A program made the position numbers and the translations under genes. The notes under the pieces were generated by a model, which saw only the letters and a program-made list of their open reading frames with translations, was not told the DNA's origin and did no database searches. Shown here in pieces: positions 1 to 64,000 of a DNA stretch of 64,000 nucleotides. Positions within the stretch are counted from its first letter, which is position 1. The number at the start of each line of letters is the position of its first letter. Source of the stretch: a virus (Duplodnaviria > Caudoviricetes); the IMG/VR virus record IMGVR_UViG_2706796291_000001, positions 32,001 through 96,000 of that record; one strand, written 5' to 3'.

Positions 1-450
1 GATGAAGAAAAAGCAGAAGCTGATAAAGAAATTGATGCACAAGTTAAAATGAAACAAGGAATGGCTAGTGCATTTAAAAAAGTTAAATTTGGCTCACTTC
101 TTAAAATTGAGGGTAATATCATTAACCGTGCAGTTGTAGTTGATGAAGAACCTGAGGAAGACGACCTCCTTGCTCAAATGCGTGGTAATGCTCGTAAGGT
201 TACGAACTACATTTCATTGTTAAGTATTGAGGGTACTGACAGTCATGAATCTGCTAAATATACAGAAGATGATTTCATGAAAGCTCTTGAACAATCTGAG
301 TTAGTCACATCTGACTCTAAGAAAGATGATGAGGAAGAAGATGACCTTGGCGGACTTCGTGGTAAAGGTAAATCTGCAAGTAAAGAGTTTGATGAAGAAG
401 CTTTTGGTTCAGACCCAATGGACATTTCAGATGATGACCTTCCATTCTGA
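1..450 (+). CDS. ssb: Single-stranded DNA-binding protein, C-terminal part (starts before window)
   Basis: Frame open from base 1; acidic tail ending DDDLPF; heads the replication cluster. Confidence 0.75.
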   Translation, partial: DEEKAEADKEIDAQVKMKQGMASAFKKVKFGSLLKIEGNIINRAVVVDEEPEEDDLLAQMRGNARKVTNYISLLSIEGTDSHESAKYTEDDFMKALEQSELVTSDSKKDDEEEDDLGGLRGKGKSASKEFDEEAFGSDPMDISDDDLPF

Positions 451-541
451 TTAAGAAGAAAATGAGAAACATTAAATATACATTAAAGATAAGAAGTAAC
501 TTATCATACTTGTATCGAAAAAGAATGGAGAATAGAATCAA

Positions 542-1585
542 ATGGGAATTAAAGACAAAATTAAAAAGAATAAAATTAGTACAAAATTATCAGACATGAA
601 GATTACAATTGCAGGTCGTCCTAAATCGGGAAAAACGAGTTTGTTTTATGAAATTCTCAAACGTGAAGGTGGTCTTGATACTGGATTGCTCTTTGCATTT
701 GAAAAAGGGTATAACTTCCTTGATGGAATTAACGTAGTTGACATTGAATCATGGTCTGACTTTATTGATGCAATCGATGAACTAGAAGATGATAACGAAG
801 GATTCGTTTATGTTGGTATTGATACGGTTGATATCGCAGGTCGCTTATGTCAAGAGTACGTACTTCGTAAACAGAGCACTAAAGATGGCAAACGATATGA
901 TGCAATGGCTGACATTCCTTTTGGTAAGGGATATGAGTTGGTTGAAGCGGAGTTTTCTCGTCAATTTGCTCGTCTTGACCGTATCTTTGGTGGATGGATG
1001 GGAATTACCCATGACAAAGACAAGACAGTTAAAGAAAAATCTGGTCTTGAGTATGACAAAACTATGATGTCAGCAACTGGTCGTACAGGAGACTATATCA
1101 AAAACTCATCAGATTTTATTGTCTTTATTGACATTCAAACAGAGAAAACACGTGATAAAGAAACACGTAAACAAACTGTTAAAGAGAATCGTAAGATTCG
1201 TTTCCGTGGAGATGGTACAACGGAAGCTGGTGGACGTATTTCTAAAGTTCCAGAAGAAATTGATTATGATGTTGATTTGTTCTTGGCAACTATCCGTGAT
1301 GCAGTTCTAGCAAATACTGGTGCAAGTGAAGCATTAGTAGAAGAAAAACCAAAAGCAAAAAAAACTCGTAAAATTGTGAAAGAAGAAGTCAAAGAAGAAA
1401 AAGAAGATGTGGTTGATATTGATTCAATCAAATCAAAAATTGGTGACTTCCTTTCTGAATTAGAATTGTCTGAGAAGAAAACTTGGGCTAAGCGATTCAA
1501 AGAAGAACTTGGAACAATGAACTTTAATGAATCTGATGACGTTAAAGCACTTCAAAGTATCTTAACTGATATGGAAGTGGGATAA
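542..1585 (+). CDS. Sak4-like/AAA_24 P-loop ATPase (ssDNA-annealing recombinase family)
   Basis: Walker A GRPKSGKT, Walker B VGIDTVD, next to ssb. Confidence 0.75.
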   Translation: MGIKDKIKKNKISTKLSDMKITIAGRPKSGKTSLFYEILKREGGLDTGLLFAFEKGYNFLDGINVVDIESWSDFIDAIDELEDDNEGFVYVGIDTVDIAGRLCQEYVLRKQSTKDGKRYDAMADIPFGKGYELVEAEFSRQFARLDRIFGGWMGITHDKDKTVKEKSGLEYDKTMMSATGRTGDYIKNSSDFIVFIDIQTEKTRDKETRKQTVKENRKIRFRGDGTTEAGGRISKVPEEIDYDVDLFLATIRDAVLANTGASEALVEEKPKAKKTRKIVKEEVKEEKEDVVDIDSIKSKIGDFLSELELSEKKTWAKRFKEELGTMNFNESDDVKALQSILTDMEVG

Positions 1586-1590
1586 TAATT

Positions 1591-1618
1591 AAAAGAGAGA
1601 AGAAATTCTCTCTTTTTT
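1591..1618 (+). terminator. Intrinsic terminator
   Basis: aaaagagaga-agaaat-tctctctttttt. Confidence 0.8.
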
Positions 1619-1629
1619 ATGTCTTACAC

Positions 1630-1658
1630 TTGACATATTCATTTTATTATGCTATAAT
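1630..1658 (+). promoter_or_regulatory. Sigma-A promoter
   Basis: TTGACA-17-TATAAT with TG extension. Confidence 0.85.
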
Positions 1659-1689
1659 ATTAATATACTAAAGAAATGGAGATGGATAA

Positions 1690-2307
1690 TTGGCTAAACA
1701 AAGTATTCGTACATGTCCTGTCTGCAAGAAGAAAGACAAGATTGATGTTATGGTTCAATATGAAAAACTTCCAAACAGATATTTGCATCCAGAATGTAAA
1801 GAGATTGAGATGGAAAGGTTCAAAAGAAATCAAATAGAACAAGAAAAAAAAGATATTTTTTGGCAAACTCTAGCTGAAATTGTAAACTTAAAGTTCGTTG
1901 ATATTCCACCACGCATTTATACCTTAGCTCAGAACTTAAGAAGTGGTAATCCCGTATTCAATAAGAAAAAAACTGATAAAAGATATCGTGATGGGTTTGA
2001 ATGGGATGTTATGACAAGAACAGTAATTGATTCCAAACAAAAGATTAGAACAGCAATTGAAACAAAAGACTTTCAATCAATTGATTCTGCATTATATTAT
2101 GTAATGAAGATTGTCGTCAATAGAATCCCTTTAGTTCATCAAAAGATGGAACGTGAAAAGAAAGCTCTTGAAGTTCAAAAGGCTCGTGAAGCAAGTATTA
2201 CACAGGAGGATATCGAGAATATTATTCAATATCAATATGACGAGGAAGATGAAAAACCTAGAAAAGAACGCAAGAAACTAGGTAATGATATCAGTAAATG
2301 GTTATAA
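1690..2307 (+). CDS. Zn-finger protein upstream of helicase (possible loader/initiator)
   Basis: CPVC...HPEC; TTG start with RBS; function inferred from position. Confidence 0.5.
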   Translation: MAKQSIRTCPVCKKKDKIDVMVQYEKLPNRYLHPECKEIEMERFKRNQIEQEKKDIFWQTLAEIVNLKFVDIPPRIYTLAQNLRSGNPVFNKKKTDKRYRDGFEWDVMTRTVIDSKQKIRTAIETKDFQSIDSALYYVMKIVVNRIPLVHQKMEREKKALEVQKAREASITQEDIENIIQYQYDEEDEKPRKERKKLGNDISKWL

Positions 2308-2316
2308 GAGGAAAAT

Positions 2317-3861
2317 ATGGTAACAACTAAAAAGAAAACAAAGGCGCAAGTAGAAGCTGAATCAATCAAACGACTAGCGAGTACCAATGAATCATATTTT
2401 GTGGGTTTATTATGGAATCAACCTATGGAAACATATACAAGCTATAGTGAAAAGATTTCATCAGATGATTTTTTACATCCAGAGTGGGGTTTTTATTTTG
2501 AATTAGGTAAACGTTTGTATAAAAAGGGAATCAAAAAATTTGATGATATTTCAGTCAATGCAACAGTTGAAGAAATCGGTGTTCGTGATACTTTTGATAA
2601 GTATGGTGGATACGGTACAATGGTGCAATTGATTGATATTGTTGAGGAAAATGCTCAAAATATTGAATCATACTATGATGCTCTACTTAAAAACAAAGTA
2701 ATCATGGCTCTTATTGATTTAATTGGTGGAAAAGTAATCACCAACAATAAAAAATATGATTATCGTGAAATGAATGCTCGTGAGATTTCACAGTATTGGC
2801 AAAATCAAATGAATAATATTGCAATTGATGGTGTATCTTCTTTTGAAAGTGAAAATCTCTATATCAGTGGTAAAGAGTTCTTAGGAAACTTAGAGAATAA
2901 AGCTGATGGAGTTCTTAGATTTGCAAATTCACGTTTACTAAACAGTGTTGTGCAGGGTATGCCACGTGGAGAAGTTACAATGCTTGGTGGCTTTGGTAAT
3001 AGTGGTAAATCTTCATTCATGACAGATAAGGTTCTCTTGTCATGTATTTATGATGTAGACAAAACACTTGTTATTCTTAATGAGGAAGGTGCTGATAAAT
3101 TACGAGAAAAAATATTTTTAACATTAGTTAATCATGAGATGAATAAGTATGGAGATAAAGAAAAACGTAATTTTGAACGTAGAAAACTTAATAAAGTGAA
3201 TAAGTTAGATGATAAAGACCGTAAACTTATCAATGAGACATTTGAAAAGTTAAAAGATTTAATGGCTGGAGATGAAGCACATATTAAAATTGTCTTCATG
3301 GAACAATATCAGATTGAAGATTTAAAAAATATTGTAGCTCTACATGCAAATCTTGGATATGTCAACCTTATTATTGACACCCACAAAGTACCTGATAATT
3401 ATAAGTCAGCAAGTCGTTGGGAGGCAATTGTTGAGGCAACGAAAGAAATTTATAAATTGACTCGTCCTGAATCTGGTGGTTTTAATCTTCGTACTATGTT
3501 GACTATTCAGTTGGCGGATGTTCATATTAAAGATAAATTCCTTGGATATGATGCTATTGGTGAGGGTAAGGGGATGAAAAACGAAGCATCTATTTTAATG
3601 ATGTATCGTCCTATCTTTGATGACGAATATGACAAAATTAAACCATATCGTCTTGTTAAAAATGGAATGAGTGGAGATAAATTTGTTCGAGAAGAAGTTT
3701 CACTCAACAGAGACAAAACTTATTATGTAATGTTTATACCCAAGAACCGTTATGGTCAAAACACGGACAATGGACAAGATGCAATTATTTATGAAGCTCG
3801 ATTCCAGTACAATTCGTTTGTTGAAGTTGGGTTTGCAAATATTCCACGTGAATATAATTAA
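2317..3861 (+). CDS. dnaB: DnaB-like replicative helicase
   Basis: Walker A GGFGNSGKS, IIDTHK, TIQL, KNRYG motifs. Confidence 0.85.
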   Translation: MVTTKKKTKAQVEAESIKRLASTNESYFVGLLWNQPMETYTSYSEKISSDDFLHPEWGFYFELGKRLYKKGIKKFDDISVNATVEEIGVRDTFDKYGGYGTMVQLIDIVEENAQNIESYYDALLKNKVIMALIDLIGGKVITNNKKYDYREMNAREISQYWQNQMNNIAIDGVSSFESENLYISGKEFLGNLENKADGVLRFANSRLLNSVVQGMPRGEVTMLGGFGNSGKSSFMTDKVLLSCIYDVDKTLVILNEEGADKLREKIFLTLVNHEMNKYGDKEKRNFERRKLNKVNKLDDKDRKLINETFEKLKDLMAGDEAHIKIVFMEQYQIEDLKNIVALHANLGYVNLIIDTHKVPDNYKSASRWEAIVEATKEIYKLTRPESGGFNLRTMLTIQLADVHIKDKFLGYDAIGEGKGMKNEASILMMYRPIFDDEYDKIKPYRLVKNGMSGDKFVREEVSLNRDKTYYVMFIPKNRYGQNTDNGQDAIIYEARFQYNSFVEVGFANIPREYN

Positions 3862-3872
3862 AGGATAAAAAA

Positions 3873-4922
3873 ATGAATGATTTAGCAGAGATTAAAAAAC
3901 GACTCTTTGAAGAAGATAAAGTTCAAGACCTGCTCGAATCAATTGGTTGTCAAAATATAAAGTGGGAACAAGGTGGAACTCTTATTACAGCCCAATTGCC
4001 AGATGATTTTCACTCTACAAATACACGTGCTGTACAATGTAGAGTGAATGAAGGTCTTTGGTGCTCAATAAGAAACAGAAATGACTTTAGTGGAGATATC
4101 TTTAATTTAATCTCTTATCTCGTGTACAAAGCAAAAGGAGATGAATTACAGGATAATTTAAATGAAGCAAAACAATATATTTGTAAGTTATTTCATTGGA
4201 GTTATTCGAGTGGAGAGATTAAGGAAAGATTTGACCCCCTCAAGAATATCAAGAGTATGATGTACAAGGGTAGAGGTGGAGTAAGAAAACCCAATAAAGT
4301 TCTTGATGAGAATATTCTATTTGATTTCTTAGATTTACCTAATAAAATGTGGGAAGATGAAGGAATAAGTATAGAAACTCAAAGGACTTATGACATTGGA
4401 TTTGATATCCTTACTAGAAGAATTACAGTTCCTGTTCGTAATAAGTTTGGACAGTTAGTAGGTGTCAAGGGCAGAATGCTCTTAGATGAAGATGTAAATG
4501 AATCAGACCCTAAGTATATCTATATCTATAAATGTAATCAGTCACAAGAATTATTTAATTTCTATATTGCTAACAAGTCAGCAAAAGAAAAGAAAGAACT
4601 AATCATCGTAGAGGGCGAAAAGTCTTGCATGAAATTTTATGAGAATAAAATTTATAATGTAGTAGCTCTTGGTTCAAGTGATATTTCACCTGCTCAGGTT
4701 GATATGATTTACTCATTAGGATTTGACGTTGATATTGTTCTAGCTTATGACAGTGACAAAACAATTGATGAAATTCAAAAGACAGCAGAAAAGCTCAATC
4801 AAAGAAGTGTGTCAATGGTATTTGACAAAGACAAGAAAACTGGTAAAAAGTCTGCCCCTATTGATAGTGGTATCAAGGTTTGGAAAGATTTATATAATAA
4901 CTATAAATACGATTTGGAGTAA
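3873..4922 (+). CDS. dnaG: DNA primase (TOPRIM)
   Basis: RITVPVRN..GQLVGVKGR, PKY, IVEGEKS, LAYDSD. Confidence 0.85.
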   Translation: MNDLAEIKKRLFEEDKVQDLLESIGCQNIKWEQGGTLITAQLPDDFHSTNTRAVQCRVNEGLWCSIRNRNDFSGDIFNLISYLVYKAKGDELQDNLNEAKQYICKLFHWSYSSGEIKERFDPLKNIKSMMYKGRGGVRKPNKVLDENILFDFLDLPNKMWEDEGISIETQRTYDIGFDILTRRITVPVRNKFGQLVGVKGRMLLDEDVNESDPKYIYIYKCNQSQELFNFYIANKSAKEKKELIIVEGEKSCMKFYENKIYNVVALGSSDISPAQVDMIYSLGFDVDIVLAYDSDKTIDEIQKTAEKLNQRSVSMVFDKDKKTGKKSAPIDSGIKVWKDLYNNYKYDLE

Positions 4923-4928
4923 TTAAAC

Positions 4929-6710
4929 GTGGTAAAATGGATACAAAAGAAAACAAAAATTGAAGCAGATAGAGAAGATGATTTAAAAACAAGAATTTTA
5001 AAGGCAAGGGGGATTCCTCTCGAAGACCATCAAGAGTTTCTGTTTCCTGATGAGAAGTGGGAGAATCATCCTTTTGAAATCCGCAATGTAGAAAAAGCTG
5101 TCAATCGTATATTAGAAGGCATTGCAGACAAAGAAACAATTGTAATAAGTGGAGACCCTGATGCAGATGGAATCACAGCAACAGCTATTATGTTCAATCG
5201 ACTGAAAGCACTACAAGATTTTAATGAGTTCAACCTAGATTATATCTACCCACAACGTGATACGGGGCATGGACTATATGGTCAATTGTCGGTTCAAGAC
5301 CATTGGCTAAACAAAGCAGAGAAAGCAAAGGTTGAAAAAGATAAAGAAAGTCTTGCTAAGTGGGAAAAACTTATTAACCTTAGTCGCTCAAACATCGAGA
5401 AGACAAAGATAGCTGACCTCCTTATTATTTTAGATAGTTCGAGTAACGACTTAAAAGGTGTTGAACGTGCTCGAACATTAAATCCTGATTTGGATATCAT
5501 CATCCTAGACCACCATGAATTTGACTCTAAAGAAATTATGGATGAAATGGATAAAGAAGTTATCTTATGTAATCCTCACCATCGTTTAGATGAATCAATC
5601 AATAAAGATTTGTCAGGGGCTGGTATGGCTTATAAAGTAGCAAAAGGCATTGATGATGTCTTAGATGATGATGGATTTTCTAATCAGTTCCGTGACCTAG
5701 TTGCAATTGGTCTTGTAGGGGATATGATGAGTGTTCTTAATTTTGAGAATCGTTACCTTATCTCACAAGGATTACAAAATGTTAATAACATTGGTTTATC
5801 ACGAATCCTTAAAGGTGCTAAAATTAATACATACCGATACAATACAAAAGATATTGGATATAGTATTGCACCATTAATTAACTCATCTGCTCGTATGGGA
5901 GAAATTGAACTTGCTTTTCAAATCTTAATGGTAGATAATGATACTGACGCTAAGAAGCTTCGACTTAAAATGGATAAACTGAATAAAAAACGTCAAGAAA
6001 CTCAAAAAGCAGTCATGCAAAAATATGAAGATAATCAAAATATGGAAGACAAGATTATTATTGTTATTGATTCAGAGTCAAATAAAGGTATGAACGGTTT
6101 AGTAGCTCAGAATATCGCTCAAAAATACCATCGCCCATGTTTCGTTGTGACAGAAGGTAAAGATGGAATCTGTCGCGGTTCAGGTCGTTCGTATGGTAGT
6201 TTTAATACAAATGAGTTTCTAAGTGAATTAGATTTTGTGGAAGCACAGGGACATGGACAAGCTCATGGATTGAATTTTCCTCTTGACCGATTAGATGATT
6301 TGAAAGAATACATCGAGGATAACATGCCAGACAATCTTGAAACAGAAAGAACGTTCTATTACGATGTTGAATTGAAAAATGTTGAAGAAGCATTTATGGA
6401 TTTAACTGATTTAATCAATATCAACTACATTACAGGTAATAACTTTCCAGAAGTTGTAGTACGTATAAATAATGTTATGATTGAGGAACGTGCAGTTATT
6501 GGTAAAACAAAAGAAACAGTCAAATTTAAAACAAGTGGAGATTTAGTCTTTATTAAGTTTAAAGTTAATGAGGAATGGAATGAGGATATTGATACATTCG
6601 ATACTGTCAGTGTTGTAGGAAATGGAACAATCAATGAGTTCTACAATTTTTCAACAAAAGAAATGACACGAACACCTCAAATTATTATTATGGATATTGT
6701 AAAGGAATAA
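4929..6710 (+). CDS. recJ: RecJ-like DHH ssDNA exonuclease
   Basis: GDPDADG, ILDHH, GSGRS, GHGQAHG. Confidence 0.9.
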   Translation: MVKWIQKKTKIEADREDDLKTRILKARGIPLEDHQEFLFPDEKWENHPFEIRNVEKAVNRILEGIADKETIVISGDPDADGITATAIMFNRLKALQDFNEFNLDYIYPQRDTGHGLYGQLSVQDHWLNKAEKAKVEKDKESLAKWEKLINLSRSNIEKTKIADLLIILDSSSNDLKGVERARTLNPDLDIIILDHHEFDSKEIMDEMDKEVILCNPHHRLDESINKDLSGAGMAYKVAKGIDDVLDDDGFSNQFRDLVAIGLVGDMMSVLNFENRYLISQGLQNVNNIGLSRILKGAKINTYRYNTKDIGYSIAPLINSSARMGEIELAFQILMVDNDTDAKKLRLKMDKLNKKRQETQKAVMQKYEDNQNMEDKIIIVIDSESNKGMNGLVAQNIAQKYHRPCFVVTEGKDGICRGSGRSYGSFNTNEFLSELDFVEAQGHGQAHGLNFPLDRLDDLKEYIEDNMPDNLETERTFYYDVELKNVEEAFMDLTDLININYITGNNFPEVVVRINNVMIEERAVIGKTKETVKFKTSGDLVFIKFKVNEEWNEDIDTFDTVSVVGNGTINEFYNFSTKEMTRTPQIIIMDIVKE

Positions 6711-6717
6711 ATTAAAA

Positions 6718-7257
6718 ATGAAAAATACAACTAAAAAAATTATTATGACAGTTATGGTTATTGCAGGAATCTTTGGTTCAGCAACTTTTGGGGCTTATGC
6801 GGCTAATGCATGGGCAGGACATCAAAATATGGTTGCTGTGCAACAGAATATCTCTATCTTGAAACAACGCTTACTAGACCGAAACGAACAGCTTAAACAG
6901 GCGAATAATAACTCACAGCAATATGAAAAACGATTGAATCAATTGAATGACCAAATTAATCAGTTAAAAGACCAAATTAATCAAGCTGATTCTGTAAACC
7001 AACAACTTCAAGGTCAACTTAAAAATAAAGATGCTGATTATCAAAATCAATTAAACTCACTTAATCAGCAAAAAGAAGAAGTTATTCGACAATTAAATCA
7101 AGCAAACAAAGATAAGGAAAGCATGACACAACAGATTAGTGATTTGAATGCAAAATTAACTGTCGCTCAACAAAAAACTGACGAATTATCACAAGCAGTA
7201 ACTGATGCACAACAGACTAAAGACTTATCAGATAGAGCTGTCAACGAAACGAAGTGA
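6718..7257 (+). CDS. Exported/membrane-anchored Gln-rich coiled-coil protein
   Basis: Signal-peptide-like N-terminus followed by heptad repeats. Confidence 0.6.
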   Translation: MKNTTKKIIMTVMVIAGIFGSATFGAYAANAWAGHQNMVAVQQNISILKQRLLDRNEQLKQANNNSQQYEKRLNQLNDQINQLKDQINQADSVNQQLQGQLKNKDADYQNQLNSLNQQKEEVIRQLNQANKDKESMTQQISDLNAKLTVAQQKTDELSQAVTDAQQTKDLSDRAVNETK

Positions 7258-7264
7258 GGATGAG

Positions 7265-7552
7265 ATGAAATTAGACGAGATTGAATATGTAGAACCAGAA
7301 GATTTTGCTGTAGTTGAAGATGAAACTGTATATAGCTATGTTGTAGATAGAGGATGCAGAGAGAACGCAATCATAGTTGATGAATATCCTAAGTTATATA
7401 CAGAAGAAAGTATGATGAAATTCATGCAAGAGAATGTTAAACGTGCATTGTCTATGTATGGTATGACATTTGACAGCAACGATGGATTTGCTGATAATAG
7501 ACGTCTAACAAAAGAGGAAAGAGATATTATAATAGAAGATTTCTTTTCATAA
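7265..7552 (+). CDS. Hypothetical protein
   Basis: ORF with RBS; start re-assigned. Confidence 0.6.
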   Translation: MKLDEIEYVEPEDFAVVEDETVYSYVVDRGCRENAIIVDEYPKLYTEESMMKFMQENVKRALSMYGMTFDSNDGFADNRRLTKEERDIIIEDFFS

Positions 7553-7562
7553 GGAGAACATA

Positions 7563-7784
7563 ATGAAAAAAGAATACGGATATAGTCAAATGTTGTTCAA
7601 TTACATTACAGACTATGCACAAGGAATCAATGAAACAGTAGGTCAGATGGAATTTATTTGGCAAAATAGAGACAACTTTAAAGAAGATGTCGATGTGGAA
7701 GAAGTGATTAAAACATTCAAAGAGGACATTGAAGAAAAGGTAAAATATTTTCTGTCATATCTTGAACCACTAGAAGAGGACTAA
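7563..7784 (+). CDS. Hypothetical protein
   Basis: AAGGAG RBS. Confidence 0.65.
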   Translation: MKKEYGYSQMLFNYITDYAQGINETVGQMEFIWQNRDNFKEDVDVEEVIKTFKEDIEEKVKYFLSYLEPLEED

Positions 7785-7785
7785 A

Positions 7786-8265
7786 ATGGAAAATGAACAT
7801 GAGGAACGTCAAATTATTATTTTTGCTTCATTCTGTGCATTCTTGGTTTTGTTTGCTATTTTAGCAGTATGCTTTATTAAGCCAGAGAGTGAAAAGAAAG
7901 AAATGAAATATATTAATATCAATGTTGATTATGAGGTTATTAATTATTCTCAATCTGTAAGAGATAATGGAAACACAGAAAATCAAGATACTACAATTAA
8001 TTTTGTAACACCTTCTGGTGAACATCATTCAGTCACTGTCACCAATGAAATTGAATCTAGCTATTCAAATTTTGGAAAACTCACAAGCAAAAATTCACAA
8101 TTAAGATTTGTAAGTAGTGATTATCATGATATTAAAGATATGATTGCTGGCACACCTATTGCCTATACAAAATATAATATTTTAAATGATGATAAACCAC
8201 ATATCAATATCACTATTAACGAGAAGGCTGAGATTAGAAATTTCACATTATTTTCAAAAGAGTAA
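7786..8265 (+). CDS. Membrane-anchored hypothetical protein
   Basis: One N-terminal TM helix. Confidence 0.6.
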   Translation: MENEHEERQIIIFASFCAFLVLFAILAVCFIKPESEKKEMKYININVDYEVINYSQSVRDNGNTENQDTTINFVTPSGEHHSVTVTNEIESSYSNFGKLTSKNSQLRFVSSDYHDIKDMIAGTPIAYTKYNILNDDKPHINITINEKAEIRNFTLFSKE

Positions 8266-8293
8266 TTTATTTACTCTTTTTTTTATTTTATGC

Positions 8294-8322
8294 TTGACAA
8301 AAGTATTTTAATTTGATATAAT
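8294..8322 (+). promoter_or_regulatory. Sigma-A promoter, preceded by terminator at ~8256-8284
   Basis: TTGACA-17-TATAAT. Confidence 0.85.
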
Positions 8323-8350
8323 AGTATTATAGAAAGTTGAGGAACATAAA

Positions 8351-8650
8351 ATGACAAACATTACTACTGAAACACGAAACGCATCATTCGAAGAAATCCT
8401 TGAAACAATCGGAGACCGACAACAAGTAGTTGTTGACTACCTAAAAGCATTTGATGAACCTTTATCTGCAAGTGAAATTGCATATGGTTTATACATTAAT
8501 GGACTTGTTCCAACACCTGAACGTAATTCAGTGCATCCTCGCTTAACAGAATTGACAAAACTAGGAATTGTTAATGTAGTCGGAAAAAGAAAAGACCCAA
8601 TTACAAATCGCAAAGTTGCTGTTTATGAATTAGTAGAGGGAGTTCAATGA
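8351..8650 (+). CDS. Winged-helix DNA-binding protein
   Basis: LSASEIA...RNSVHPRLTEL...G.V...GKRKD pattern. Confidence 0.65.
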   Translation: MTNITTETRNASFEEILETIGDRQQVVVDYLKAFDEPLSASEIAYGLYINGLVPTPERNSVHPRLTELTKLGIVNVVGKRKDPITNRKVAVYELVEGVQ

Positions 8651-8832
8651 CATATCCTAAGTTTATTGTGGTGGAAGTCTATCAGCGCACAATTAAAAAG
8701 TCTTACTGGAAGTTAAAAATTCTTGAAGGTAAAGGCAAAAGGTGGGAAGATTTCACATATTTGCGATATAATAACTGGATGGATGCTAATTATTATTTAC
8801 AAACATTAAAAGAAATTAGAGGTTTAAAATGA
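8647..8832 (+). CDS. Hypothetical protein
   Basis: ATGA-coupled ORF. Confidence 0.55.
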   Translation: MTYPKFIVVEVYQRTIKKSYWKLKILEGKGKRWEDFTYLRYNNWMDANYYLQTLKEIRGLK

Positions 8833-8972
8833 AAACAAGTACGGAAGTTTTAGGAACATTGGTGTTCTTCATTCTATTATTTGGAATGAAGATGATTGCA
8901 GGATTTGAGTATGCAGTACTCTTTGGGTTAGCAGTCACCATTGTTAAAGTTTTAAAACATGGAAATGGATAG
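8829..8972 (+). CDS. 47-aa two-TM membrane peptide (not in ORF track)
   Basis: MKTSTEVLGTLVFFILLFG...; ATGA overlap and RBS. Confidence 0.55.
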   Translation: MKTSTEVLGTLVFFILLFGMKMIAGFEYAVLFGLAVTIVKVLKHGNG

Positions 8973-8974
8973 TA

Positions 8975-9190
8975 ATGAATAACAAACGTAAATATAAAAA
9001 TAGAGATTATGAAGCTCTTAGACACGAGAAAGAAACTAAAAGAGAAGAATTAAGACGCTTAAGGAAAGAACTACACATACTTGAGGTGTCACGTCTTTCA
9101 GTTTTACATAATGAGTCAGATAATGATGATGATAGTCTTTTTAGAAAATCATACAATGATTTTATGAAAGAAAGAGGAGATATATGTTAG
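8975..9190 (+). CDS. Hypothetical protein
   Basis: Tiled ORF. Confidence 0.55.
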   Translation: MNNKRKYKNRDYEALRHEKETKREELRRLRKELHILEVSRLSVLHNESDNDDDSLFRKSYNDFMKERGDIC

Positions 9191-9417
9191 TAGATGTATT
9201 ACAATGTCCTAAATGTTCAAAATTCATTAGACATCAAATTGAGTATGCAGACTATGAAGGATGCAATGATGTAATCGAATTAGAAGCACGTGATTTTGTA
9301 TGTGAATGTCTTTATTGTGACACTAAGTTTGTATTCAATCTTTATGTAACTTATTCAGCAACAAAAGAACGAATTGATGATAAACGTGTAGAAGAAGTGG
9401 AAAATGGAGATTATTAA
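9184..9417 (+). CDS. Zn-ribbon protein
   Basis: CPKC...CLYC. Confidence 0.6.
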   Translation: MLVDVLQCPKCSKFIRHQIEYADYEGCNDVIELEARDFVCECLYCDTKFVFNLYVTYSATKERIDDKRVEEVENGDY

Positions 9418-9794
9418 TGAGTAACTACAACGAACCAATTAAATATGAAGTCGGTAAAGAGATTTACTTAGTACCAAGCGATACACGTCATGAACCTTAC
9501 CGCGCTAGAATTACAAAAGTCGGTCGCAAATATGCTTATGCTGGAACAATCTATAAAGGTTGGGATGACCTTGGACGAGATTTTAAGATTGAAATTGGAA
9601 AGAATAGAACATCTGTAGAATACGGTAGTACAGATGATGCATATGAAAGTGAAGCTATTTACGAACAATATCTTAAAGATAAAGCATTACAATACCATAT
9701 TTCCAAACAATTAAATTCTAAAATATTTGATTCTAATACATTGGAAGTAATTGCAGAAGTTATTGGAATGGAAAGTCATGTGGAGATTAAATGA
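9417..9794 (+). CDS. Small beta-barrel hypothetical protein
   Basis: EVGKEIYLV...ITKVGRKY pattern. Confidence 0.6.
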   Translation: MSNYNEPIKYEVGKEIYLVPSDTRHEPYRARITKVGRKYAYAGTIYKGWDDLGRDFKIEIGKNRTSVEYGSTDDAYESEAIYEQYLKDKALQYHISKQLNSKIFDSNTLEVIAEVIGMESHVEIK

Positions 9795-9827
9795 GACAAA
9801 TAACTCAAATTATAATAAGGAGAAAAC

Positions 9828-10142
9828 ATGAAAAAACAGACTCTAAAACAATCACTGTGTTCTAATTTCTATTGGGGTCATAACTTTTCAGAAAACTTAA
9901 CTTATGACTCTTTCTTTCTTGAATACTCAAAAGAATTTCGCGTTCGGCTTTATGGTTATTGTTCATATTGTGGAAAAGAAACTTTAATAGAAGTATTCTA
10001 TATGCACCCTACAGAATACGTCAGATTCAATTCTAAGCACCTTTTTGACAAGTTTGTAGAAACACACGAAAAGGAACACGTATGGGATATTACAGTCATC
10101 TCAGAGGGCATTAAAAAAGAGAGACGAGTAAGAAAGGTATAA
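9828..10142 (+). CDS. Hypothetical protein
   Basis: AAGGAG RBS; CSYC. Confidence 0.6.
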   Translation: MKKQTLKQSLCSNFYWGHNFSENLTYDSFFLEYSKEFRVRLYGYCSYCGKETLIEVFYMHPTEYVRFNSKHLFDKFVETHEKEHVWDITVISEGIKKERRVRKV

Positions 10143-10179
10143 AATAAGAATTTTATATATGGTTAAGAATAGTTTATAT

Positions 10180-10208
10180 TTGACAAAGTGAAAATAATTT
10201 GATATAAT
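10180..10208 (+). promoter_or_regulatory. Sigma-A promoter
   Basis: TTGACA-17-TATAAT. Confidence 0.85.
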
Positions 10209-10232
10209 AGAGTTGTGAAAGAGGTAATAACA

Positions 10233-10598
10233 ATGTATAACGCAACCTTTAGAGAAAGACCACTAAGAACAAATGTACCAACACAACCGACCAAAGGAGT
10301 GAAAATGGATAATAAAAGAATTTCTGAAATCGTTGACGAAGAAATGATAAAGCAAGATGCAAACAGATATCGTGATATGAGGAAAATTCTCACGATTACG
10401 AAAAACATTGCGAATGAAATTGATAAGTTTGCTCATACTAACTGGGCTAATTGGCAATTCTATTTCTATTCAGATGAAATGAGCGAAGAGCTTATTGATT
10501 GGTTTGACAATGGTGATTCTGAGTTTACAAACTCTAAGATAGCTATGACTTACCTCAACCCTCTTACTCGTGATTTAGTGAAAGTGGTGGAATTATGA
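10233..10598 (+). CDS. Hypothetical protein (lactococcal temperate-phage type)
   Basis: RBS GAGGT; C-terminus YLNPLTRDLVKVVE. Confidence 0.55.
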   Translation: MYNATFRERPLRTNVPTQPTKGVKMDNKRISEIVDEEMIKQDANRYRDMRKILTITKNIANEIDKFAHTNWANWQFYFYSDEMSEELIDWFDNGDSEFTNSKIAMTYLNPLTRDLVKVVEL

Positions 10599-10984
10599 CA
10601 GTGATTTTTAAAGAAATTGAAGCTTTTAATAAAGGACATAGAGATTCTATATTCATCTTAAAGTCATCTCTTAATAAAATAAAACGTGGGCATTCAATGT
10701 TGGAGGTAGGAACTTTAGGTGTATTAGTTGTTGATTCTCCACAAAAAACACATGAGTACATTGATATGGTCAACAAACATGGAGAAGATTATGCTTTGGG
10801 AATTATTTTAGGATATCCACCTGAATGTGTCTTAAGTTTTACTAGAGCGACTCTATCGGAACGAAAACATTTTGGAAACCTATCAGCTGGGTCATTCAGT
10901 TTTATGTGTCCAGAAGAACTCAAAGATTATGCGGTCAACTATATGAAAGATAGATATGGCTTGGAAAGCCAATTTATTATATGA
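10595..10984 (+). CDS. Hypothetical protein
   Basis: LGIILGYPPECV motif. Confidence 0.6.
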   Translation: MTVIFKEIEAFNKGHRDSIFILKSSLNKIKRGHSMLEVGTLGVLVVDSPQKTHEYIDMVNKHGEDYALGIILGYPPECVLSFTRATLSERKHFGNLSAGSFSFMCPEELKDYAVNYMKDRYGLESQFII

Positions 10985-11030
10985 CCGACAAACTAATATC
11001 ACTGGTCAATGACTGGTGGGGAGGGATTGA

Positions 11031-11324
11031 ATGTACGAAAGAAAATCATTATATATCAAACCAATAAATGAAATGCACGATAGTGGGGTCAAAATGTTAG
11101 AAGTTGGTTATGTAAATAATGGAGAATATAAAGCCATAGGGCGATGTTCTGATGTTATAAACTTTGGTTTTTATGAAATGGATGTTATGCCAAAAGACTT
11201 AAACGTTGATGTGAGTCCAAACGGAGTAGTAAATATTTGGTCATTTAATGACGAACTTGAATGGAAAAGACCGATTTTATCTAATGCTCAAGTGATTGTT
11301 AAAAACAAGGAGGACAATCAATGA
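11031..11324 (+). CDS. Hypothetical protein
   Basis: GGAGG RBS. Confidence 0.6.
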   Translation: MYERKSLYIKPINEMHDSGVKMLEVGYVNNGEYKAIGRCSDVINFGFYEMDVMPKDLNVDVSPNGVVNIWSFNDELEWKRPILSNAQVIVKNKEDNQ

Positions 11325-11371
11325 AACTTTTGTGTAAGCTGTTCGGGCATAAGTGGGAGAAAATAAAATGA
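11321..11371 (+). pseudogene. Truncated DUF1660-like ORF (MKLLCKLFGHKWEKIK*)
   Basis: Strong RBS; N-terminus typical of lactococcal prophage DUF1660, stop after 16 aa. Confidence 0.5.
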
Positions 11372-11520
11372 ATGAACCATTAAAATATCGTATTTTAAGA
11401 AAATTAAAGCAGTTATTCTGTTTTAATCATGATTGGCATGTTCGGGTAAATAAAAAAAATAGAACTTGTCGAAAATGTGATAAAACAGAAAAAGATTTCA
11501 ACCGCTTAGACTCTCATTAG
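11368..11520 (+). CDS. 50-aa DUF1660-like Cys/His peptide
   Basis: LFCFNHDW...CRKC; ATGA overlap. Confidence 0.45.
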   Translation: MNEPLKYRILRKLKQLFCFNHDWHVRVNKKNRTCRKCDKTEKDFNRLDSH

Positions 11521-11545
11521 TCTGAAAGTATGGTTGAGGAGGAAT

Positions 11546-11824
11546 ATGATGACACAATTTGAAAAAGATTTGGACAAATTATTATATTTAGCAAGTGTTC
11601 ATAGCAAAGATTATGAGGTAGTATATTCAGAATTTGTAAGAAAATATGAATCAATCTTTAGTCAAACAACAAATATGAAAGAATTTATAAATGACGTAAC
11701 TCATGAGTGTGATTATGGTTGTGATAATAATTGTGAACTTGATGGTACTGTGAGTAGGTATGCAGTTGAAGACTTAAAAGGAACATTAGACAGCATTGAA
11801 GGAGAGTATAATGAAAGCTTATAA
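11546..11824 (+). CDS. Hypothetical protein
   Basis: GAGGAGG RBS. Confidence 0.6.
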   Translation: MMTQFEKDLDKLLYLASVHSKDYEVVYSEFVRKYESIFSQTTNMKEFINDVTHECDYGCDNNCELDGTVSRYAVEDLKGTLDSIEGEYNESL

Positions 11825-12116
11825 ATTAAGTATTAAAGATGACCCAGACCAAGGTGAAGTAATTGTATTTGCCAAAACGGCACGTGAAGCAAAAAATAAT
11901 TGGCATTGGTACTTGGACACTGATAACTTCCTCGATAAACTGGTTCATCGTGCACCAGAATTTGACGGTATGGAAAATGCTAGTGATATGGAACTTATGA
12001 CTAAGCAGTGGCAAGAAGGTTGGAGATGGTATGATTGTTATGATATACCTGATGTAGAAGAAGATACTGTCGAAGATTTTCAGGCATGGTTCAGAAAGGA
12101 ATATGAAAATGAATAA
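11811..12116 (+). CDS. Hypothetical protein
   Basis: AAGGAG RBS. Confidence 0.6.
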   Translation: MKAYKLSIKDDPDQGEVIVFAKTAREAKNNWHWYLDTDNFLDKLVHRAPEFDGMENASDMELMTKQWQEGWRWYDCYDIPDVEEDTVEDFQAWFRKEYENE

Positions 12117-12444
12117 ATTAATTGAAAAATATATCTTAACAATTATTGCACTTGTCCTTGATGTTTTAGCAATGGCAATCTCAATTGTAACACTTAACTT
12201 AAGTTGGAATCACTTTATTGTACCAGCTTTTAATGTTCCAAAATTAGGGTTCATGTTAACATTTGCAATTGTGGTGATGTGGGAATTATTTGCCTTTAGA
12301 GTAGAGAATACAGGAATTACAACTCTTTTATCTAAGACTACAAATAAACCAAATGAACAAATTGCAGTTGATTATGCTGTAACCAATGTAATGGTTTCAC
12401 TGATAGTTGCATTAACTCTTTTAGTATTAAGCTTATTCATTTAA
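12103..12444 (+). CDS. Three-TM membrane protein
   Basis: Hydrophobic segments. Confidence 0.6.
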   Translation: MKMNKLIEKYILTIIALVLDVLAMAISIVTLNLSWNHFIVPAFNVPKLGFMLTFAIVVMWELFAFRVENTGITTLLSKTTNKPNEQIAVDYAVTNVMVSLIVALTLLVLSLFI

Positions 12445-12467
12445 ACTATCTAATGATAGTTTTTTAT

Positions 12468-12496
12468 TTGACTTTTGAATGATATTATGATATAAT
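12468..12496 (+). promoter_or_regulatory. Sigma-A promoter
   Basis: TTGACT-17-TATAAT. Confidence 0.8.
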
Positions 12497-12526
12497 ATAC
12501 AATATAAGAACATAAGGAGAATTTAA

Positions 12527-12706
12527 ATGGATAATAAACTTGATATAATCTATGATTTCATTTTTAAAGAAAAAGCACCTGATGATTGGTCAGACAACTT
12601 AAAGCTATTGATGATTAATTTTTATCTTGAAGCAGAAATAAAAATTGAACAAGAGTTAGAGAAGACTAGGAGTGAATTATGGAAAATGAACGTATTCAAC
12701 AATTAG
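12527..12706 (+). CDS. 59-aa hypothetical protein (not in ORF track)
   Basis: AAGGAG RBS right after promoter; MDNKLDIIYDF... Confidence 0.55.
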   Translation: MDNKLDIIYDFIFKEKAPDDWSDNLKLLMINFYLEAEIKIEQELEKTRSELWKMNVFNN

Positions 12707-12918
12707 CAAAATTGTATGAACATCAAATGGATGTAACTCTATCTGAAAATGACAAGGAAAAGTTATTTCAAGTTTACTTAGAATATCAAAAAGAGAGTGC
12801 AAAAACAAAGAGTTCAAGAATAATATATTTAGCACGAAGCTCTGGTAAAACTCATCTTATAAGACATTTTGGTGTTCTTAAAATGTTTGAATATATGGAG
12901 ACAAAAAATGGAAAGTAA
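12679..12918 (+). CDS. Hypothetical protein with P-loop-like remnant
   Basis: ARSSGKT in a 79-aa ORF. Confidence 0.5.
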   Translation: MENERIQQLAKLYEHQMDVTLSENDKEKLFQVYLEYQKESAKTKSSRIIYLARSSGKTHLIRHFGVLKMFEYMETKNGK

Positions 12919-13144
12919 AGAAATATTTACTAAAGCACAACTATCAATCTATCGAAACCTGCTTATTATCTGGATGAATAATTCAAACCTAAGATTTAAT
13001 CAACTTATATCTAATCTTCAAGTAGATTTTAATAATCAGCAGTTTAGAAAATATTCACGTAGTGATGGAACACCAGATTTATTCTATTTAAGTGATGAGA
13101 AGTTTGCAGAATTTTTAGAAGATTTAATAGAGGAGAATAGTTAA
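12908..13144 (+). CDS. Hypothetical protein
   Basis: LRFNQL...DLFYLSD pattern. Confidence 0.6.
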   Translation: MESKEIFTKAQLSIYRNLLIIWMNNSNLRFNQLISNLQVDFNNQQFRKYSRSDGTPDLFYLSDEKFAEFLEDLIEENS

Positions 13145-13437
13145 TGGAATATGGAAAATCATTTGTACACAATGGATTAAAATACCAACGCTCAGAGGAC
13201 ACAGTTCTCTTTACACTTAGAAATAAAAACAACCAATACATTGGAATTGATTTGGGTCGTAATGGCAATGAATTTGTTATTGGAAAGACCGTTTTAACAA
13301 CAAGTGACGAAGCGTTTATCTTTATGATGGATAAAGAGATTTTTGAAGAAAAGGGAATCTCTAACACAATTGCTATGCTACGTAAAGAGGCTAGTAATAA
13401 AATGAACTATGCAGGGTTTAAGCCAGTCATGGTATAA
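13144..13437 (+). CDS. Hypothetical protein
   Basis: TAATG coupling. Confidence 0.6.
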   Translation: MEYGKSFVHNGLKYQRSEDTVLFTLRNKNNQYIGIDLGRNGNEFVIGKTVLTTSDEAFIFMMDKEIFEEKGISNTIAMLRKEASNKMNYAGFKPVMV

Positions 13438-13447
13438 GGAGATTAAT

Positions 13448-13744
13448 ATGGTGCGATATTTGGTTCAATGGAAGAACGGAGAAACATTTACTAATCATGG
13501 GTTCTTTCGTACAGGTGAACAAGCATTTGAATCAATTCAAGATTGGTGGGAATTGAACAGTTTCAAACCTAGTTATGTTCGTGTTCTCGGTGGCGACAAC
13601 ACAATTAAAGCAATTGACTATGGAAGCTATACATCATTTTATTATATTATTCCAGTAACAGAAGATACTTTTGATGATTTATTAACTAATGGTGTGGAAG
13701 CATATGGGATGAATGTAAACTGGAATAAATATAAAAGTAATTAA
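13448..13744 (+). CDS. Hypothetical protein
   Basis: AAGGAG RBS. Confidence 0.6.
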   Translation: MVRYLVQWKNGETFTNHGFFRTGEQAFESIQDWWELNSFKPSYVRVLGGDNTIKAIDYGSYTSFYYIIPVTEDTFDDLLTNGVEAYGMNVNWNKYKSN

Positions 13745-13751
13745 ACTGTAA

Positions 13752-13780
13752 TTGACTTTGTTGTTTAAATATGGTATAAT
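13752..13780 (+). promoter_or_regulatory. Sigma-A promoter
   Basis: TTGACT-17-TATAAT. Confidence 0.8.
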
Positions 13781-13808
13781 TATTATATCAAGTTAAGGAG
13801 AAACGCAA

Positions 13809-14261
13809 ATGAACATAAAACAAATTTTAGATATGGAAGTTGTACATGAATCACGTGTAGAATGGAACGACAATCATGACGGAGTATCTCATTTTGATGT
13901 CAACACTCTTGATACAGCATTTTTTATGGAAGATGAATGGGATAAAGTAGCAGAACATATTATGTATAAATTTGTTACTTATCACAATATTGACGGTCGA
14001 AGAATTTGGGCTTTAGGATATGCAACTTTCGATGATATTCCATTCATGATTATTCAAAATGCAGGACGTGAAGGTGATGACCATGTACAAGAATATATCT
14101 TTAATGAAGAGGTTTATGAACAAGCTGTTGAGTTGCTACTTGATATTCAAAGAGATATTCCAAGAGGAGTCAGAAAACCATATATTTATAATATCGAAGA
14201 ACATAATGAGAATTTAAACTCGTTTTATGGTTTGATTCTTAACAAGAATGAAGAGGACTAG
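13809..14261 (+). CDS. Hypothetical protein
   Basis: AAGGAG RBS; QNAGREGDDH motif. Confidence 0.65.
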   Translation: MNIKQILDMEVVHESRVEWNDNHDGVSHFDVNTLDTAFFMEDEWDKVAEHIMYKFVTYHNIDGRRIWALGYATFDDIPFMIIQNAGREGDDHVQEYIFNEEVYEQAVELLLDIQRDIPRGVRKPYIYNIEEHNENLNSFYGLILNKNEED

Positions 14262-14264
14262 AAC

Positions 14265-14486
14265 ATGGAAATTAAACAAAAAGCTGGTAGGTTTGCTGGT
14301 ATGTCAGGGTGGTTAATTAAAGGTGCAAACATCTCTATTGCGGAAGATGAAATTACTGATACACGGAGTGTGGTTTGTTATCCAGACCATCCAGTCGAAT
14401 CAATCCAAGAAGCAGAGAGTTTGACGGTTTATCTCACAGAAGATGAGTTTGAACTCTTGAAAAAGATTTTCAGAATTGAGGAATAG
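14265..14486 (+). CDS. Hypothetical protein
   Basis: RBS GAGG. Confidence 0.55.
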   Translation: MEIKQKAGRFAGMSGWLIKGANISIAEDEITDTRSVVCYPDHPVESIQEAESLTVYLTEDEFELLKKIFRIEE

Positions 14487-14524
14487 AGTTTGACTGACAA
14501 GGAAAAGTCAATAACACCCAATCA

Positions 14525-14647
14525 CTATATATATGAGTGCGTGGTCAGCAGAGTAGCTGGTATAGAAGATTAACCAAGTTCCGTTCAATGATTGGTCACT
14601 TGGGTGAAAAATGATGTAGCCCCAAAGAAAACAGCTTATGTATATAG
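14525..14647 (+). ncRNA. Unnamed structured RNA, copy A
   Basis: 13-bp closing stem ctatatatatgag/cttatgtatatag; shares GAGTGCGnGGTCAG, CAAGTTCCGTTCAATG and AGAArACAGCTT with 19456-19607. Confidence 0.7.
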
Positions 14648-14652
14648 ATTTA

Positions 14653-14788
14653 TATGTCGTTAGTCGTGGTTGACTGATTCAGTAGCTTGATAGATGATTT
14701 TTAATGTATGATGAGACAATTTTGTAAAGGATTCTGAATTATTAATCGGAGAGTGAAAAATTTTGCAGGTTCGATTCCTGTCGGTGTA
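14653..14788 (+). ncRNA. tRNA-like element with expanded anticodon arm
   Basis: T-arm gcagg-TTCGATT-cctgt, weak acceptor tatgtcg/cggtgta, D-like hairpin ttagtc/gactga. Confidence 0.5.
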
Positions 14789-14804
14789 GTAAGGAGGTTC
14801 TCAT

Positions 14805-15068
14805 ATGAAAGAACATATTGTAGTAGTCGATGAAGTTCACGAAGACAACATGGAGAAACTAAAAAATATAAATAATGTAAAAGAATCTATTGAGCTTCTT
14901 TCCGATTCTTTTGTTGAAGCTGGAGAAAAAATGAGAGAATTGGCAAATTCTTTACGTGGTGAATCTGTTGATGTTTATGACCCATTAACAGATAAACGTA
15001 AGAAAGAACAATCTTTTAAAAACGGTGTAAGTAATCTTAAACATATCAAAAAACGTGGAGGAAAGTAA
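14805..15068 (+). CDS. Hypothetical protein
   Basis: AAGGAGG RBS. Confidence 0.6.
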   Translation: MKEHIVVVDEVHEDNMEKLKNINNVKESIELLSDSFVEAGEKMRELANSLRGESVDVYDPLTDKRKKEQSFKNGVSNLKHIKKRGGK

Positions 15069-15069
15069 T

Positions 15070-15318
15070 ATGTTAGTTAAAGTAGGAAAAACACATAAAA
15101 CATTTGACACAAAAGGGATTTCAACGGAAAGTGTTTTGATTCTATCAGAAGGCATTAAAAAAGGAACATGGATGTTTATGCCTTCTGATTCAAGAGATAT
15201 TCCAAATATTGTTTTTGATGATTTAGAGTACGCAACAGAGGTCGCAGAAGAGTTTTCTGGATTTGTACTATATGATGCAGAACTAGAAGATTATGACGTT
15301 TTATATGAAGTTTTATAG
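15070..15318 (+). CDS. Hypothetical protein
   Basis: GGAGG RBS. Confidence 0.6.
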   Translation: MLVKVGKTHKTFDTKGISTESVLILSEGIKKGTWMFMPSDSRDIPNIVFDDLEYATEVAEEFSGFVLYDAELEDYDVLYEVL

Positions 15319-15343
15319 ATAAAAGGTAAATAGAGAGGGCAAA

Positions 15344-15529
15344 ATGGAAAAAGAAGTCACATACTTGGTTGTAATTAATATCGGAATAACAGAAAGAATG
15401 ACTAAAGAATTTCCTGATGAAAAATCTGCATTACTAGAGGTAGAAAGATTAAAAACTGATACAAGTTTCAATGAAGCTACGTTTAAAGCTATTAGAAGAA
15501 CTGTAATTGAAGAAACTATTAAACATTAA
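15344..15529 (+). CDS. Hypothetical protein
   Basis: ORF with RBS. Confidence 0.55.
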   Translation: MEKEVTYLVVINIGITERMTKEFPDEKSALLEVERLKTDTSFNEATFKAIRRTVIEETIKH

Positions 15530-15546
15530 AAATAATGACTTTATTC

Positions 15547-15575
15547 TTGACAAGTGTTCAAGAATATGATATAAT
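15547..15575 (+). promoter_or_regulatory. Sigma-A promoter with inverted repeat over -35
   Basis: TTGACA-17-TATAAT; tattcttga/tcaagaata. Confidence 0.85.
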
Positions 15576-15630
15576 ATATACATAGAGTCAAGGTATTAAC
15601 CAACATGAACTAACTAAAGGAGAAAACACA

Positions 15631-16707
15631 ATGACAATTATCAACGTAAGCGACACTTATCAAATCTTTCCAGACGACCTTAAAACATTCGACAAACTTC
15701 CTAAAGGAACATACACAGTTCGATTTAATAAAATGGAAGGCTTCTCACTTATTAAGCGTGAAAATCTAACTGTTGATGAAAAAATGTATAGTAATCATAA
15801 AGAAAAAGCTGAAAAAGCTCTTAAAACATTCGGTCTCTTTGACCGTTCTATGGGAATTATCTTGTCAGGAGATAAGGGCATTGGTAAGACAATGTTCACC
15901 CGTTACCTTGCAAATCAGTTTGTTGAAACTAAAGAACTTCCTGTTATTCTAATTGACCAAGCTTATTTTGGTATCGCAGACTTCCTTTCATCTATTAAAC
16001 AGGAAGCAATGATTCTGTTTGATGAGTTTGAGAAAGTATTTGATGAACGCAATGACAATTCTGAAAGTCAAGATTCATTACTTGGTTTATTTGATGGTCT
16101 ATCAAGTACAAAACACATGTATGTAATCACTGTGCATGACCTACATAGATTGAGTAGTTTTATGCAAAATCGTACAGGACGTTTTCACTATCATTTCCGA
16201 TTCAAATATCCACGTGGACAAGAGGTTCGTGATTATATTCATGACCATGCTTCTAATGTGAGTGAAGATATTGTTGAAAAAATTGTTGATTTTAGCACTA
16301 AAGTTAAAGTTACTTTTGATACTTTACGTTCAATTGCTTTCGAAGTTTCTAATGGTAACAGCTTTAGTGAAACAATTGAAGACTTGAATATTAGTCAAGG
16401 TGAAGCAACTAAGTATGCTGTGACACTTCGATTAGAAGATGGTCGATTGATTAAACTTCATAATCAACGTGAGATTGATTTGTTTGATGATATTGCAAAC
16501 ATTGATGGAGACGTTGATGGAGAATGGTCTAAAATTCGTTTTGAGACTAAAAACGCTCATCAAAATGCAACAGGAGATGGGTATGTTGTTGGAGAGTTTG
16601 AAACGTCTACTCGATGGAATGATGATAAAGACGAATATGTATCATTAGCAATTGAAGAAGCAATCCTTACAATCAACAATGATACAAACATTAAATATTT
16701 AGTTTAA
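15631..16707 (+). CDS. AAA+ ATPase
   Basis: GDKGIGKT, ILFDEFEK, NRTGRFHY. Confidence 0.85.
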   Translation: MTIINVSDTYQIFPDDLKTFDKLPKGTYTVRFNKMEGFSLIKRENLTVDEKMYSNHKEKAEKALKTFGLFDRSMGIILSGDKGIGKTMFTRYLANQFVETKELPVILIDQAYFGIADFLSSIKQEAMILFDEFEKVFDERNDNSESQDSLLGLFDGLSSTKHMYVITVHDLHRLSSFMQNRTGRFHYHFRFKYPRGQEVRDYIHDHASNVSEDIVEKIVDFSTKVKVTFDTLRSIAFEVSNGNSFSETIEDLNISQGEATKYAVTLRLEDGRLIKLHNQREIDLFDDIANIDGDVDGEWSKIRFETKNAHQNATGDGYVVGEFETSTRWNDDKDEYVSLAIEEAILTINNDTNIKYLV

Positions 16708-16733
16708 AAAATTAGACACGAAAGTGTCTATAA

Positions 16734-16806
16734 GGTTCTTTAGCTTAACTGGTAAAGCCCTTCGCTCATAACGGAGTAAGTGCAGGTTCGAGTCCTGCAA
16801 GAACCA
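16734..16806 (+). tRNA. tRNA-Met/Ile2 (CAT), CCA not encoded
   Basis: Cloverleaf GGTTCTT...AAGAACC-A, loop CTCATAA, T-loop TTCGAGT. Confidence 0.9.
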
Positions 16807-16854
16807 TTCCCAAAAGGGAAAATAGAAAGATAGACAGAAAGAGAGGTACTAACC

Positions 16855-17085
16855 ATGATTTTAAAATATGGAGTAAGTAACGGTAAAGGAGAAACAGTTG
16901 TTCACATTACAGACAACATCACAGATGTAGAAGAAATTGAAGGTAGTAATTCACCAATCTTCCACCATCACAATGGAGATAAACCTCGGACATATTTCGG
17001 CAATCTTAAAGAGAATGAATATATTATCTTTATGTATTTAATGAATGATGAATTTAAAACAATTAAGATTTATAAAAGGGCTTAA
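16855..17085 (+). CDS. Hypothetical protein
   Basis: GAGGT RBS; YLMNDEFKTI motif. Confidence 0.6.
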   Translation: MILKYGVSNGKGETVVHITDNITDVEEIEGSNSPIFHHHNGDKPRTYFGNLKENEYIIFMYLMNDEFKTIKIYKRA

Positions 17086-17086
17086 T

Positions 17087-17509
17087 ATGAAAATAAACGT
17101 AAATGAACTAAAAACATTGTTTAAACTTGGAGAATATGTTGTATTAGTTCCGAAACAGGGAAGTGATTATCGTTCCTTTCTTCGTGAGATGACTGATGAA
17201 ATCTATTGGGAAAATAATATGTGGAATGACTGGGATACAGTCTATGATAGAGTTGAACTAATTAAAATATGGTCTAATGGTGGGAAAGAAGCTATTGAAT
17301 TAAAACCAGCAACATTTCTCCGTGTTACAGAACCCTATACTATGGAAGCTCTTGAAATTTATGGACATAAATCAAACTTTAAATATGTTATCTTGAATGA
17401 TGGCGACATCGAACTGGTTGAAACATCAGAACTCGATAAAGTATATGATATCTTTTTTAAGCCTCTTCAAGCGCTAGAAAATGCACGCTTTGAAATCTTA
17501 GGAGATTGA
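17087..17509 (+). CDS. Hypothetical protein
   Basis: Tiled ORF. Confidence 0.6.
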   Translation: MKINVNELKTLFKLGEYVVLVPKQGSDYRSFLREMTDEIYWENNMWNDWDTVYDRVELIKIWSNGGKEAIELKPATFLRVTEPYTMEALEIYGHKSNFKYVILNDGDIELVETSELDKVYDIFFKPLQALENARFEILGD

Positions 17510-17510
17510 T

Positions 17511-17873
17511 ATGAAGAAAAGAATTAAACACGAGGTTATCTTTAGCTCTAAAGAGGTTAAAGAGATAACAGGATTTGAATTAAAAAATAAATGGGGAGTT
17601 TTCTATTTTGAACAAGATGGACATGAACCTATTTGGGAAACATCCGATGTTACAGACGAAGAAGAATTTAACAAAGATTTCGGAATGTGTATGGATGAAA
17701 TAGAAAGAATTTTGAGAGATTATGTTAGTAAAAATTTCCTTGGAGACTTTTACTTTGTAGTACAAAAGGGTAGTATTCATTATAGAACATCTAGTTATAC
17801 CTCTCAATTTCATTCTAATAATAATAGTGAAATATTCTTTTATTATGAGGATAGAGATACTATGGAGGTTTAA
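17511..17873 (+). CDS. Hypothetical protein
   Basis: AGGAG RBS. Confidence 0.6.
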   Translation: MKKRIKHEVIFSSKEVKEITGFELKNKWGVFYFEQDGHEPIWETSDVTDEEEFNKDFGMCMDEIERILRDYVSKNFLGDFYFVVQKGSIHYRTSSYTSQFHSNNNSEIFFYYEDRDTMEV

Positions 17874-17875
17874 AC

Positions 17876-18121
17876 ATGAATTTAAAAATTAAAATTAAAG
17901 TGTCTTATTCAAGATATGATATGGATGATTTTAATGATGGTAGCAAGATTTACTTCATAGTTGAAATACCAATGAATTATATTAAAGATAAAAATAAACT
18001 GATAGAGAACATATCTAATTTTTGTAGTGAAACAGCAAGAAATTTGCTTATTGCAAATGATATTGAGTTTAGAGAGTATATGATTCGGACTGAGTTCTTA
18101 GAAAAATCAATGCCAGTATAA
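17876..18121 (+). CDS. Hypothetical protein
   Basis: GGAGG RBS. Confidence 0.6.
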   Translation: MNLKIKIKVSYSRYDMDDFNDGSKIYFIVEIPMNYIKDKNKLIENISNFCSETARNLLIANDIEFREYMIRTEFLEKSMPV

Positions 18122-18146
18122 AAAATTAAAAAATTCAACTTTATCC

Positions 18147-18175
18147 TTGACATTATATCTGAAATATGATATAAT
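18147..18175 (+). promoter_or_regulatory. Sigma-A promoter (HNH, tRNA-Arg, tmRNA)
   Basis: TTGACA-17-TATAAT. Confidence 0.85.
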
Positions 18176-18207
18176 ATTAATATAGTCAAGTGAGAGAGGT
18201 TGATTGA

Positions 18208-18801
18208 ATGAAGGAAATTGATTCAAAAGAGTTCTTTCCTCTTAAAAGATATGAAGGTTTTTATGAAATCAACACTAATGGAGACATTCGTTCTGTAGAT
18301 AGAATAATAACAACCAAAGGGTATAATGGAAAAGGTTCTTATGCTTCTCATCAAAAGGGAGTTCTAAGGAAGAGTTATCAAAATGGTAGTGGTTATCTTC
18401 AAATTAAATTGTACATAAATGGTAAGGAATATCAGGAATATGTACACCGTCTTGTTTATGATACTTTCATCGGTATTAAAGATAAGAAAAATGACATAGA
18501 CCACTTAGACCATAACAAATTAAATTGTTCATTGGAAAATTTAGAGGAAATAACTCATAAAGAAAATATGAGAAGAATGCGTAAATTCTATGGCATAGAA
18601 GCTAGACCTAAAGAAAAGAAAAGTCGAAGAACTTATACATACGATGAAATGAAAAAAGTTCTTGAAAGACTCAGAACTGAACCTATGAGTAAAGTCTGTA
18701 AAGATTATGGACTTTCTGACAAAGGTTTATCTAAAAGACTTAAGAGTGTCGGTCTTCCATATCAAATGAAGGAAATAAATAAATACTTTAATAACAACTG
18801 A
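18208..18801 (+). CDS. NUMOD4-HNH homing endonuclease
   Basis: YEGFYEINTNGDIRS; VHRLV...IDHLDHNKLNCSLENLE...EN. Confidence 0.85.
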   Translation: MKEIDSKEFFPLKRYEGFYEINTNGDIRSVDRIITTKGYNGKGSYASHQKGVLRKSYQNGSGYLQIKLYINGKEYQEYVHRLVYDTFIGIKDKKNDIDHLDHNKLNCSLENLEEITHKENMRRMRKFYGIEARPKEKKSRRTYTYDEMKKVLERLRTEPMSKVCKDYGLSDKGLSKRLKSVGLPYQMKEINKYFNNN

Positions 18802-18816
18802 TTCTAGTTGTTATCT

Positions 18817-18889
18817 GCTCGGTTGGTGAAGCTGGATATCACACAGAATTTCTAATTCTGTATCAAGGGTTCAAATCCCTTACTGAGTA
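18817..18889 (+). tRNA. tRNA-Arg (TCT)
   Basis: GCTCGGT/ACTGAGT, CAGAA-TTTCTAA-TTCTG, AAGGG-TTCAAAT-CCCTT. Confidence 0.9.
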
Positions 18890-18926
18890 TATCAAGTTAA
18901 TCTTGATTGATTTCTTTATTAGATTA

Positions 18927-19017
18927 AATAAAGTGGTGGAGGTACAGATGAATCTGTAACGTACACATGGGTTGGGGGTACGGTAAGTGTTGTGGCTTAT
19001 CGCTCAACCATTTTATT
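18927..19017 (+). ncRNA. Unnamed four-way-junction RNA
   Basis: Closing stem aataaagtggt/accattttatt enclosing three hairpins. Confidence 0.5.
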
Positions 19018-19019
19018 AA

Positions 19020-19364
19020 GGGGATGTAAAGGTTTCGACAGACTATGGCAGTCTTAAATCACATTCCGACAAGGACAGTCGTTAAAACCAAACTAAATAT
19101 AATTGCAAACACTCAATTAGCCGTAGCCTAAGCTACAAAAAAGTTTAAGTAATTAAACAGCTAGAAACTGATTCGTCTGGTAGGTTTCTAGTACAAACAG
19201 ACGTGTGATGGATTCTGATAAGTCACAGATAACAATCAGAACAGCGTTAGTGGATAGTTGTTTATTCAAGAAACTAATAATGTCTATCAAATGAATAAAC
19301 TATGAATGTAAGAAAGTTTAAGATATGTATAGTTTGGACGCGGATTCGATTTCCGCCATTTCCA
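19020..19364 (+). ncRNA. ssrA: tmRNA; tag (A)ANTQLAVA* at 19105-19131
   Basis: 5' GGGGATGTAAAGGTTTCGAC, G3-U acceptor, ataattGCA resume context, 3' GGACGCGGATTCGATTTCCGCCATTTCCA. Confidence 0.9.
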
Positions 19365-19406
19365 TCATGTTTTTAAAACATATTTAAAAAACATATTACT
19401 TTATAC

Positions 19407-27056: not shown

Positions 27057-27899
27057 ATGGATTTTATAAAATCACCACTGAATTATACAGGTGGAAAATT
27101 TAAACTGTTGCCAAAAATAATGCCACTGTTTTACGAAGCAGAGACATTCATTGATTTGTTTGGTGGTGGTGGTAATGTTGGAATTAATTCTAATAGTGAA
27201 AAAATTATTATCAATGATAGAGAAAAGGTTGTAATTGATTTTTTCAAAAAAATACAAAAACTCTCGATAGAAGATGTTCTTGAATCAATCAAAGGCTATA
27301 TTGAAACTTATGATTTAAGTAAAGTTAACCAAGAAGGTTTTTTAAAGATTAGAAAAGATTACAATACTTCAACAGAAAAAGACCCATTAATGTTCTATAC
27401 GATGCTAATGTATTCTTTTAATTATCAAATTAGATTTAATTCTAAAGGTGAATACAATATGCCCTTTGGAAAAGACCGCAGTAGCTTCAATAAAAATACT
27501 GAAAAGAATATCCGTAATTTCCACAATGCAATTCTCTCTAAAAAAATTATTTTCACAAATAACGATTTTAGAGATATAAAAGTGGATAAAATTAATAGTG
27601 ATACAATGGTCTATTGTGACCCACCATATTTAATTACCACCGCTTCATACAATGAAAATGGTGGATGGACAGAAAAAGAAGAAATAGATTTATTGAATTT
27701 ATTAGATGAATTAAATGATAAAAATATTAAATTTGCTTTATCAAATGTCCTTGAACATAAAAATAAAAAAAATACCACACTAATAGAATGGTCGAAAAAA
27801 TATAATATACATTTCTTAGATATGAACTATAACAATAGTAATTACCAAAGCACAGCTAATCAGGGTAAAACGGTAGAAGTACTTATAACAAACTATTAA
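27057..27899 (+). CDS. dam: D12-class DNA adenine methyltransferase (orphan)
   Basis: NYTGGK, DLFGGGG, YCDPPY, EVLITNY. Confidence 0.9.
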   Translation: MDFIKSPLNYTGGKFKLLPKIMPLFYEAETFIDLFGGGGNVGINSNSEKIIINDREKVVIDFFKKIQKLSIEDVLESIKGYIETYDLSKVNQEGFLKIRKDYNTSTEKDPLMFYTMLMYSFNYQIRFNSKGEYNMPFGKDRSSFNKNTEKNIRNFHNAILSKKIIFTNNDFRDIKVDKINSDTMVYCDPPYLITTASYNENGGWTEKEEIDLLNLLDELNDKNIKFALSNVLEHKNKKNTTLIEWSKKYNIHFLDMNYNNSNYQSTANQGKTVEVLITNY

Positions 27900-27924
27900 A
27901 TGTAAAAAATTTAAAGGATAAAAA

Positions 27925-28221
27925 ATGGAAAAAAGAATATTTAGTATTATCAGAGGGGTTTTGATAACAGTCATTACAATCAGCTTGCTATTGGGCTATA
28001 TCTGGTTTGTCTTTGATTTAAACATGCTTGCATGGGGAACTATCCTTATGGGTGTTATGTTTCAGGGTACTGTAGTTATGTTTGTAGTCGGTCTATGGTT
28101 AATAATGTTAAGTTGTATCTTCTTCTTTGTTTTAGGTATGGCATTAATATTCTGGATATCAGTTTTATTTGATAAAATTGAAGAATATATTTTTGAAGAA
28201 AGGGAAATACGAAATGATTAA
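27925..28221 (+). CDS. Membrane protein
   Basis: Long hydrophobic segments. Confidence 0.6.
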   Translation: MEKRIFSIIRGVLITVITISLLLGYIWFVFDLNMLAWGTILMGVMFQGTVVMFVVGLWLIMLSCIFFFVLGMALIFWISVLFDKIEEYIFEEREIRND

Positions 28222-28570
28222 AGTTTACCAATGTCGAGCACAAATTAATACACCCTACCTGACATCAAATTCACGTTCAGGGTTCTTTAAAAAAGGAGAA
28301 GACTTTCTCATGTATCGTAGCTCAAAAGGTACGTGGGTTGTAAGCTCTCCAAAGAACTCAACAATGCACACAAATGCTATTCCAATCGAACATGCTTTGG
28401 ATACTAAACACTCATGGCTCTTAAACCTTAATATCACGAGTATTGTGGATATTTTTGAAGCACCAAACAAGACACATCTACGTCACTCATTCGCTCTATT
28501 CAAATACCCTATCTTTGCAAATTTTGTAAATATAGAGAATTTCGAACTAAATCTCAAAGGAGAACAATAA
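28214..28570 (+). CDS. Hypothetical protein
   Basis: Tiled ORF. Confidence 0.55.
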   Translation: MIKVYQCRAQINTPYLTSNSRSGFFKKGEDFLMYRSSKGTWVVSSPKNSTMHTNAIPIEHALDTKHSWLLNLNITSIVDIFEAPNKTHLRHSFALFKYPIFANFVNIENFELNLKGEQ

Positions 28571-29088
28571 TGGAAAAAGTTAAAATTTATTTCGCAAGCC
28601 CACTTTTCTCAGATATGGAACGTTGGTTTAATACTGATATTGTTGACAGTTTACGATACGGTCTTCCTGAAAATGTAGAGATTTATCTACCACAGGAAAA
28701 TGAAGCAATTAATGATAAGTCAGGATATGCAAACTCTGTAATGATTGCAGAAGCTGATACAAATGAACTGTTGAGTTCTGACTTTATTGTAGCTGTCCTA
28801 GACGGTGCAACAATTGATGTTGGTGTAGCTAGTGAAATTGGAGTTGCTTATGCTAAAGGCATTCCAGTTATTGGTCTGTATTCAGATTCACGTCAAGGTG
28901 CTTTTGGAAACACAAACAAAATCAATGCTCTTGAAGAAGTAGGAGAATCACAATTCTCTTATATTAATCTCTATACTGTAGGGTTAGTTAAATCTAACGG
29001 TACTCTATTTAAAGATGTTGGCGATTGGTTCGACTACATCGTTGACGAAGCTAAAAAATTATTAGAAGAAAAGGAAACAAATGACTAA
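28570..29088 (+). CDS. Nucleoside 2-deoxyribosyltransferase family protein
   Basis: IYFASPLFS, YLPQEN, DVGVASEIGVA. Confidence 0.85.
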   Translation: MEKVKIYFASPLFSDMERWFNTDIVDSLRYGLPENVEIYLPQENEAINDKSGYANSVMIAEADTNELLSSDFIVAVLDGATIDVGVASEIGVAYAKGIPVIGLYSDSRQGAFGNTNKINALEEVGESQFSYINLYTVGLVKSNGTLFKDVGDWFDYIVDEAKKLLEEKETND

Positions 29089-29740
29089 ACTAATTAACAA
29101 GCCAGTGTTCCAATACACATACATCACCATTATCGTACTTGCTCAATTAGTAGTACTCTTCACAGTTAAAACACCTATTATTCAATGGGTATCAGGTCTT
29201 TCAGGTGCATTGTACGTATCGACTCTAACATTCAGCAAAAAATATACTTTCTTAGTTGCTCTTGTGTTTAACACGACAATGTTATTTATTGGTATTCAAC
29301 ATGGTATCTTATCAGAAAGTATTCAACAACCATTATTTATGGCAATGGGTATCATTGGATTCATTCACATGAACTTTAAAGGACGATACAAATTTATCAA
29401 TAACACTCTTCAACGAATTAAAAATATTGAAGTTTGGAAAATTCTCTTACTTAGTGTGGTTGTTATGATAGTATGGACTTTTATCTCTAAGGGTCTTGGT
29501 TCTCCTATTTGGTGGAAAGATGGAATCCTTGGTGGTGTAGCTATTTCAGCACAGTTATTCTCTATTGCAGGAAGCAAATATAGTTGGTTCTACTGGATGA
29601 CATTAAACGCACTAACAACTTGGACGTGGTTTACACTTGCAACACCTAATGTTACTATGGGTGTTCTATATCTAATCTTCCTTGTGAACTCAATCTTTGG
29701 TTACATTTTCTGGAATGTATCTAATAAAGAAAGCCTTTAA
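29081..29740 (+). CDS. pnuC: PnuC-family transporter
   Basis: About 7 TM helices; AQLF...WFYWMTLN pattern. Confidence 0.65.
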   Translation: MTKLINKPVFQYTYITIIVLAQLVVLFTVKTPIIQWVSGLSGALYVSTLTFSKKYTFLVALVFNTTMLFIGIQHGILSESIQQPLFMAMGIIGFIHMNFKGRYKFINNTLQRIKNIEVWKILLLSVVVMIVWTFISKGLGSPIWWKDGILGGVAISAQLFSIAGSKYSWFYWMTLNALTTWTWFTLATPNVTMGVLYLIFLVNSIFGYIFWNVSNKESL

Positions 29741-29760
29741 TAGGCTTTTTATTGTGTCAC

Positions 29761-29789
29761 TTGACAAACCATGAAAAATATGGTATAAT
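29761..29789 (+). promoter_or_regulatory. Sigma-A promoter (nrdDG)
   Basis: TTGACA-17-TATAAT. Confidence 0.85.
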
Positions 29790-29818
29790 ATAACTTGTAT
29801 AGAAATTGGAGGAAATAG

Positions 29819-32320
29819 ATGGAAAATTTATTTGTTATTAAGAAAAGAACAGATGAGAAACAAGAAAGGGTGACGGAAGAATGGAACTTCGATAAGGTAA
29901 TTTCTGCCTGTCAAAAGTCAGCCCAACACATAGACAAACCTCTAACTAAAGAACAAATCGCTGAGATTAAATCCTTAGTAGAACTTGCCATTGTCAAACG
30001 TAGAGATGGTATTTTAGCTGATACAAGTGTGCAACATGAAGATAAACTTCATTACATTAATGTTCGTGAAATTCATGATATTGTTTTGTCGGCTCTTAAA
30101 CAAGTTGATGCTGATATATATGATTCATATCATGAATATCGAAACTATAAAATATCGCAAGATAAGCATTATCGTGAATTATATAAAGATTTGGATAGTC
30201 TTAAAAATGGAATTTACAATGAGAATGCAAACAAAGACAGCTCTATTAATTCAACTAAACGTTCTCTTCTTGCTGAAATGACTCAGAAGAAAATTGTGAC
30301 TGACTTTATTCTTCAAAAGAACTGGGCTAAGGCTCATGAAGAAGGATGGATTTACATTCATGATTTAGGAGATTTGTACTGGAGAAGTTTCAATTGTGAT
30401 AACGTTGATTTCGCAAATATCATTAAGACTAAAAAACAAAAGGATGGAGAGTATGCTTTTACTTTAAATGGTATTAAATATCCCGAACCTAAATCAATTA
30501 GTTCAGCTTTTAATTTAGTGGCGGATTTACTCCTCCAAGTCTCTAGCCAGCAGCACGGTGGACTGAGTGTTCAGAACTTTGACCATTTCCTAGCACCTTA
30601 TGCAGAATTAACTTATGATAAAGCATTCAAAAGATATATGGAAAAGGGAATTGCATATAATACAGCACGTGAAATGGCAGAAGAAGATACTCTTTATGCA
30701 ATCAAACAAGGTGTTCAAGGATTTGAACTTGAAATAAGTACTGTCTCTAATGCATTGGGGCAAATTCCATTTACATCAATTGGTTTTGGATTGGATACAT
30801 CTAAATGGGGTCGTGAAATTACTCGTGCTTTCTTGCTCGAACGTTCTGAGCCAGATTGTGTACTTGTCTTTCCTAAATTAATTTTTGCTAGTGCTAAAGA
30901 AGTTAACTTGAATCCTGATTCACCTAACTATGATTTATTCCAATTGGCTATCAAATGCAGTTCAACTAAACTATATCCTGACTACGTTTCAATGGATAAC
31001 GGTATTCTTGCACCTGCATACAGTCGTCATAAAGATGACTTAGACCAAATTTTATCAGTACCAATGGGGTGTCGCTCGTATAATAGCTTTGAATTTATTA
31101 ATCCTTTAGAGGATTCAGAAGACTTCCAAAAGGAAGTTTATAAAGGACGTGGAAATGTTGGTGTAGTAACAATTAATTTCCCTAAAATTGCCATAGAATC
31201 AGGTGGTAACTGGAATACATTCTATGAATTACTACATAAATATACCAATATGACGATGGATATCTTAGATTGGAGATATAATTATGCTGGAGAAGCTAGA
31301 GCAGAAAGCAATCCTCTAATGTGGATGGAAGGTGGTGCATGGAGACGACTCAATCATGATGAAAAAATCTCTAAAACAATCTTTAATTTTTCTTCATCTA
31401 TTGGATTGATTGGATTCAACGAAACTTTGAATTATATGTATTTAAATAATGGATATGAAATTAATAACTTACCAGATTATAAAAAAGGTGGTCAACGTCA
31501 ACAAGACCAAATGAAATTAATGGAAGTCCTTAATTCAATTAAAGAATTTAGAAATATCCATGACGCTGTTCGTATTGATGAAGATGGTGTTCAAACTCGT
31601 GTTTGGGATGAAGAAGGAAACTTTGTTCACCCAGACCCAGACAAGAAATACCTTGAAGTTTATGAAGGCTTAGACACAACACACAAAACAACTATTATAC
31701 CTCGTATGTATTCTATCTATGGAACACCTGCTGAATCTCTTGTGTATAAAACGATGAAACAATTACAAGAACAATATGGGTTTATTAATGGTGTTACAAC
31801 TCAAGAGGATGGAAAAGGACGTAATTATATTACTAATTCATTCCATCAGCCAGTATGGATAGAATCAAATGTCTTTGATAAGATTGACTTTGAAGCTCCT
31901 TTCCATTGGGATAAAATGGCAAGCGGTGGGCATATCAGTCAGAATGAATTTGCATATGGTACACCTGTAACAGTTCTTGAACAAGCTGTCCGTTATGCTA
32001 TGGAGAAAGGGATGTACTATGGCATCAATATTGCATCTAGTCATTGCTTTGATTGTGGATGGAATGGAGAAACAGCAGACACTTGTGCTGAGTGTGGTTC
32101 AAGCAATGTGGTAACAATAAATAGAATCTGTGGATATCTGTCTATTACATCACGTAATGGACATAGTGTTGTCAATTCTGGGAAAACAGAAGAATTACTA
32201 GAACGTGTTAATCACGTTGGAAATTCTAAAAAAGAATATACTAAAAACTTTGAGAAAAAACATGACATACAAAGAGATGTTGTATCGAAAGAGTTCTCAA
32301 TGTTTGAATCAGGAGAGTAA
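29819..32320 (+). CDS. nrdD: Class III anaerobic ribonucleotide reductase
   Basis: ATP cone, IYIHDL, FPKL, MGCRS, TPAESL, YITNSFH, RICGYL. Confidence 0.95.
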   Translation: MENLFVIKKRTDEKQERVTEEWNFDKVISACQKSAQHIDKPLTKEQIAEIKSLVELAIVKRRDGILADTSVQHEDKLHYINVREIHDIVLSALKQVDADIYDSYHEYRNYKISQDKHYRELYKDLDSLKNGIYNENANKDSSINSTKRSLLAEMTQKKIVTDFILQKNWAKAHEEGWIYIHDLGDLYWRSFNCDNVDFANIIKTKKQKDGEYAFTLNGIKYPEPKSISSAFNLVADLLLQVSSQQHGGLSVQNFDHFLAPYAELTYDKAFKRYMEKGIAYNTAREMAEEDTLYAIKQGVQGFELEISTVSNALGQIPFTSIGFGLDTSKWGREITRAFLLERSEPDCVLVFPKLIFASAKEVNLNPDSPNYDLFQLAIKCSSTKLYPDYVSMDNGILAPAYSRHKDDLDQILSVPMGCRSYNSFEFINPLEDSEDFQKEVYKGRGNVGVVTINFPKIAIESGGNWNTFYELLHKYTNMTMDILDWRYNYAGEARAESNPLMWMEGGAWRRLNHDEKISKTIFNFSSSIGLIGFNETLNYMYLNNGYEINNLPDYKKGGQRQQDQMKLMEVLNSIKEFRNIHDAVRIDEDGVQTRVWDEEGNFVHPDPDKKYLEVYEGLDTTHKTTIIPRMYSIYGTPAESLVYKTMKQLQEQYGFINGVTTQEDGKGRNYITNSFHQPVWIESNVFDKIDFEAPFHWDKMASGGHISQNEFAYGTPVTVLEQAVRYAMEKGMYYGINIASSHCFDCGWNGETADTCAECGSSNVVTINRICGYLSITSRNGHSVVNSGKTEELLERVNHVGNSKKEYTKNFEKKHDIQRDVVSKEFSMFESGE

Positions 32321-32916
32321 TGGCTTATATACATCAAATAAATGCTATGGACTTTGAGAATAGTTTCCAAGAGGGAGGATTTAGACATGATAAGCAGTCT
32401 AAGCTCCCTGTGGGAGCTGTTGTTTCAGTCTTTGTAAATTATTGTTCATTCCATTGCTTGGGGTGTTGGAATAGTGATACGTGGGATAGGAAAGACGACC
32501 TTTACATTCCAGATGAGGAAGTTGCAGAACAAATCATTGAAGGTTTAGACCAGTTTGAACTTGACCCACCGATAGGATTATCACTACTTGGAGGCGATTG
32601 CATCCTTCCTGACAATGCCGAGAGTACAGCAAATATTATCAAAATTGTTTTAGAGAAGAGACCTAATGTTGTTATTGGTTTATGGACTGGATACAAATTT
32701 GAATATCTTTTAAAACATGCTGATGAGAACCAAAAATACATCTTAGAACATATAGATGTTCTCATTGATGGCAGATTTATTGAAAAGAAAAAGATAGCAA
32801 ACAAACGCTATGGTTCTTATAATCAACGAGTTATTAATGTTCCTAAATCACTTAAAAAATGTAAGACAATATTTACAGAATCTTATCAACTAGATATGAA
32901 AGATTTCCCAATATAA
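32320..32916 (+). CDS. nrdG: NrdD activase (radical SAM)
   Basis: CSFHCLGC, IDVLIDGRF, GSYNQR. Confidence 0.9.
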   Translation: MAYIHQINAMDFENSFQEGGFRHDKQSKLPVGAVVSVFVNYCSFHCLGCWNSDTWDRKDDLYIPDEEVAEQIIEGLDQFELDPPIGLSLLGGDCILPDNAESTANIIKIVLEKRPNVVIGLWTGYKFEYLLKHADENQKYILEHIDVLIDGRFIEKKKIANKRYGSYNQRVINVPKSLKKCKTIFTESYQLDMKDFPI

Positions 32917-32961
32917 ATTTAAAAGCTATCTCTTGACTGAGATGGCTTTTAATGGTATAAT
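32910..32961 (+). promoter_or_regulatory. Terminator-promoter fusion heading endonuclease cassette 1
   Basis: aaaagctatctc-TTGACT-gagatggctttt, TATAAT 17 nt later. Confidence 0.8.
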
Positions 32962-32991
32962 AGTAGTAACATAAAATGAAAGTGATGAATA

Positions 32992-33921
32992 ATGAGTAAG
33001 AAATTAACAACAGAGGAAGTAAAGAAAAGAATTGAAGAATTAACTAATGGGGAGTACTTGTTACTTGGGGATTATGTTGATACACATACTAAAATGTTAA
33101 TAAAACACAGTATATGTGGAAATGAGTATAAAATTACGTGGCATAATTTTCAAAAGGGTAGGAGATGTCAAAAATGTAGTGGAACAAAGAAATTAAATAA
33201 TAAAGAAATTGATAAGAGAATTGAAGAGTTAGTCGGTGAAGAATATGTGAGACTCAGCGATTATTTAGGTGCTAACAATAAACTGCTAGTTAAACACGTT
33301 CTCTGTCAAAATATATATGAGGTAACTTGGAGTCATTTTCAAACAGGTATCAGATGCCCAAAATGTAAATATTTGAGATTGAAAGAACTATTTTCCTTTG
33401 ATAATCAAAAAATTGACAAAAAAATGTATGAATTAGTAGGAAACGAATATATTAGAATTGGAAAATATGTTAATAATTCAACAAAAATGCGAGTAAAACA
33501 CGCTCTCTGTGAAAATGTATATGAAGTGAAATGGGGTGATTTCCAACAAGGTGTAAGGTGTCCAAAATGTAATGAGTCGAAGGGGGAAAAGGAAATTTCT
33601 AACATTCTAAACTTACTAAATATTAAATACACATCTCAAAAACGATTTAAAGAATGTAGACATAAAAGGAGTTTACCATTTGATTTTTATATTAAAAATA
33701 AAAAATCTAAACTTTTAATTGAGTTTGATGGTAGACAACACTTTGAATCTGTTGAGATTTTTGGTGGTGAAGAAGGTCTTAGAGAAACTCAGATTCGTGA
33801 TAATATCAAAAACGATTTCGCTCTCTCAAACAACATTCCTCTTTTAAGAATCCCTTACACAGAACAAGACAATATTAAACAAATCCTAACAAACAAACTC
33901 AAAGAATTAAACTTTATCTAA
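32992..33921 (+). CDS. Free-standing Hef/Vsr-like endonuclease, 3 Zn-ribbon repeats
   Basis: 3x KH..C.N.Y...W..F..G.RC.KC; FDFY..LIEFDGRQH. Confidence 0.75.
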   Translation: MSKKLTTEEVKKRIEELTNGEYLLLGDYVDTHTKMLIKHSICGNEYKITWHNFQKGRRCQKCSGTKKLNNKEIDKRIEELVGEEYVRLSDYLGANNKLLVKHVLCQNIYEVTWSHFQTGIRCPKCKYLRLKELFSFDNQKIDKKMYELVGNEYIRIGKYVNNSTKMRVKHALCENVYEVKWGDFQQGVRCPKCNESKGEKEISNILNLLNIKYTSQKRFKECRHKRSLPFDFYIKNKKSKLLIEFDGRQHFESVEIFGGEEGLRETQIRDNIKNDFALSNNIPLLRIPYTEQDNIKQILTNKLKELNFI

Positions 33922-33928
33922 CCATCAC

Positions 33929-33957
33929 TTGACAAATCTAAATAAATATGGTATAAT
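33929..33957 (+). promoter_or_regulatory. Sigma-A promoter
   Basis: TTGACA-17-TATAAT. Confidence 0.85.
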
Positions 33958-33989
33958 ATTATATATAGAACATAAAGGAGAAAACAATT

Positions 33990-35213
33990 ATGAAAATTAA
34001 AGGCTTAAACAATGATGTAGAGGTATTACTTGACTCTGACAATATTGACCAAGCAACTCTTACGCAAATTAAAGAACTTGCGGATTCAGAACGTTATGCA
34101 GACAACAAAATTGTTATGATGCCTGACACTCACGCTGGTATACCAGCACCAATTGGGTTAACAATGAAAATTAATAATCCTCTTGAAAAGTTCCCTTTTG
34201 AGCTTGTTGGTAACGATATTGGATGTGGGGTCACATCTATTGTATTTGAAACTGCTCGCCCATTCACGGATGATGAATTAGTCTCTTTGTATTCTGAAAT
34301 TGAAAAAGAAATCAAAACAAATGTCAACGATAAAAACATTGCTTATGACTTTATTGATGATACAGGTAGTGACTTTGAAATCCCTGTAAGCCTAAACTGT
34401 GGTGAAATCCCAGAATATGAAAGGCGAACATTCGGAACTCTAGGTGGTGGTAATCACTTTATTGAACTTGGTGAAATTTCAGATAATACATATATGCTAT
34501 CTATTCACTCTGGTTCACGTGGTCTTGGAGCATTTGTATATAAAAAATATAAAGAAATTGCGGAAAATGGTAGCCGACACTGTGTGGAAAGCAAGAGAAA
34601 AGAGATTATTGACTTTTTCTTGGAACGTGGTTTAGATACGATGATTCAAGATGTTATTAAGAATGTTCCTCAAGATTACTTTGATGGAAATGGATATTTA
34701 AATGATGATGATGTTCTTGATTATTTAGAGGATATGCAATATGCTGTTAACTTTGCAGAGAACTCACGTTTATCTATGCTTTTGCGTGTATATGCTTTAA
34801 TCTCTATGATTCAATCCACATATTCACAACAAACAATCATTTCAACTCATAATTATTATAATGTTGATGATAAAATTCTACGAAAAGGTGCTGTTCGCTC
34901 TAATGGATTATTAGTAACACCCTTATCAATGAATAAAGGGATTATTGTTTCAGAGGGGATTCCATCTGCGGACAATAATTATTCAGCACCACATGGCGCT
35001 GGTCGTATTATGTCACGCAAAGTTGCAAAAGATAGTATTACCTTAAACTCATTGATTTCTGATATGGATGGAATCATCACGAATGTTCGTGATGGCATCA
35101 TTGACGAATCACCTCGTGCGTATAAGAACTACGATGAATTGCAAGATTGGTTCAATAAAACAATGAAGCCAATTGCTATCGCAAAACCTATTCTAAATTT
35201 TAAAGGAGAATAA
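33990..35213 (+). CDS. rtcB: RtcB RNA ligase
   Basis: MPDTHAG, DIGCG, GTLGGGNHFIE, HSGSRG, HNY, PHGAGR, DESP.AYK. Confidence 0.92.
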   Translation: MKIKGLNNDVEVLLDSDNIDQATLTQIKELADSERYADNKIVMMPDTHAGIPAPIGLTMKINNPLEKFPFELVGNDIGCGVTSIVFETARPFTDDELVSLYSEIEKEIKTNVNDKNIAYDFIDDTGSDFEIPVSLNCGEIPEYERRTFGTLGGGNHFIELGEISDNTYMLSIHSGSRGLGAFVYKKYKEIAENGSRHCVESKRKEIIDFFLERGLDTMIQDVIKNVPQDYFDGNGYLNDDDVLDYLEDMQYAVNFAENSRLSMLLRVYALISMIQSTYSQQTIISTHNYYNVDDKILRKGAVRSNGLLVTPLSMNKGIIVSEGIPSADNNYSAPHGAGRIMSRKVAKDSITLNSLISDMDGIITNVRDGIIDESPRAYKNYDELQDWFNKTMKPIAIAKPILNFKGE

Positions 35214-35214
35214 T

Positions 35215-35412
35215 ATGAATTTGTTAGAACACTATATTGAAGAAGTCGTTCTTGAAAAGCCTTTCAAGGCAGACTGGACAAAACAACATAAAGATAAATT
35301 TGTCGAAGTCGAAATGATTGTAAATGTTCATGGTGGGCTATCTAGCGCACATAAAATTTTTACAGTTGACAAATGGAAGGAAGTCAAAGAAAAGGGCTTC
35401 TATATTGCGTAA
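35215..35412 (+). CDS. Hypothetical protein
   Basis: AAGGAG RBS. Confidence 0.6.
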   Translation: MNLLEHYIEEVVLEKPFKADWTKQHKDKFVEVEMIVNVHGGLSSAHKIFTVDKWKEVKEKGFYIA

Positions 35413-35430
35413 TTATAAAGGAGGTGTACA

Positions 35431-35682
35431 ATGACACTAGGTTCAGTAACTTTTGAAATGAAAGGTCTAGTCAAATCAGAATCAGATAACTTTGTCTTAG
35501 TACAGCATGACAATTTATATCAAGTATTCGAGAGAGATAGTGACAGTCCATTTATCGTTTACGATGATGAAACAAAACAATTAAATTATCTAAACAAAAA
35601 TGTTTACTCTGCCGATAATCAAAATAAGGCTCGTGCTATATACGAGAAATTACAGATTATCAAAAATAACAGAACGTTTTAG
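35431..35682 (+). CDS. Hypothetical protein
   Basis: AAGGAGG RBS. Confidence 0.6.
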   Translation: MTLGSVTFEMKGLVKSESDNFVLVQHDNLYQVFERDSDSPFIVYDDETKQLNYLNKNVYSADNQNKARAIYEKLQIIKNNRTF

Positions 35683-35720
35683 TTGACAAAATAAGACTAT
35701 TATGGTATAATAGTCTTATT
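35683..35720 (+). promoter_or_regulatory. nrdHIE promoter with perfect 14-bp inverted repeat over -10/+1
   Basis: TTGACA-17-TATAAT; aataagactattat-ggt-ataatagtcttatt. Confidence 0.8.
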
Positions 35721-35745
35721 GCTTTATATAGAAGGAGATATAAAA

Positions 35746-35985
35746 ATGGTTAAAGTATACAGTAAATACAATTGTAAAAATTGTAAACAAGTTAAACGCT
35801 TGCTCAAATTCTCAGGAATTGATTATGTTGAGATTAACGTTGAAGATGATGCAGAAGCTTTCAAATATGTTAAAGAAGAACTAGGGTTTTCTAATCTTCC
35901 AGTTATCGTAGCTCAGGATGTAGAACCATTTGAGTTCAACTCTATCAAAGTGAATGAATTTGTTAAGAGTCATACACATGGATAA
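35746..35985 (+). CDS. nrdH: NrdH-redoxin
   Basis: VYSKYNCKNC; upstream of nrdI/nrdE. Confidence 0.85.
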   Translation: MVKVYSKYNCKNCKQVKRLLKFSGIDYVEINVEDDAEAFKYVKEELGFSNLPVIVAQDVEPFEFNSIKVNEFVKSHTHG

Positions 35986-36349
35986 TATTTTAATTGCTTA
36001 TAAATCATTAGGTGGAAACTGTGATAGAGTAATTAAAAAACTGGGTATCGGAGGGTTCAAGATTGATGGAGATAATATTTATGACTTCAATGATGATAGT
36101 AAATTTTATCTCTTGATTCCCACTTATGAGGAAGAGTGGATTGGAGATGCGTGGGATTTTATGGATGATTATCATGAGAACTGCTTAGGTATCATAGGGT
36201 CAGGAAACTTTAACTTTGGGGATGATATGTTTATATTCACAGCAAACGATATGAGTAAGAAATATAATATTCCTGTAATCTATTCCATCGAGAACTTTGG
36301 AAACAAGAAAGATATCAACAACATTAAAGAGTTATTGCAAATAAATTAA
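35978..36349 (+). CDS. nrdI: NrdI flavodoxin
   Basis: YKSLGGN, LIPTY, GIIGSGNFNFG. Confidence 0.85.
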   Translation: MDNILIAYKSLGGNCDRVIKKLGIGGFKIDGDNIYDFNDDSKFYLLIPTYEEEWIGDAWDFMDDYHENCLGIIGSGNFNFGDDMFIFTANDMSKKYNIPVIYSIENFGNKKDINNIKELLQIN

Positions 36350-36362
36350 TAGGAGGTTTCAC

Positions 36363-38552
36363 TTGACAGTCACAAAGATTGAAACAAAAGAATCAGTAAC
36401 ACCAGAGTATTTTATGCTCAACAACCAACTAAATATCGTTAAAGACGGTAAAATTCAGTTGAACGCAGACAGAGAAGCTGTCCATAGCTATTTCATTGAT
36501 TACGTAAACCCTCATACAGTCTATTTTGGAGACTTACGTGAGAAGCTTGACTATTTAGTGAAACACAAGTATATTAAAGGCGAAGTACTTGATAAATATA
36601 CTTTCAAATTTATTAAAAAATTATTTAAAACTTTGTACAACAAGAAATTTCGATTTACAACTTTCATGGGTGCTTATAAATTTTACACACAGTATGCTAT
36701 GCGCACTACAGATAACAAGTCAATTCTTGAACGATATGAAGACCGCATTGCTTTTAATGCCTTAGTTATGGCTGATGGTGACGAACAATTGGCTCTTAAC
36801 ATTGCGCATGAAATGATTTCACAAACCTATCAACCTGCAACACCAACATTCTCTAATGCTGGTAAGTTGCGTGGTGGTAATGCTGTATCATGTTTCCTTT
36901 TGAATATTGAAGATAATATGACGTCTATTGGGCGCTCAGTAAATTCAGTTCTTCAATTGTCTAAAATGGGTGGTGGAGTTGGAATCAACTTAACTGATAT
37001 CCGTCCGTCAGGAGACCCTATCAAGGGTATTGAGAATATGGCTGATGGAGTTGTTCCAATCATGAAACTCTATGAAGATTCATTTTCATATGCCAATCAG
37101 TTGGGGACAAGAAATGGGGCAGGAGTAACTTATCTCAATGTATTCCATAAAGATATTGTTAAATTCCTCTCTACAAAAAAAGAAAATGCTGACGAAAAAG
37201 TTCGTGTTAAAACTCTTTCTCTCGGTGTTGTAGTTCCTGATAAATTCTATGAACTCATTGCTAAAGGTGAATCAATGTATTTGTTTAGCCCTTATGATAT
37301 CTACAATGAGTATGGAAAACTAATGTCTGAAATCAACATCACAGAAATGTATGATGAATTAGTTGAAAACAAAAATATCAAGAAAGATAAAATCTTTGCT
37401 CGTGACCTTGAAGAAGAAATGTCTAAACTTATTCAAGAATCAGGATATCCATACATCATCAACATTGATACAGCAAACCAAGAAAATGCTGTTGACGGTG
37501 TAATTAAAATGTCTAACCTTTGTTCTGAAATCCTTCAAGTACAATCTCCATCAGAATTGAACTCAGACCAAACTTATAAGACTATTGGAACTGACGTATC
37601 ATGTAACCTTGGTTCAACTAATATTACACATCTTATGGAGTCATCTGACTTCGGAAGCTCTGTTAGAACAGCATTTCGTGCATTAACCTATGTTGCAGAT
37701 AGCTCTAACATTGAAGAAGTTCCTACTGTTAAGAACGCCAACGATAAGTATCACTCAGTAGGGCTAGGGGCAATGGGACTACATGGATTCCTTGCTAAAA
37801 ATGGTATTCTCTATGGTTCTCCTGAATCAATTGAGTTCACAGGTATGTACTTCCAACTCCTAAACTACTGGACTCTATTTGAAAGTAATCGAATTGCTAT
37901 TGAACGCAATCAATCTTTCTATAACTTTGATAAATCAGAATATGCCAATGGTAAATACTTCAAACGCTATCTACCACGTGTTAAATTCAAAAATAATCTT
38001 TCTGATACAGTCAAAGAATTGTTTAAAGATGTTGATATTCCAACTGCACAAGATTGGGTTGACCTACAAGCTTCAATCGAAGAACATGGTCTATATAACT
38101 CTTACCGTTTAGCTGTTGCACCTACAGGTTCAATTTCTTATGTAAATGAAGCAACTGCTTCTATTCACCCAATCGTACAAAAGATTGAGAAGCGTTCAGA
38201 AGGTAAACGTGGTGATGTGTTCTATCCAGCACCTTATCTTGCAGAAGGTCTTCCTTATTATGAATCAGCTTATAATATTGACCAACGTAGAGTTATTGAT
38301 ATTTATGCCGAAGCTCAGAAACATGTTGACCAATCTCTATCTATGACTTTATTCATGAATGCAGACCACGGAAAAGATTTGTATGAGTGGAAAATAGGAA
38401 GCAAAGGAGAAGATTCATTCACTACTCGTGACATTAATATTCTTCGAAATTATGCTTGGTCAAAAAAAATAAAATCAATTTACTATGTTCGTACCTACAG
38501 AGGGGACGGTGAAGTAAGTTCTGTGAACGAGTGTGAGTCATGCTCAATCTAA
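36363..38552 (+). CDS. nrdE: Class Ib RNR alpha subunit
   Basis: QPATPTF, SCFL, SNLCSE, APTGSIS, YYVR, CESCSI. Confidence 0.95.
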   Translation: MTVTKIETKESVTPEYFMLNNQLNIVKDGKIQLNADREAVHSYFIDYVNPHTVYFGDLREKLDYLVKHKYIKGEVLDKYTFKFIKKLFKTLYNKKFRFTTFMGAYKFYTQYAMRTTDNKSILERYEDRIAFNALVMADGDEQLALNIAHEMISQTYQPATPTFSNAGKLRGGNAVSCFLLNIEDNMTSIGRSVNSVLQLSKMGGGVGINLTDIRPSGDPIKGIENMADGVVPIMKLYEDSFSYANQLGTRNGAGVTYLNVFHKDIVKFLSTKKENADEKVRVKTLSLGVVVPDKFYELIAKGESMYLFSPYDIYNEYGKLMSEINITEMYDELVENKNIKKDKIFARDLEEEMSKLIQESGYPYIINIDTANQENAVDGVIKMSNLCSEILQVQSPSELNSDQTYKTIGTDVSCNLGSTNITHLMESSDFGSSVRTAFRALTYVADSSNIEEVPTVKNANDKYHSVGLGAMGLHGFLAKNGILYGSPESIEFTGMYFQLLNYWTLFESNRIAIERNQSFYNFDKSEYANGKYFKRYLPRVKFKNNLSDTVKELFKDVDIPTAQDWVDLQASIEEHGLYNSYRLAVAPTGSISYVNEATASIHPIVQKIEKRSEGKRGDVFYPAPYLAEGLPYYESAYNIDQRRVIDIYAEAQKHVDQSLSMTLFMNADHGKDLYEWKIGSKGEDSFTTRDINILRNYAWSKKIKSIYYVRTYRGDGEVSSVNECESCSI

Positions 38553-38556
38553 TGTA

Positions 38557-38608
38557 ATATAAATTTAAAATACTATCTCTTGACAGAGGTAGTATTTTTT
38601 GATATAAT
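38557..38608 (+). promoter_or_regulatory. Terminator-promoter fusion heading endonuclease cassette 2
   Basis: aaaatactatctc-TTGACA-gaggtagtatttt. Confidence 0.8.
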
Positions 38609-38636
38609 AGTATTATATTGATTGGAGAAAAGAGCA

Positions 38637-39551
38637 ATGAGAAAGTTAACAAATGAAGAAGTGGATGTGAGAATTAAGGAATTAATTGGAGATGAATATA
38701 CTAGATTAGGGGATTACCAAGGCAATCACATTAAGATACTGGTCAGACATAACACCTGCGGGAATGAATATGAGGTCACGTGGAATCATTTCAAAGGAGG
38801 CAACAGATGCCCTAGATGTAGTGGCAAAGAAAAACTGAACAGCGAAATGATTGATAAGAAAATATTTGAACTAACAAAAAACAAATATATTAGGTTATCA
38901 GAGTACCAAGGTGCTCACATTAAGATGCTAATAAAACATAGCATCTGCGGGAATGAGTATAGGGTTACGTGGGGACATTTTCAACAAGGCAACAGATGTC
39001 CAAAATGTCAGGGTAATGAAAAACTAGACAATAAAAAGGTCGATGAAAGAATTAAAGAATTAGTGAAAGATGAATATATTAGATTAGGGAATTATCGAAA
39101 TAATAATACTAAAATACTGGTCAGACACAATGTATGTGGGAATGAATATTTAGTTACATGGGGTAATCTTCAGTCAGGTCAAAGATGTCCAAGGTGCTCT
39201 GAGTCAAAAGGAGAAAAAAGAATATCCAATCTATTAGAATCATTAAATATCAAACATACAGCTCAAAAAAGATTCCCTGAGTGTAAACATAAAAAGACTC
39301 TACCTTTTGACTTTTATATTCATAATAAAAATACTAAACTACTTATCGAGTTCGATGGTATGCAACATTATGAACCTATTAAGCATTTCGGTGGAGAAAA
39401 AGCTTTTAAAGAAACACAACTTAGAGATTCTATTAAAAACAAGTTCGCACAAGACAATAATATTCCCCTTTTACGAATTTCATATTTAGAAGAGGAAGAT
39501 GTAGAAAATATTGTGATGAATAAATTGAAAGAATTAAATTTTATTAAATAG
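38637..39551 (+). CDS. Free-standing Hef/Vsr-like endonuclease, 3 repeats
   Basis: Paralog of 32992-33921. Confidence 0.75.
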   Translation: MRKLTNEEVDVRIKELIGDEYTRLGDYQGNHIKILVRHNTCGNEYEVTWNHFKGGNRCPRCSGKEKLNSEMIDKKIFELTKNKYIRLSEYQGAHIKMLIKHSICGNEYRVTWGHFQQGNRCPKCQGNEKLDNKKVDERIKELVKDEYIRLGNYRNNNTKILVRHNVCGNEYLVTWGNLQSGQRCPRCSESKGEKRISNLLESLNIKHTAQKRFPECKHKKTLPFDFYIHNKNTKLLIEFDGMQHYEPIKHFGGEKAFKETQLRDSIKNKFAQDNNIPLLRISYLEEEDVENIVMNKLKELNFIK

Positions 39552-39563
39552 AAAGAGGTTTAT

Positions 39564-39974
39564 ATGCCTAATAAATTAAATGTAGAAGATAAAAGTTTTG
39601 AAGATAAATGGTTTATCTTTGATACATATCATGAAATCAGCAAGTGTGTTTATTACAATAAAGAATTAAACAATCTAATGACATTCTACTCGGAAACAGA
39701 AGAAACACCCGTTGACGTCATTAACTGGGTTGTTAATAAAGATAGATTTTTAGAAACTTTAGATATTCTTGAAACAAATAAAAATACAGTTGTCAGTTTC
39801 TTTAGAGTTGAAGGAACTACATCTGATGTCACAATTCTTGAAACAACAAAAGATGTGATTGGTACACTCAAAAGAAAAACAATGAGTGGTATCAACAAAC
39901 ACATTAATGATGTGATTTACAAAAAAGATAAAAAACTTTTGTATAAGAAATTTGCAATAGTTAAAGATTTGTAA
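39564..39974 (+). CDS. Hypothetical protein
   Basis: GAGGT RBS. Confidence 0.6.
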   Translation: MPNKLNVEDKSFEDKWFIFDTYHEISKCVYYNKELNNLMTFYSETEETPVDVINWVVNKDRFLETLDILETNKNTVVSFFRVEGTTSDVTILETTKDVIGTLKRKTMSGINKHINDVIYKKDKKLLYKKFAIVKDL

Positions 39975-40025
39975 TATAAATTTAAAAAACTATCTCTTGA
40001 TTGAGGTAGTTTTTTGTGATATAAT
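39973..40025 (+). promoter_or_regulatory. Terminator-promoter fusion heading endonuclease cassette 3
   Basis: aaaaaactatctc-TTGATT-gaggtagtttttt. Confidence 0.75.
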
Positions 40026-40056
40026 AGTAGTAACATGAAATGAAAGAGATAAGTTT

Positions 40057-40593
40057 ATGCCTAAAAAATTAACAACAGGAGAAGTAAAGGGAAGAATCAA
40101 AGACTTAACAGGTAATGATTACTTGTTACTTGGAGACTATGTGAATAACATAACTAAAATGCTAGTTAAACACAATCTATGTGGAAATACATATGAAGTA
40201 AAGTGGAATAATTTTCATCAAGGCGCAAGATGTCCTAAGTGTAATGAATCAAAAGGAGAGAAAAAAATCTCAGACATCTTAAACTCTTTAGGTATTAAAT
40301 ACACTTCACAAAAAAGATTCCCTGAATGTAAATATAAAAATACGTTACCATTTGACTTCTACATTCATAACAAAAAATCTAAACTACTCATCGAATTTGA
40401 TGGTAGACAACACTTTGAATCAATCGAATATTTTGGAGGAGAAGATGTTTTAAAAGAGACTCAACTCAGAGATAAAATAAAAAATGATTTTGCTAAAGAA
40501 AAAGATATTCCTTTACTTAGAATACCTTACACAGATTTTGAAAACATCGAACAAATTTTAACAGATAAACTAAAAGAATTAGATTTTATTTAA
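40057..40593 (+). CDS. Free-standing Hef/Vsr-like endonuclease, 1 repeat
   Basis: Paralog with one Zn-ribbon unit. Confidence 0.75.
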   Translation: MPKKLTTGEVKGRIKDLTGNDYLLLGDYVNNITKMLVKHNLCGNTYEVKWNNFHQGARCPKCNESKGEKKISDILNSLGIKYTSQKRFPECKYKNTLPFDFYIHNKKSKLLIEFDGRQHFESIEYFGGEDVLKETQLRDKIKNDFAKEKDIPLLRIPYTDFENIEQILTDKLKELDFI

Positions 40594-40596
40594 TTC

Positions 40597-40625
40597 TTGA
40601 CTATTTTAAATAAATATGGTATAAT
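40597..40625 (+). promoter_or_regulatory. Sigma-A promoter
   Basis: TTGACT-17-TATAAT. Confidence 0.8.
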
Positions 40626-40656
40626 ATATAATATAAACATAAGGAGATAAATTTAT

Positions 40657-41397
40657 ATGTATAATGATGAATTTTGGGATTTCTCAGTACCCTACGAACA
40701 AGAATATGTTGAGTTTTTCAATAACTTAAAAAATTCTGTCAAAGAAGGTATCAAACAGGAACTTGAAGGTTTAAAAGATGAAAATAGTAGGCTACAAAAG
40801 ATTGTCGATGGAATCCAAGAAAAGGAAGCAAATATTAATCGTAGAGAACGAGATTTGCAAACTACTATCGAAGTTTCAGCTCAATCTGCTAAGAGTCTAG
40901 CTTTAAAAGAGTTGCTTGAACCACTTGAAGATATCTACTGGGATATCACATATAAACATGAGCTAATGCCTCAATGTGATAAGTGTGATAGATATCGTAG
41001 ACGAGAATACATTACACCTATGGGTCGAGTGGCTTATGAAAAATGCTCTTGTGATATTGGAAAGAGTGTTTATTTCCCCAAAGAAATGACTCTACACAAA
41101 ATCTACAGAAAAAATAAACAACTAAATGGATACTACACTATGAATACAAGGGATGAAGAACTTACTTATTATGGTGGAAGTGATGATAGATTCTTTGAAA
41201 CTAAGACTCCTACGAAATTCTTAATTTCCAAAGAAGAAGACTTTAAAAACTATTCTCGTTTCAATTCTATGTTTGCTACAAAAGAACTTTGTGAAAAATA
41301 TTGTGAAAAACTTCAAAAAGAAGAAGATATTAAACTTCAAAAAAGATTAGAAGAGGCACTTGAAGATGTAAGCCCCACAAGCACCGTGGAAATCTAA
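40657..41397 (+). CDS. Coiled-coil + Zn-finger hypothetical protein
   Basis: CDKCD...CSC. Confidence 0.6.
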   Translation: MYNDEFWDFSVPYEQEYVEFFNNLKNSVKEGIKQELEGLKDENSRLQKIVDGIQEKEANINRRERDLQTTIEVSAQSAKSLALKELLEPLEDIYWDITYKHELMPQCDKCDRYRRREYITPMGRVAYEKCSCDIGKSVYFPKEMTLHKIYRKNKQLNGYYTMNTRDEELTYYGGSDDRFFETKTPTKFLISKEEDFKNYSRFNSMFATKELCEKYCEKLQKEEDIKLQKRLEEALEDVSPTSTVEI

Positions 41398-41426
41398 ATA
41401 AAAATATTATTAGAAGAGGTTATGAA

Positions 41427-41534
41427 TTGAATTGTTACTTATGTGGTAAAGAAATTCCAGGAGAAGAAATTCTCGAAGGAGAGAAATATCAAATTTGTTA
41501 CGAGTGCGAGCTCAGAGAGGAATATGGAATCTAA
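41427..41534 (+). CDS. 35-aa Zn-finger peptide (TTG start)
   Basis: CYLC...CYEC, GAGGT RBS. Confidence 0.5.
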   Translation: MNCYLCGKEIPGEEILEGEKYQICYECELREEYGI

Positions 41535-41604
41535 TGGAATTAAATGAGTTCTTAGATGTTCTTAAAGGTATTAGTCAGAAGCTAAAAGAGAGTGAGGAAG
41601 AATA

Positions 41605-41751
41605 ATGCGTATAACTATGTGTGAGTTCTGCAATAAACTTACACTCAACAAACTAGATTACATTGAAACGAATCCATATCTTCATATATCTGAGTTTTGC
41701 TATGTGTGTGAAGAGTGTAGGAAAATTAAACATAGAGGAATAGAAATATGA
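41605..41751 (+). CDS. 48-aa Zn-finger peptide
   Basis: CEFC...CEEC, GAGG RBS. Confidence 0.5.
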   Translation: MRITMCEFCNKLTLNKLDYIETNPYLHISEFCYVCEECRKIKHRGIEI

Positions 41752-41969
41752 AATTTAAAGCAAAACCAAAAAAAGAATTAACAAAAGAAATGGTAGATGA
41801 GGATTTATGGTATTTTCTAAAAGAATATGTTGATGATGAAGGATATATTTATGGATGGTATGTTGATGGATATATTGTGGGCGGAATGATTGAGGCAAAT
41901 GATGAGTACTGTTCACTTGAATATTGGGCGCCAGTTATTAAAGACACGGTAGTATTAGTAGAGGAATAA
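41748..41969 (+). CDS. Hypothetical protein (YopX-like fragment)
   Basis: MKFKAK...IYGWYV...V..DTV. Confidence 0.5.
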   Translation: MKFKAKPKKELTKEMVDEDLWYFLKEYVDDEGYIYGWYVDGYIVGGMIEANDEYCSLEYWAPVIKDTVVLVEE

Positions 41970-41970
41970 T

Positions 41971-42366
41971 ATGTTTGAACTGATTGGACTTCCGACAGAA
42001 TGGATTTATTCTCCATCAATGTGTTTTATGCCAGATAGTGTAACACTTGAACAGCGTGAACATTATCATTATTATGATAATGCAGAGATTCTTGCAGAAG
42101 ATGAAGAAGAAATTACTATGCGTGGGATTTGTGGAAAAGGACTAGCATTGAATTGGAGTATGGCAACTCTTGATAGAAACATTGCACATTTAGATTATCC
42201 TGCTATGTTCTGTCAGGATTGCATTGAAGTTATGAATCGCAGAAAAGAAAGTACCCTTGCTGAGTTATCATACTTAAACATTTATGCAGAGAATCCAAAT
42301 GAATATATTCTACAAGCTCTCGAAGATGAAATGGAGTTCTATCAACCAACAAAAGATTATAAGTAG
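41971..42366 (+). CDS. Hypothetical protein
   Basis: GAGG RBS. Confidence 0.6.
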   Translation: MFELIGLPTEWIYSPSMCFMPDSVTLEQREHYHYYDNAEILAEDEEEITMRGICGKGLALNWSMATLDRNIAHLDYPAMFCQDCIEVMNRRKESTLAELSYLNIYAENPNEYILQALEDEMEFYQPTKDYK

Positions 42367-42375
42367 GAGAAAGAA

Positions 42376-42732
42376 ATGGAATTAGAAAACGTAACACTCA
42401 AACAATTGCAAAATAAAGAAGTTGTTCCTTTACGTGAACAAGCTTTGGAATATTTTAGAAACTTAGAAAAATCCAAAAGGAAATTACGTCAAGACGGACA
42501 AACTTACTATGGTGTTCTAACAACACCTGAATACTTTACCGCAGAAGTTGCTATAGTATTTTCTAATGATGAAGAAGTTGGTTTAGCACGTAAACAAATC
42601 TATTCACAATTAATGTACTTTGCAGATAATGATATTGTATTCGCTAGTCAATTATTTTATAAATTGACATATGGTAAGATTAATTTTGTTAGTTTTGATA
42701 AAGAATTTACTTTAGAAGATGAGGAAAAATAA
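42376..42732 (+). CDS. Hypothetical protein
   Basis: AGGAG RBS. Confidence 0.6.
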   Translation: MELENVTLKQLQNKEVVPLREQALEYFRNLEKSKRKLRQDGQTYYGVLTTPEYFTAEVAIVFSNDEEVGLARKQIYSQLMYFADNDIVFASQLFYKLTYGKINFVSFDKEFTLEDEEK

Positions 42733-42760
42733 TTAAAGATTATATTTGAAAATAATCCTC

Positions 42761-42789
42761 TTGACAAACAAGGGGATTTGTGTTATAAT
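42761..42789 (+). promoter_or_regulatory. nrdF promoter
   Basis: TTGACA-17-TATAAT inside hairpin aatcctcttg/caaggggatt. Confidence 0.85.
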
Positions 42790-42811
42790 ATAATAATGAA
42801 GGAGGACTATA

Positions 42812-45232
42812 ATGTCAAAAGTAAAATTAGTAAAAGCTGTGAATTGGAATCGGCTGGAAGATAACATTGACCGTGCAACTTGGGATAAATTGATTTCGCA
42901 GTTCTGGGTCAGCTCACGTGTACCCGTTTCAAATGACATGGGAGATTGGGGTAAATTGTCTGCCCCAGAGAAAGATTTGTTCAATAAAGTTTTTGGAGGG
43001 TTGACACTACTTGATACTTTGCAGGGTGAAGTCGGTAACAATGAGATTGCAAAAGATTCTCGTACTCAACATGAACTGGCTGTGTTCAGGAACATCTCAT
43101 TTATGGAAGAGATAGAAAGCATTGTTTCTTTAGCTTAAAGAAATTTAAGCTTGGTAAAACCTATCTAAACAGGGGAACTCTGACCGTGTAAGACGAAGAC
43201 AATCCTGTACTAAATTTATTGAAAGGAGACAAAATTGAAAATAATTGGAAGTAGAACTTATGAAAATATTTTATATAAAAGAATCTTTACTATACATAAA
43301 GGTATGCTAGGGCGGTGTTACAATCCTAATGATACAAGTTATTCTACGTATGGTGCTAAAGGTGTTACAGTTGATGAACATTGGCACAATCTTGATAATT
43401 TTATCGAAGATATTGATAAAATCGATGGGTTTGATTACAATAAGTTCATTAAAGCTGAGATTCAACTTGATAAAGATTTTAAACAAATTGGTGTTAAAAA
43501 TAAAGTATATTCATTAAATACATGTGTATTTTTAAGTCGTTCTGATAATTGTGGGAATAGAAATAACAATCAAGATATGATTATCATTGACCCTGACGGT
43601 AATAAATATGAATCACGTAATCGTGAAAAATTCTGTCGTGAACATAACTTAGACACACGTCATGCACATGCAGTTCTACAAGGTAAAAATCCACACCACA
43701 AAGGTTGGCAATTTTTCTATAAAGAAACATTCAATCCAGCAAATGTTGTACTTAAACAAATCATACTTGGTACAAATTCAGATGGCGATGAATTTTTGTT
43801 TAATAATATATCAACATTTGCTAAGGAACAGAATCTTTCTGCCCCAAATATTTCAATGGTTTTGTCTGGTAAAAATAAAACTCACAAAGGATGGACTTTT
43901 AAAATTATCCAAAAGGGTTTTACTATTCAATAATAAATGTGCAACGACTATCGAAAGGATAGCATTTCTCACAGTATAATTCTAGGGGAGATGTGAATAA
44001 CCAAGTAGAGTAGAGTTTAAGTAAACTCGAAATGGTAGGACATATCATTTACTTAAAAGTATGATATGTAAGATATAGTCTGAACTATATAGAAATATAT
44101 AGAGTGTGAGTAACGAACACACACAACAGCATTGACATGCGGAATCTTATTCAACAATCTTCTCAACTTTCTGTACTATGAAAGAGATTGATGGAATATT
44201 TGAGTGGACTGCAACAAATCCTTATATTGTTAAGAAAACAGAAATCGTTCAAGATATCTACGAAAATGGAACTCCTCTACAAAAGAAAATTGCATCAGTA
44301 TTCTTGGAATCCTTCCTTTTCTACTCAGGATTCTTTACACCCTTGTATTATGCTGGACTCGGAAAGATGAAAAATACAGCCGAGATTATAAAATTAATTT
44401 TGAGGGATGAGTCGGTTTTGTAAGTGAGCTGACTTAGGTATTTTGCCTTAGCGAAACCACAATCCTAAACAGGGAAACTCTCTCGCAGACAATCCTGTGT
44501 TAAATTATTGTAAAAACCTTTTGATAAACTCTTTATCTTTTTTAAGATGATGAAGATTGGGAGTTTATCAAAAAGGAAGAAGTACAATATAAAGACTCAA
44601 CGACTATCGAAAGGCAGTTAATAGCTCTAGGGGCTATTAATGAAACCAAGTAGAGTACAGCCAAGTGGTAAGCAATGTATGTGAAAATGGCATGCAGATA
44701 AGTCTTTTAAATGGAAATGGAGTATGTGGGGTGTTGACTAACAACAACACTAAGATATAGTCTCAGCGTCCATAGTGATATGGAGAAGTTCATCAGAGAA
44801 CTGCGTAGAATTTACGACTCTATGTGAAGGTACTATCACGGATATTACATCGGCTACAAGTTTCAAATTGGATATAATGAATTAACAGAAGCTGAACAAG
44901 AAGAGTTAGAAGAATGGACATTTGATTTACTTGATAAGCTCTATCAAAATGAATTGAAATACACTGAACTTCTTTATGATGAAGTAGGTTATACTGAGGA
45001 TGTGAAACAATTCCTCAAATACAACGCAGACAAAGCTCTTATGAATCTTGGATTCGACACCTTGTTTGAAGTTGGACGTGAAGATATCAATCCACTTGTA
45101 ATGAATGGTATCTCAACTGAAACAGCTAACCATGATTTCTTCTCAGCGGTAGGTAATGGATATCTCCTTGGAGAAGTCGAAGCTATGAAAGACGATGACT
45201 ACGCTTTGATTAAAGAAAAACTCAATAAATAA
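42812..45232 (+). CDS. nrdF: Class Ib RNR beta subunit, join(42812-43113,44135-44416,44836-45232), 326 aa
   Basis: Splicing restores FMEEIHAESYS and LRDESVHGYYIG; 302+282+397=981 nt in frame; C-terminal HDFFSAVGNGY. Confidence 0.92.
43114..44134 (+). mobile_element. Group I intron 1 of nrdF, carries an endonuclease gene
   Basis: P1 aagagaT/Gtttctt; AAACAGGGGAA/AATCCTGT; P7 GACTA/TAGTC; ends in G. Confidence 0.9.
43235..43933 (+). CDS. Intron-encoded HNH-like homing endonuclease with two NUMOD1-like repeats
   Basis: GMLGRCYNP..Y..YG.KGV.V, LDKD, 2x F..E.NL....VL.GK...HKGW.F. Confidence 0.75.
   Translation: MKIIGSRTYENILYKRIFTIHKGMLGRCYNPNDTSYSTYGAKGVTVDEHWHNLDNFIEDIDKIDGFDYNKFIKAEIQLDKDFKQIGVKNKVYSLNTCVFLSRSDNCGNRNNNQDMIIIDPDGNKYESRNREKFCREHNLDTRHAHAVLQGKNPHHKGWQFFYKETFNPANVVLKQIILGTNSDGDEFLFNNISTFAKEQNLSAPNISMVLSGKNKTHKGWTFKIIQKGFTIQ
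44417..44835 (+). mobile_element. Group I intron 2 of nrdF, ORF-less, terminal A
   Basis: P1 gagtcggT/Gctgactt; P10 gtga/tcac; AAACAGGGAA/AATCCTGT; P7 GACTA/TAGTC. Confidence 0.85.
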
Positions 45233-45245
45233 AAATTCAGAGGAC

Positions 45246-45274
45246 TTGACAAGTCCTCTTTTTTATGGTATAAT
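45246..45274 (+). promoter_or_regulatory. Sigma-A promoter inside nrdF terminator
   Basis: agaggactt-gac-aagtcctct-ttttt; TTGACA-17-TATAAT. Confidence 0.85.
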
Positions 45275-45309
45275 ATTACTATCAAACATTTAAGGAGAAT
45301 AAACATAAT

Positions 45310-45879
45310 ATGGGTTTACCAAACAATCAAAACTATACCCCTACAGTACACTATTTAGAAAGGATGTCAGAACGATTTAATATTAAAACAAACTTAGAGT
45401 CTATGAACTTTTTTAAACAACAAGTTGATACTTTAGAGTATGCTGGAAAAAATACTACTAAGCTTGGTGTGTGCGAAGTTTGGGCGAATGATAAAGTAAC
45501 TTTTATTCTTGATGTTCAAAATAAGAGAATTGTAACAGTTTATAAAACTGGAAGCATTGAAATTCAGGTTGATGATGCACCTGTAGAAAAATCCGAACAA
45601 TCTTTCGAAAATCCACTATCATTGTTCGGAAATGAACAGATTAATAATATAATCTTTGATGAATTGTTCGGAAATGTCGAACAAACTTTTGAAAAAATCT
45701 CAAATTTAACAAGTAAAATCACGATTTTACATGAGAAGATGCAAAAGACAAGTCGTAAAGATTACAAGGCTAAACAAATGGATGAAGCTCATGAAATCAT
45801 GTATGAACTTGCACGTCAAATTAAAGCATGTAGTCAAAAAGAAAACGAAATTAACAAATTTAAAGAAAGACTTGGGTAA
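45310..45879 (+). CDS. Possible RelE/BECR-fold domain + coiled coil
   Basis: TVHYLERMSERF...FILD....IVTVY. Confidence 0.45.
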   Translation: MGLPNNQNYTPTVHYLERMSERFNIKTNLESMNFFKQQVDTLEYAGKNTTKLGVCEVWANDKVTFILDVQNKRIVTVYKTGSIEIQVDDAPVEKSEQSFENPLSLFGNEQINNIIFDELFGNVEQTFEKISNLTSKITILHEKMQKTSRKDYKAKQMDEAHEIMYELARQIKACSQKENEINKFKERLG

Positions 45880-45884
45880 CTATT

Positions 45885-46154
45885 ATGGAAGATAAAATTT
45901 CAACACTAGCAGAAGTTAATAAACTTATTGACGAATATAATGAATTTTCCGATAGATTTAATGAAGATTTTGACGAATATAATGAATTTTCTGATAACCT
46001 TAATGAAGATTGGGAAACGGCATTCTTTATGATGTTAAAAATTCATGAATCAGACAGCAGACGAACAGGAAAGATTCTTGATGTTCTCTTTGATAACCTC
46101 GATGATTTGCCTAAACCAGTCATTGAGGTAATGCAAAAATATTCAAATCTCTAA
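45885..46154 (+). CDS. Hypothetical protein with 14-aa tandem duplication
   Basis: DEYNEFSDRFNEDF/DEYNEFSDNLNEDW. Confidence 0.55.
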   Translation: MEDKISTLAEVNKLIDEYNEFSDRFNEDFDEYNEFSDNLNEDWETAFFMMLKIHESDSRRTGKILDVLFDNLDDLPKPVIEVMQKYSNL

Positions 46155-46179
46155 CGTAATAATTTGAAAGGAAAATAAA

Positions 46180-46455
46180 ATGGAAGCAATTGATGTTGAA
46201 TTTACTATAGGTGTTGATGAAGACTGGGATGAAAAATTCCGATTGTTAACAATGAATTGTTATTACGATTTTGATATTTCTCAAAAACTAGAAATGCTTG
46301 ATGCTATTCGCAAAGGGCTTATTGAAGAAGAAATCCGCAAAGTAACAAACATTATTAATACTCTGCATCACTCAACACATAACTCTGATGAATTAACAAA
46401 ACTCATTGAGGTGCAAACAAAATTATTAGAAGGATTAAAAAATAATGGAAATTAA
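46180..46455 (+). CDS. Hypothetical protein
   Basis: AAAGGA RBS. Confidence 0.6.
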   Translation: MEAIDVEFTIGVDEDWDEKFRLLTMNCYYDFDISQKLEMLDAIRKGLIEEEIRKVTNIINTLHHSTHNSDELTKLIEVQTKLLEGLKNNGN

Positions 46456-47359
46456 AGATGTAGTAATTATTGGTGGTGGAGTCGCAGGTACAACTGTGAC
46501 TTTATATCTTGCTCGTGCAGGATTCGAACCTGTCTTATTGACAGATGGTGAAATTGGTGGGAATCTTAATTCTATTGATACCATTCAAAATTACGTTGGA
46601 ATTTATAACGCAAAAGGTAATAATATTGCAGAAGCAATTTACACTCAACTTTATCAAGCTGGAATCATCAATAATGTTAAAGAAGATACAAAAGTAACTA
46701 ATGTTTCCAAAGATAAGAATGGTATTTATCTGATTACATATGAAAACCTCCTAGGTGCTGAGGATACTATTCTATCTAAAAACCTTGTCATTGCAACAGG
46801 TCAACACAATCTCAAACTTCCAATTGATGTAGAACAACACAACTGTGTTTTGTGTGATGGTTTTATGTTTAAAGGTGAACCAGTAGTTGTAATTGGTGGC
46901 GGAAATTCTGCTTTAACAGAAGCAATCGAACTAGCTAAAACATCAAGTAAAGTTTATCTCGTTACTCGTAAACCAGAGTTTCGTGCAGAACAACATTTAC
47001 AAAATGAAATTAAAAAATATGATAACATTGTTCACTCAGTAGGTAATCTTAAATCTGTAATTGGAGATTCATATATCTTCGATACTCATACTATTATTGC
47101 AAAAGGATTATTTGTTTACATTGGTTCAAGACCTAATACACAGTTTATGGAAGACGAATTAATTCTAACAGATAGTGGACACATTGATACAATAGGATAC
47201 AATGCTTTGGTTGGTGTTAAGGGTAGTCGTCATATGGATATTGACCGTAATTTATATGTTGTTGGAGATGTTAATGGCACGGTTGAAGCAAAGCAATTTG
47301 GTATTGCTATTGGTCAAGCCACAGAAGTCGCAGTTCGACTTATTAAAAAATTGTCATAA
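46445..47359 (+). CDS. trxB: Thioredoxin reductase
   Basis: IIGGGVAG, IATG, CVLCDG, VIGGGNSA, VVGD. Confidence 0.9.
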   Translation: MEIKDVVIIGGGVAGTTVTLYLARAGFEPVLLTDGEIGGNLNSIDTIQNYVGIYNAKGNNIAEAIYTQLYQAGIINNVKEDTKVTNVSKDKNGIYLITYENLLGAEDTILSKNLVIATGQHNLKLPIDVEQHNCVLCDGFMFKGEPVVVIGGGNSALTEAIELAKTSSKVYLVTRKPEFRAEQHLQNEIKKYDNIVHSVGNLKSVIGDSYIFDTHTIIAKGLFVYIGSRPNTQFMEDELILTDSGHIDTIGYNALVGVKGSRHMDIDRNLYVVGDVNGTVEAKQFGIAIGQATEVAVRLIKKLS

Positions 47360-47373
47360 TTATGACTTTATTC

Positions 47374-47402
47374 TTGACATATATTACTAATTATGATATA
47401 AT
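47374..47402 (+). promoter_or_regulatory. Sigma-A promoter
   Basis: TTGACA-17-TATAAT. Confidence 0.8.
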
Positions 47403-47437
47403 ATTATGAGTAATATGTTTAGAAAGGAGAACATTAA

Positions 47438-48118
47438 ATGGGTTCGAAAAGCGAACTGAGATTTGATAACTTAGAAAATATGGATAATATCCTTATTTTT
47501 GTTGGTTCGAGTGGAAGTGGTAAATCAACTCTTGTAGAACATATCAGAAAAAATTTAGGCATTCCTCAACTTGTCACTACTACAACACGTAATAAGAGAC
47601 ATAATGAAAAAGAAGGAAAAGATTATCACTTTGTTGAATTTGAAGAGTTTAACCGTCTAGTTGACAATGAGTCTTTTTTAGAGACTACAAACTATTCTGG
47701 TAATTTATATGGTTTAACTAAAGAAGAAATTGATAAAAATTCTAATAATGTATCAACCATTATTACAGATATTGATGGTGCTCGTACACTAGCAAATCTG
47801 TATCCAGACCGTGTTATGGTATTTTGGATGAAAAGTACACCTCTTAATCTCGTCAAAAGATTAAGAAAACGTGGTGAAAGTTGGTTCACAATCATGACTA
47901 GATTGTTTAATGCTTATCGTTCTAATGAATTTACCGCTCCATCATCGAAGTTTGTTGATGTAACATTTACGGTTATTCATTCAGAAGATGATATCATTAA
48001 TAATTTCGGAATAGTTTACTACAAGCTACTAACAGATGAGTTCAAAAAGAACACAGATTATTTACAAAAACTAGAAAAAGAAAAGGAACTAAACAATGGC
48101 AGAAAGACGCTACTATAA
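47438..48118 (+). CDS. gmk: Guanylate kinase
   Basis: GSSGSGKST, TTR..R..E.EG.DYHF, YSGNLYG. Confidence 0.85.
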   Translation: MGSKSELRFDNLENMDNILIFVGSSGSGKSTLVEHIRKNLGIPQLVTTTTRNKRHNEKEGKDYHFVEFEEFNRLVDNESFLETTNYSGNLYGLTKEEIDKNSNNVSTIITDIDGARTLANLYPDRVMVFWMKSTPLNLVKRLRKRGESWFTIMTRLFNAYRSNEFTAPSSKFVDVTFTVIHSEDDIINNFGIVYYKLLTDEFKKNTDYLQKLEKEKELNNGRKTLL

Positions 48119-48839
48119 AGCAGGAGAACAAGTATGGTCAAATAAAGATGGCGCAGTTGCTATCGTCAAAAGTGTAGATACTGTAAATAAGGAAATGACA
48201 GTTTATCTCCTTGATGAAAAAGGTAAGACAACTACAGTTACACGTAACCTCTGGGAATTTGATAAACTTCGTGGATTTAATAAATATGAGGCTGGAACAA
48301 TTGGTTTTGCTAAATTCCGTCCAACAGCTAAAATCCCCACTAAGAATCATTTTGAAGATGCAGGATTTGATGTTTATTTAGATATTCCTAAAGAACATAA
48401 ATGGAAAGATTTATCAGGTCAAGAACATGACTCATGGAATAATGGAGTCCTCTCTATTCATATCTTTAAAGGTAAACCAACCCTATTACCAACTGGTGTT
48501 GGTGTAAAAGTTTCAGAAGACTACTATACTGATTGGGCTAATGAACGTGGTTCAACTGGTTTACAAGGTATGGCTACACTTTCAGGTGTTGTTGATGCAG
48601 GATATCGTGGTGAAGTATTTCTTGATATTGCTCCAACTTATAAAGATATTATTATCACAAATGCCTATCAGGATGTTAAAGAAACTAATGATGAAATCTT
48701 CTTCCCAATTACAAAAGCTGTTGCTCAAATGATTGTACGTGATAATTTACATTTACGTGAATATGAATTATCTATTGATGATTTTAAAGATGAAGTAACT
48801 AATCGTGGAGATTCTAAGCTAGGTGCTTCTGGAAAATAA
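48096..48839 (+). CDS. dut: Trimeric dUTPase with N-terminal extension
   Basis: AGFD, ERGSTG, GVVDAGYRGE, AQ, RGDSKLGASG. Confidence 0.9.
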   Translation: MAERRYYKAGEQVWSNKDGAVAIVKSVDTVNKEMTVYLLDEKGKTTTVTRNLWEFDKLRGFNKYEAGTIGFAKFRPTAKIPTKNHFEDAGFDVYLDIPKEHKWKDLSGQEHDSWNNGVLSIHIFKGKPTLLPTGVGVKVSEDYYTDWANERGSTGLQGMATLSGVVDAGYRGEVFLDIAPTYKDIIITNAYQDVKETNDEIFFPITKAVAQMIVRDNLHLREYELSIDDFKDEVTNRGDSKLGASGK

Positions 48840-48879
48840 AGAATATATAAAACTAGCTTCGGCTAGTTTTTCGTTTCTC

Positions 48880-48908
48880 TTGACAAATTAGAAAAAATAT
48901 GATATAAT
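48880..48908 (+). promoter_or_regulatory. Sigma-A promoter after UUCG terminator at ~48849-48871
   Basis: aaaactagc-ttcg-gctagttttt; TTGACA-17-TATAAT. Confidence 0.85.
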
Positions 48909-48935
48909 ATTATTATAACAAAAAAGGAGAAAATA

Positions 48936-49697
48936 ATGAACTTAAAGCAATACTTAAAATTAACTGGCTTTGATAGTCCTGAGCCAAAAGGTGTTAACAT
49001 TGCAATTATTGATAGTGGATTTAATACACGAAATAAAAATGTGAAATACAGATTTAATGCTTTTGACAAATCAGATAACGTAAAAGATGAACGTGGACAT
49101 GGTACTGCCATTCTTGATGTTATCAGTACGGTTTCACCAAACTCAAACTTCTACTTATTTAAAGCTTTAGATAAAGATGGAAAAGGAACTATGTCATCAA
49201 TCTATGAGTCATTGATTCGTGTGCGTGATATTGAAGAAATTGATATTGTTTGTATGAGTTTCAGTAGTTTTCAAAAACTTAGTATTACAACTGAAAAAGC
49301 AATTAAAGAATGCCTTGAAAATAAAAAGATTCTAGTATCAGCATTAGGTAACGATGAACGCAAACAAGATACTTATCCAAGTGCTGTAGAAGGTGTGTAT
49401 AAAGTAGGTGCACTTTCTGAAAGCGTAACCTCACGTTACCCCTTATCAAACTATTCTCCAACAACTCACTTTGTAGCATTAGGTGAAAATATTCGTGCTA
49501 ACAAAGAACTACGTGAAGGTACAAGCTTTGCAACCGCTATTGTTGTTGGACAAATTGCAGAGATTATGTCTCACTATCAAATTAATAAAGAAGAAGTTGA
49601 TTATAAGTTATTTGAAGATTTATTCTTATCTAGTTCATCACGGACTATGGATATGGCTAAAGGTCATCTTCTTAAAGGGGGTAACGATGGTTTTTAG
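48936..49697 (+). CDS. Subtilisin-like S8 serine protease, cytoplasmic
   Basis: IAIIDSG, GHGT, LGND, GTSFAT; no signal or propeptide. Confidence 0.85.
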   Translation: MNLKQYLKLTGFDSPEPKGVNIAIIDSGFNTRNKNVKYRFNAFDKSDNVKDERGHGTAILDVISTVSPNSNFYLFKALDKDGKGTMSSIYESLIRVRDIEEIDIVCMSFSSFQKLSITTEKAIKECLENKKILVSALGNDERKQDTYPSAVEGVYKVGALSESVTSRYPLSNYSPTTHFVALGENIRANKELREGTSFATAIVVGQIAEIMSHYQINKEEVDYKLFEDLFLSSSSRTMDMAKGHLLKGGNDGF

Positions 49698-50208
49698 TGA
49701 TGAGTTTGAATTTAATTACCTGAAAACAATGTATGCTAGTGGATATAGTCTTGAAAACATTGACAAATATCTATCAGATTCAGGACACACTGCACAGGAT
49801 TTCATCAATGAATTAATCTTGCGTGAAGTGACAGTTAGTGAAACTAAAAAAACTGGTAAACGTTTATCAGAAGACTTGAAAAAACTAATTGCACAGCGTG
49901 ACGGAAATGGAATCTCCCGTACAGAAATCTTTAAAGAACTTAATCTTAATTTTGTAACTGTTCGTAGAGCTTGTGAGAAGTATGGCTCTGCAAATAAATA
50001 TAATGGGCGAGTGTCATATCGTGACATTTATGAGGTTGTTCCTTTTGCTATTAAGCGTGTGACAGATGGAATCACTTGTCCTATCTGTAGAGGACGTGCT
50101 AATAGTACAGAGGGCTCTCCTGATATTTTCTTTTGTGTTAAATGCTTAGAAGAATATACTATTCGTCATCAAAAATTATATCGTACACGTTGGGAAAATG
50201 TTGACTAA
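49687..50208 (+). CDS. HTH + Zn-ribbon protein
   Basis: GISRTEIFKELNLNFVTVRRAC; CPIC...CVKC. Confidence 0.6.
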   Translation: MVFSDEFEFNYLKTMYASGYSLENIDKYLSDSGHTAQDFINELILREVTVSETKKTGKRLSEDLKKLIAQRDGNGISRTEIFKELNLNFVTVRRACEKYGSANKYNGRVSYRDIYEVVPFAIKRVTDGITCPICRGRANSTEGSPDIFFCVKCLEEYTIRHQKLYRTRWENVD

Positions 50209-50249
50209 AAATAAAATAAAATAAAAAAAAGAACACAAGGAGAAATAAA

Positions 50250-50882
50250 ATGACATACCAATTGAAAGTAATTTACCCTAAACAAGAATCTATTGAATCA
50301 AATAAATTCACTGAACGTAGCCATAACGAGTTGATTGATGATGTATCTGCTGAGGATGCAATTAAGACTTATAAAGACTTGCTGTTACAAGGATACTCTA
50401 TCGCAACATCATTTACACCACCAGAAATTGTAGAAGATGAAAATTTTGATGCATTTGTTGTAGCTAAAAATCTTGAATTGGCAGGGTTACAATATACAGC
50501 AACCATCAAGCTCAAAAGTAAAACAGATTACGAGGGTGCTAAAGAGATTACTAGGGTTATTGAACAACAAGGGTTTGATTATTCAGTGACAGCTAAATTA
50601 AATATTAACGAAAATTCACCTGTAGACTTTGAAAAGGAAAGTACTTGGTTTGATTCTGAATACGCTTCATACTCTGTATTACCTAAAGCTAAAAGCTACG
50701 ACATTATGGATTTAAAATCTCTATATGAAACACTATCAGATATGAATCTAAAAGTGTCAATCGGTCTTAAGATGCGTACTAAAAAAGACAACGATGAGGT
50801 TTTTGAACAGCAACTGGATTCTTATCCAGATGACACACTTATTATTTTAAAACTAAAGGATGGAGATATATATGGTGAATAA
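50250..50882 (+). CDS. Acidic hypothetical protein
   Basis: AAGGAG RBS. Confidence 0.65.
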   Translation: MTYQLKVIYPKQESIESNKFTERSHNELIDDVSAEDAIKTYKDLLLQGYSIATSFTPPEIVEDENFDAFVVAKNLELAGLQYTATIKLKSKTDYEGAKEITRVIEQQGFDYSVTAKLNINENSPVDFEKESTWFDSEYASYSVLPKAKSYDIMDLKSLYETLSDMNLKVSIGLKMRTKKDNDEVFEQQLDSYPDDTLIILKLKDGDIYGE

Positions 50883-51207
50883 AGTATATGCTGATGCCAT
50901 ATTATTAAAGTATGAACAAGGTGAATATGAAGACTATGAACTAGTAGTTTTTAATGTTTTAGATAAAAATTCAACACTACTAGAGATTACTGATGTTACA
51001 AAGTTATTCTTAAAAGAGTATGTTCATAATGAAGATTACCTATCTTATACTGGAATGACGATATTTGCTGAACATTGGAAAAACGGAAAAATGGTAAAGA
51101 ATATTAAAATAGGTAACGTTCACGATGATGACGATAGAGATGGTTTACCAGTTTGGAAATGCGATTGGGAAATTGATGAAACTGAATACTTTTATCCATA
51201 TGGTTAA
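50872..51207 (+). CDS. Hypothetical protein
   Basis: GGAG RBS. Confidence 0.6.
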   Translation: MVNKVYADAILLKYEQGEYEDYELVVFNVLDKNSTLLEITDVTKLFLKEYVHNEDYLSYTGMTIFAEHWKNGKMVKNIKIGNVHDDDDRDGLPVWKCDWEIDETEYFYPYG

Positions 51208-51233
51208 TAAATTAAAATAGTTAGGGCTTAGTC

Positions 51234-51262
51234 TTGACTATTTTTTTGTTTTATGATATAAT
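51234..51262 (+). promoter_or_regulatory. dnaE promoter overlapping terminator
   Basis: TTGACT-17-TATAAT. Confidence 0.8.
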
Positions 51263-51303
51263 AGATATATAACAAAATATTTAAAAAATATAGGAGGAAT
51301 TGA

Positions 51304-54300
51304 ATGACAGACTTAAATGCATTAACATATCAAAACATTCACTCGCACAGTTTTTATTCAAATATTTCAACACATGACTCAGTTATATCTCGTACAGATG
51401 TTGCAGAACGTGCTGTTGAGCTAGGACATACAACTTTATCATGTATTGAACATGGTTATATGGGGAATGTATTTGAAACTTATAGAATTGCCAAAGAATT
51501 TAATCTTAAACTAATCTTTGGAACAGAGTTCTATTATGTTAAAGACCGCTTCGAGAAAGACCGTACCAACTCTCACTTACTTGTTGTAGCTAAGAATGAG
51601 AATGGAAAAGAAGCTATCACAGGGCTTATTTCAGAATCATATCAAACTGGATTCTATGGACGTAACCGTATTGACGAAGAATTATTATTCTCTCTTCCAA
51701 AAGACGATGTTATTGTAACAACTGCTTGTATTGCAAGCCCTATCAATCTCTATGATGGATATGCTGACTACTTTATTCCAAAGGCTAAAGCTTACTTTGG
51801 TGACAATTTCTTTTTAGAAGTTCAACCACATTGGAATAAAAAGCAAGCTGACTTTAATAAAAAGTTAGTTGAATACCGTAAAGAATATAATGTTCCTTTT
51901 ATCTTAGGTGTTGATACTCATTATATCAAAGAAGAAGATTATAAAATGCGTGACATCTATCTTAAATCTCGTAAAATTGTTTATGATAAAGAGGAGGGGT
52001 TCTTCATGGACTATCCTGAAACAAAAACAATCATTGAGAGATTTAACAAACAGGCTGTATTGAGTGACGAACAAATCACAGAAGCTTTTAATAACAGCCA
52101 TATTGTTGATGAGTTTGATTCTATTGAGATTACCGATGATATTAAAATGCCATCAGTTTACCCAGATAAAACAGAAGAAGAAAAGGTTGAGATTCTTAAA
52201 AAGCATATTAATAAAGCTTGGATTGAAGACCGTAAACATATTCCAAAAGAACGTCATAAGGAGTATATCGAAGCTATTAAATCAGAGATGTCTATTGTAG
52301 AGAATACTCACATGACAGATTACTTCTTGATGAATGAAAAAATTATTAGTTTAGGAAAAGAGAAATATGGTGGAGTCTTGACTAAGACAGGAAGAGGGAG
52401 CGCACCTTCTTTCTACTTAAATAAACTACTTGATTTTACAGCAGTAGACCGTGTCAATTCGCCATTAAAATTATATCCTACTCGATTTATGTCTGAATCA
52501 CGTATACTAGAGGCAAAAAGTTTACCAGATGTGGATTTTAATACGGCTAATCCAGAACCTTTTATGAGAGCTCAGAAAGAAATTTTAGGTGAAGATAACG
52601 CTTATCAAATGATTGCCTATGGAACAATGCAAGAAAAAGATGCTTTCAAAACATATTGTCGTGGGTTAGATATTCCAAAAAATGAATATTGGACAATTGC
52701 GGAAGACCTTGAGCGTTGGGTTAAAACTGATAAGTGGAGAGATATTATTAAAGCTAGTCAACAATTTATTGGTGTTGTAACATCATTCTCACCTCACCCA
52801 TGTTCATCATTACTTTTGTCAGACCCTATCTCTCGCAAGATTGGTATAATTAAAACAAAAGAAGGTGTTGATGTTGCATTGATTGGTTCTTATGACTCAG
52901 ATGTTTATAAATATCTCAAGAACGACTTACTCGTTGTAACCGTTTGGGATATCATCGCTAAAGTATGCAAAGAACTAAAAATTGAAATCCCTGATGTACG
53001 TACATTGTCAAATTTAGTAGCTAACGATGATAAAGTATGGGACTTGTATAAAGATGGAATGGTTGCAACTCTTAATCAAGCTGGAACACCTTCTGGCAAG
53101 CCACAAGTTATGCAATATAAACCTCAAAGTGTTCGTGAATTAAGTATGTGGGTTGCAGGTATTCGCCCTTCATTCGCAAGTATGAAATCCTATTTCTTAA
53201 ATAGACAACCTTTTAGCTATAACATCCCAGCCTTTGATAAACTTCTTAAGGACAGTGATAATTTCGTGCTCTTCCAAGAATCAATTATGGCAACCTTACA
53301 ATTCGCTGGATACGAAGAAGATGTTACTTATGGACTTCTTAAAGCTATTGCCAAGAAGAAAAAAGGTATCATTGAACCTATCCATGACAAATTCATTGAA
53401 GGATTCGTAGCTAAAACTGGTTCAGAAGAACAAGCTTTGAAAGTTTGGACTATCATTGAGAATGCCGTTGGGTATAGTTTTAACTCATCTCATGCCTACT
53501 CTGTAGCTCTTGATTCATTATATGGCGCATGGCTTAAAGCAACTTATCCTCTCGTTTATTTTGCTGTGGTTTTGAATGTTTACAAAAACTCCAAAGATAA
53601 ACAAGCTGAATTAATTAACGAACTAGAATACTTTGGAATAACTCTTAAAGGATTACAATTTGGTAAATCTAAATCAGACTATTCATATGAAACAGATACT
53701 AATACTATTTATAAAGGTATTTCTACCGTGGCTTATCTTAACAGTCAAGTGGCAGATAATCTATATAAGTTATCTAAAGAGAAAGAATATATATCTGACG
53801 ATACGGTTCAACTCTTTCTTGACATCTTAGATGGTGCTCTTGCCGACAATAGACAAATGAATATCTTGATTAAACTTGGATTCTTTAAAGAATTTGGTGA
53901 AGAATCAATACTTCTTGAACTTTACAATACTATGACTGGATACCAATCTAAAAAGCCTAATCCTATCTTCACGGATAATAAAAAGCTTGATGTTAAATAT
54001 TCACGTACACACAAAGAGAAAACTAAACTTGTGCGCATTGAAAACATTAAAGAATATTATGGTTTGATATTGAAAAATGCTCATTTACTTCCTACGACTA
54101 ATCTATTTGATAGACTTACAAGTGAAGTTGAGTACATGGGATATGCTGAAACTCTTGACCAAAGTCTTGGAAAAGATGTTTACGTTGTTATGGATATTAA
54201 TACTAAGTATACGCCAGTCTATACTCTATATAATATGTATGATGGACACATCTCTGTTGCTAAGATTGACAAAAAGAAAGCTTACCGTGATACAAAATCA

Positions 54301-54465
54301 ACCAAAGATGGAGAATTAATCATCAAACGTGGAGACCAGATTGAAGTTATGGAATTTGCTCAAAGACCTAAGATGGCTTTAGTTGATGGCAAGTGGGAAT
54401 CAAATTATGACCAAATGCAAGATTATATCGAACATGTTAGACTGATTGAACGTTATGAAGATTAA
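51304..54465 (+). CDS. dnaE: DNA polymerase III alpha (family C)
   Basis: PHP HSHS..EHG..DTH; GRGSA; LPDVDF; YSFNSSHAYS. Confidence 0.93.
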   Translation: MTDLNALTYQNIHSHSFYSNISTHDSVISRTDVAERAVELGHTTLSCIEHGYMGNVFETYRIAKEFNLKLIFGTEFYYVKDRFEKDRTNSHLLVVAKNENGKEAITGLISESYQTGFYGRNRIDEELLFSLPKDDVIVTTACIASPINLYDGYADYFIPKAKAYFGDNFFLEVQPHWNKKQADFNKKLVEYRKEYNVPFILGVDTHYIKEEDYKMRDIYLKSRKIVYDKEEGFFMDYPETKTIIERFNKQAVLSDEQITEAFNNSHIVDEFDSIEITDDIKMPSVYPDKTEEEKVEILKKHINKAWIEDRKHIPKERHKEYIEAIKSEMSIVENTHMTDYFLMNEKIISLGKEKYGGVLTKTGRGSAPSFYLNKLLDFTAVDRVNSPLKLYPTRFMSESRILEAKSLPDVDFNTANPEPFMRAQKEILGEDNAYQMIAYGTMQEKDAFKTYCRGLDIPKNEYWTIAEDLERWVKTDKWRDIIKASQQFIGVVTSFSPHPCSSLLLSDPISRKIGIIKTKEGVDVALIGSYDSDVYKYLKNDLLVVTVWDIIAKVCKELKIEIPDVRTLSNLVANDDKVWDLYKDGMVATLNQAGTPSGKPQVMQYKPQSVRELSMWVAGIRPSFASMKSYFLNRQPFSYNIPAFDKLLKDSDNFVLFQESIMATLQFAGYEEDVTYGLLKAIAKKKKGIIEPIHDKFIEGFVAKTGSEEQALKVWTIIENAVGYSFNSSHAYSVALDSLYGAWLKATYPLVYFAVVLNVYKNSKDKQAELINELEYFGITLKGLQFGKSKSDYSYETDTNTIYKGISTVAYLNSQVADNLYKLSKEKEYISDDTVQLFLDILDGALADNRQMNILIKLGFFKEFGEESILLELYNTMTGYQSKKPNPIFTDNKKLDVKYSRTHKEKTKLVRIENIKEYYGLILKNAHLLPTTNLFDRLTSEVEYMGYAETLDQSLGKDVYVVMDINTKYTPVYTLYNMYDGHISVAKIDKKKAYRDTKSTKDGELIIKRGDQIEVMEFAQRPKMALVDGKWESNYDQMQDYIEHVRLIERYED

Positions 54466-54488
54466 ATAAATTTGTAATACACCTGTAA

Positions 54489-54517
54489 TTGACTTTATAG
54501 GTGTATTTTGGTATAAT
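54489..54517 (+). promoter_or_regulatory. Sigma-A promoter, -35 in terminator loop
   Basis: aatacacctgtaa-TTGACT-ttataggtgtatt. Confidence 0.8.
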
Positions 54518-54548
54518 TAATATATAGAAAACATAAGGAGAGTCAATA

Positions 54549-54725
54549 ATGGAATTAAAAGAAATTGAACCAGCTATCATTGGGTTTACTGGTGGACTTG
54601 GTGACCACGAATATGTACTTGAGCGTGGGGAAGTCACAAGCATAGGGTATTTTGCAAAAAATGAAAATCTCTACACAGAAACACAAGTCAAAGAACTACT
54701 TGAAAGTAAAGGAGAAGATAAATGA
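54549..54725 (+). CDS. 58-aa hypothetical protein (not in ORF track)
   Basis: AAGGAG RBS; MELKEIEPAIIG... Confidence 0.55.
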   Translation: MELKEIEPAIIGFTGGLGDHEYVLERGEVTSIGYFAKNENLYTETQVKELLESKGEDK

Positions 54726-54997
54726 AATTCGATATTAAGACAGCACTAATCACAAGTGGAGCATTGTTAACACTGGGAGCATTGCAAGGTTCGGGTGTTG
54801 AGAATCCAAATAAAAACTTCACAAATGTTAATCGAGTAAAGTTATTCCAAAACAAATACACTATTGGTCGCGAACCTAATAAAGGTTACACTGACTATAC
54901 AAAAATGAATGATTTTATTAAAAAACATCCTCAAGGATTTTTGACAGAATCAGCTAGTAAATATGGAGTTAATTACACATACACCTATCATGAATAA
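54722..54997 (+). CDS. Small exported/membrane protein
   Basis: Hydrophobic N-terminus. Confidence 0.55.
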   Translation: MKFDIKTALITSGALLTLGALQGSGVENPNKNFTNVNRVKLFQNKYTIGREPNKGYTDYTKMNDFIKKHPQGFLTESASKYGVNYTYTYHE

Positions 54998-55009
54998 GGA
55001 GAAAATAAC

Positions 55010-55342
55010 ATGAAAATTAATTTAAACAATGAAGACCTTATGCAAATGATGCTTGAGCCACGTGAATTTGTAGATGTCAGCTTTATCTTTATTAACGTTG
55101 TGATGGAAGGTCTATCGCCAGAAGATTGGTATCTTACAGAGATTCCTTCTGAACGTGTTTATCTTTTTGAGAACACAAGTGGTGATAAATTCTTTGACAT
55201 TTATTTCTTAGATGATAATATTGTCCGTCCACAGTACTTTAAATCACCAGAGAACTGGGATGGTAACCCTGAAACATACATCAATGTTCATGACACAGAA
55301 ACAATCAAAGAAGCTATTGAAAAATACGAAGTGGGAGAATAA
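55010..55342 (+). CDS. Hypothetical protein
   Basis: AAGGAG RBS. Confidence 0.6.
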   Translation: MKINLNNEDLMQMMLEPREFVDVSFIFINVVMEGLSPEDWYLTEIPSERVYLFENTSGDKFFDIYFLDDNIVRPQYFKSPENWDGNPETYINVHDTETIKEAIEKYEVGE

Positions 55343-55344
55343 CC

Positions 55345-55695
55345 ATGAATAAAGCAATAGAATCACAACTAAAAAGAATCGAACCTGTCTCGAAACTAAA
55401 AATGTTCGTTGGCGATACAAAAATCTATGATACAACCAGAGAATATAATGACCAGATTAAAGAGACAGATGTTTACACTTTGGAACAGATGATTGAATTT
55501 GCAAAATTTGTTTCTGGATATACAGCAGAGTATGTTTCTTATGAACTTGATGAAGCTTGTTGGGAAATGGAAGGTCATATGTTAGGAATATCCTATAGTG
55601 CTCAAGACGCAATTAAAGAATTATTCGAGGATAATGATAATGGAAAAGAATCTGTAGATGGTAACCCAAAACTTACTCTTGAAGATTTTTTGTAA
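55345..55695 (+). CDS. Hypothetical protein
   Basis: GGGAG RBS. Confidence 0.6.
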   Translation: MNKAIESQLKRIEPVSKLKMFVGDTKIYDTTREYNDQIKETDVYTLEQMIEFAKFVSGYTAEYVSYELDEACWEMEGHMLGISYSAQDAIKELFEDNDNGKESVDGNPKLTLEDFL

Positions 55696-55738
55696 AATCT
55701 GTTGGCATCATGATTGATTAAAAAATCACACTTATCTC

Positions 55739-55767
55739 TTGACAATCATCTGTCATTATGATATAAT
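55739..55767 (+). promoter_or_regulatory. Sigma-A promoter
   Basis: TTGACA-17-TATAAT. Confidence 0.85.
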
Positions 55768-55828
55768 ATATATATAGGTTAAAGCAATAGCCTAAATAAA
55801 AACTTAATTCCAAAAGGAGAAAAACACT

Positions 55829-56074
55829 ATGTCTAAAACAAAATTCTACGCACTCTACAATGGTACTCGTAAAGAAAAATCTGTAGGAACTGAACGTGTC
55901 TTCGATAAGAAGACTGGTAAACGTGTTCAAAAACAAGTTGAACGTGAAGTCTCTGTTGGAACTTCTTACGTATTTGATTTGTTGTCTGAAACACGTATCG
56001 GTGCTCGTCAAGAAGCATTGGTAATTGCTCGTGAAGAAGGACTTAAATTTGCAGGTTTGCATCTTTATAAATAA
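55829..56074 (+). CDS. Small basic protein, monocistronic
   Basis: Own promoter and terminator; Arg mostly CGT, typical of highly expressed genes. Confidence 0.65.
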   Translation: MSKTKFYALYNGTRKEKSVGTERVFDKKTGKRVQKQVEREVSVGTSYVFDLLSETRIGARQEALVIAREEGLKFAGLHLYK

Positions 56075-56108
56075 TAAAAAAGAGAGAAATTAATTCTCTC
56101 TTTTTTTT
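56075..56108. terminator. Bidirectional terminator at convergence point
   Basis: aaaaaagagagaa-atta-attctctctttttttt. Confidence 0.85.
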
Positions 56109-56770
56109 GCAGTATTTTCAAGGTCTTTAAACATTTTATCAATATCAAATTCTTTAGGAGTTTTTGCTTCTTTGACGATTGTCTTTTTAGAAGTCTTTTT
56201 CTTTTTAGTTCCAGCCGACTTCTTCTTAGTGCCATTCTTAGGCTTTTTGAGAGCTTCTATTTCACTCTTGGTATAAGCTTTAGGCTTAGTCCATTTAAGT
56301 CCATTCTTGACGAGATAAGCGTATGCAACAGCCATTGCATCAGACTCATCATCAGAATTAAATGTCATATTCAAATGTTTGCTTAAGATGTCTTCAACTT
56401 CTTCTTTGCTTGCATTTCCTTTATATAGTGTTTCACGTATTGTTTTTGCTGGGTAATAAATGTTTTCAACCTCAGAGAATACTAGATTGAAGATTCCATG
56501 AACACGGAATACTACTTGAGTAGATGCATTAAATCTTGTGAATCCTCTTTCGATTACAGCTACACTAGGTGGATATTCCCTTGTAAGTCTAGTTAGTTCT
56601 TCATAGATAAATCTCAACTTCTTTGGATTTCTTGTTTCATCTGGAAGCTTCTTATACTCCTTGATATTGTCTGTTCTGATACTCCCAACATATACTATTT
56701 CTTTTGTATCTTCGTCTATAATAACAATGCCAGAGTTCTTCAATGAAGGGTCTAGTCCATATATATACAT
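56090..56770 (-). CDS. ruvC: RuvC-like Holliday junction resolvase
   Basis: GLDPSLKNSG, VIER, GNASKEEV, DESDAMAVA. Confidence 0.85.
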   Translation of the reverse strand: MYIYGLDPSLKNSGIVIIDEDTKEIVYVGSIRTDNIKEYKKLPDETRNPKKLRFIYEELTRLTREYPPSVAVIERGFTRFNASTQVVFRVHGIFNLVFSEVENIYYPAKTIRETLYKGNASKEEVEDILSKHLNMTFNSDDESDAMAVAYAYLVKNGLKWTKPKAYTKSEIEALKKPKNGTKKKSAGTKKKKTSKKTIVKEAKTPKEFDIDKMFKDLENTAKKREN

Positions 56771-56823
56771 AAATAACTCCTTAACTCAAAAAATGGTGAG
56801 TATTTCACCCACCATGTTAAATC

Positions 56824-57231
56824 TTATTCTTTAATTCTATCTGCAATCTCTGATGCTGTAACATTTGCTTGAATAGATGGGGCTTCAAATGTTACTGTTT
56901 CTGTCATACCTTTTTTAAAGTTTGCAACAGACGCTTCAATCAACATATTTAATTCAGCATCTGTAATTTTGATTCCTTTCTCAGACATGATTTCAAGAGC
57001 TTTATTCTTAGCTTCATTATATTTAGTTTCACCATCAGCTTCTTTAAATACTTGTTGAACATACTTAACAGAAAGGTCTACAATTGTTTTGTTCGCATCC
57101 AATTTAGCTTTGATTGCATATTTATCTGAAACTCGTTGTACTTGAGTTCCTGCAATTTTTGCAACATATCCAATAATAGCTACCAATAAAGCTAAGAGTG
57201 CTGGTGTAATTGCTTGTAATAATTCATTCAT
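56824..57231 (-). CDS. LL-H-family holin
   Basis: Single TM, V.YVQQ, G..K...A, LIEASV. Confidence 0.75.
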   Translation of the reverse strand: MNELLQAITPALLALLVAIIGYVAKIAGTQVQRVSDKYAIKAKLDANKTIVDLSVKYVQQVFKEADGETKYNEAKNKALEIMSEKGIKITDAELNMLIEASVANFKKGMTETVTFEAPSIQANVTASEIADRIKE

Positions 57232-57245
57232 TATTTATTTTCTCC

Positions 57246-57404
57246 TTATTTTAAAATAACATTACCGTTTTCGTCACGATTTTCATCAAGTTCTTTTATT
57301 CTAGCTTCTACTTGGTCTTTTAGGAAAGCTGGGACACGTCCCCTTGTTATTTTTCCTTCAAGAATATTAAGAGCGTATAACGTAGTAATTGCTTCATAAG
57401 CCAT
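57246..57404 (-). CDS. 52-aa CD1375-like small protein (not in ORF track)
   Basis: LYALNILEGKITRGRVPAFLKDQV; AAGGAG RBS. Confidence 0.65.
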   Translation of the reverse strand: MAYEAITTLYALNILEGKITRGRVPAFLKDQVEARIKELDENRDENGNVILK

Positions 57405-57409
57405 ATGAT

Positions 57410-57700
57410 TTATTCTCCTTTCGCATTAATTAAATCCATTAAATCAAACACAGATTGGTCATTGACTTCAACACGATTTTGAAGTGTACTAATGTCCGCT
57501 TTTTGTTTTTCAATAATACTGTCTTTGTCTTCTTCCCAGAGACCACGTTCATAATTATAGTGTGGGAATAAAATATTTTCGCTAGGCGGTGTACGGACAA
57601 GACCATCTCCTAGAGGAAGTTGGTCATCCACTTGATATGTCTTGTAGAATTTTCCATCTACTTTTTCATTTAACGGTTGATAAATTGTGATTGTTGCCAT
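57410..57700 (-). CDS. Tail-fibre chaperone-like protein
   Basis: Follows fibre gene; PP....P.Y.....W.E then coiled coil. Confidence 0.55.
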   Translation of the reverse strand: MATITIYQPLNEKVDGKFYKTYQVDDQLPLGDGLVRTPPSENILFPHYNYERGLWEEDKDSIIEKQKADISTLQNRVEVNDQSVFDLMDLINAKGE

Positions 57701-57716
57701 TGTTTCCTCTTTTCTT

Positions 57717-59549
57717 TTATGCGATTCTTCTCCATCGATATACAGAAATTGATGGTTGCCAGTTGTTGTGATTTGTATTATCTCCCCTTGTTTTCGCAAC
57801 TGCACCAGTTTCAGTATTAGGGATAGAGTCAGAAGTACTAGAAATTTCTGATAAATCTCCTACTCTCCAATATTCATTGCTACCAAACTTAAGACCATAT
57901 TTAGTACCACTTTGGATGTTTGAAGCTCCATTTAATATCATTTTTAGCTGATGGCTGTGTGATGTCAAGGGGTTAACTGAACCCACCGACCTGTTTCCAC
58001 TGTTGATTGAACCATCGTTTTCATCAACACCGACTGTTACACGACCATTACCAAATCGTTCCCAAGTTCCACCCATGATATTGGAAGGATTTTCACTATT
58101 GGTACTTTCAAATACTGCTCCAACTGGATAGAATATGTCAATTAGTAATTTACCATTTATTGACATCCCACCAGCAATTTGAAAGGGAGCGCCCCCCTCT
58201 TCAAACACCTTTCCGACTGACGCACCAGTTGTTCCCCAAGACATAGGTACTTGCGCCACAGGAATTACAGCTGTAGATACAGTTGACATAAATTCATCAT
58301 ACATTGTAATTCTAATATTATATACTTTATCTATGTTTATAGCATCTTTAACTATTTTTCCTGACCAACTTTCCTGAGTGGCACTGCTATTTTGCTCTAA
58401 TAAAACCCAGCTGTTATTTATCAGTTGATATTCTATTTTATATCCCATAGTATTATCGACACCAATTGCTTTTGAAGTTCCTGACCATGTGATATCCACA
58501 ATCTCTTGAGCATCTTTTCTTCTTAGAACTGATATCGTAGTTGTTGGGTTTCTATAAGGTGCTAGATTAATAGTCTTAGATGATGTAGCTTTATATCCAC
58601 GGCTATCAGTCACAGTGACTACAACATTTAAGTTTCCAGATTCTGCAACAAACCCTGAAACTATAGAGCTTCCTGTATATGTCGCATTACCAACTTTAGT
58701 TTCAATCTTTGAAATAGTGCTGTACATTTTAGAACTAGCATTTGTAGCAACTTTTAATTTTGACTTAGATTGAACATAGACAGCACCCACCGCTGTAGTT
58801 ACTTCTGGGTTTCCTTCAGATATTGTAAATCCATTAATAACTGGTTGAAACCTACTGTCATTAACTGTATTTATTGTTAGCTTTGCGCTGGAAGAACCTA
58901 TCTTTGTTCCACCACTATAGGTGTCACAGACTATTGTCCCCCAGCCAGAAGTTCCGTTCGGAATGTACCTCGACAAATCTATGCTTGGTGTAAAATCATA
59001 ATCAACATAATTAATTTTGCTTGCAAAAGTATTATTACTGCTTGAAAACTTAAATGTTAATGTATGTGTAAAACTACCACTAGCCCTATTAATATGTATT
59101 CTTGTTTTTTCTCCAAAATTAATTGTTGCTGGGGAAACAGATACTGAACTTGTTCTGGGGATAGTATTTAATGTACCAAATCCCTCCCAGACTGTAGTAC
59201 CATAGTAAACTCCTGCAAAAGTAACATTCACATTATAACTACATGTTACTTTAAAATCTTTTGTTCCGTCTGCATTGTGACCTACGACCCAGTTGGCGGC
59301 AAAGAGAAGTTTCTTTTGATAAGCAGACAAATCAGATGTTGCTGTGAAATTTTTTCTCTCTCCATTTAGCGTTACATACCCTTGATTGACCGCAGGGGCA
59401 TACATAGCCCCATATTGGTCTACAGATTGTAAAAATACTTTACATGTAACTGTACTGTTATTACTTGGAATACTTTGAAATGCTATATTCCATTCATAAA
59501 TTAGTCGATGTCTTGCAAAGGCATGTGTACCTGAGCCACTTGAAGCCAT
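57717..59549 (-). CDS. DUF859-like minor tail / receptor-binding protein
   Basis: TIPRTS, I.RAS..FTHTL, YPVG..F......NP....GGTW...GRV.VG, VYRWRRIA. Confidence 0.75.
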   Translation of the reverse strand: MASSGSGTHAFARHRLIYEWNIAFQSIPSNNSTVTCKVFLQSVDQYGAMYAPAVNQGYVTLNGERKNFTATSDLSAYQKKLLFAANWVVGHNADGTKDFKVTCSYNVNVTFAGVYYGTTVWEGFGTLNTIPRTSSVSVSPATINFGEKTRIHINRASGSFTHTLTFKFSSSNNTFASKINYVDYDFTPSIDLSRYIPNGTSGWGTIVCDTYSGGTKIGSSSAKLTINTVNDSRFQPVINGFTISEGNPEVTTAVGAVYVQSKSKLKVATNASSKMYSTISKIETKVGNATYTGSSIVSGFVAESGNLNVVVTVTDSRGYKATSSKTINLAPYRNPTTTISVLRRKDAQEIVDITWSGTSKAIGVDNTMGYKIEYQLINNSWVLLEQNSSATQESWSGKIVKDAINIDKVYNIRITMYDEFMSTVSTAVIPVAQVPMSWGTTGASVGKVFEEGGAPFQIAGGMSINGKLLIDIFYPVGAVFESTNSENPSNIMGGTWERFGNGRVTVGVDENDGSINSGNRSVGSVNPLTSHSHQLKMILNGASNIQSGTKYGLKFGSNEYWRVGDLSEISSTSDSIPNTETGAVAKTRGDNTNHNNWQPSISVYRWRRIA

Positions 59550-62074
59550 TAAGTAATTCCTCCTACATATCTTATAATTGTTACTGGCGATTCATCTGAG
59601 AACTTAGTAATTAAATGATTACCAATCGTTGCTGATTCAAGGAAGACCCCTTTTTGGATATTAAGAACTTCCCCTGTAATAAACGCCACATCAACGTTGT
59701 TATCCCAGAATACAATTTTATCACTTGTTACTTGAATTGCCATTTTTGATTGTGCGTTGGAAATGAACATTCCCTCTTCACTAAATGTAAATGATTCGTC
59801 AATGAAATTCCATTTGACTTTCATTTCTCCATAGAACCCCTCAACAATGGTTGTTCTATCATCTACATTGTTTATATCTTCTTGGTTTTGAGCTGAAACA
59901 TCTTGAAGATTGTTAATTGTAGTTTGATAATCGTGTTCTAACCAAGAGGTGTAATCTTCATTAGAGACTGCATTTTGAGCCTGAACTAAAGCATCGTTAG
60001 CTGTATCAGCAACCGATGCTAAATCATCGAGTCCTGCTTTATTTGATAGTCCACTATCAGAACTAGCTTGAACATATCTTGGATTTAATTGCCATCTGTA
60101 ATCTGTTGGATTTTGAGAGTCTTTCTCTCCAACACCAACATACATAGGTATTGCATCTTGCCATTGTTCTTGTGCTTCGCTTTGACTTGGCATCCAAGGA
60201 GTTGCAATTGAACCAAATTCTTGTTTTGGTTTTCTAACTCTAACTGTGAAACTACCTTCACTTGGACCAGTAAACTTAGTCATGAACAATGCTTCTGTAT
60301 TGACAGCAGGGTCTACATAAGGAGGTATCGTTGAAGTTTTTGTTATTCTTATCCATTGGTTCAGCATTTGACTAGGGTCTCTGGGTAAATCAATAGCACA
60401 TATTTGCTTATAAGAGCTTATTCCTCCACCAGCACTGTATCGTTGACCAATCCAGAACTCAGTAATAGTCGTTCCAGCTGGAAGATTCCAACTTGTAAAC
60501 ATAACATCCATACTCATTGTGTAATTATCGTTAGGTTTATAATCCCTAGGTTGAATAGAGAAACCATCCCATAGATTTTTACTAACCCAGGTATTAGTTC
60601 CCTTTATTGTTACTTCTCCATAGTCGTTTTCTACTTTGTCAAAGTTTTTAAATAATCCATCTTTAGTCTTAGCTGAACTTCCTTGCAGTAAATTCAAATT
60701 CGGATAAACAGTACTAAATCTATCAGTTCCATCAGAACTCCAAGCGTAAGCGGTATACGCATTTGAGTTCTGTCCTTTAAAGATTGTCCATTGATATTTA
60801 TTATAGTCTAAACTTGATTCAACATTACTATCTGAATATGTTCCTATATAACTTGGATAATCACTAGTTTTTACTTCACTTTTACTTGGCATCCAAGGAG
60901 TGGCAATTGAACCCTCTTCTACTTTAGGAAGACATATATCAACGCTATTTCCTGTATATAGTCTAAAAAGAAAATTTTCATTGGCAGTTATGCTACTTTT
61001 AGTGATAAATGTATATGTATGTCTCACCCATTCACTAGTTAGACTCCAATCATAATTACCATCAGAAGCAGGTCTTATTACTTTGCCATCAGCTAATCCA
61101 TTGTAAGTTGAAGTATCAATTAGAGAAGGATAAACATGAGTTCTAATAGTTCCATTTCCTCTTAAATAAAAACTAAAAGTATAAGTTGTTGATGGTTTAA
61201 AATATTCTTTGTCGAATCCCCAAGAAATTGTGTCAGTCCAACTGTTTGCAGTTGGATTATTGTATGAAATGCTGACATATGGTTCATTATTCACTCCCCC
61301 ATTTTTTATTACCATACTAAGATACTGTTGTATTTTTGGGGTGTAATTCTTAAAAGTGCTATCAGTCAACAGATTCAAATTTGGATAAACAGTCGTGAAG
61401 CCGTCCGTACCATCGGAAGACCATGAATATGCTGTATGAGTATATGAAGCATTTCCTCTGATAAGACCCCAATTGTATTTTGTTATATCTGTACTTGCAG
61501 ATGCCAAGGCATCTGTATAATTACCAAGATAATGATGGTTATTTGGAACAAAAGAAAAATTTACAAATGGATAAGAATTATAAAATGAAGCTTCATATAT
61601 ATTGAAAGCTAAATCTTTATCCTCAGAGTCACTCTGGAAGGTTATCTGAATAAAATCATAATTATTTCTAGCTATGCCAGACTTCATGAAAAAATAATCT
61701 TCCCCAGGCTTTATTAATACTGTTGGAAAAGTATTATTTAGTACCGTACCATCACCTATGCCATTAAAGACAAGTCTTAGGTTATTTGTTGGATGTGTAT
61801 TTTTTAACCTAACAATTGACCACAAAGCCTTTCCAGATGTACCATTTATTGAAACAAATGTTTTCATAACATGAGTTCCACCAGTAGTAGTTATCTTATA
61901 AGCACCATCTTCAGGAACTGATGAAACCAATGCCTCTTGATAACCAGATAAATTAGCAAAACTAGGTAGTGAATCGTAGAAAATATCTTTTGATTTATTT
62001 GCATAGGCTACATGAGTTATTGTCCCATCGTTAACGTTACTTAATGTGAGGCTATTGCTTGCTACTATCGTCAT
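59549..62074 (-). CDS. Tail host-specificity protein with carbohydrate-binding modules
   Basis: Repeated AY.WSSDGTD.F.TVYPNLNLL...GSIATPWMPS modules. Confidence 0.75.
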   Translation of the reverse strand: MTIVASNSLTLSNVNDGTITHVAYANKSKDIFYDSLPSFANLSGYQEALVSSVPEDGAYKITTTGGTHVMKTFVSINGTSGKALWSIVRLKNTHPTNNLRLVFNGIGDGTVLNNTFPTVLIKPGEDYFFMKSGIARNNYDFIQITFQSDSEDKDLAFNIYEASFYNSYPFVNFSFVPNNHHYLGNYTDALASASTDITKYNWGLIRGNASYTHTAYSWSSDGTDGFTTVYPNLNLLTDSTFKNYTPKIQQYLSMVIKNGGVNNEPYVSISYNNPTANSWTDTISWGFDKEYFKPSTTYTFSFYLRGNGTIRTHVYPSLIDTSTYNGLADGKVIRPASDGNYDWSLTSEWVRHTYTFITKSSITANENFLFRLYTGNSVDICLPKVEEGSIATPWMPSKSEVKTSDYPSYIGTYSDSNVESSLDYNKYQWTIFKGQNSNAYTAYAWSSDGTDRFSTVYPNLNLLQGSSAKTKDGLFKNFDKVENDYGEVTIKGTNTWVSKNLWDGFSIQPRDYKPNDNYTMSMDVMFTSWNLPAGTTITEFWIGQRYSAGGGISSYKQICAIDLPRDPSQMLNQWIRITKTSTIPPYVDPAVNTEALFMTKFTGPSEGSFTVRVRKPKQEFGSIATPWMPSQSEAQEQWQDAIPMYVGVGEKDSQNPTDYRWQLNPRYVQASSDSGLSNKAGLDDLASVADTANDALVQAQNAVSNEDYTSWLEHDYQTTINNLQDVSAQNQEDINNVDDRTTIVEGFYGEMKVKWNFIDESFTFSEEGMFISNAQSKMAIQVTSDKIVFWDNNVDVAFITGEVLNIQKGVFLESATIGNHLITKFSDESPVTIIRYVGGIT
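60830..60903. repeat. 74-bp direct repeat, copy 1 (copy 2 at 63707-63780)
   Basis: Identical atctgaatatg...aaggagtgg; similarity continues about 23 bp further. Confidence 0.9.
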
Positions 62075-62225
62075 CAGTTACCTCCGCCCAAATTTCAATA
62101 ATTGGAGTGGAGATACCATAAGTCCGCCAGATTTGTTCAATCACATCACTTGCGCTTGTTGCTTGAAAGCTAACTTGTGTGATTTCTCCCCCAAGTTCGA
62201 TATTGGCATAAAATGTACTTTTCAT
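62052..62225 (-). CDS. Small tail-region protein
   Basis: Coupled to both neighbours; GAGG RBS. Confidence 0.65.
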   Translation of the reverse strand: MKSTFYANIELGGEITQVSFQATSASDVIEQIWRTYGISTPIIEIWAEVTDDDSSKQ

Positions 62226-63346
62226 TATTGATTCACCTCGCATGTATATTGAGCTTTGACGTCAATGTCAGTCGCTACAACACTAATTGTTTTACCAGTT
62301 TTATATTGAATACCTGTACCACCAAAATTAACATCTAATACACCATTTTGGTTACGTTTAGACCATTTATAAGTATAGGTTGTTCCTGCTGTATCAATTT
62401 CAGAACCAGATTGAAATACTCGGCAAGTAAGTGTTGTTGTACCAGAACCGTTTTTAAAAATACTACCTGCTGTACTATCAATCGTACAAGTTAATGGGTC
62501 TGTGTAATCAAGAAGAGTAACGATACCACTAACTGCTGTACCTGCTGTACCACCTGCTTGGTCAATGATTACTGCCTTGAAAGTTTGAGCATTTGTAATT
62601 GCCGTTGGTAGAACTGTTAGTATCCCTTGAGAAGTTGTATTTGTACCAGCAGTTACATTTGGTGTTTGACCAGTTGTAGATGAAGTACATAAATGCCAAC
62701 CTAATCCAAGGTTTGAGTTATAACCAGCTGAACCAGTTGTAGTTACAGTACTATCTGAATAACCAAAGAATATTTGTTTGTTTCCACTTGATAGAGTTCC
62801 ACCTTTATACAAGTCAGCGTTAATTGTTAAACTTGCAGGCATAGAGTTATAGAATGCTCCACCATTGCCAGCATAAACATTCGCAAGAACAGCTGATTTA
62901 GCAAGTTGTACAACAATCAAATCTAAAGTTGCTGAAAATGGAACATTTAAACCTGTATTAGGGTCAATCCACAATCCAGACGCAGTGAATCGTGATGCTG
63001 AGTTAGTAATTGGGACATTGATTTTCGTTGTCAATACACTATTTGCGCTTCCACTCATATATTGAGTTTCGGTAGTGGTAGTTGAAGTGACAGTTGTAGT
63101 TGTCGTTCCATCAGTACGTGTCCAAGTAATATTTCCTGAAATTCCACCAACAACAGAAGTTGTACTTCCTGCTTTAGTAAGGTTGAGCGTTAAAACTTGT
63201 GGAGTGGTCGCATAACTTGGTGACCATGTTTGAGCTGTTGCATCATAAGTTTGAGTAGTTACCCCACTTGCTATGATGAAAGCGTTGAGTTGCATACCAT
63301 CTGATAAATCTGTGATTGTGATTTGTCCACTTGAGACAATTGACAT
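62225..63346 (-). CDS. Thr/Gly-rich Ig-like structural tail protein
   Basis: SGQITITDLSDG N-terminus, FKNG.G.T.LT Ig-like C-terminus. Confidence 0.7.
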   Translation of the reverse strand: MSIVSSGQITITDLSDGMQLNAFIIASGVTTQTYDATAQTWSPSYATTPQVLTLNLTKAGSTTSVVGGISGNITWTRTDGTTTTTVTSTTTTETQYMSGSANSVLTTKINVPITNSASRFTASGLWIDPNTGLNVPFSATLDLIVVQLAKSAVLANVYAGNGGAFYNSMPASLTINADLYKGGTLSSGNKQIFFGYSDSTVTTTGSAGYNSNLGLGWHLCTSSTTGQTPNVTAGTNTTSQGILTVLPTAITNAQTFKAVIIDQAGGTAGTAVSGIVTLLDYTDPLTCTIDSTAGSIFKNGSGTTTLTCRVFQSGSEIDTAGTTYTYKWSKRNQNGVLDVNFGGTGIQYKTGKTISVVATDIDVKAQYTCEVNQ

Positions 63347-63361
63347 ATTTAGTTCCTCCTA

Positions 63362-64000
63362 TTAATTAAGTGGTTCGGCAGTACAGTTAAATGTAGCTTT
63401 TTGCCAAATATCACTATTTGTGATTGTGATTGATTTCTGACTTGTTTGGTGAGCAAGATTCCAAGCGGTATCTACTTTTCCGTCAGAGTTAACTTTAGAC
63501 CATACATACGCATATTTAGTGCCATCTTTATCAATCTCTTCATTATCTTGATAAAGTTTTGCCGTAAAAGTCGTATTGATGATATTGTTTTTAAATTGAT
63601 AGCCATTAGAAGATTCAATTATTAGATTTATAGGGCTTACGCCATCATTCCCTCGTATCAGACTCCAAGTGTAGTCCGATGATTTTGTGCTATCTGATAT
63701 TTTATCATCTGAATATGTTCCTATATAACTTGGATAATCACTAGTTTTTACTTCACTTTTACTTGGCATCCAAGGAGTGGAGGTTGAACCTTCTTCTACT
63801 TTATGACCAGCAACTGATAATCCATCTTTGATAACCATTTCATTCGATTTAAAGCGGAAATACATTAAAACCGTTTGACCAGTAGTGAAAGTGCCTGTAT
63901 AAGACTGAGTTACAAATTTTCCGCTTGTATCTGGTATATCTTTTATTATTGCAGGCTTACCAGTAGTTTCGATAACAAATTGACCGATAGAACCAGTTTT
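63362..64000 (-). CDS. Host-specificity/tail protein, C-terminal part (starts beyond window)
   Basis: Frame open to 64000; same TPWMPSKSEVKTSDYPSYIG module. Confidence 0.75.
   Translation of the reverse strand, partial: KTGSIGQFVIETTGKPAIIKDIPDTSGKFVTQSYTGTFTTGQTVLMYFRFKSNEMVIKDGLSVAGHKVEEGSTSTPWMPSKSEVKTSDYPSYIGTYSDDKISDSTKSSDYTWSLIRGNDGVSPINLIIESSNGYQFKNNIINTTFTAKLYQDNEEIDKDGTKYAYVWSKVNSDGKVDTAWNLAHQTSQKSITITNSDIWQKATFNCTAEPLN

Follow-up and report, generated by a model that had tools for sequence, protein, structure and literature searches.

A probable family of structured non-coding RNAs in the tRNA islands of Lactococcus 949-group phages

The role of structured RNAs in phage tRNA islands is a long-standing question, and most candidates of this kind come from uncultured phages. 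The window analyzed here, a stretch of 64,000 nt from IMG/VR record IMGVR_UViG_2706796291_000001, contains two intergenic loci about 5 kb apart (copies A and B, Table 1) with common short blocks of sequence embedded in stems of different sequence. Do both loci encode the same RNA and, if so, what might this RNA do for the phage?

Two related loci in the tRNA island of a 949-group phage

The window belongs to a 130,008-bp Lactococcus phage genome (Audreyjarvisvirus). Around copy B, its sequence matches Lactococcus phage AM1 at 100% identity and is close to phages 949, P1048, LW81, and phiL47, which places the window phage in the 949 group. A first-pass annotation had described three ordered blocks common to A and B, along with three stem pairs that differ in sequence between the copies but keep their pairing; all of them are present where it had located them. 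The 16-nt block common to both copies is found at 14575 and 19546 and nowhere else in the window. By itself this block is weak evidence, as the 130-kb genome contains 64 direct repeats of at least 16 nt; among ~1,970 random pairs of equal-sized stretches, the longest common run was 14 nt. A covariance model trained on five B-type sequences, with copy A left out, retrieved a single further match in the genome, namely copy A (E-value 5.5e-6). Compared with the initial description, the closing stem is longer by one pair on its inner side (U.G in the window, U-A in Enterococcus phage EFP01).

Neither copy contains an open reading frame over 20 aa. In Rfam 15, which includes riboswitches, small ribozymes, RNase P, SRP, 6S, YrlA, GOLLD, ROOL, raiA, and AbiF, neither copy gives a match at the gathering score or at an E-value up to 10. 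For the long form of the RNA (see below), the only Rfam match is a miRNA (E-value 1.4), far under its cut-off. These null results and the strong covariation among homologues support the initial proposal of an uncatalogued, conserved structured RNA. Copies A and B are thus very probably two copies of a single conserved structured RNA, best explained as a pair of diverged genes encoding one stable non-coding RNA that acts in trans.

Table 1. Positions of the two RNA copies, their parts, and neighboring elements in the window.
Feature	Position	Strand	Remark
Small hairpin, A-rich loop	14495-14510	+	just 5' of copy A
ncRNA copy A, short form	14525-14647	+	123 nt
Copy A closing stem	14525-14538/14634-14647	+	
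Copy A 5' core block	14539-14544	+	
Copy A first arm	14545-14549/14556-14560	+	
Copy A A-rich block	14567-14572	+	
Copy A short helix	14573-14575/14594-14596	+	
Copy A middle core block	14579-14593	+	
Copy A variable arm	about 14600-14624	+	
Copy A 3' core block	14628-14633	+	
tRNA-shaped RNA	14653-14788	+	read by eye; starts 5 nt past copy A
tmRNA	19020-19367	+	
Sigma-70-type promoter	19407-19434	+	12/12 consensus match, extended -10, 16-nt spacer
ncRNA copy B	19456-19607	+	152 nt
Copy B closing stem	19456-19465/19598-19607	+	
Copy B 5' core block	19466-19471	+	
Copy B first arm	19472-19477/19495-19500	+	
Copy B optional arm	19503-19510/19528-19535	+	no counterpart in copy A
Copy B A-rich block	19538-19543	+	
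Copy B short helix	19544-19546/19564-19566	+	
Copy B middle core block	19550-19563	+	
Copy B variable arm	19574-19590	+	
Copy B 3' core block	19592-19597	+	
tRNA-Asp	19612-19682	+	starts 4 nt past copy B
Skipping-rope RNA (RF02924)	19685-19763	+	directly behind tRNA-Asp
Non-coding, hairpin-rich stretch	19765-20500	+	

The RNA sits in tRNA/ncRNA islands in all lineages. The island of the window phage also holds tRNA-Met, -Arg, -Asp, and -Pro, a tmRNA, and a skipping-rope RNA. The promoter at site B, strong as judged from its consensus match, ends 21 nt upstream of copy B. Sister phages without copy B have this promoter too, where it precedes other RNAs or, in phages L47 and PMBT69, directly tRNA-Asp. 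Copy A is followed by a tRNA-shaped RNA with acceptor, D, and T arms, a ~50-nt insert replacing the anticodon loop, and a long variable region. Neither ARAGORN nor Rfam calls this element. All eight aligned 949-group phages retain it, among them those whose copy A is broken. Homologues of the RNA stand before tRNA-Asp, -Glu, or -Leu, and the gap from the 3' end to a following tRNA or tRNA-shaped RNA is 4-11 nt in the window, in EFP01, and in most long-form loci. The link to the tRNA is nevertheless loose, given the arrangement in L47 and PMBT69, the loss of the adjacent tRNA-Glu with retention of the RNA at locus L142, and a terminator-like hairpin (with ~60 more nt in three cases) between the RNA and tRNA-Leu at loci L140 and L354-L357.

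Several neighboring elements were observed alongside. The tRNA-Asp of the window is diverged (48 bits, versus 66-70 bits in 949 and P1048), and the tRNA copy behind the RNA in EFP01 is degenerate as well. The tag of the phage tmRNA ends in AVA, and phage 949 has an HNH gene at this place instead. The skipping-rope RNA occurs in a genome without a DUF3800 gene. Between this RNA, tRNA-Pro, and the next gene, the non-coding stretch contains tRNA-like segments, with T-arm-like words near 20320 and 20430, and gives weak Rfam scores only. A hairpin with an A-rich tail ending in ACC/CC (14495-14518) is separated by 10-20 nt from the mature RNA that follows. Similar hairpins are found ahead of the RNA in L140 (about 391-417) and L354-L357, and one with a flipped stem (GAC/GUC versus GUC/GAC between lineages) precedes tRNA-Leu in L133-type loci; the hairpin is possibly a processing or 5'-protection element. 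The promoter slot of site B and the stretch preceding it hold other uncatalogued hairpin or tRNA-like RNAs in AM4, LW81, phiL47, and PMBT69 (L014 10660-10812, L017 12400-12700, L015 10500-10735, and L016 16470-16765), a pattern that resembles an exchange of RNA cassettes between promoters and tRNAs that stay in place.

Covariation and the predicted core

Covariation was assessed over 16 aligned copies and 42 proposed pairs. The first-pass annotation had made its claim of a non-coding RNA dependent in part on covariation among homologues, and the homologues do covary: 24 of the 42 pairs show double-sided compensatory changes. In total, 97.8% of the alignment cells pair, a value equaled by no shuffle and compared to 36-48% in slid-partner controls. 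These figures lean to the favorable side because the alignment was fitted to a model already holding the nested stems and because the sequences are related; the two core helices were outside that model. Compensatory pairs are distributed over six helices, specifically the closing stem (7/10), the first arm (4/6) and its extension (4/6), the optional arm (5/8), a 3-bp helix pairing GGY with RCC, or ACY with RGU in some A copies (3/3), and the 4-bp core helix UGUC/GACA (one pair, in a single lineage). The plus strand is rich in G.U pairs.

Three short invariant blocks are set amid arms that are free in length or missing. The second arm is missing in A, the last arm is missing in the long form, and the latter has ~120 additional nt within its arms. 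Strong conservation extends over about 26 nt at the middle block, in which one central position takes C, A, or U. A pseudoknot between GCGnGG in the 5' block and UCCGU in the loop, also proposed in the first-pass annotation, is possible in each of the 16 aligned copies, but none of its five pairs shows any variation, and its predicted pairing probability is at most 0.09; the pairing itself is therefore plausible, while covariation does not speak for it. Forcing this helix costs 0.2-7 kcal/mol in nested folding, so that it would need tertiary support. One indirect hint in favor of the pairing comes from copy A of AM1, in which the middle block is deleted and the 5' block has five substitutions in nine bases.

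The core helices are thus predicted from invariant pairs plus one compensatory pair from a single lineage. If both helices form, the model predicts a three-way junction of the closing stem and the two core helices, with the 3-bp helix as a cross-link. The invariant blocks would then zip into two short helices of one compact, pseudoknotted core, with A-rich linkers packing against it.

Distribution, loss, and the search for a partner

BLAST and pattern scans identified 20 distinct full-length versions of the RNA (about 120-285 nt), which fall into four groups. The first group (B-type, about 155 nt) comprises the AM1 group, P1048, and 949, while the second (A-type, about 120 nt) comprises AM4, AM5, phiL47, PMBT69, and IMG/VR locus L114. 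The third (B-like) contains EFP01 and one relative, along with L140 and L354-L357. The latter elements appear to be linked to Lactococcus, since L354 also holds Lactococcus chromosomal-type genes. The fourth group (long form, about 280 nt) is found in uncultured elements (L133, L135, L136, L139, L142, and L335-L344) with contigs of up to 338 kb, either jumbo phages or giant plasmid-like elements. All ten loci of large uncultured elements fetched via a neighboring gene contain the RNA. Outside these groups, the scans returned little. Among the matches listed for the IMG/VR pattern scans, there were just 949-group and EFP01-type copies, and wastewater contigs contained strain variants only. A pattern scan of 185,579 GTDB species genomes gave 17 matches, many within sugar-transferase-like coding sequence and none with the other blocks and the closing stem, and no match was found in the PLSDB plasmids.

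Further conserved sequence was noticed around some of these loci. Several hundred conserved non-coding bases lie upstream of the RNA in L336 (10720-11550, no Rfam match) and L355 (8265-8500), probably representing further ncRNAs. In L140 and L354-L360, large elements of either sort, tRNA-Leu is followed by a tandem family of predicted membrane proteins of ~170 aa that belong to no PHROG family.

Within the 949 group, the window phage has both copies. Phages AM1, P1048, and 949 have an intact B and a site-A copy from which the core was removed by two different deletions, leaving the closing stem in place. AM4, AM5, L47, and PMBT69 have an intact A and no B. Neither copy is found in LW81 or in the 92%-complete record behind L256, and a wastewater contig shows an LW81-like deletion as well. 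This pattern indicates that one copy is usually kept, yet that the RNA is dispensable. As read from these genomes, which represent few independent lineages, the RNA is an accessory gene with one intact copy in most sister lineages and none in two.

A comparison of the window phage with EFP01 bears on the question of a partner. The RNA is 87% identical at the DNA level to copy B over 114 nt, whereas the proteins shared by both phages are 26-54% identical and none of them is located beside the RNA. The RNA therefore seems to travel without a protein gene, and its partner, if any, is probably made by the host, unless the RNA has an activity of its own. Consistent with this, no phage-encoded partner protein was found. 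Genes for a reverse transcriptase (PF00078), Ro60 (PF05731), and DUF3800 are absent from both the window phage and EFP01, and no loci were found by following Thg1. A nearby AAA ATPase was considered and rejected as partner, since 40 other viral records with a relative show no match to the RNA, phages with a broken RNA retain the ATPase, and the protein is widespread without the RNA. No host RNA that could be mimicked was found in Rfam or in the species-genome pattern scan. Possible duplexes with the phage's own tRNAs and tmRNA are gapped, in a comparison that had no control.

Candidate functions and comparison with known RNAs

Phage tRNA islands are generally viewed as a means to counter host attacks on translation. 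In our preferred reading, which is tentative, cleavage of the tRNA transcript yields a stable RNA that engages a host factor, serving as a decoy or helper. This RNA would be transcribed together with the tRNA island, at site B from a promoter of its own, and host RNase P would free it by cleaving the following tRNA or tRNA-shaped RNA at its 5' end. Such a 3' end is likely given the proximity of the RNA to tRNAs and standard tRNA processing: the cut at the 5' end of tRNA-Asp would set the 3' end of copy B, and the tRNA-shaped RNA likely supplies that of copy A. The core may then present the surface to which this factor binds, the likeliest candidates being RNA-binding proteins that act in translation, RNA decay, or anti-phage defense. 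This accessory RNA gene would help on some hosts only. The conserved core with its free periphery, the covariation, the island setting, the movement without a protein gene, and the accessory pattern all agree with a host-directed decoy or helper, for which pseudo-ToxI offers a precedent (PMC3475682). Conversely, the search for a partner gave none, and variable arms around an invariant core suit a ribozyme or a small-molecule aptamer equally.

That the core is instead a new ribozyme active site, or a stand-alone aptamer pocket soaking up a host alarm or immune signal, is doubtful, but would make the RNA a counter-defense device passed between phages and large extrachromosomal elements. Taken separately, a new ribozyme class, either self-cleaving or processing the tRNA-island transcript, is unlikely. 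It would agree with a small invariant pseudoknotted core carrying replaceable arms, and theta ribozymes are tRNA-linked in phages too (PMC10879173), but these are proposed to trim 3' trailers, while our RNA is found on the 5' side of tRNAs, a site already cleaved by RNase P. In addition, L47 and PMBT69 do with tRNA-Asp behind the promoter and no RNA, no Rfam ribozyme family matches, and the neighboring skipping-rope RNA, similar in character, did not self-cleave (PMC5737381). The RNA does resemble riboswitch aptamers in its A-rich linkers, its invariant bases centered on a junction, and a core that secondary-structure energy alone would leave unstable. A free-standing aptamer that sequesters a nucleotide, cofactor, or immune signal is nonetheless quite unlikely, as no riboswitch family matches, the RNA never forms the 5' leader of a protein gene and lacks an expression platform, and natural RNAs that act on their own as sponges for small molecules are not known to us.

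An RNA-only scaffold or multimer resembling the ROOL/GOLLD nanocages would share their setting, being accessory, with no protein partner known, in the tRNA islands of Lactobacillales phages (10.1101/2024.12.08.627333). We consider it improbable because the RNA is far smaller, matches neither Rfam family, and is least conserved in precisely those peripheral loops that would make intermolecular contacts. A cis element stabilizing the downstream tRNA or aiding its processing is similarly improbable. The short distance to tRNAs and tRNA-shaped RNAs and the closing stem retained in broken site-A copies are in line with such a role, yet the downstream RNA differs (Asp, Glu, Leu, or tRNA-like), can be lost (L142) or set apart by a terminator-like hairpin (L140, L354-L357), and is present in sister phages without the RNA. 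The conserved middle block could also suggest antisense pairing to host or phage mRNA. This is very improbable: most of that block, initially described as a loop, is predicted to pair within the RNA, its central position varies, and no perfect complement over 10 nt is reported in the phage genome. Equally remote is a DNA-level site or chance repeat, despite the many other repeats in the genome, in view of the compensatory changes in six helices, the G.U pairs, and the promoter and tRNA context.

The host-factor reading and its alternatives can be approached in cultured phages. The RNA is small, has a covariation-supported fold, and occurs in phages of Lactococcus lactis, a tractable dairy host. 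Natural variation provides the test set, namely phages with just one of the copies (A or B), with both, or with neither, plus two distinct deletions of the core. The RNA therefore offers a direct experimental handle on the function of tRNA-island RNAs and is possibly a new catalytic or ligand-binding RNA.

Among known systems, several likenesses were dropped by eye since the shared short words pair differently, namely the conserved regions of RNase P, pistol, the lysine, ppGpp, and M-box riboswitches, 23S helix 71, and the sarcin-ricin loop. The core words are present in no relevant text among the papers searched, although the 10,006 viral RNA candidates of PMC10690425 might include the motif unnamed. 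Unlike cis-regulatory riboswitches, the RNA precedes tRNAs or other ncRNAs in every locus examined. Retron msr-msd RNAs likewise begin with a long closing stem immediately followed by a G and a stem-loop, but our RNA lacks a conserved long hairpin template toward its 3' end, and the phages have no reverse transcriptase. It differs from Y RNAs by the absence of a Ro60/TROVE gene, a T arm, and a YrlA match. Pseudo-ToxI of phage PhiTE, a phage RNA blocking a host defense, is a functional analogy only, as an accessory phage ncRNA with an H-type-like pseudoknot and a possible decoy role (PMC3475682). Type III antitoxins form tandem arrays of short pseudoknot repeats, whereas A and B are two single copies; with its 120-285 nt and paired ends, the RNA is unlike any known antitoxin.

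The closest counterparts are found in tRNA islands themselves. Theta (HDV-like) ribozymes are also small, pseudoknotted, and directly beside phage tRNA genes (PMC10879173), but on their 3' side, whereas copy B follows a promoter, and the helix order of our RNA is not the HDV nested double pseudoknot. The skipping-rope RNA (RF02924; PMC5737381) is small, highly conserved, structured, and encoded in the same transcript unit; our RNA differs from it in sequence and fold, is closed by a long stem, and has no fixed neighboring protein. GOLLD and ROOL are likewise pseudoknotted, accessory RNAs near tRNA islands of Lactobacillales phages with no protein partner known (10.1101/2024.12.08.627333; PMC5737381). 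The tRNA-island location is common to all three, but ROOL and GOLLD have several hundred nt (659 and over 800 nt) and consensus folds that our RNA does not share, and conservation in the latter is limited to a small core without any sequence or model match to them. The RNA thus apparently represents a new family of a known broad kind, the structured ncRNAs of phage tRNA islands.

Follow-up and report, generated by a model that had tools for sequence, protein, structure and literature searches.

The second of two introns in the nrdF gene of a Lactococcus phage is probably a group I intron of the IA2 type that works, is immobile and has adenosine in place of the terminal guanosine (omega-G). The intron is 419 nt long, lies within a codon of a metal-binding motif of NrdF, and most likely still splices, with the help of two short pairings that would dock the adenosine at the 3' splice site.

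Organization of the split nrdF gene

In the window, that is, the whole stretch of 64,000 nucleotides that was analysed (positions 32,001 to 96,000 of IMG/VR virus record IMGVR_UViG_2706796291_000001), a single nrdF gene is split over three short open reading frames (42812-43138, 44178-44423 and 44954-45232). The three nrdF pieces were translated separately and then matched to Pfam PF00268. The exons and introns of nrdF, and the gene for its partner subunit, are the following.

36885-38489, plus strand: nrdE (RNR large subunit, the partner of NrdF), uninterrupted; PF02867 at 511 bits, 735-aa open frame without stops
42812-43113, plus strand: nrdF exon 1 (codons 1-100 plus 2 nt); PF00268 positions 2-94, junction placed by the continuity FMEE/IHAESYS
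43114-44134, plus strand: nrdF intron 1, with a normal omega-G (G44134); placed by sequence and by protein continuity across the junction
43235-43933, plus strand: endonuclease ORF inside nrdF intron 1; match to the I-HmuI NUMOD-like domain PF22083
44135-44416, plus strand: nrdF exon 2, ending in ...RDES plus gt (...gag tcg gt); PF00268 positions 95-193, PDB 4n83 residues 100-192
44417-44835, plus strand: nrdF intron 2, an ORF-less group I intron of the IA2 type, 419 nt; RF00028 match, helices P1-P9.2 mapped
44836-45232, plus strand: nrdF exon 3, starting with tcac, whose t is the last base of the Val codon; the frame continues as HGYYIGYK... up to the stop; PF00268 positions 195-280, PDB 4n83 residues 194-315

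Joining 43113 to 44135 and 44416 to 44836 yields a 981-nt ORF that encodes a 326-aa NrdF with the sequence ...RDESVHGYY..., in agreement with an earlier note on this DNA, which had claimed that the second join restores RDESVHG in a protein of this length. At the second junction the match skips from 193 to 195 in PF00268 and from 192 to 194 in 4n83, indicating that exactly one residue is made there. The full-length PF00268 match over the three exons places the product among the class Ib RNR small subunits, and its best relative in the PDB is the NrdF structure 4n83. Both ExxH metal motifs (EEIH and ESVH), all metal ligands and the radical tyrosine motif (EEIH...SY) are present in the spliced protein.

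The window region is 99.4-99.7% identical to AM1-AM12 and LW81, which are 949-group Lactococcus phages of the genus Audreyjarvisvirus, and 95% identical to Lactococcus phage P1048. The host phage is of the dairy Lactococcus type, and the parent virus record comprises 130,008 bp. Intron 1, which gives a weak RF00028 match over its 3' part, is absent from P1048. In public records the nrdF pieces are entered as separate proteins, some under misleading or wrong names. RNR introns of the 949 group are mentioned in the phiL47 paper and in a survey of phage RNRs (PMC3653736, PMC3888941), which mention neither nrdF introns nor their 3' ends.

Fold and class of intron 2

The Rfam group I model RF00028 aligned with 44407-44785 over the full model (1-253) at 36.2 bits (E 6e-7). 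This is below the gathering threshold of 50, a shortfall that alone excludes no membership since phage IA2 introns with long insertions often score low. The helices P1, P2, P3, P4, P5, P6, P7, P7.1, P7.2, P8, P9, P9.1, P9.2, P9.0 and P10 were mapped, and compensatory changes are present in P3, P4, P5 and P6. The elements on which the splice sites depend, and the P6 extension, are located as follows.

44411-44433, plus strand: P1 hairpin, 8 bp (44411-18 with 44426-33); RF00028 alignment and pair table
44424-44427, plus strand: guide bases GUGA, forming P10 with UCAC of exon 3 (44836-44839); four contiguous Watson-Crick pairs, about -3.5 kcal/mol
44513-44582, plus strand: P6 extension, a peripheral stem-loop; position of the endonuclease gene in the Enterococcus phage orthologue (alignment after removal of about 690 nt from the Enterococcus introns)
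44600-44607, plus strand: 5' strand of P7, with the guanosine-binding pair G44602-C44762 and the bulged C44601; invariant in 8/8 aligned introns, omega-A and omega-G alike
44757-44766, plus strand: 3' strand of P7 (44757-63) plus A44765 and G44766 of J7/9, the partners of C44833 and U44834 in P9.0
44835, plus strand: omega position, A; in the aligned column, the Lactococcus phages share this A and the Enterococcus and Brochothrix phages have G

The RF00028 alignment puts the splice-site U at 44416, where it forms the wobble pair U44416·G44428 in P1; the earlier note had read the same U-G pair after GAG TCG GT from the letters alone. An in-frame stop (TAA, 44421-23) lies within the P1 region. 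P7 had been described as canonical and is so, with A44600-U44763 pairing next to the bulged C and the guanosine-binding pair. Between P7 and P3', the hairpins P7.1 (44618-26 with 44632-40) and P7.2 (44676-82 with 44690-96) both covary, and we take these extra hairpins to mark an IA2 rather than an IA1 intron. When the 3' halves of eight introns were aligned from P7 to P9.2, 99.1% of the cells paired and compensatory changes were found in 22 of the 48 pairs. The covariation score was reached by 0 of 500 shuffles, and partner-slid controls paired at 28-48%.

To our knowledge, the IA2 introns of T4 (td, nrdB and nrdD) and those of the Staphylococcus phages Twort and K end in G. They have the same P7.1/P7.2 architecture between P7 and P3' as nrdF intron 2, and likewise interrupt conserved motifs of nucleotide-metabolism genes and carry an in-frame stop just inside the intron (for context, see PMC3653736 and PMC3888941).

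Position of the 3' splice site

The sequence E-S-V-H is obtained from only two joins, one after U44416 with A44835 as the last intron base and one after U44417 with U44836 as the last intron base. No G gives an in-frame ExxH. Where a group I intron is expected to have its terminal guanosine, nrdF intron 2 has A44835 (or, in the other register, U44836). The GUGA of P10 sits immediately 5' of the guide G, and its pairing with the first four bases of exon 3, noted earlier as GTGA with TCAC, consists of four Watson-Crick pairs. P9.0, of 2 bp, is 100% paired across the alignment and covaries at its second pair, which is G-C here and A-U in the Enterococcus phages.

Two G residues close to the intron end were considered as omega and rejected. 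As the earlier note had stated, use of G44830 causes a frameshift and use of G44829 places an extra YY within ExxH, and P10 and P9.0 give support to neither. A sequencing error or private mutation at A44835 is likewise ruled out; the comparison with related phages proposed in the earlier note found 44812-44849 to be 100% identical in 15 Lactococcus phage records representing 11 genomes, P1048 included. A compensating change in the guanosine pocket, from G-C to A-U, was sought and is absent, P7 being invariant in the eight aligned introns.

The U·G wobble, P10, P9.0, the one-codon junction and the homology of the omega column together indicate that A44835 is the last base of the intron. The group I intron with A at omega that had been proposed is thereby upheld, with the column homology, the P9.0 covariation and the purifying selection on nrdF to either side of the intron as new grounds. 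Because one U follows exon 2 and another follows the intron, the omega-A and omega-U registers give the same mRNA (GGUUCAC), and sequencing a cDNA or RT-PCR junction therefore cannot separate the two.

Orthologous introns and the length of P10

Enterococcus Kochikohdavirus phages (Carl, vB_EfaH_149, LG1 and others) and the Brochothrix phages A9 and ADU4 contain an intron at the same nrdF site, after ...GAG TCG GU; the records examined carry no intron annotation there. P1 is common to all of these introns, J6/7, P7 and J8/7 are identical to those of nrdF intron 2, and the same P7.1, P7.2, P8, P9, P9.1 and P9.2 are present, with 76-80% identity over the 3' half. The Enterococcus and Brochothrix copies differ in having a terminal G and an A at exon position +1, the intron end reading ...G/ACAU. 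The Enterococcus copies differ further in that P6 holds an endonuclease ORF and P2 is missing.

The length of P10 also differs. It is 4 bp in the omega-A intron, compared with 2 bp in the Enterococcus and 1 bp in the Brochothrix introns, both of which have omega-G. At exon positions +1 (A to U) and +4 (U to C), synonymous changes create the extra pairs together with changes in the guide sequence.

The conserved 3' domain of nrdF intron 2 was found in more than 100 phage introns in IMG/VR, and nearly all of their readable tails end in G. In the terminase large-subunit gene, the introns of contigs L063 and L101 lack a usable G; both terminate in A, and their P10 helices are 4 and 8 bp long, whereas the intron at the same terminase site in L064 ends in G and has a P10 of 1 bp. 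The terminase set is independent of the nrdF set and appears to point the same way, as a trend that compares three omega-A with three omega-G introns at two sites.

A P1-based pattern search for more orthologues at the nrdF site returned chance matches only. A search with the P7/J7-7.1 motif returned other introns, none of them in nrdF except the P1048 and A9 copies, and with the P7.1-7.2 linker motif no nrdF intron was found among the metagenome matches listed and the new viral matches screened. When IMG/VR was searched with the exon 3 protein, 77 of the 80 relatives had no intron at this site. Cultured relatives of the terminase omega-A intron were also sought in a phage database, which gave only related cores in other genes.

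Selection on nrdF and on the ribozyme core

The nrdF genes of the window and P1048 differ at 67 of 981 nt, with a dN/dS of 0.088 at a dS of 0.29. Exon 3 taken alone has a dN/dS of 0.053; its codon changes are synonymous in 17 cases and non-synonymous in 3 (P = 3e-8 against neutrality). Values of 0.05-0.11 were obtained on both sides of intron 2, and the spliced ORFs are intact in all lineages with the terminal A. These comparisons indicate that strong purifying selection acts on nrdF across two lineages, each of which has the A.

Intron 2 shows 12 differences between the window and P1048 (97% identity), six of which fall in the 70 nt of the P6 extension. Of the six in the other 349 nt, four preserve pairing, one disrupts a terminal pair and the last lies in a loop, indicating that the ribozyme core is under selection in lineages with a common terminal A. 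Selection on both the protein and the ribozyme core in omega-A lineages is hard to square with a dead intron.

The divergence of the intron, 2.9% against an exon dS of 0.29, makes a recent intron transfer between the lineages possible, in which case part of the purifying-selection signal could predate the A. Counter to a recent transfer, divergence in the exon 3 flank is back to normal no more than 16 nt from the junction. In phiL47, the nrdF frame breaks, which may indicate either that nrdF is dispensable in 949-group phages or that the sequence contains errors.

Proposed splicing pathway

We propose that nrdF intron 2 most likely still splices, P9.0 and the lengthened P10 docking the adenosine. 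In the first step, free guanosine would bind the unchanged G-C pocket of P7 and attack after U44416, at the U·G wobble of P1. As omega-A and omega-G orthologues do not differ in their catalytic core, this step should use free guanosine as usual. In the second step, the 3' splice site would be set by the 2-bp P9.0 and the 4-bp P10 and not mainly by base-specific binding of omega. The two pairings together would put A44835 in or adjoining the guanosine pocket, and ligation between A44835 and U44836 would then create GUU (Val), restoring ExxH and the 326-aa NrdF. The rate of ligation is probably below that of the omega-G relatives. That slow ligation tunes the output of RNR, as the earlier note had suggested, is speculation.

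Two published introns resemble nrdF intron 2 in combining a non-G last nucleotide with an intact core. The 23S rRNA intron of Coxiella burnetii that lacks the canonical omega-G is called self-splicing in the title of the article describing it (Raghavan et al. 2007, J Bacteriol 189:6572; cited in PMC5423948). As far as that title goes, this intron (L1917) is likewise a natural group I intron of the bacterial world without a terminal G, but it interrupts an rRNA, not a protein gene of a phage, and has no sequence relationship to nrdF intron 2. In the mitochondrial ND5-717 intron of hexacorals and sea anemones, a terminal A replaces G as in nrdF intron 2, and the exons are perfectly ligated in vivo, although less efficiently than those of a neighbouring omega-G intron (PMC6545197; PMC8146996). 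ND5-717 differs in being organellar, very large, gene-containing, strictly vertically inherited and probably dependent on host factors, and in having no omega-G orthologue at the same site for comparison. The earlier view that omega-A is rare, with a precedent in Coxiella, thus agrees with the cited title and gains ND5-717 as a second precedent.

Alternative explanations

Other readings of the 3' end were weighed against splicing after A44835. The omega-U register, with the 5' site after U44417 and the 3' site after U44836, produces the same mRNA and retains a P10 of 3 bp (44424-26 with 44837-39). However, the splice-site pair becomes a Watson-Crick U44417-A44427, so that the conserved wobble is gone, and P9.0 is lost. 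The homologous omega column is 44835, and the RF00028 alignment and all orthologues put the site after the U of ...TCGGU. Given the loss of both the wobble and P9.0, this register is considered very unlikely. It is scarcely credible that omega is in fact one of the two G residues at 44829 and 44830, which precede A44835 by 5-6 nt, and that splicing there yields an altered or shortened protein, perhaps through regulated alternative splicing. Cryptic G residues can serve when omega is mutated, but the frameshift at G44830, the YY inside ExxH at G44829 and the missing P10 and P9.0 support at both sites argue against their use here, as do the alignment of 44829/44830 with the tail and not with the omega of the orthologues and the purifying selection on the exon 3 frame.

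Another reading is that the change from G to A crippled ligation, and that nrdF is non-functional or decaying while the phage uses the NrdF of its host. Exon ligation by the Tetrahymena ribozyme is strongly impaired when its terminal G is mutated to A. Without the terminal G the second step is expected to suffer, and the pocket has no compensating change; the broken frame in phiL47 and the public annotations, which list fragments only, also fit this reading. It is nevertheless rather improbable in view of the low dN/dS upstream and downstream of the intron, the intact spliced ORFs of all A-carrying lineages, the retention of all metal ligands and of the tyrosine motif, the intact nrdE, the conserved ribozyme core with its pair-preserving substitutions, and the synonymous exon changes that strengthen P10. 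An addition to the preferred reading, which leaves the anatomy unchanged, is that omega-A is advantageous and not just tolerated. For ND5-717, the authors propose a suppression of 3' hydrolysis and circularization by omega-A (PMC8146996), and the A of nrdF intron 2 is fixed in 11 genomes. Since nrdF intron 2 has no endonuclease gene, mobility-related reactions that need the terminal G would be useless to it. An advantage seems unlikely, however, as neutral drift after the strengthening of P10 explains the fixation in one clade equally well.

Implications for group I introns

Every group I intron is taken to need its terminal guanosine for the second splicing step, and intron-mapping software and annotators depend on that base. 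Here it is missing from a gene that is plainly kept working, and as a result of that dependence nrdF appears in the 11 public genomes as fragments only. Natural controls are available in the Enterococcus and Brochothrix introns that occupy the same codon and combine the same catalytic core with a terminal G and a short P10, and the omega-A and omega-G nrdF introns would form a clean system for studying how far P10 and P9.0 can replace guanosine binding.

Very tentatively, and with more doubt than confidence, a general rule may be suggested for phage IA2 introns, in which loss of the terminal G is recurrent and selected. The 3' site would be recognized no longer through the guanosine pocket but through P9.0 and a P10 extended to 4-9 bp, and the exons would be ligated without hydrolysis, circularization or reverse splicing by a 'domesticated' ribozyme. 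Natural pairs of omega-A and omega-G orthologues, the nrdF set among them, would allow a direct test of this rule.

The definition of group I introns is unchanged by this exception, which is rare and already has published precedents. Given the published members without it, omega-G is near-universal but not strictly defining for group I introns, and nrdF intron 2 is a further, well-controlled instance of this already published class.

Terminase and gene-end introns with the nrdF 3' domain

The conserved 3' domain of the nrdF omega-A intron recurs in introns of other IMG/VR phages. In the terminase large-subunit gene, an intron with this 3' domain interrupts the coding sequence immediately upstream of the Walker-B strand. 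Three such introns are listed with the length of P10, the pairing of guide-side intron bases with the first bases of the downstream exon.

Terminase large-subunit gene introns
Contig L063, about 2481-2884 (plus coordinates), minus strand: omega-A, P10 of 4 bp
Contig L101, about 5730-6990: omega-A, P10 of 8 bp
Sequence L064, about 1890-2298: terminal G, P10 of 1 bp

At the 3' end of the L063 and L101 introns there is no G that could be used, and both are omega-A, whereas the L064 intron ends in G. Other introns of the family are located at the extreme gene end (L033, L070 and L109; also L062, L086 and L112). In all six, the upstream ORF terminates where the intron begins and no long exon follows the intron, which prevented assignment of the 3' splice site.

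RNR genes and RNA genes of the window

The nrdF gene has another intron with a normal terminal G, and this intron 1 contains an endonuclease ORF. The ORF at 46445-47359 is named RNR large or alpha subunit in public records of related phages, but its product is a Pyr_redox_2 flavoprotein, thioredoxin reductase-like, and not that subunit. Rfam detected an RNA gene cluster at 16734-20102.

Window features
43114-44134: nrdF intron 1
43235-43933: endonuclease ORF, I-HmuI/NUMOD-type, 232 aa
36885-38489: true nrdE
19020-19367: phage tmRNA (Rfam)
19685-19763: skipping-rope RNA (Rfam)
within 16734-20102: four tRNAs (Rfam)

nrdF in related phages

The nrdF of the related Lactococcus phage P1048 lacks intron 1, and its sole intron is the omega-A intron. 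In phiL47 (L003, 2372-3351), nrdF is intronless at the omega-A intron site. By tblastn, this gene is spread over three frames separated by two breaks, and one of the breaks coincides with an A-run. Either the gene is a pseudogene, or a homopolymer sequencing error is responsible. The 949-like IMG/VR contig L447 (about 1380-1500) carries a distinct nrdF intron with a terminal G, whose insertion point lies about 11 nt 3' of the omega-A site. Because a different intron is present so close to this site, the short nrdF stretch around it is an intron hot spot.
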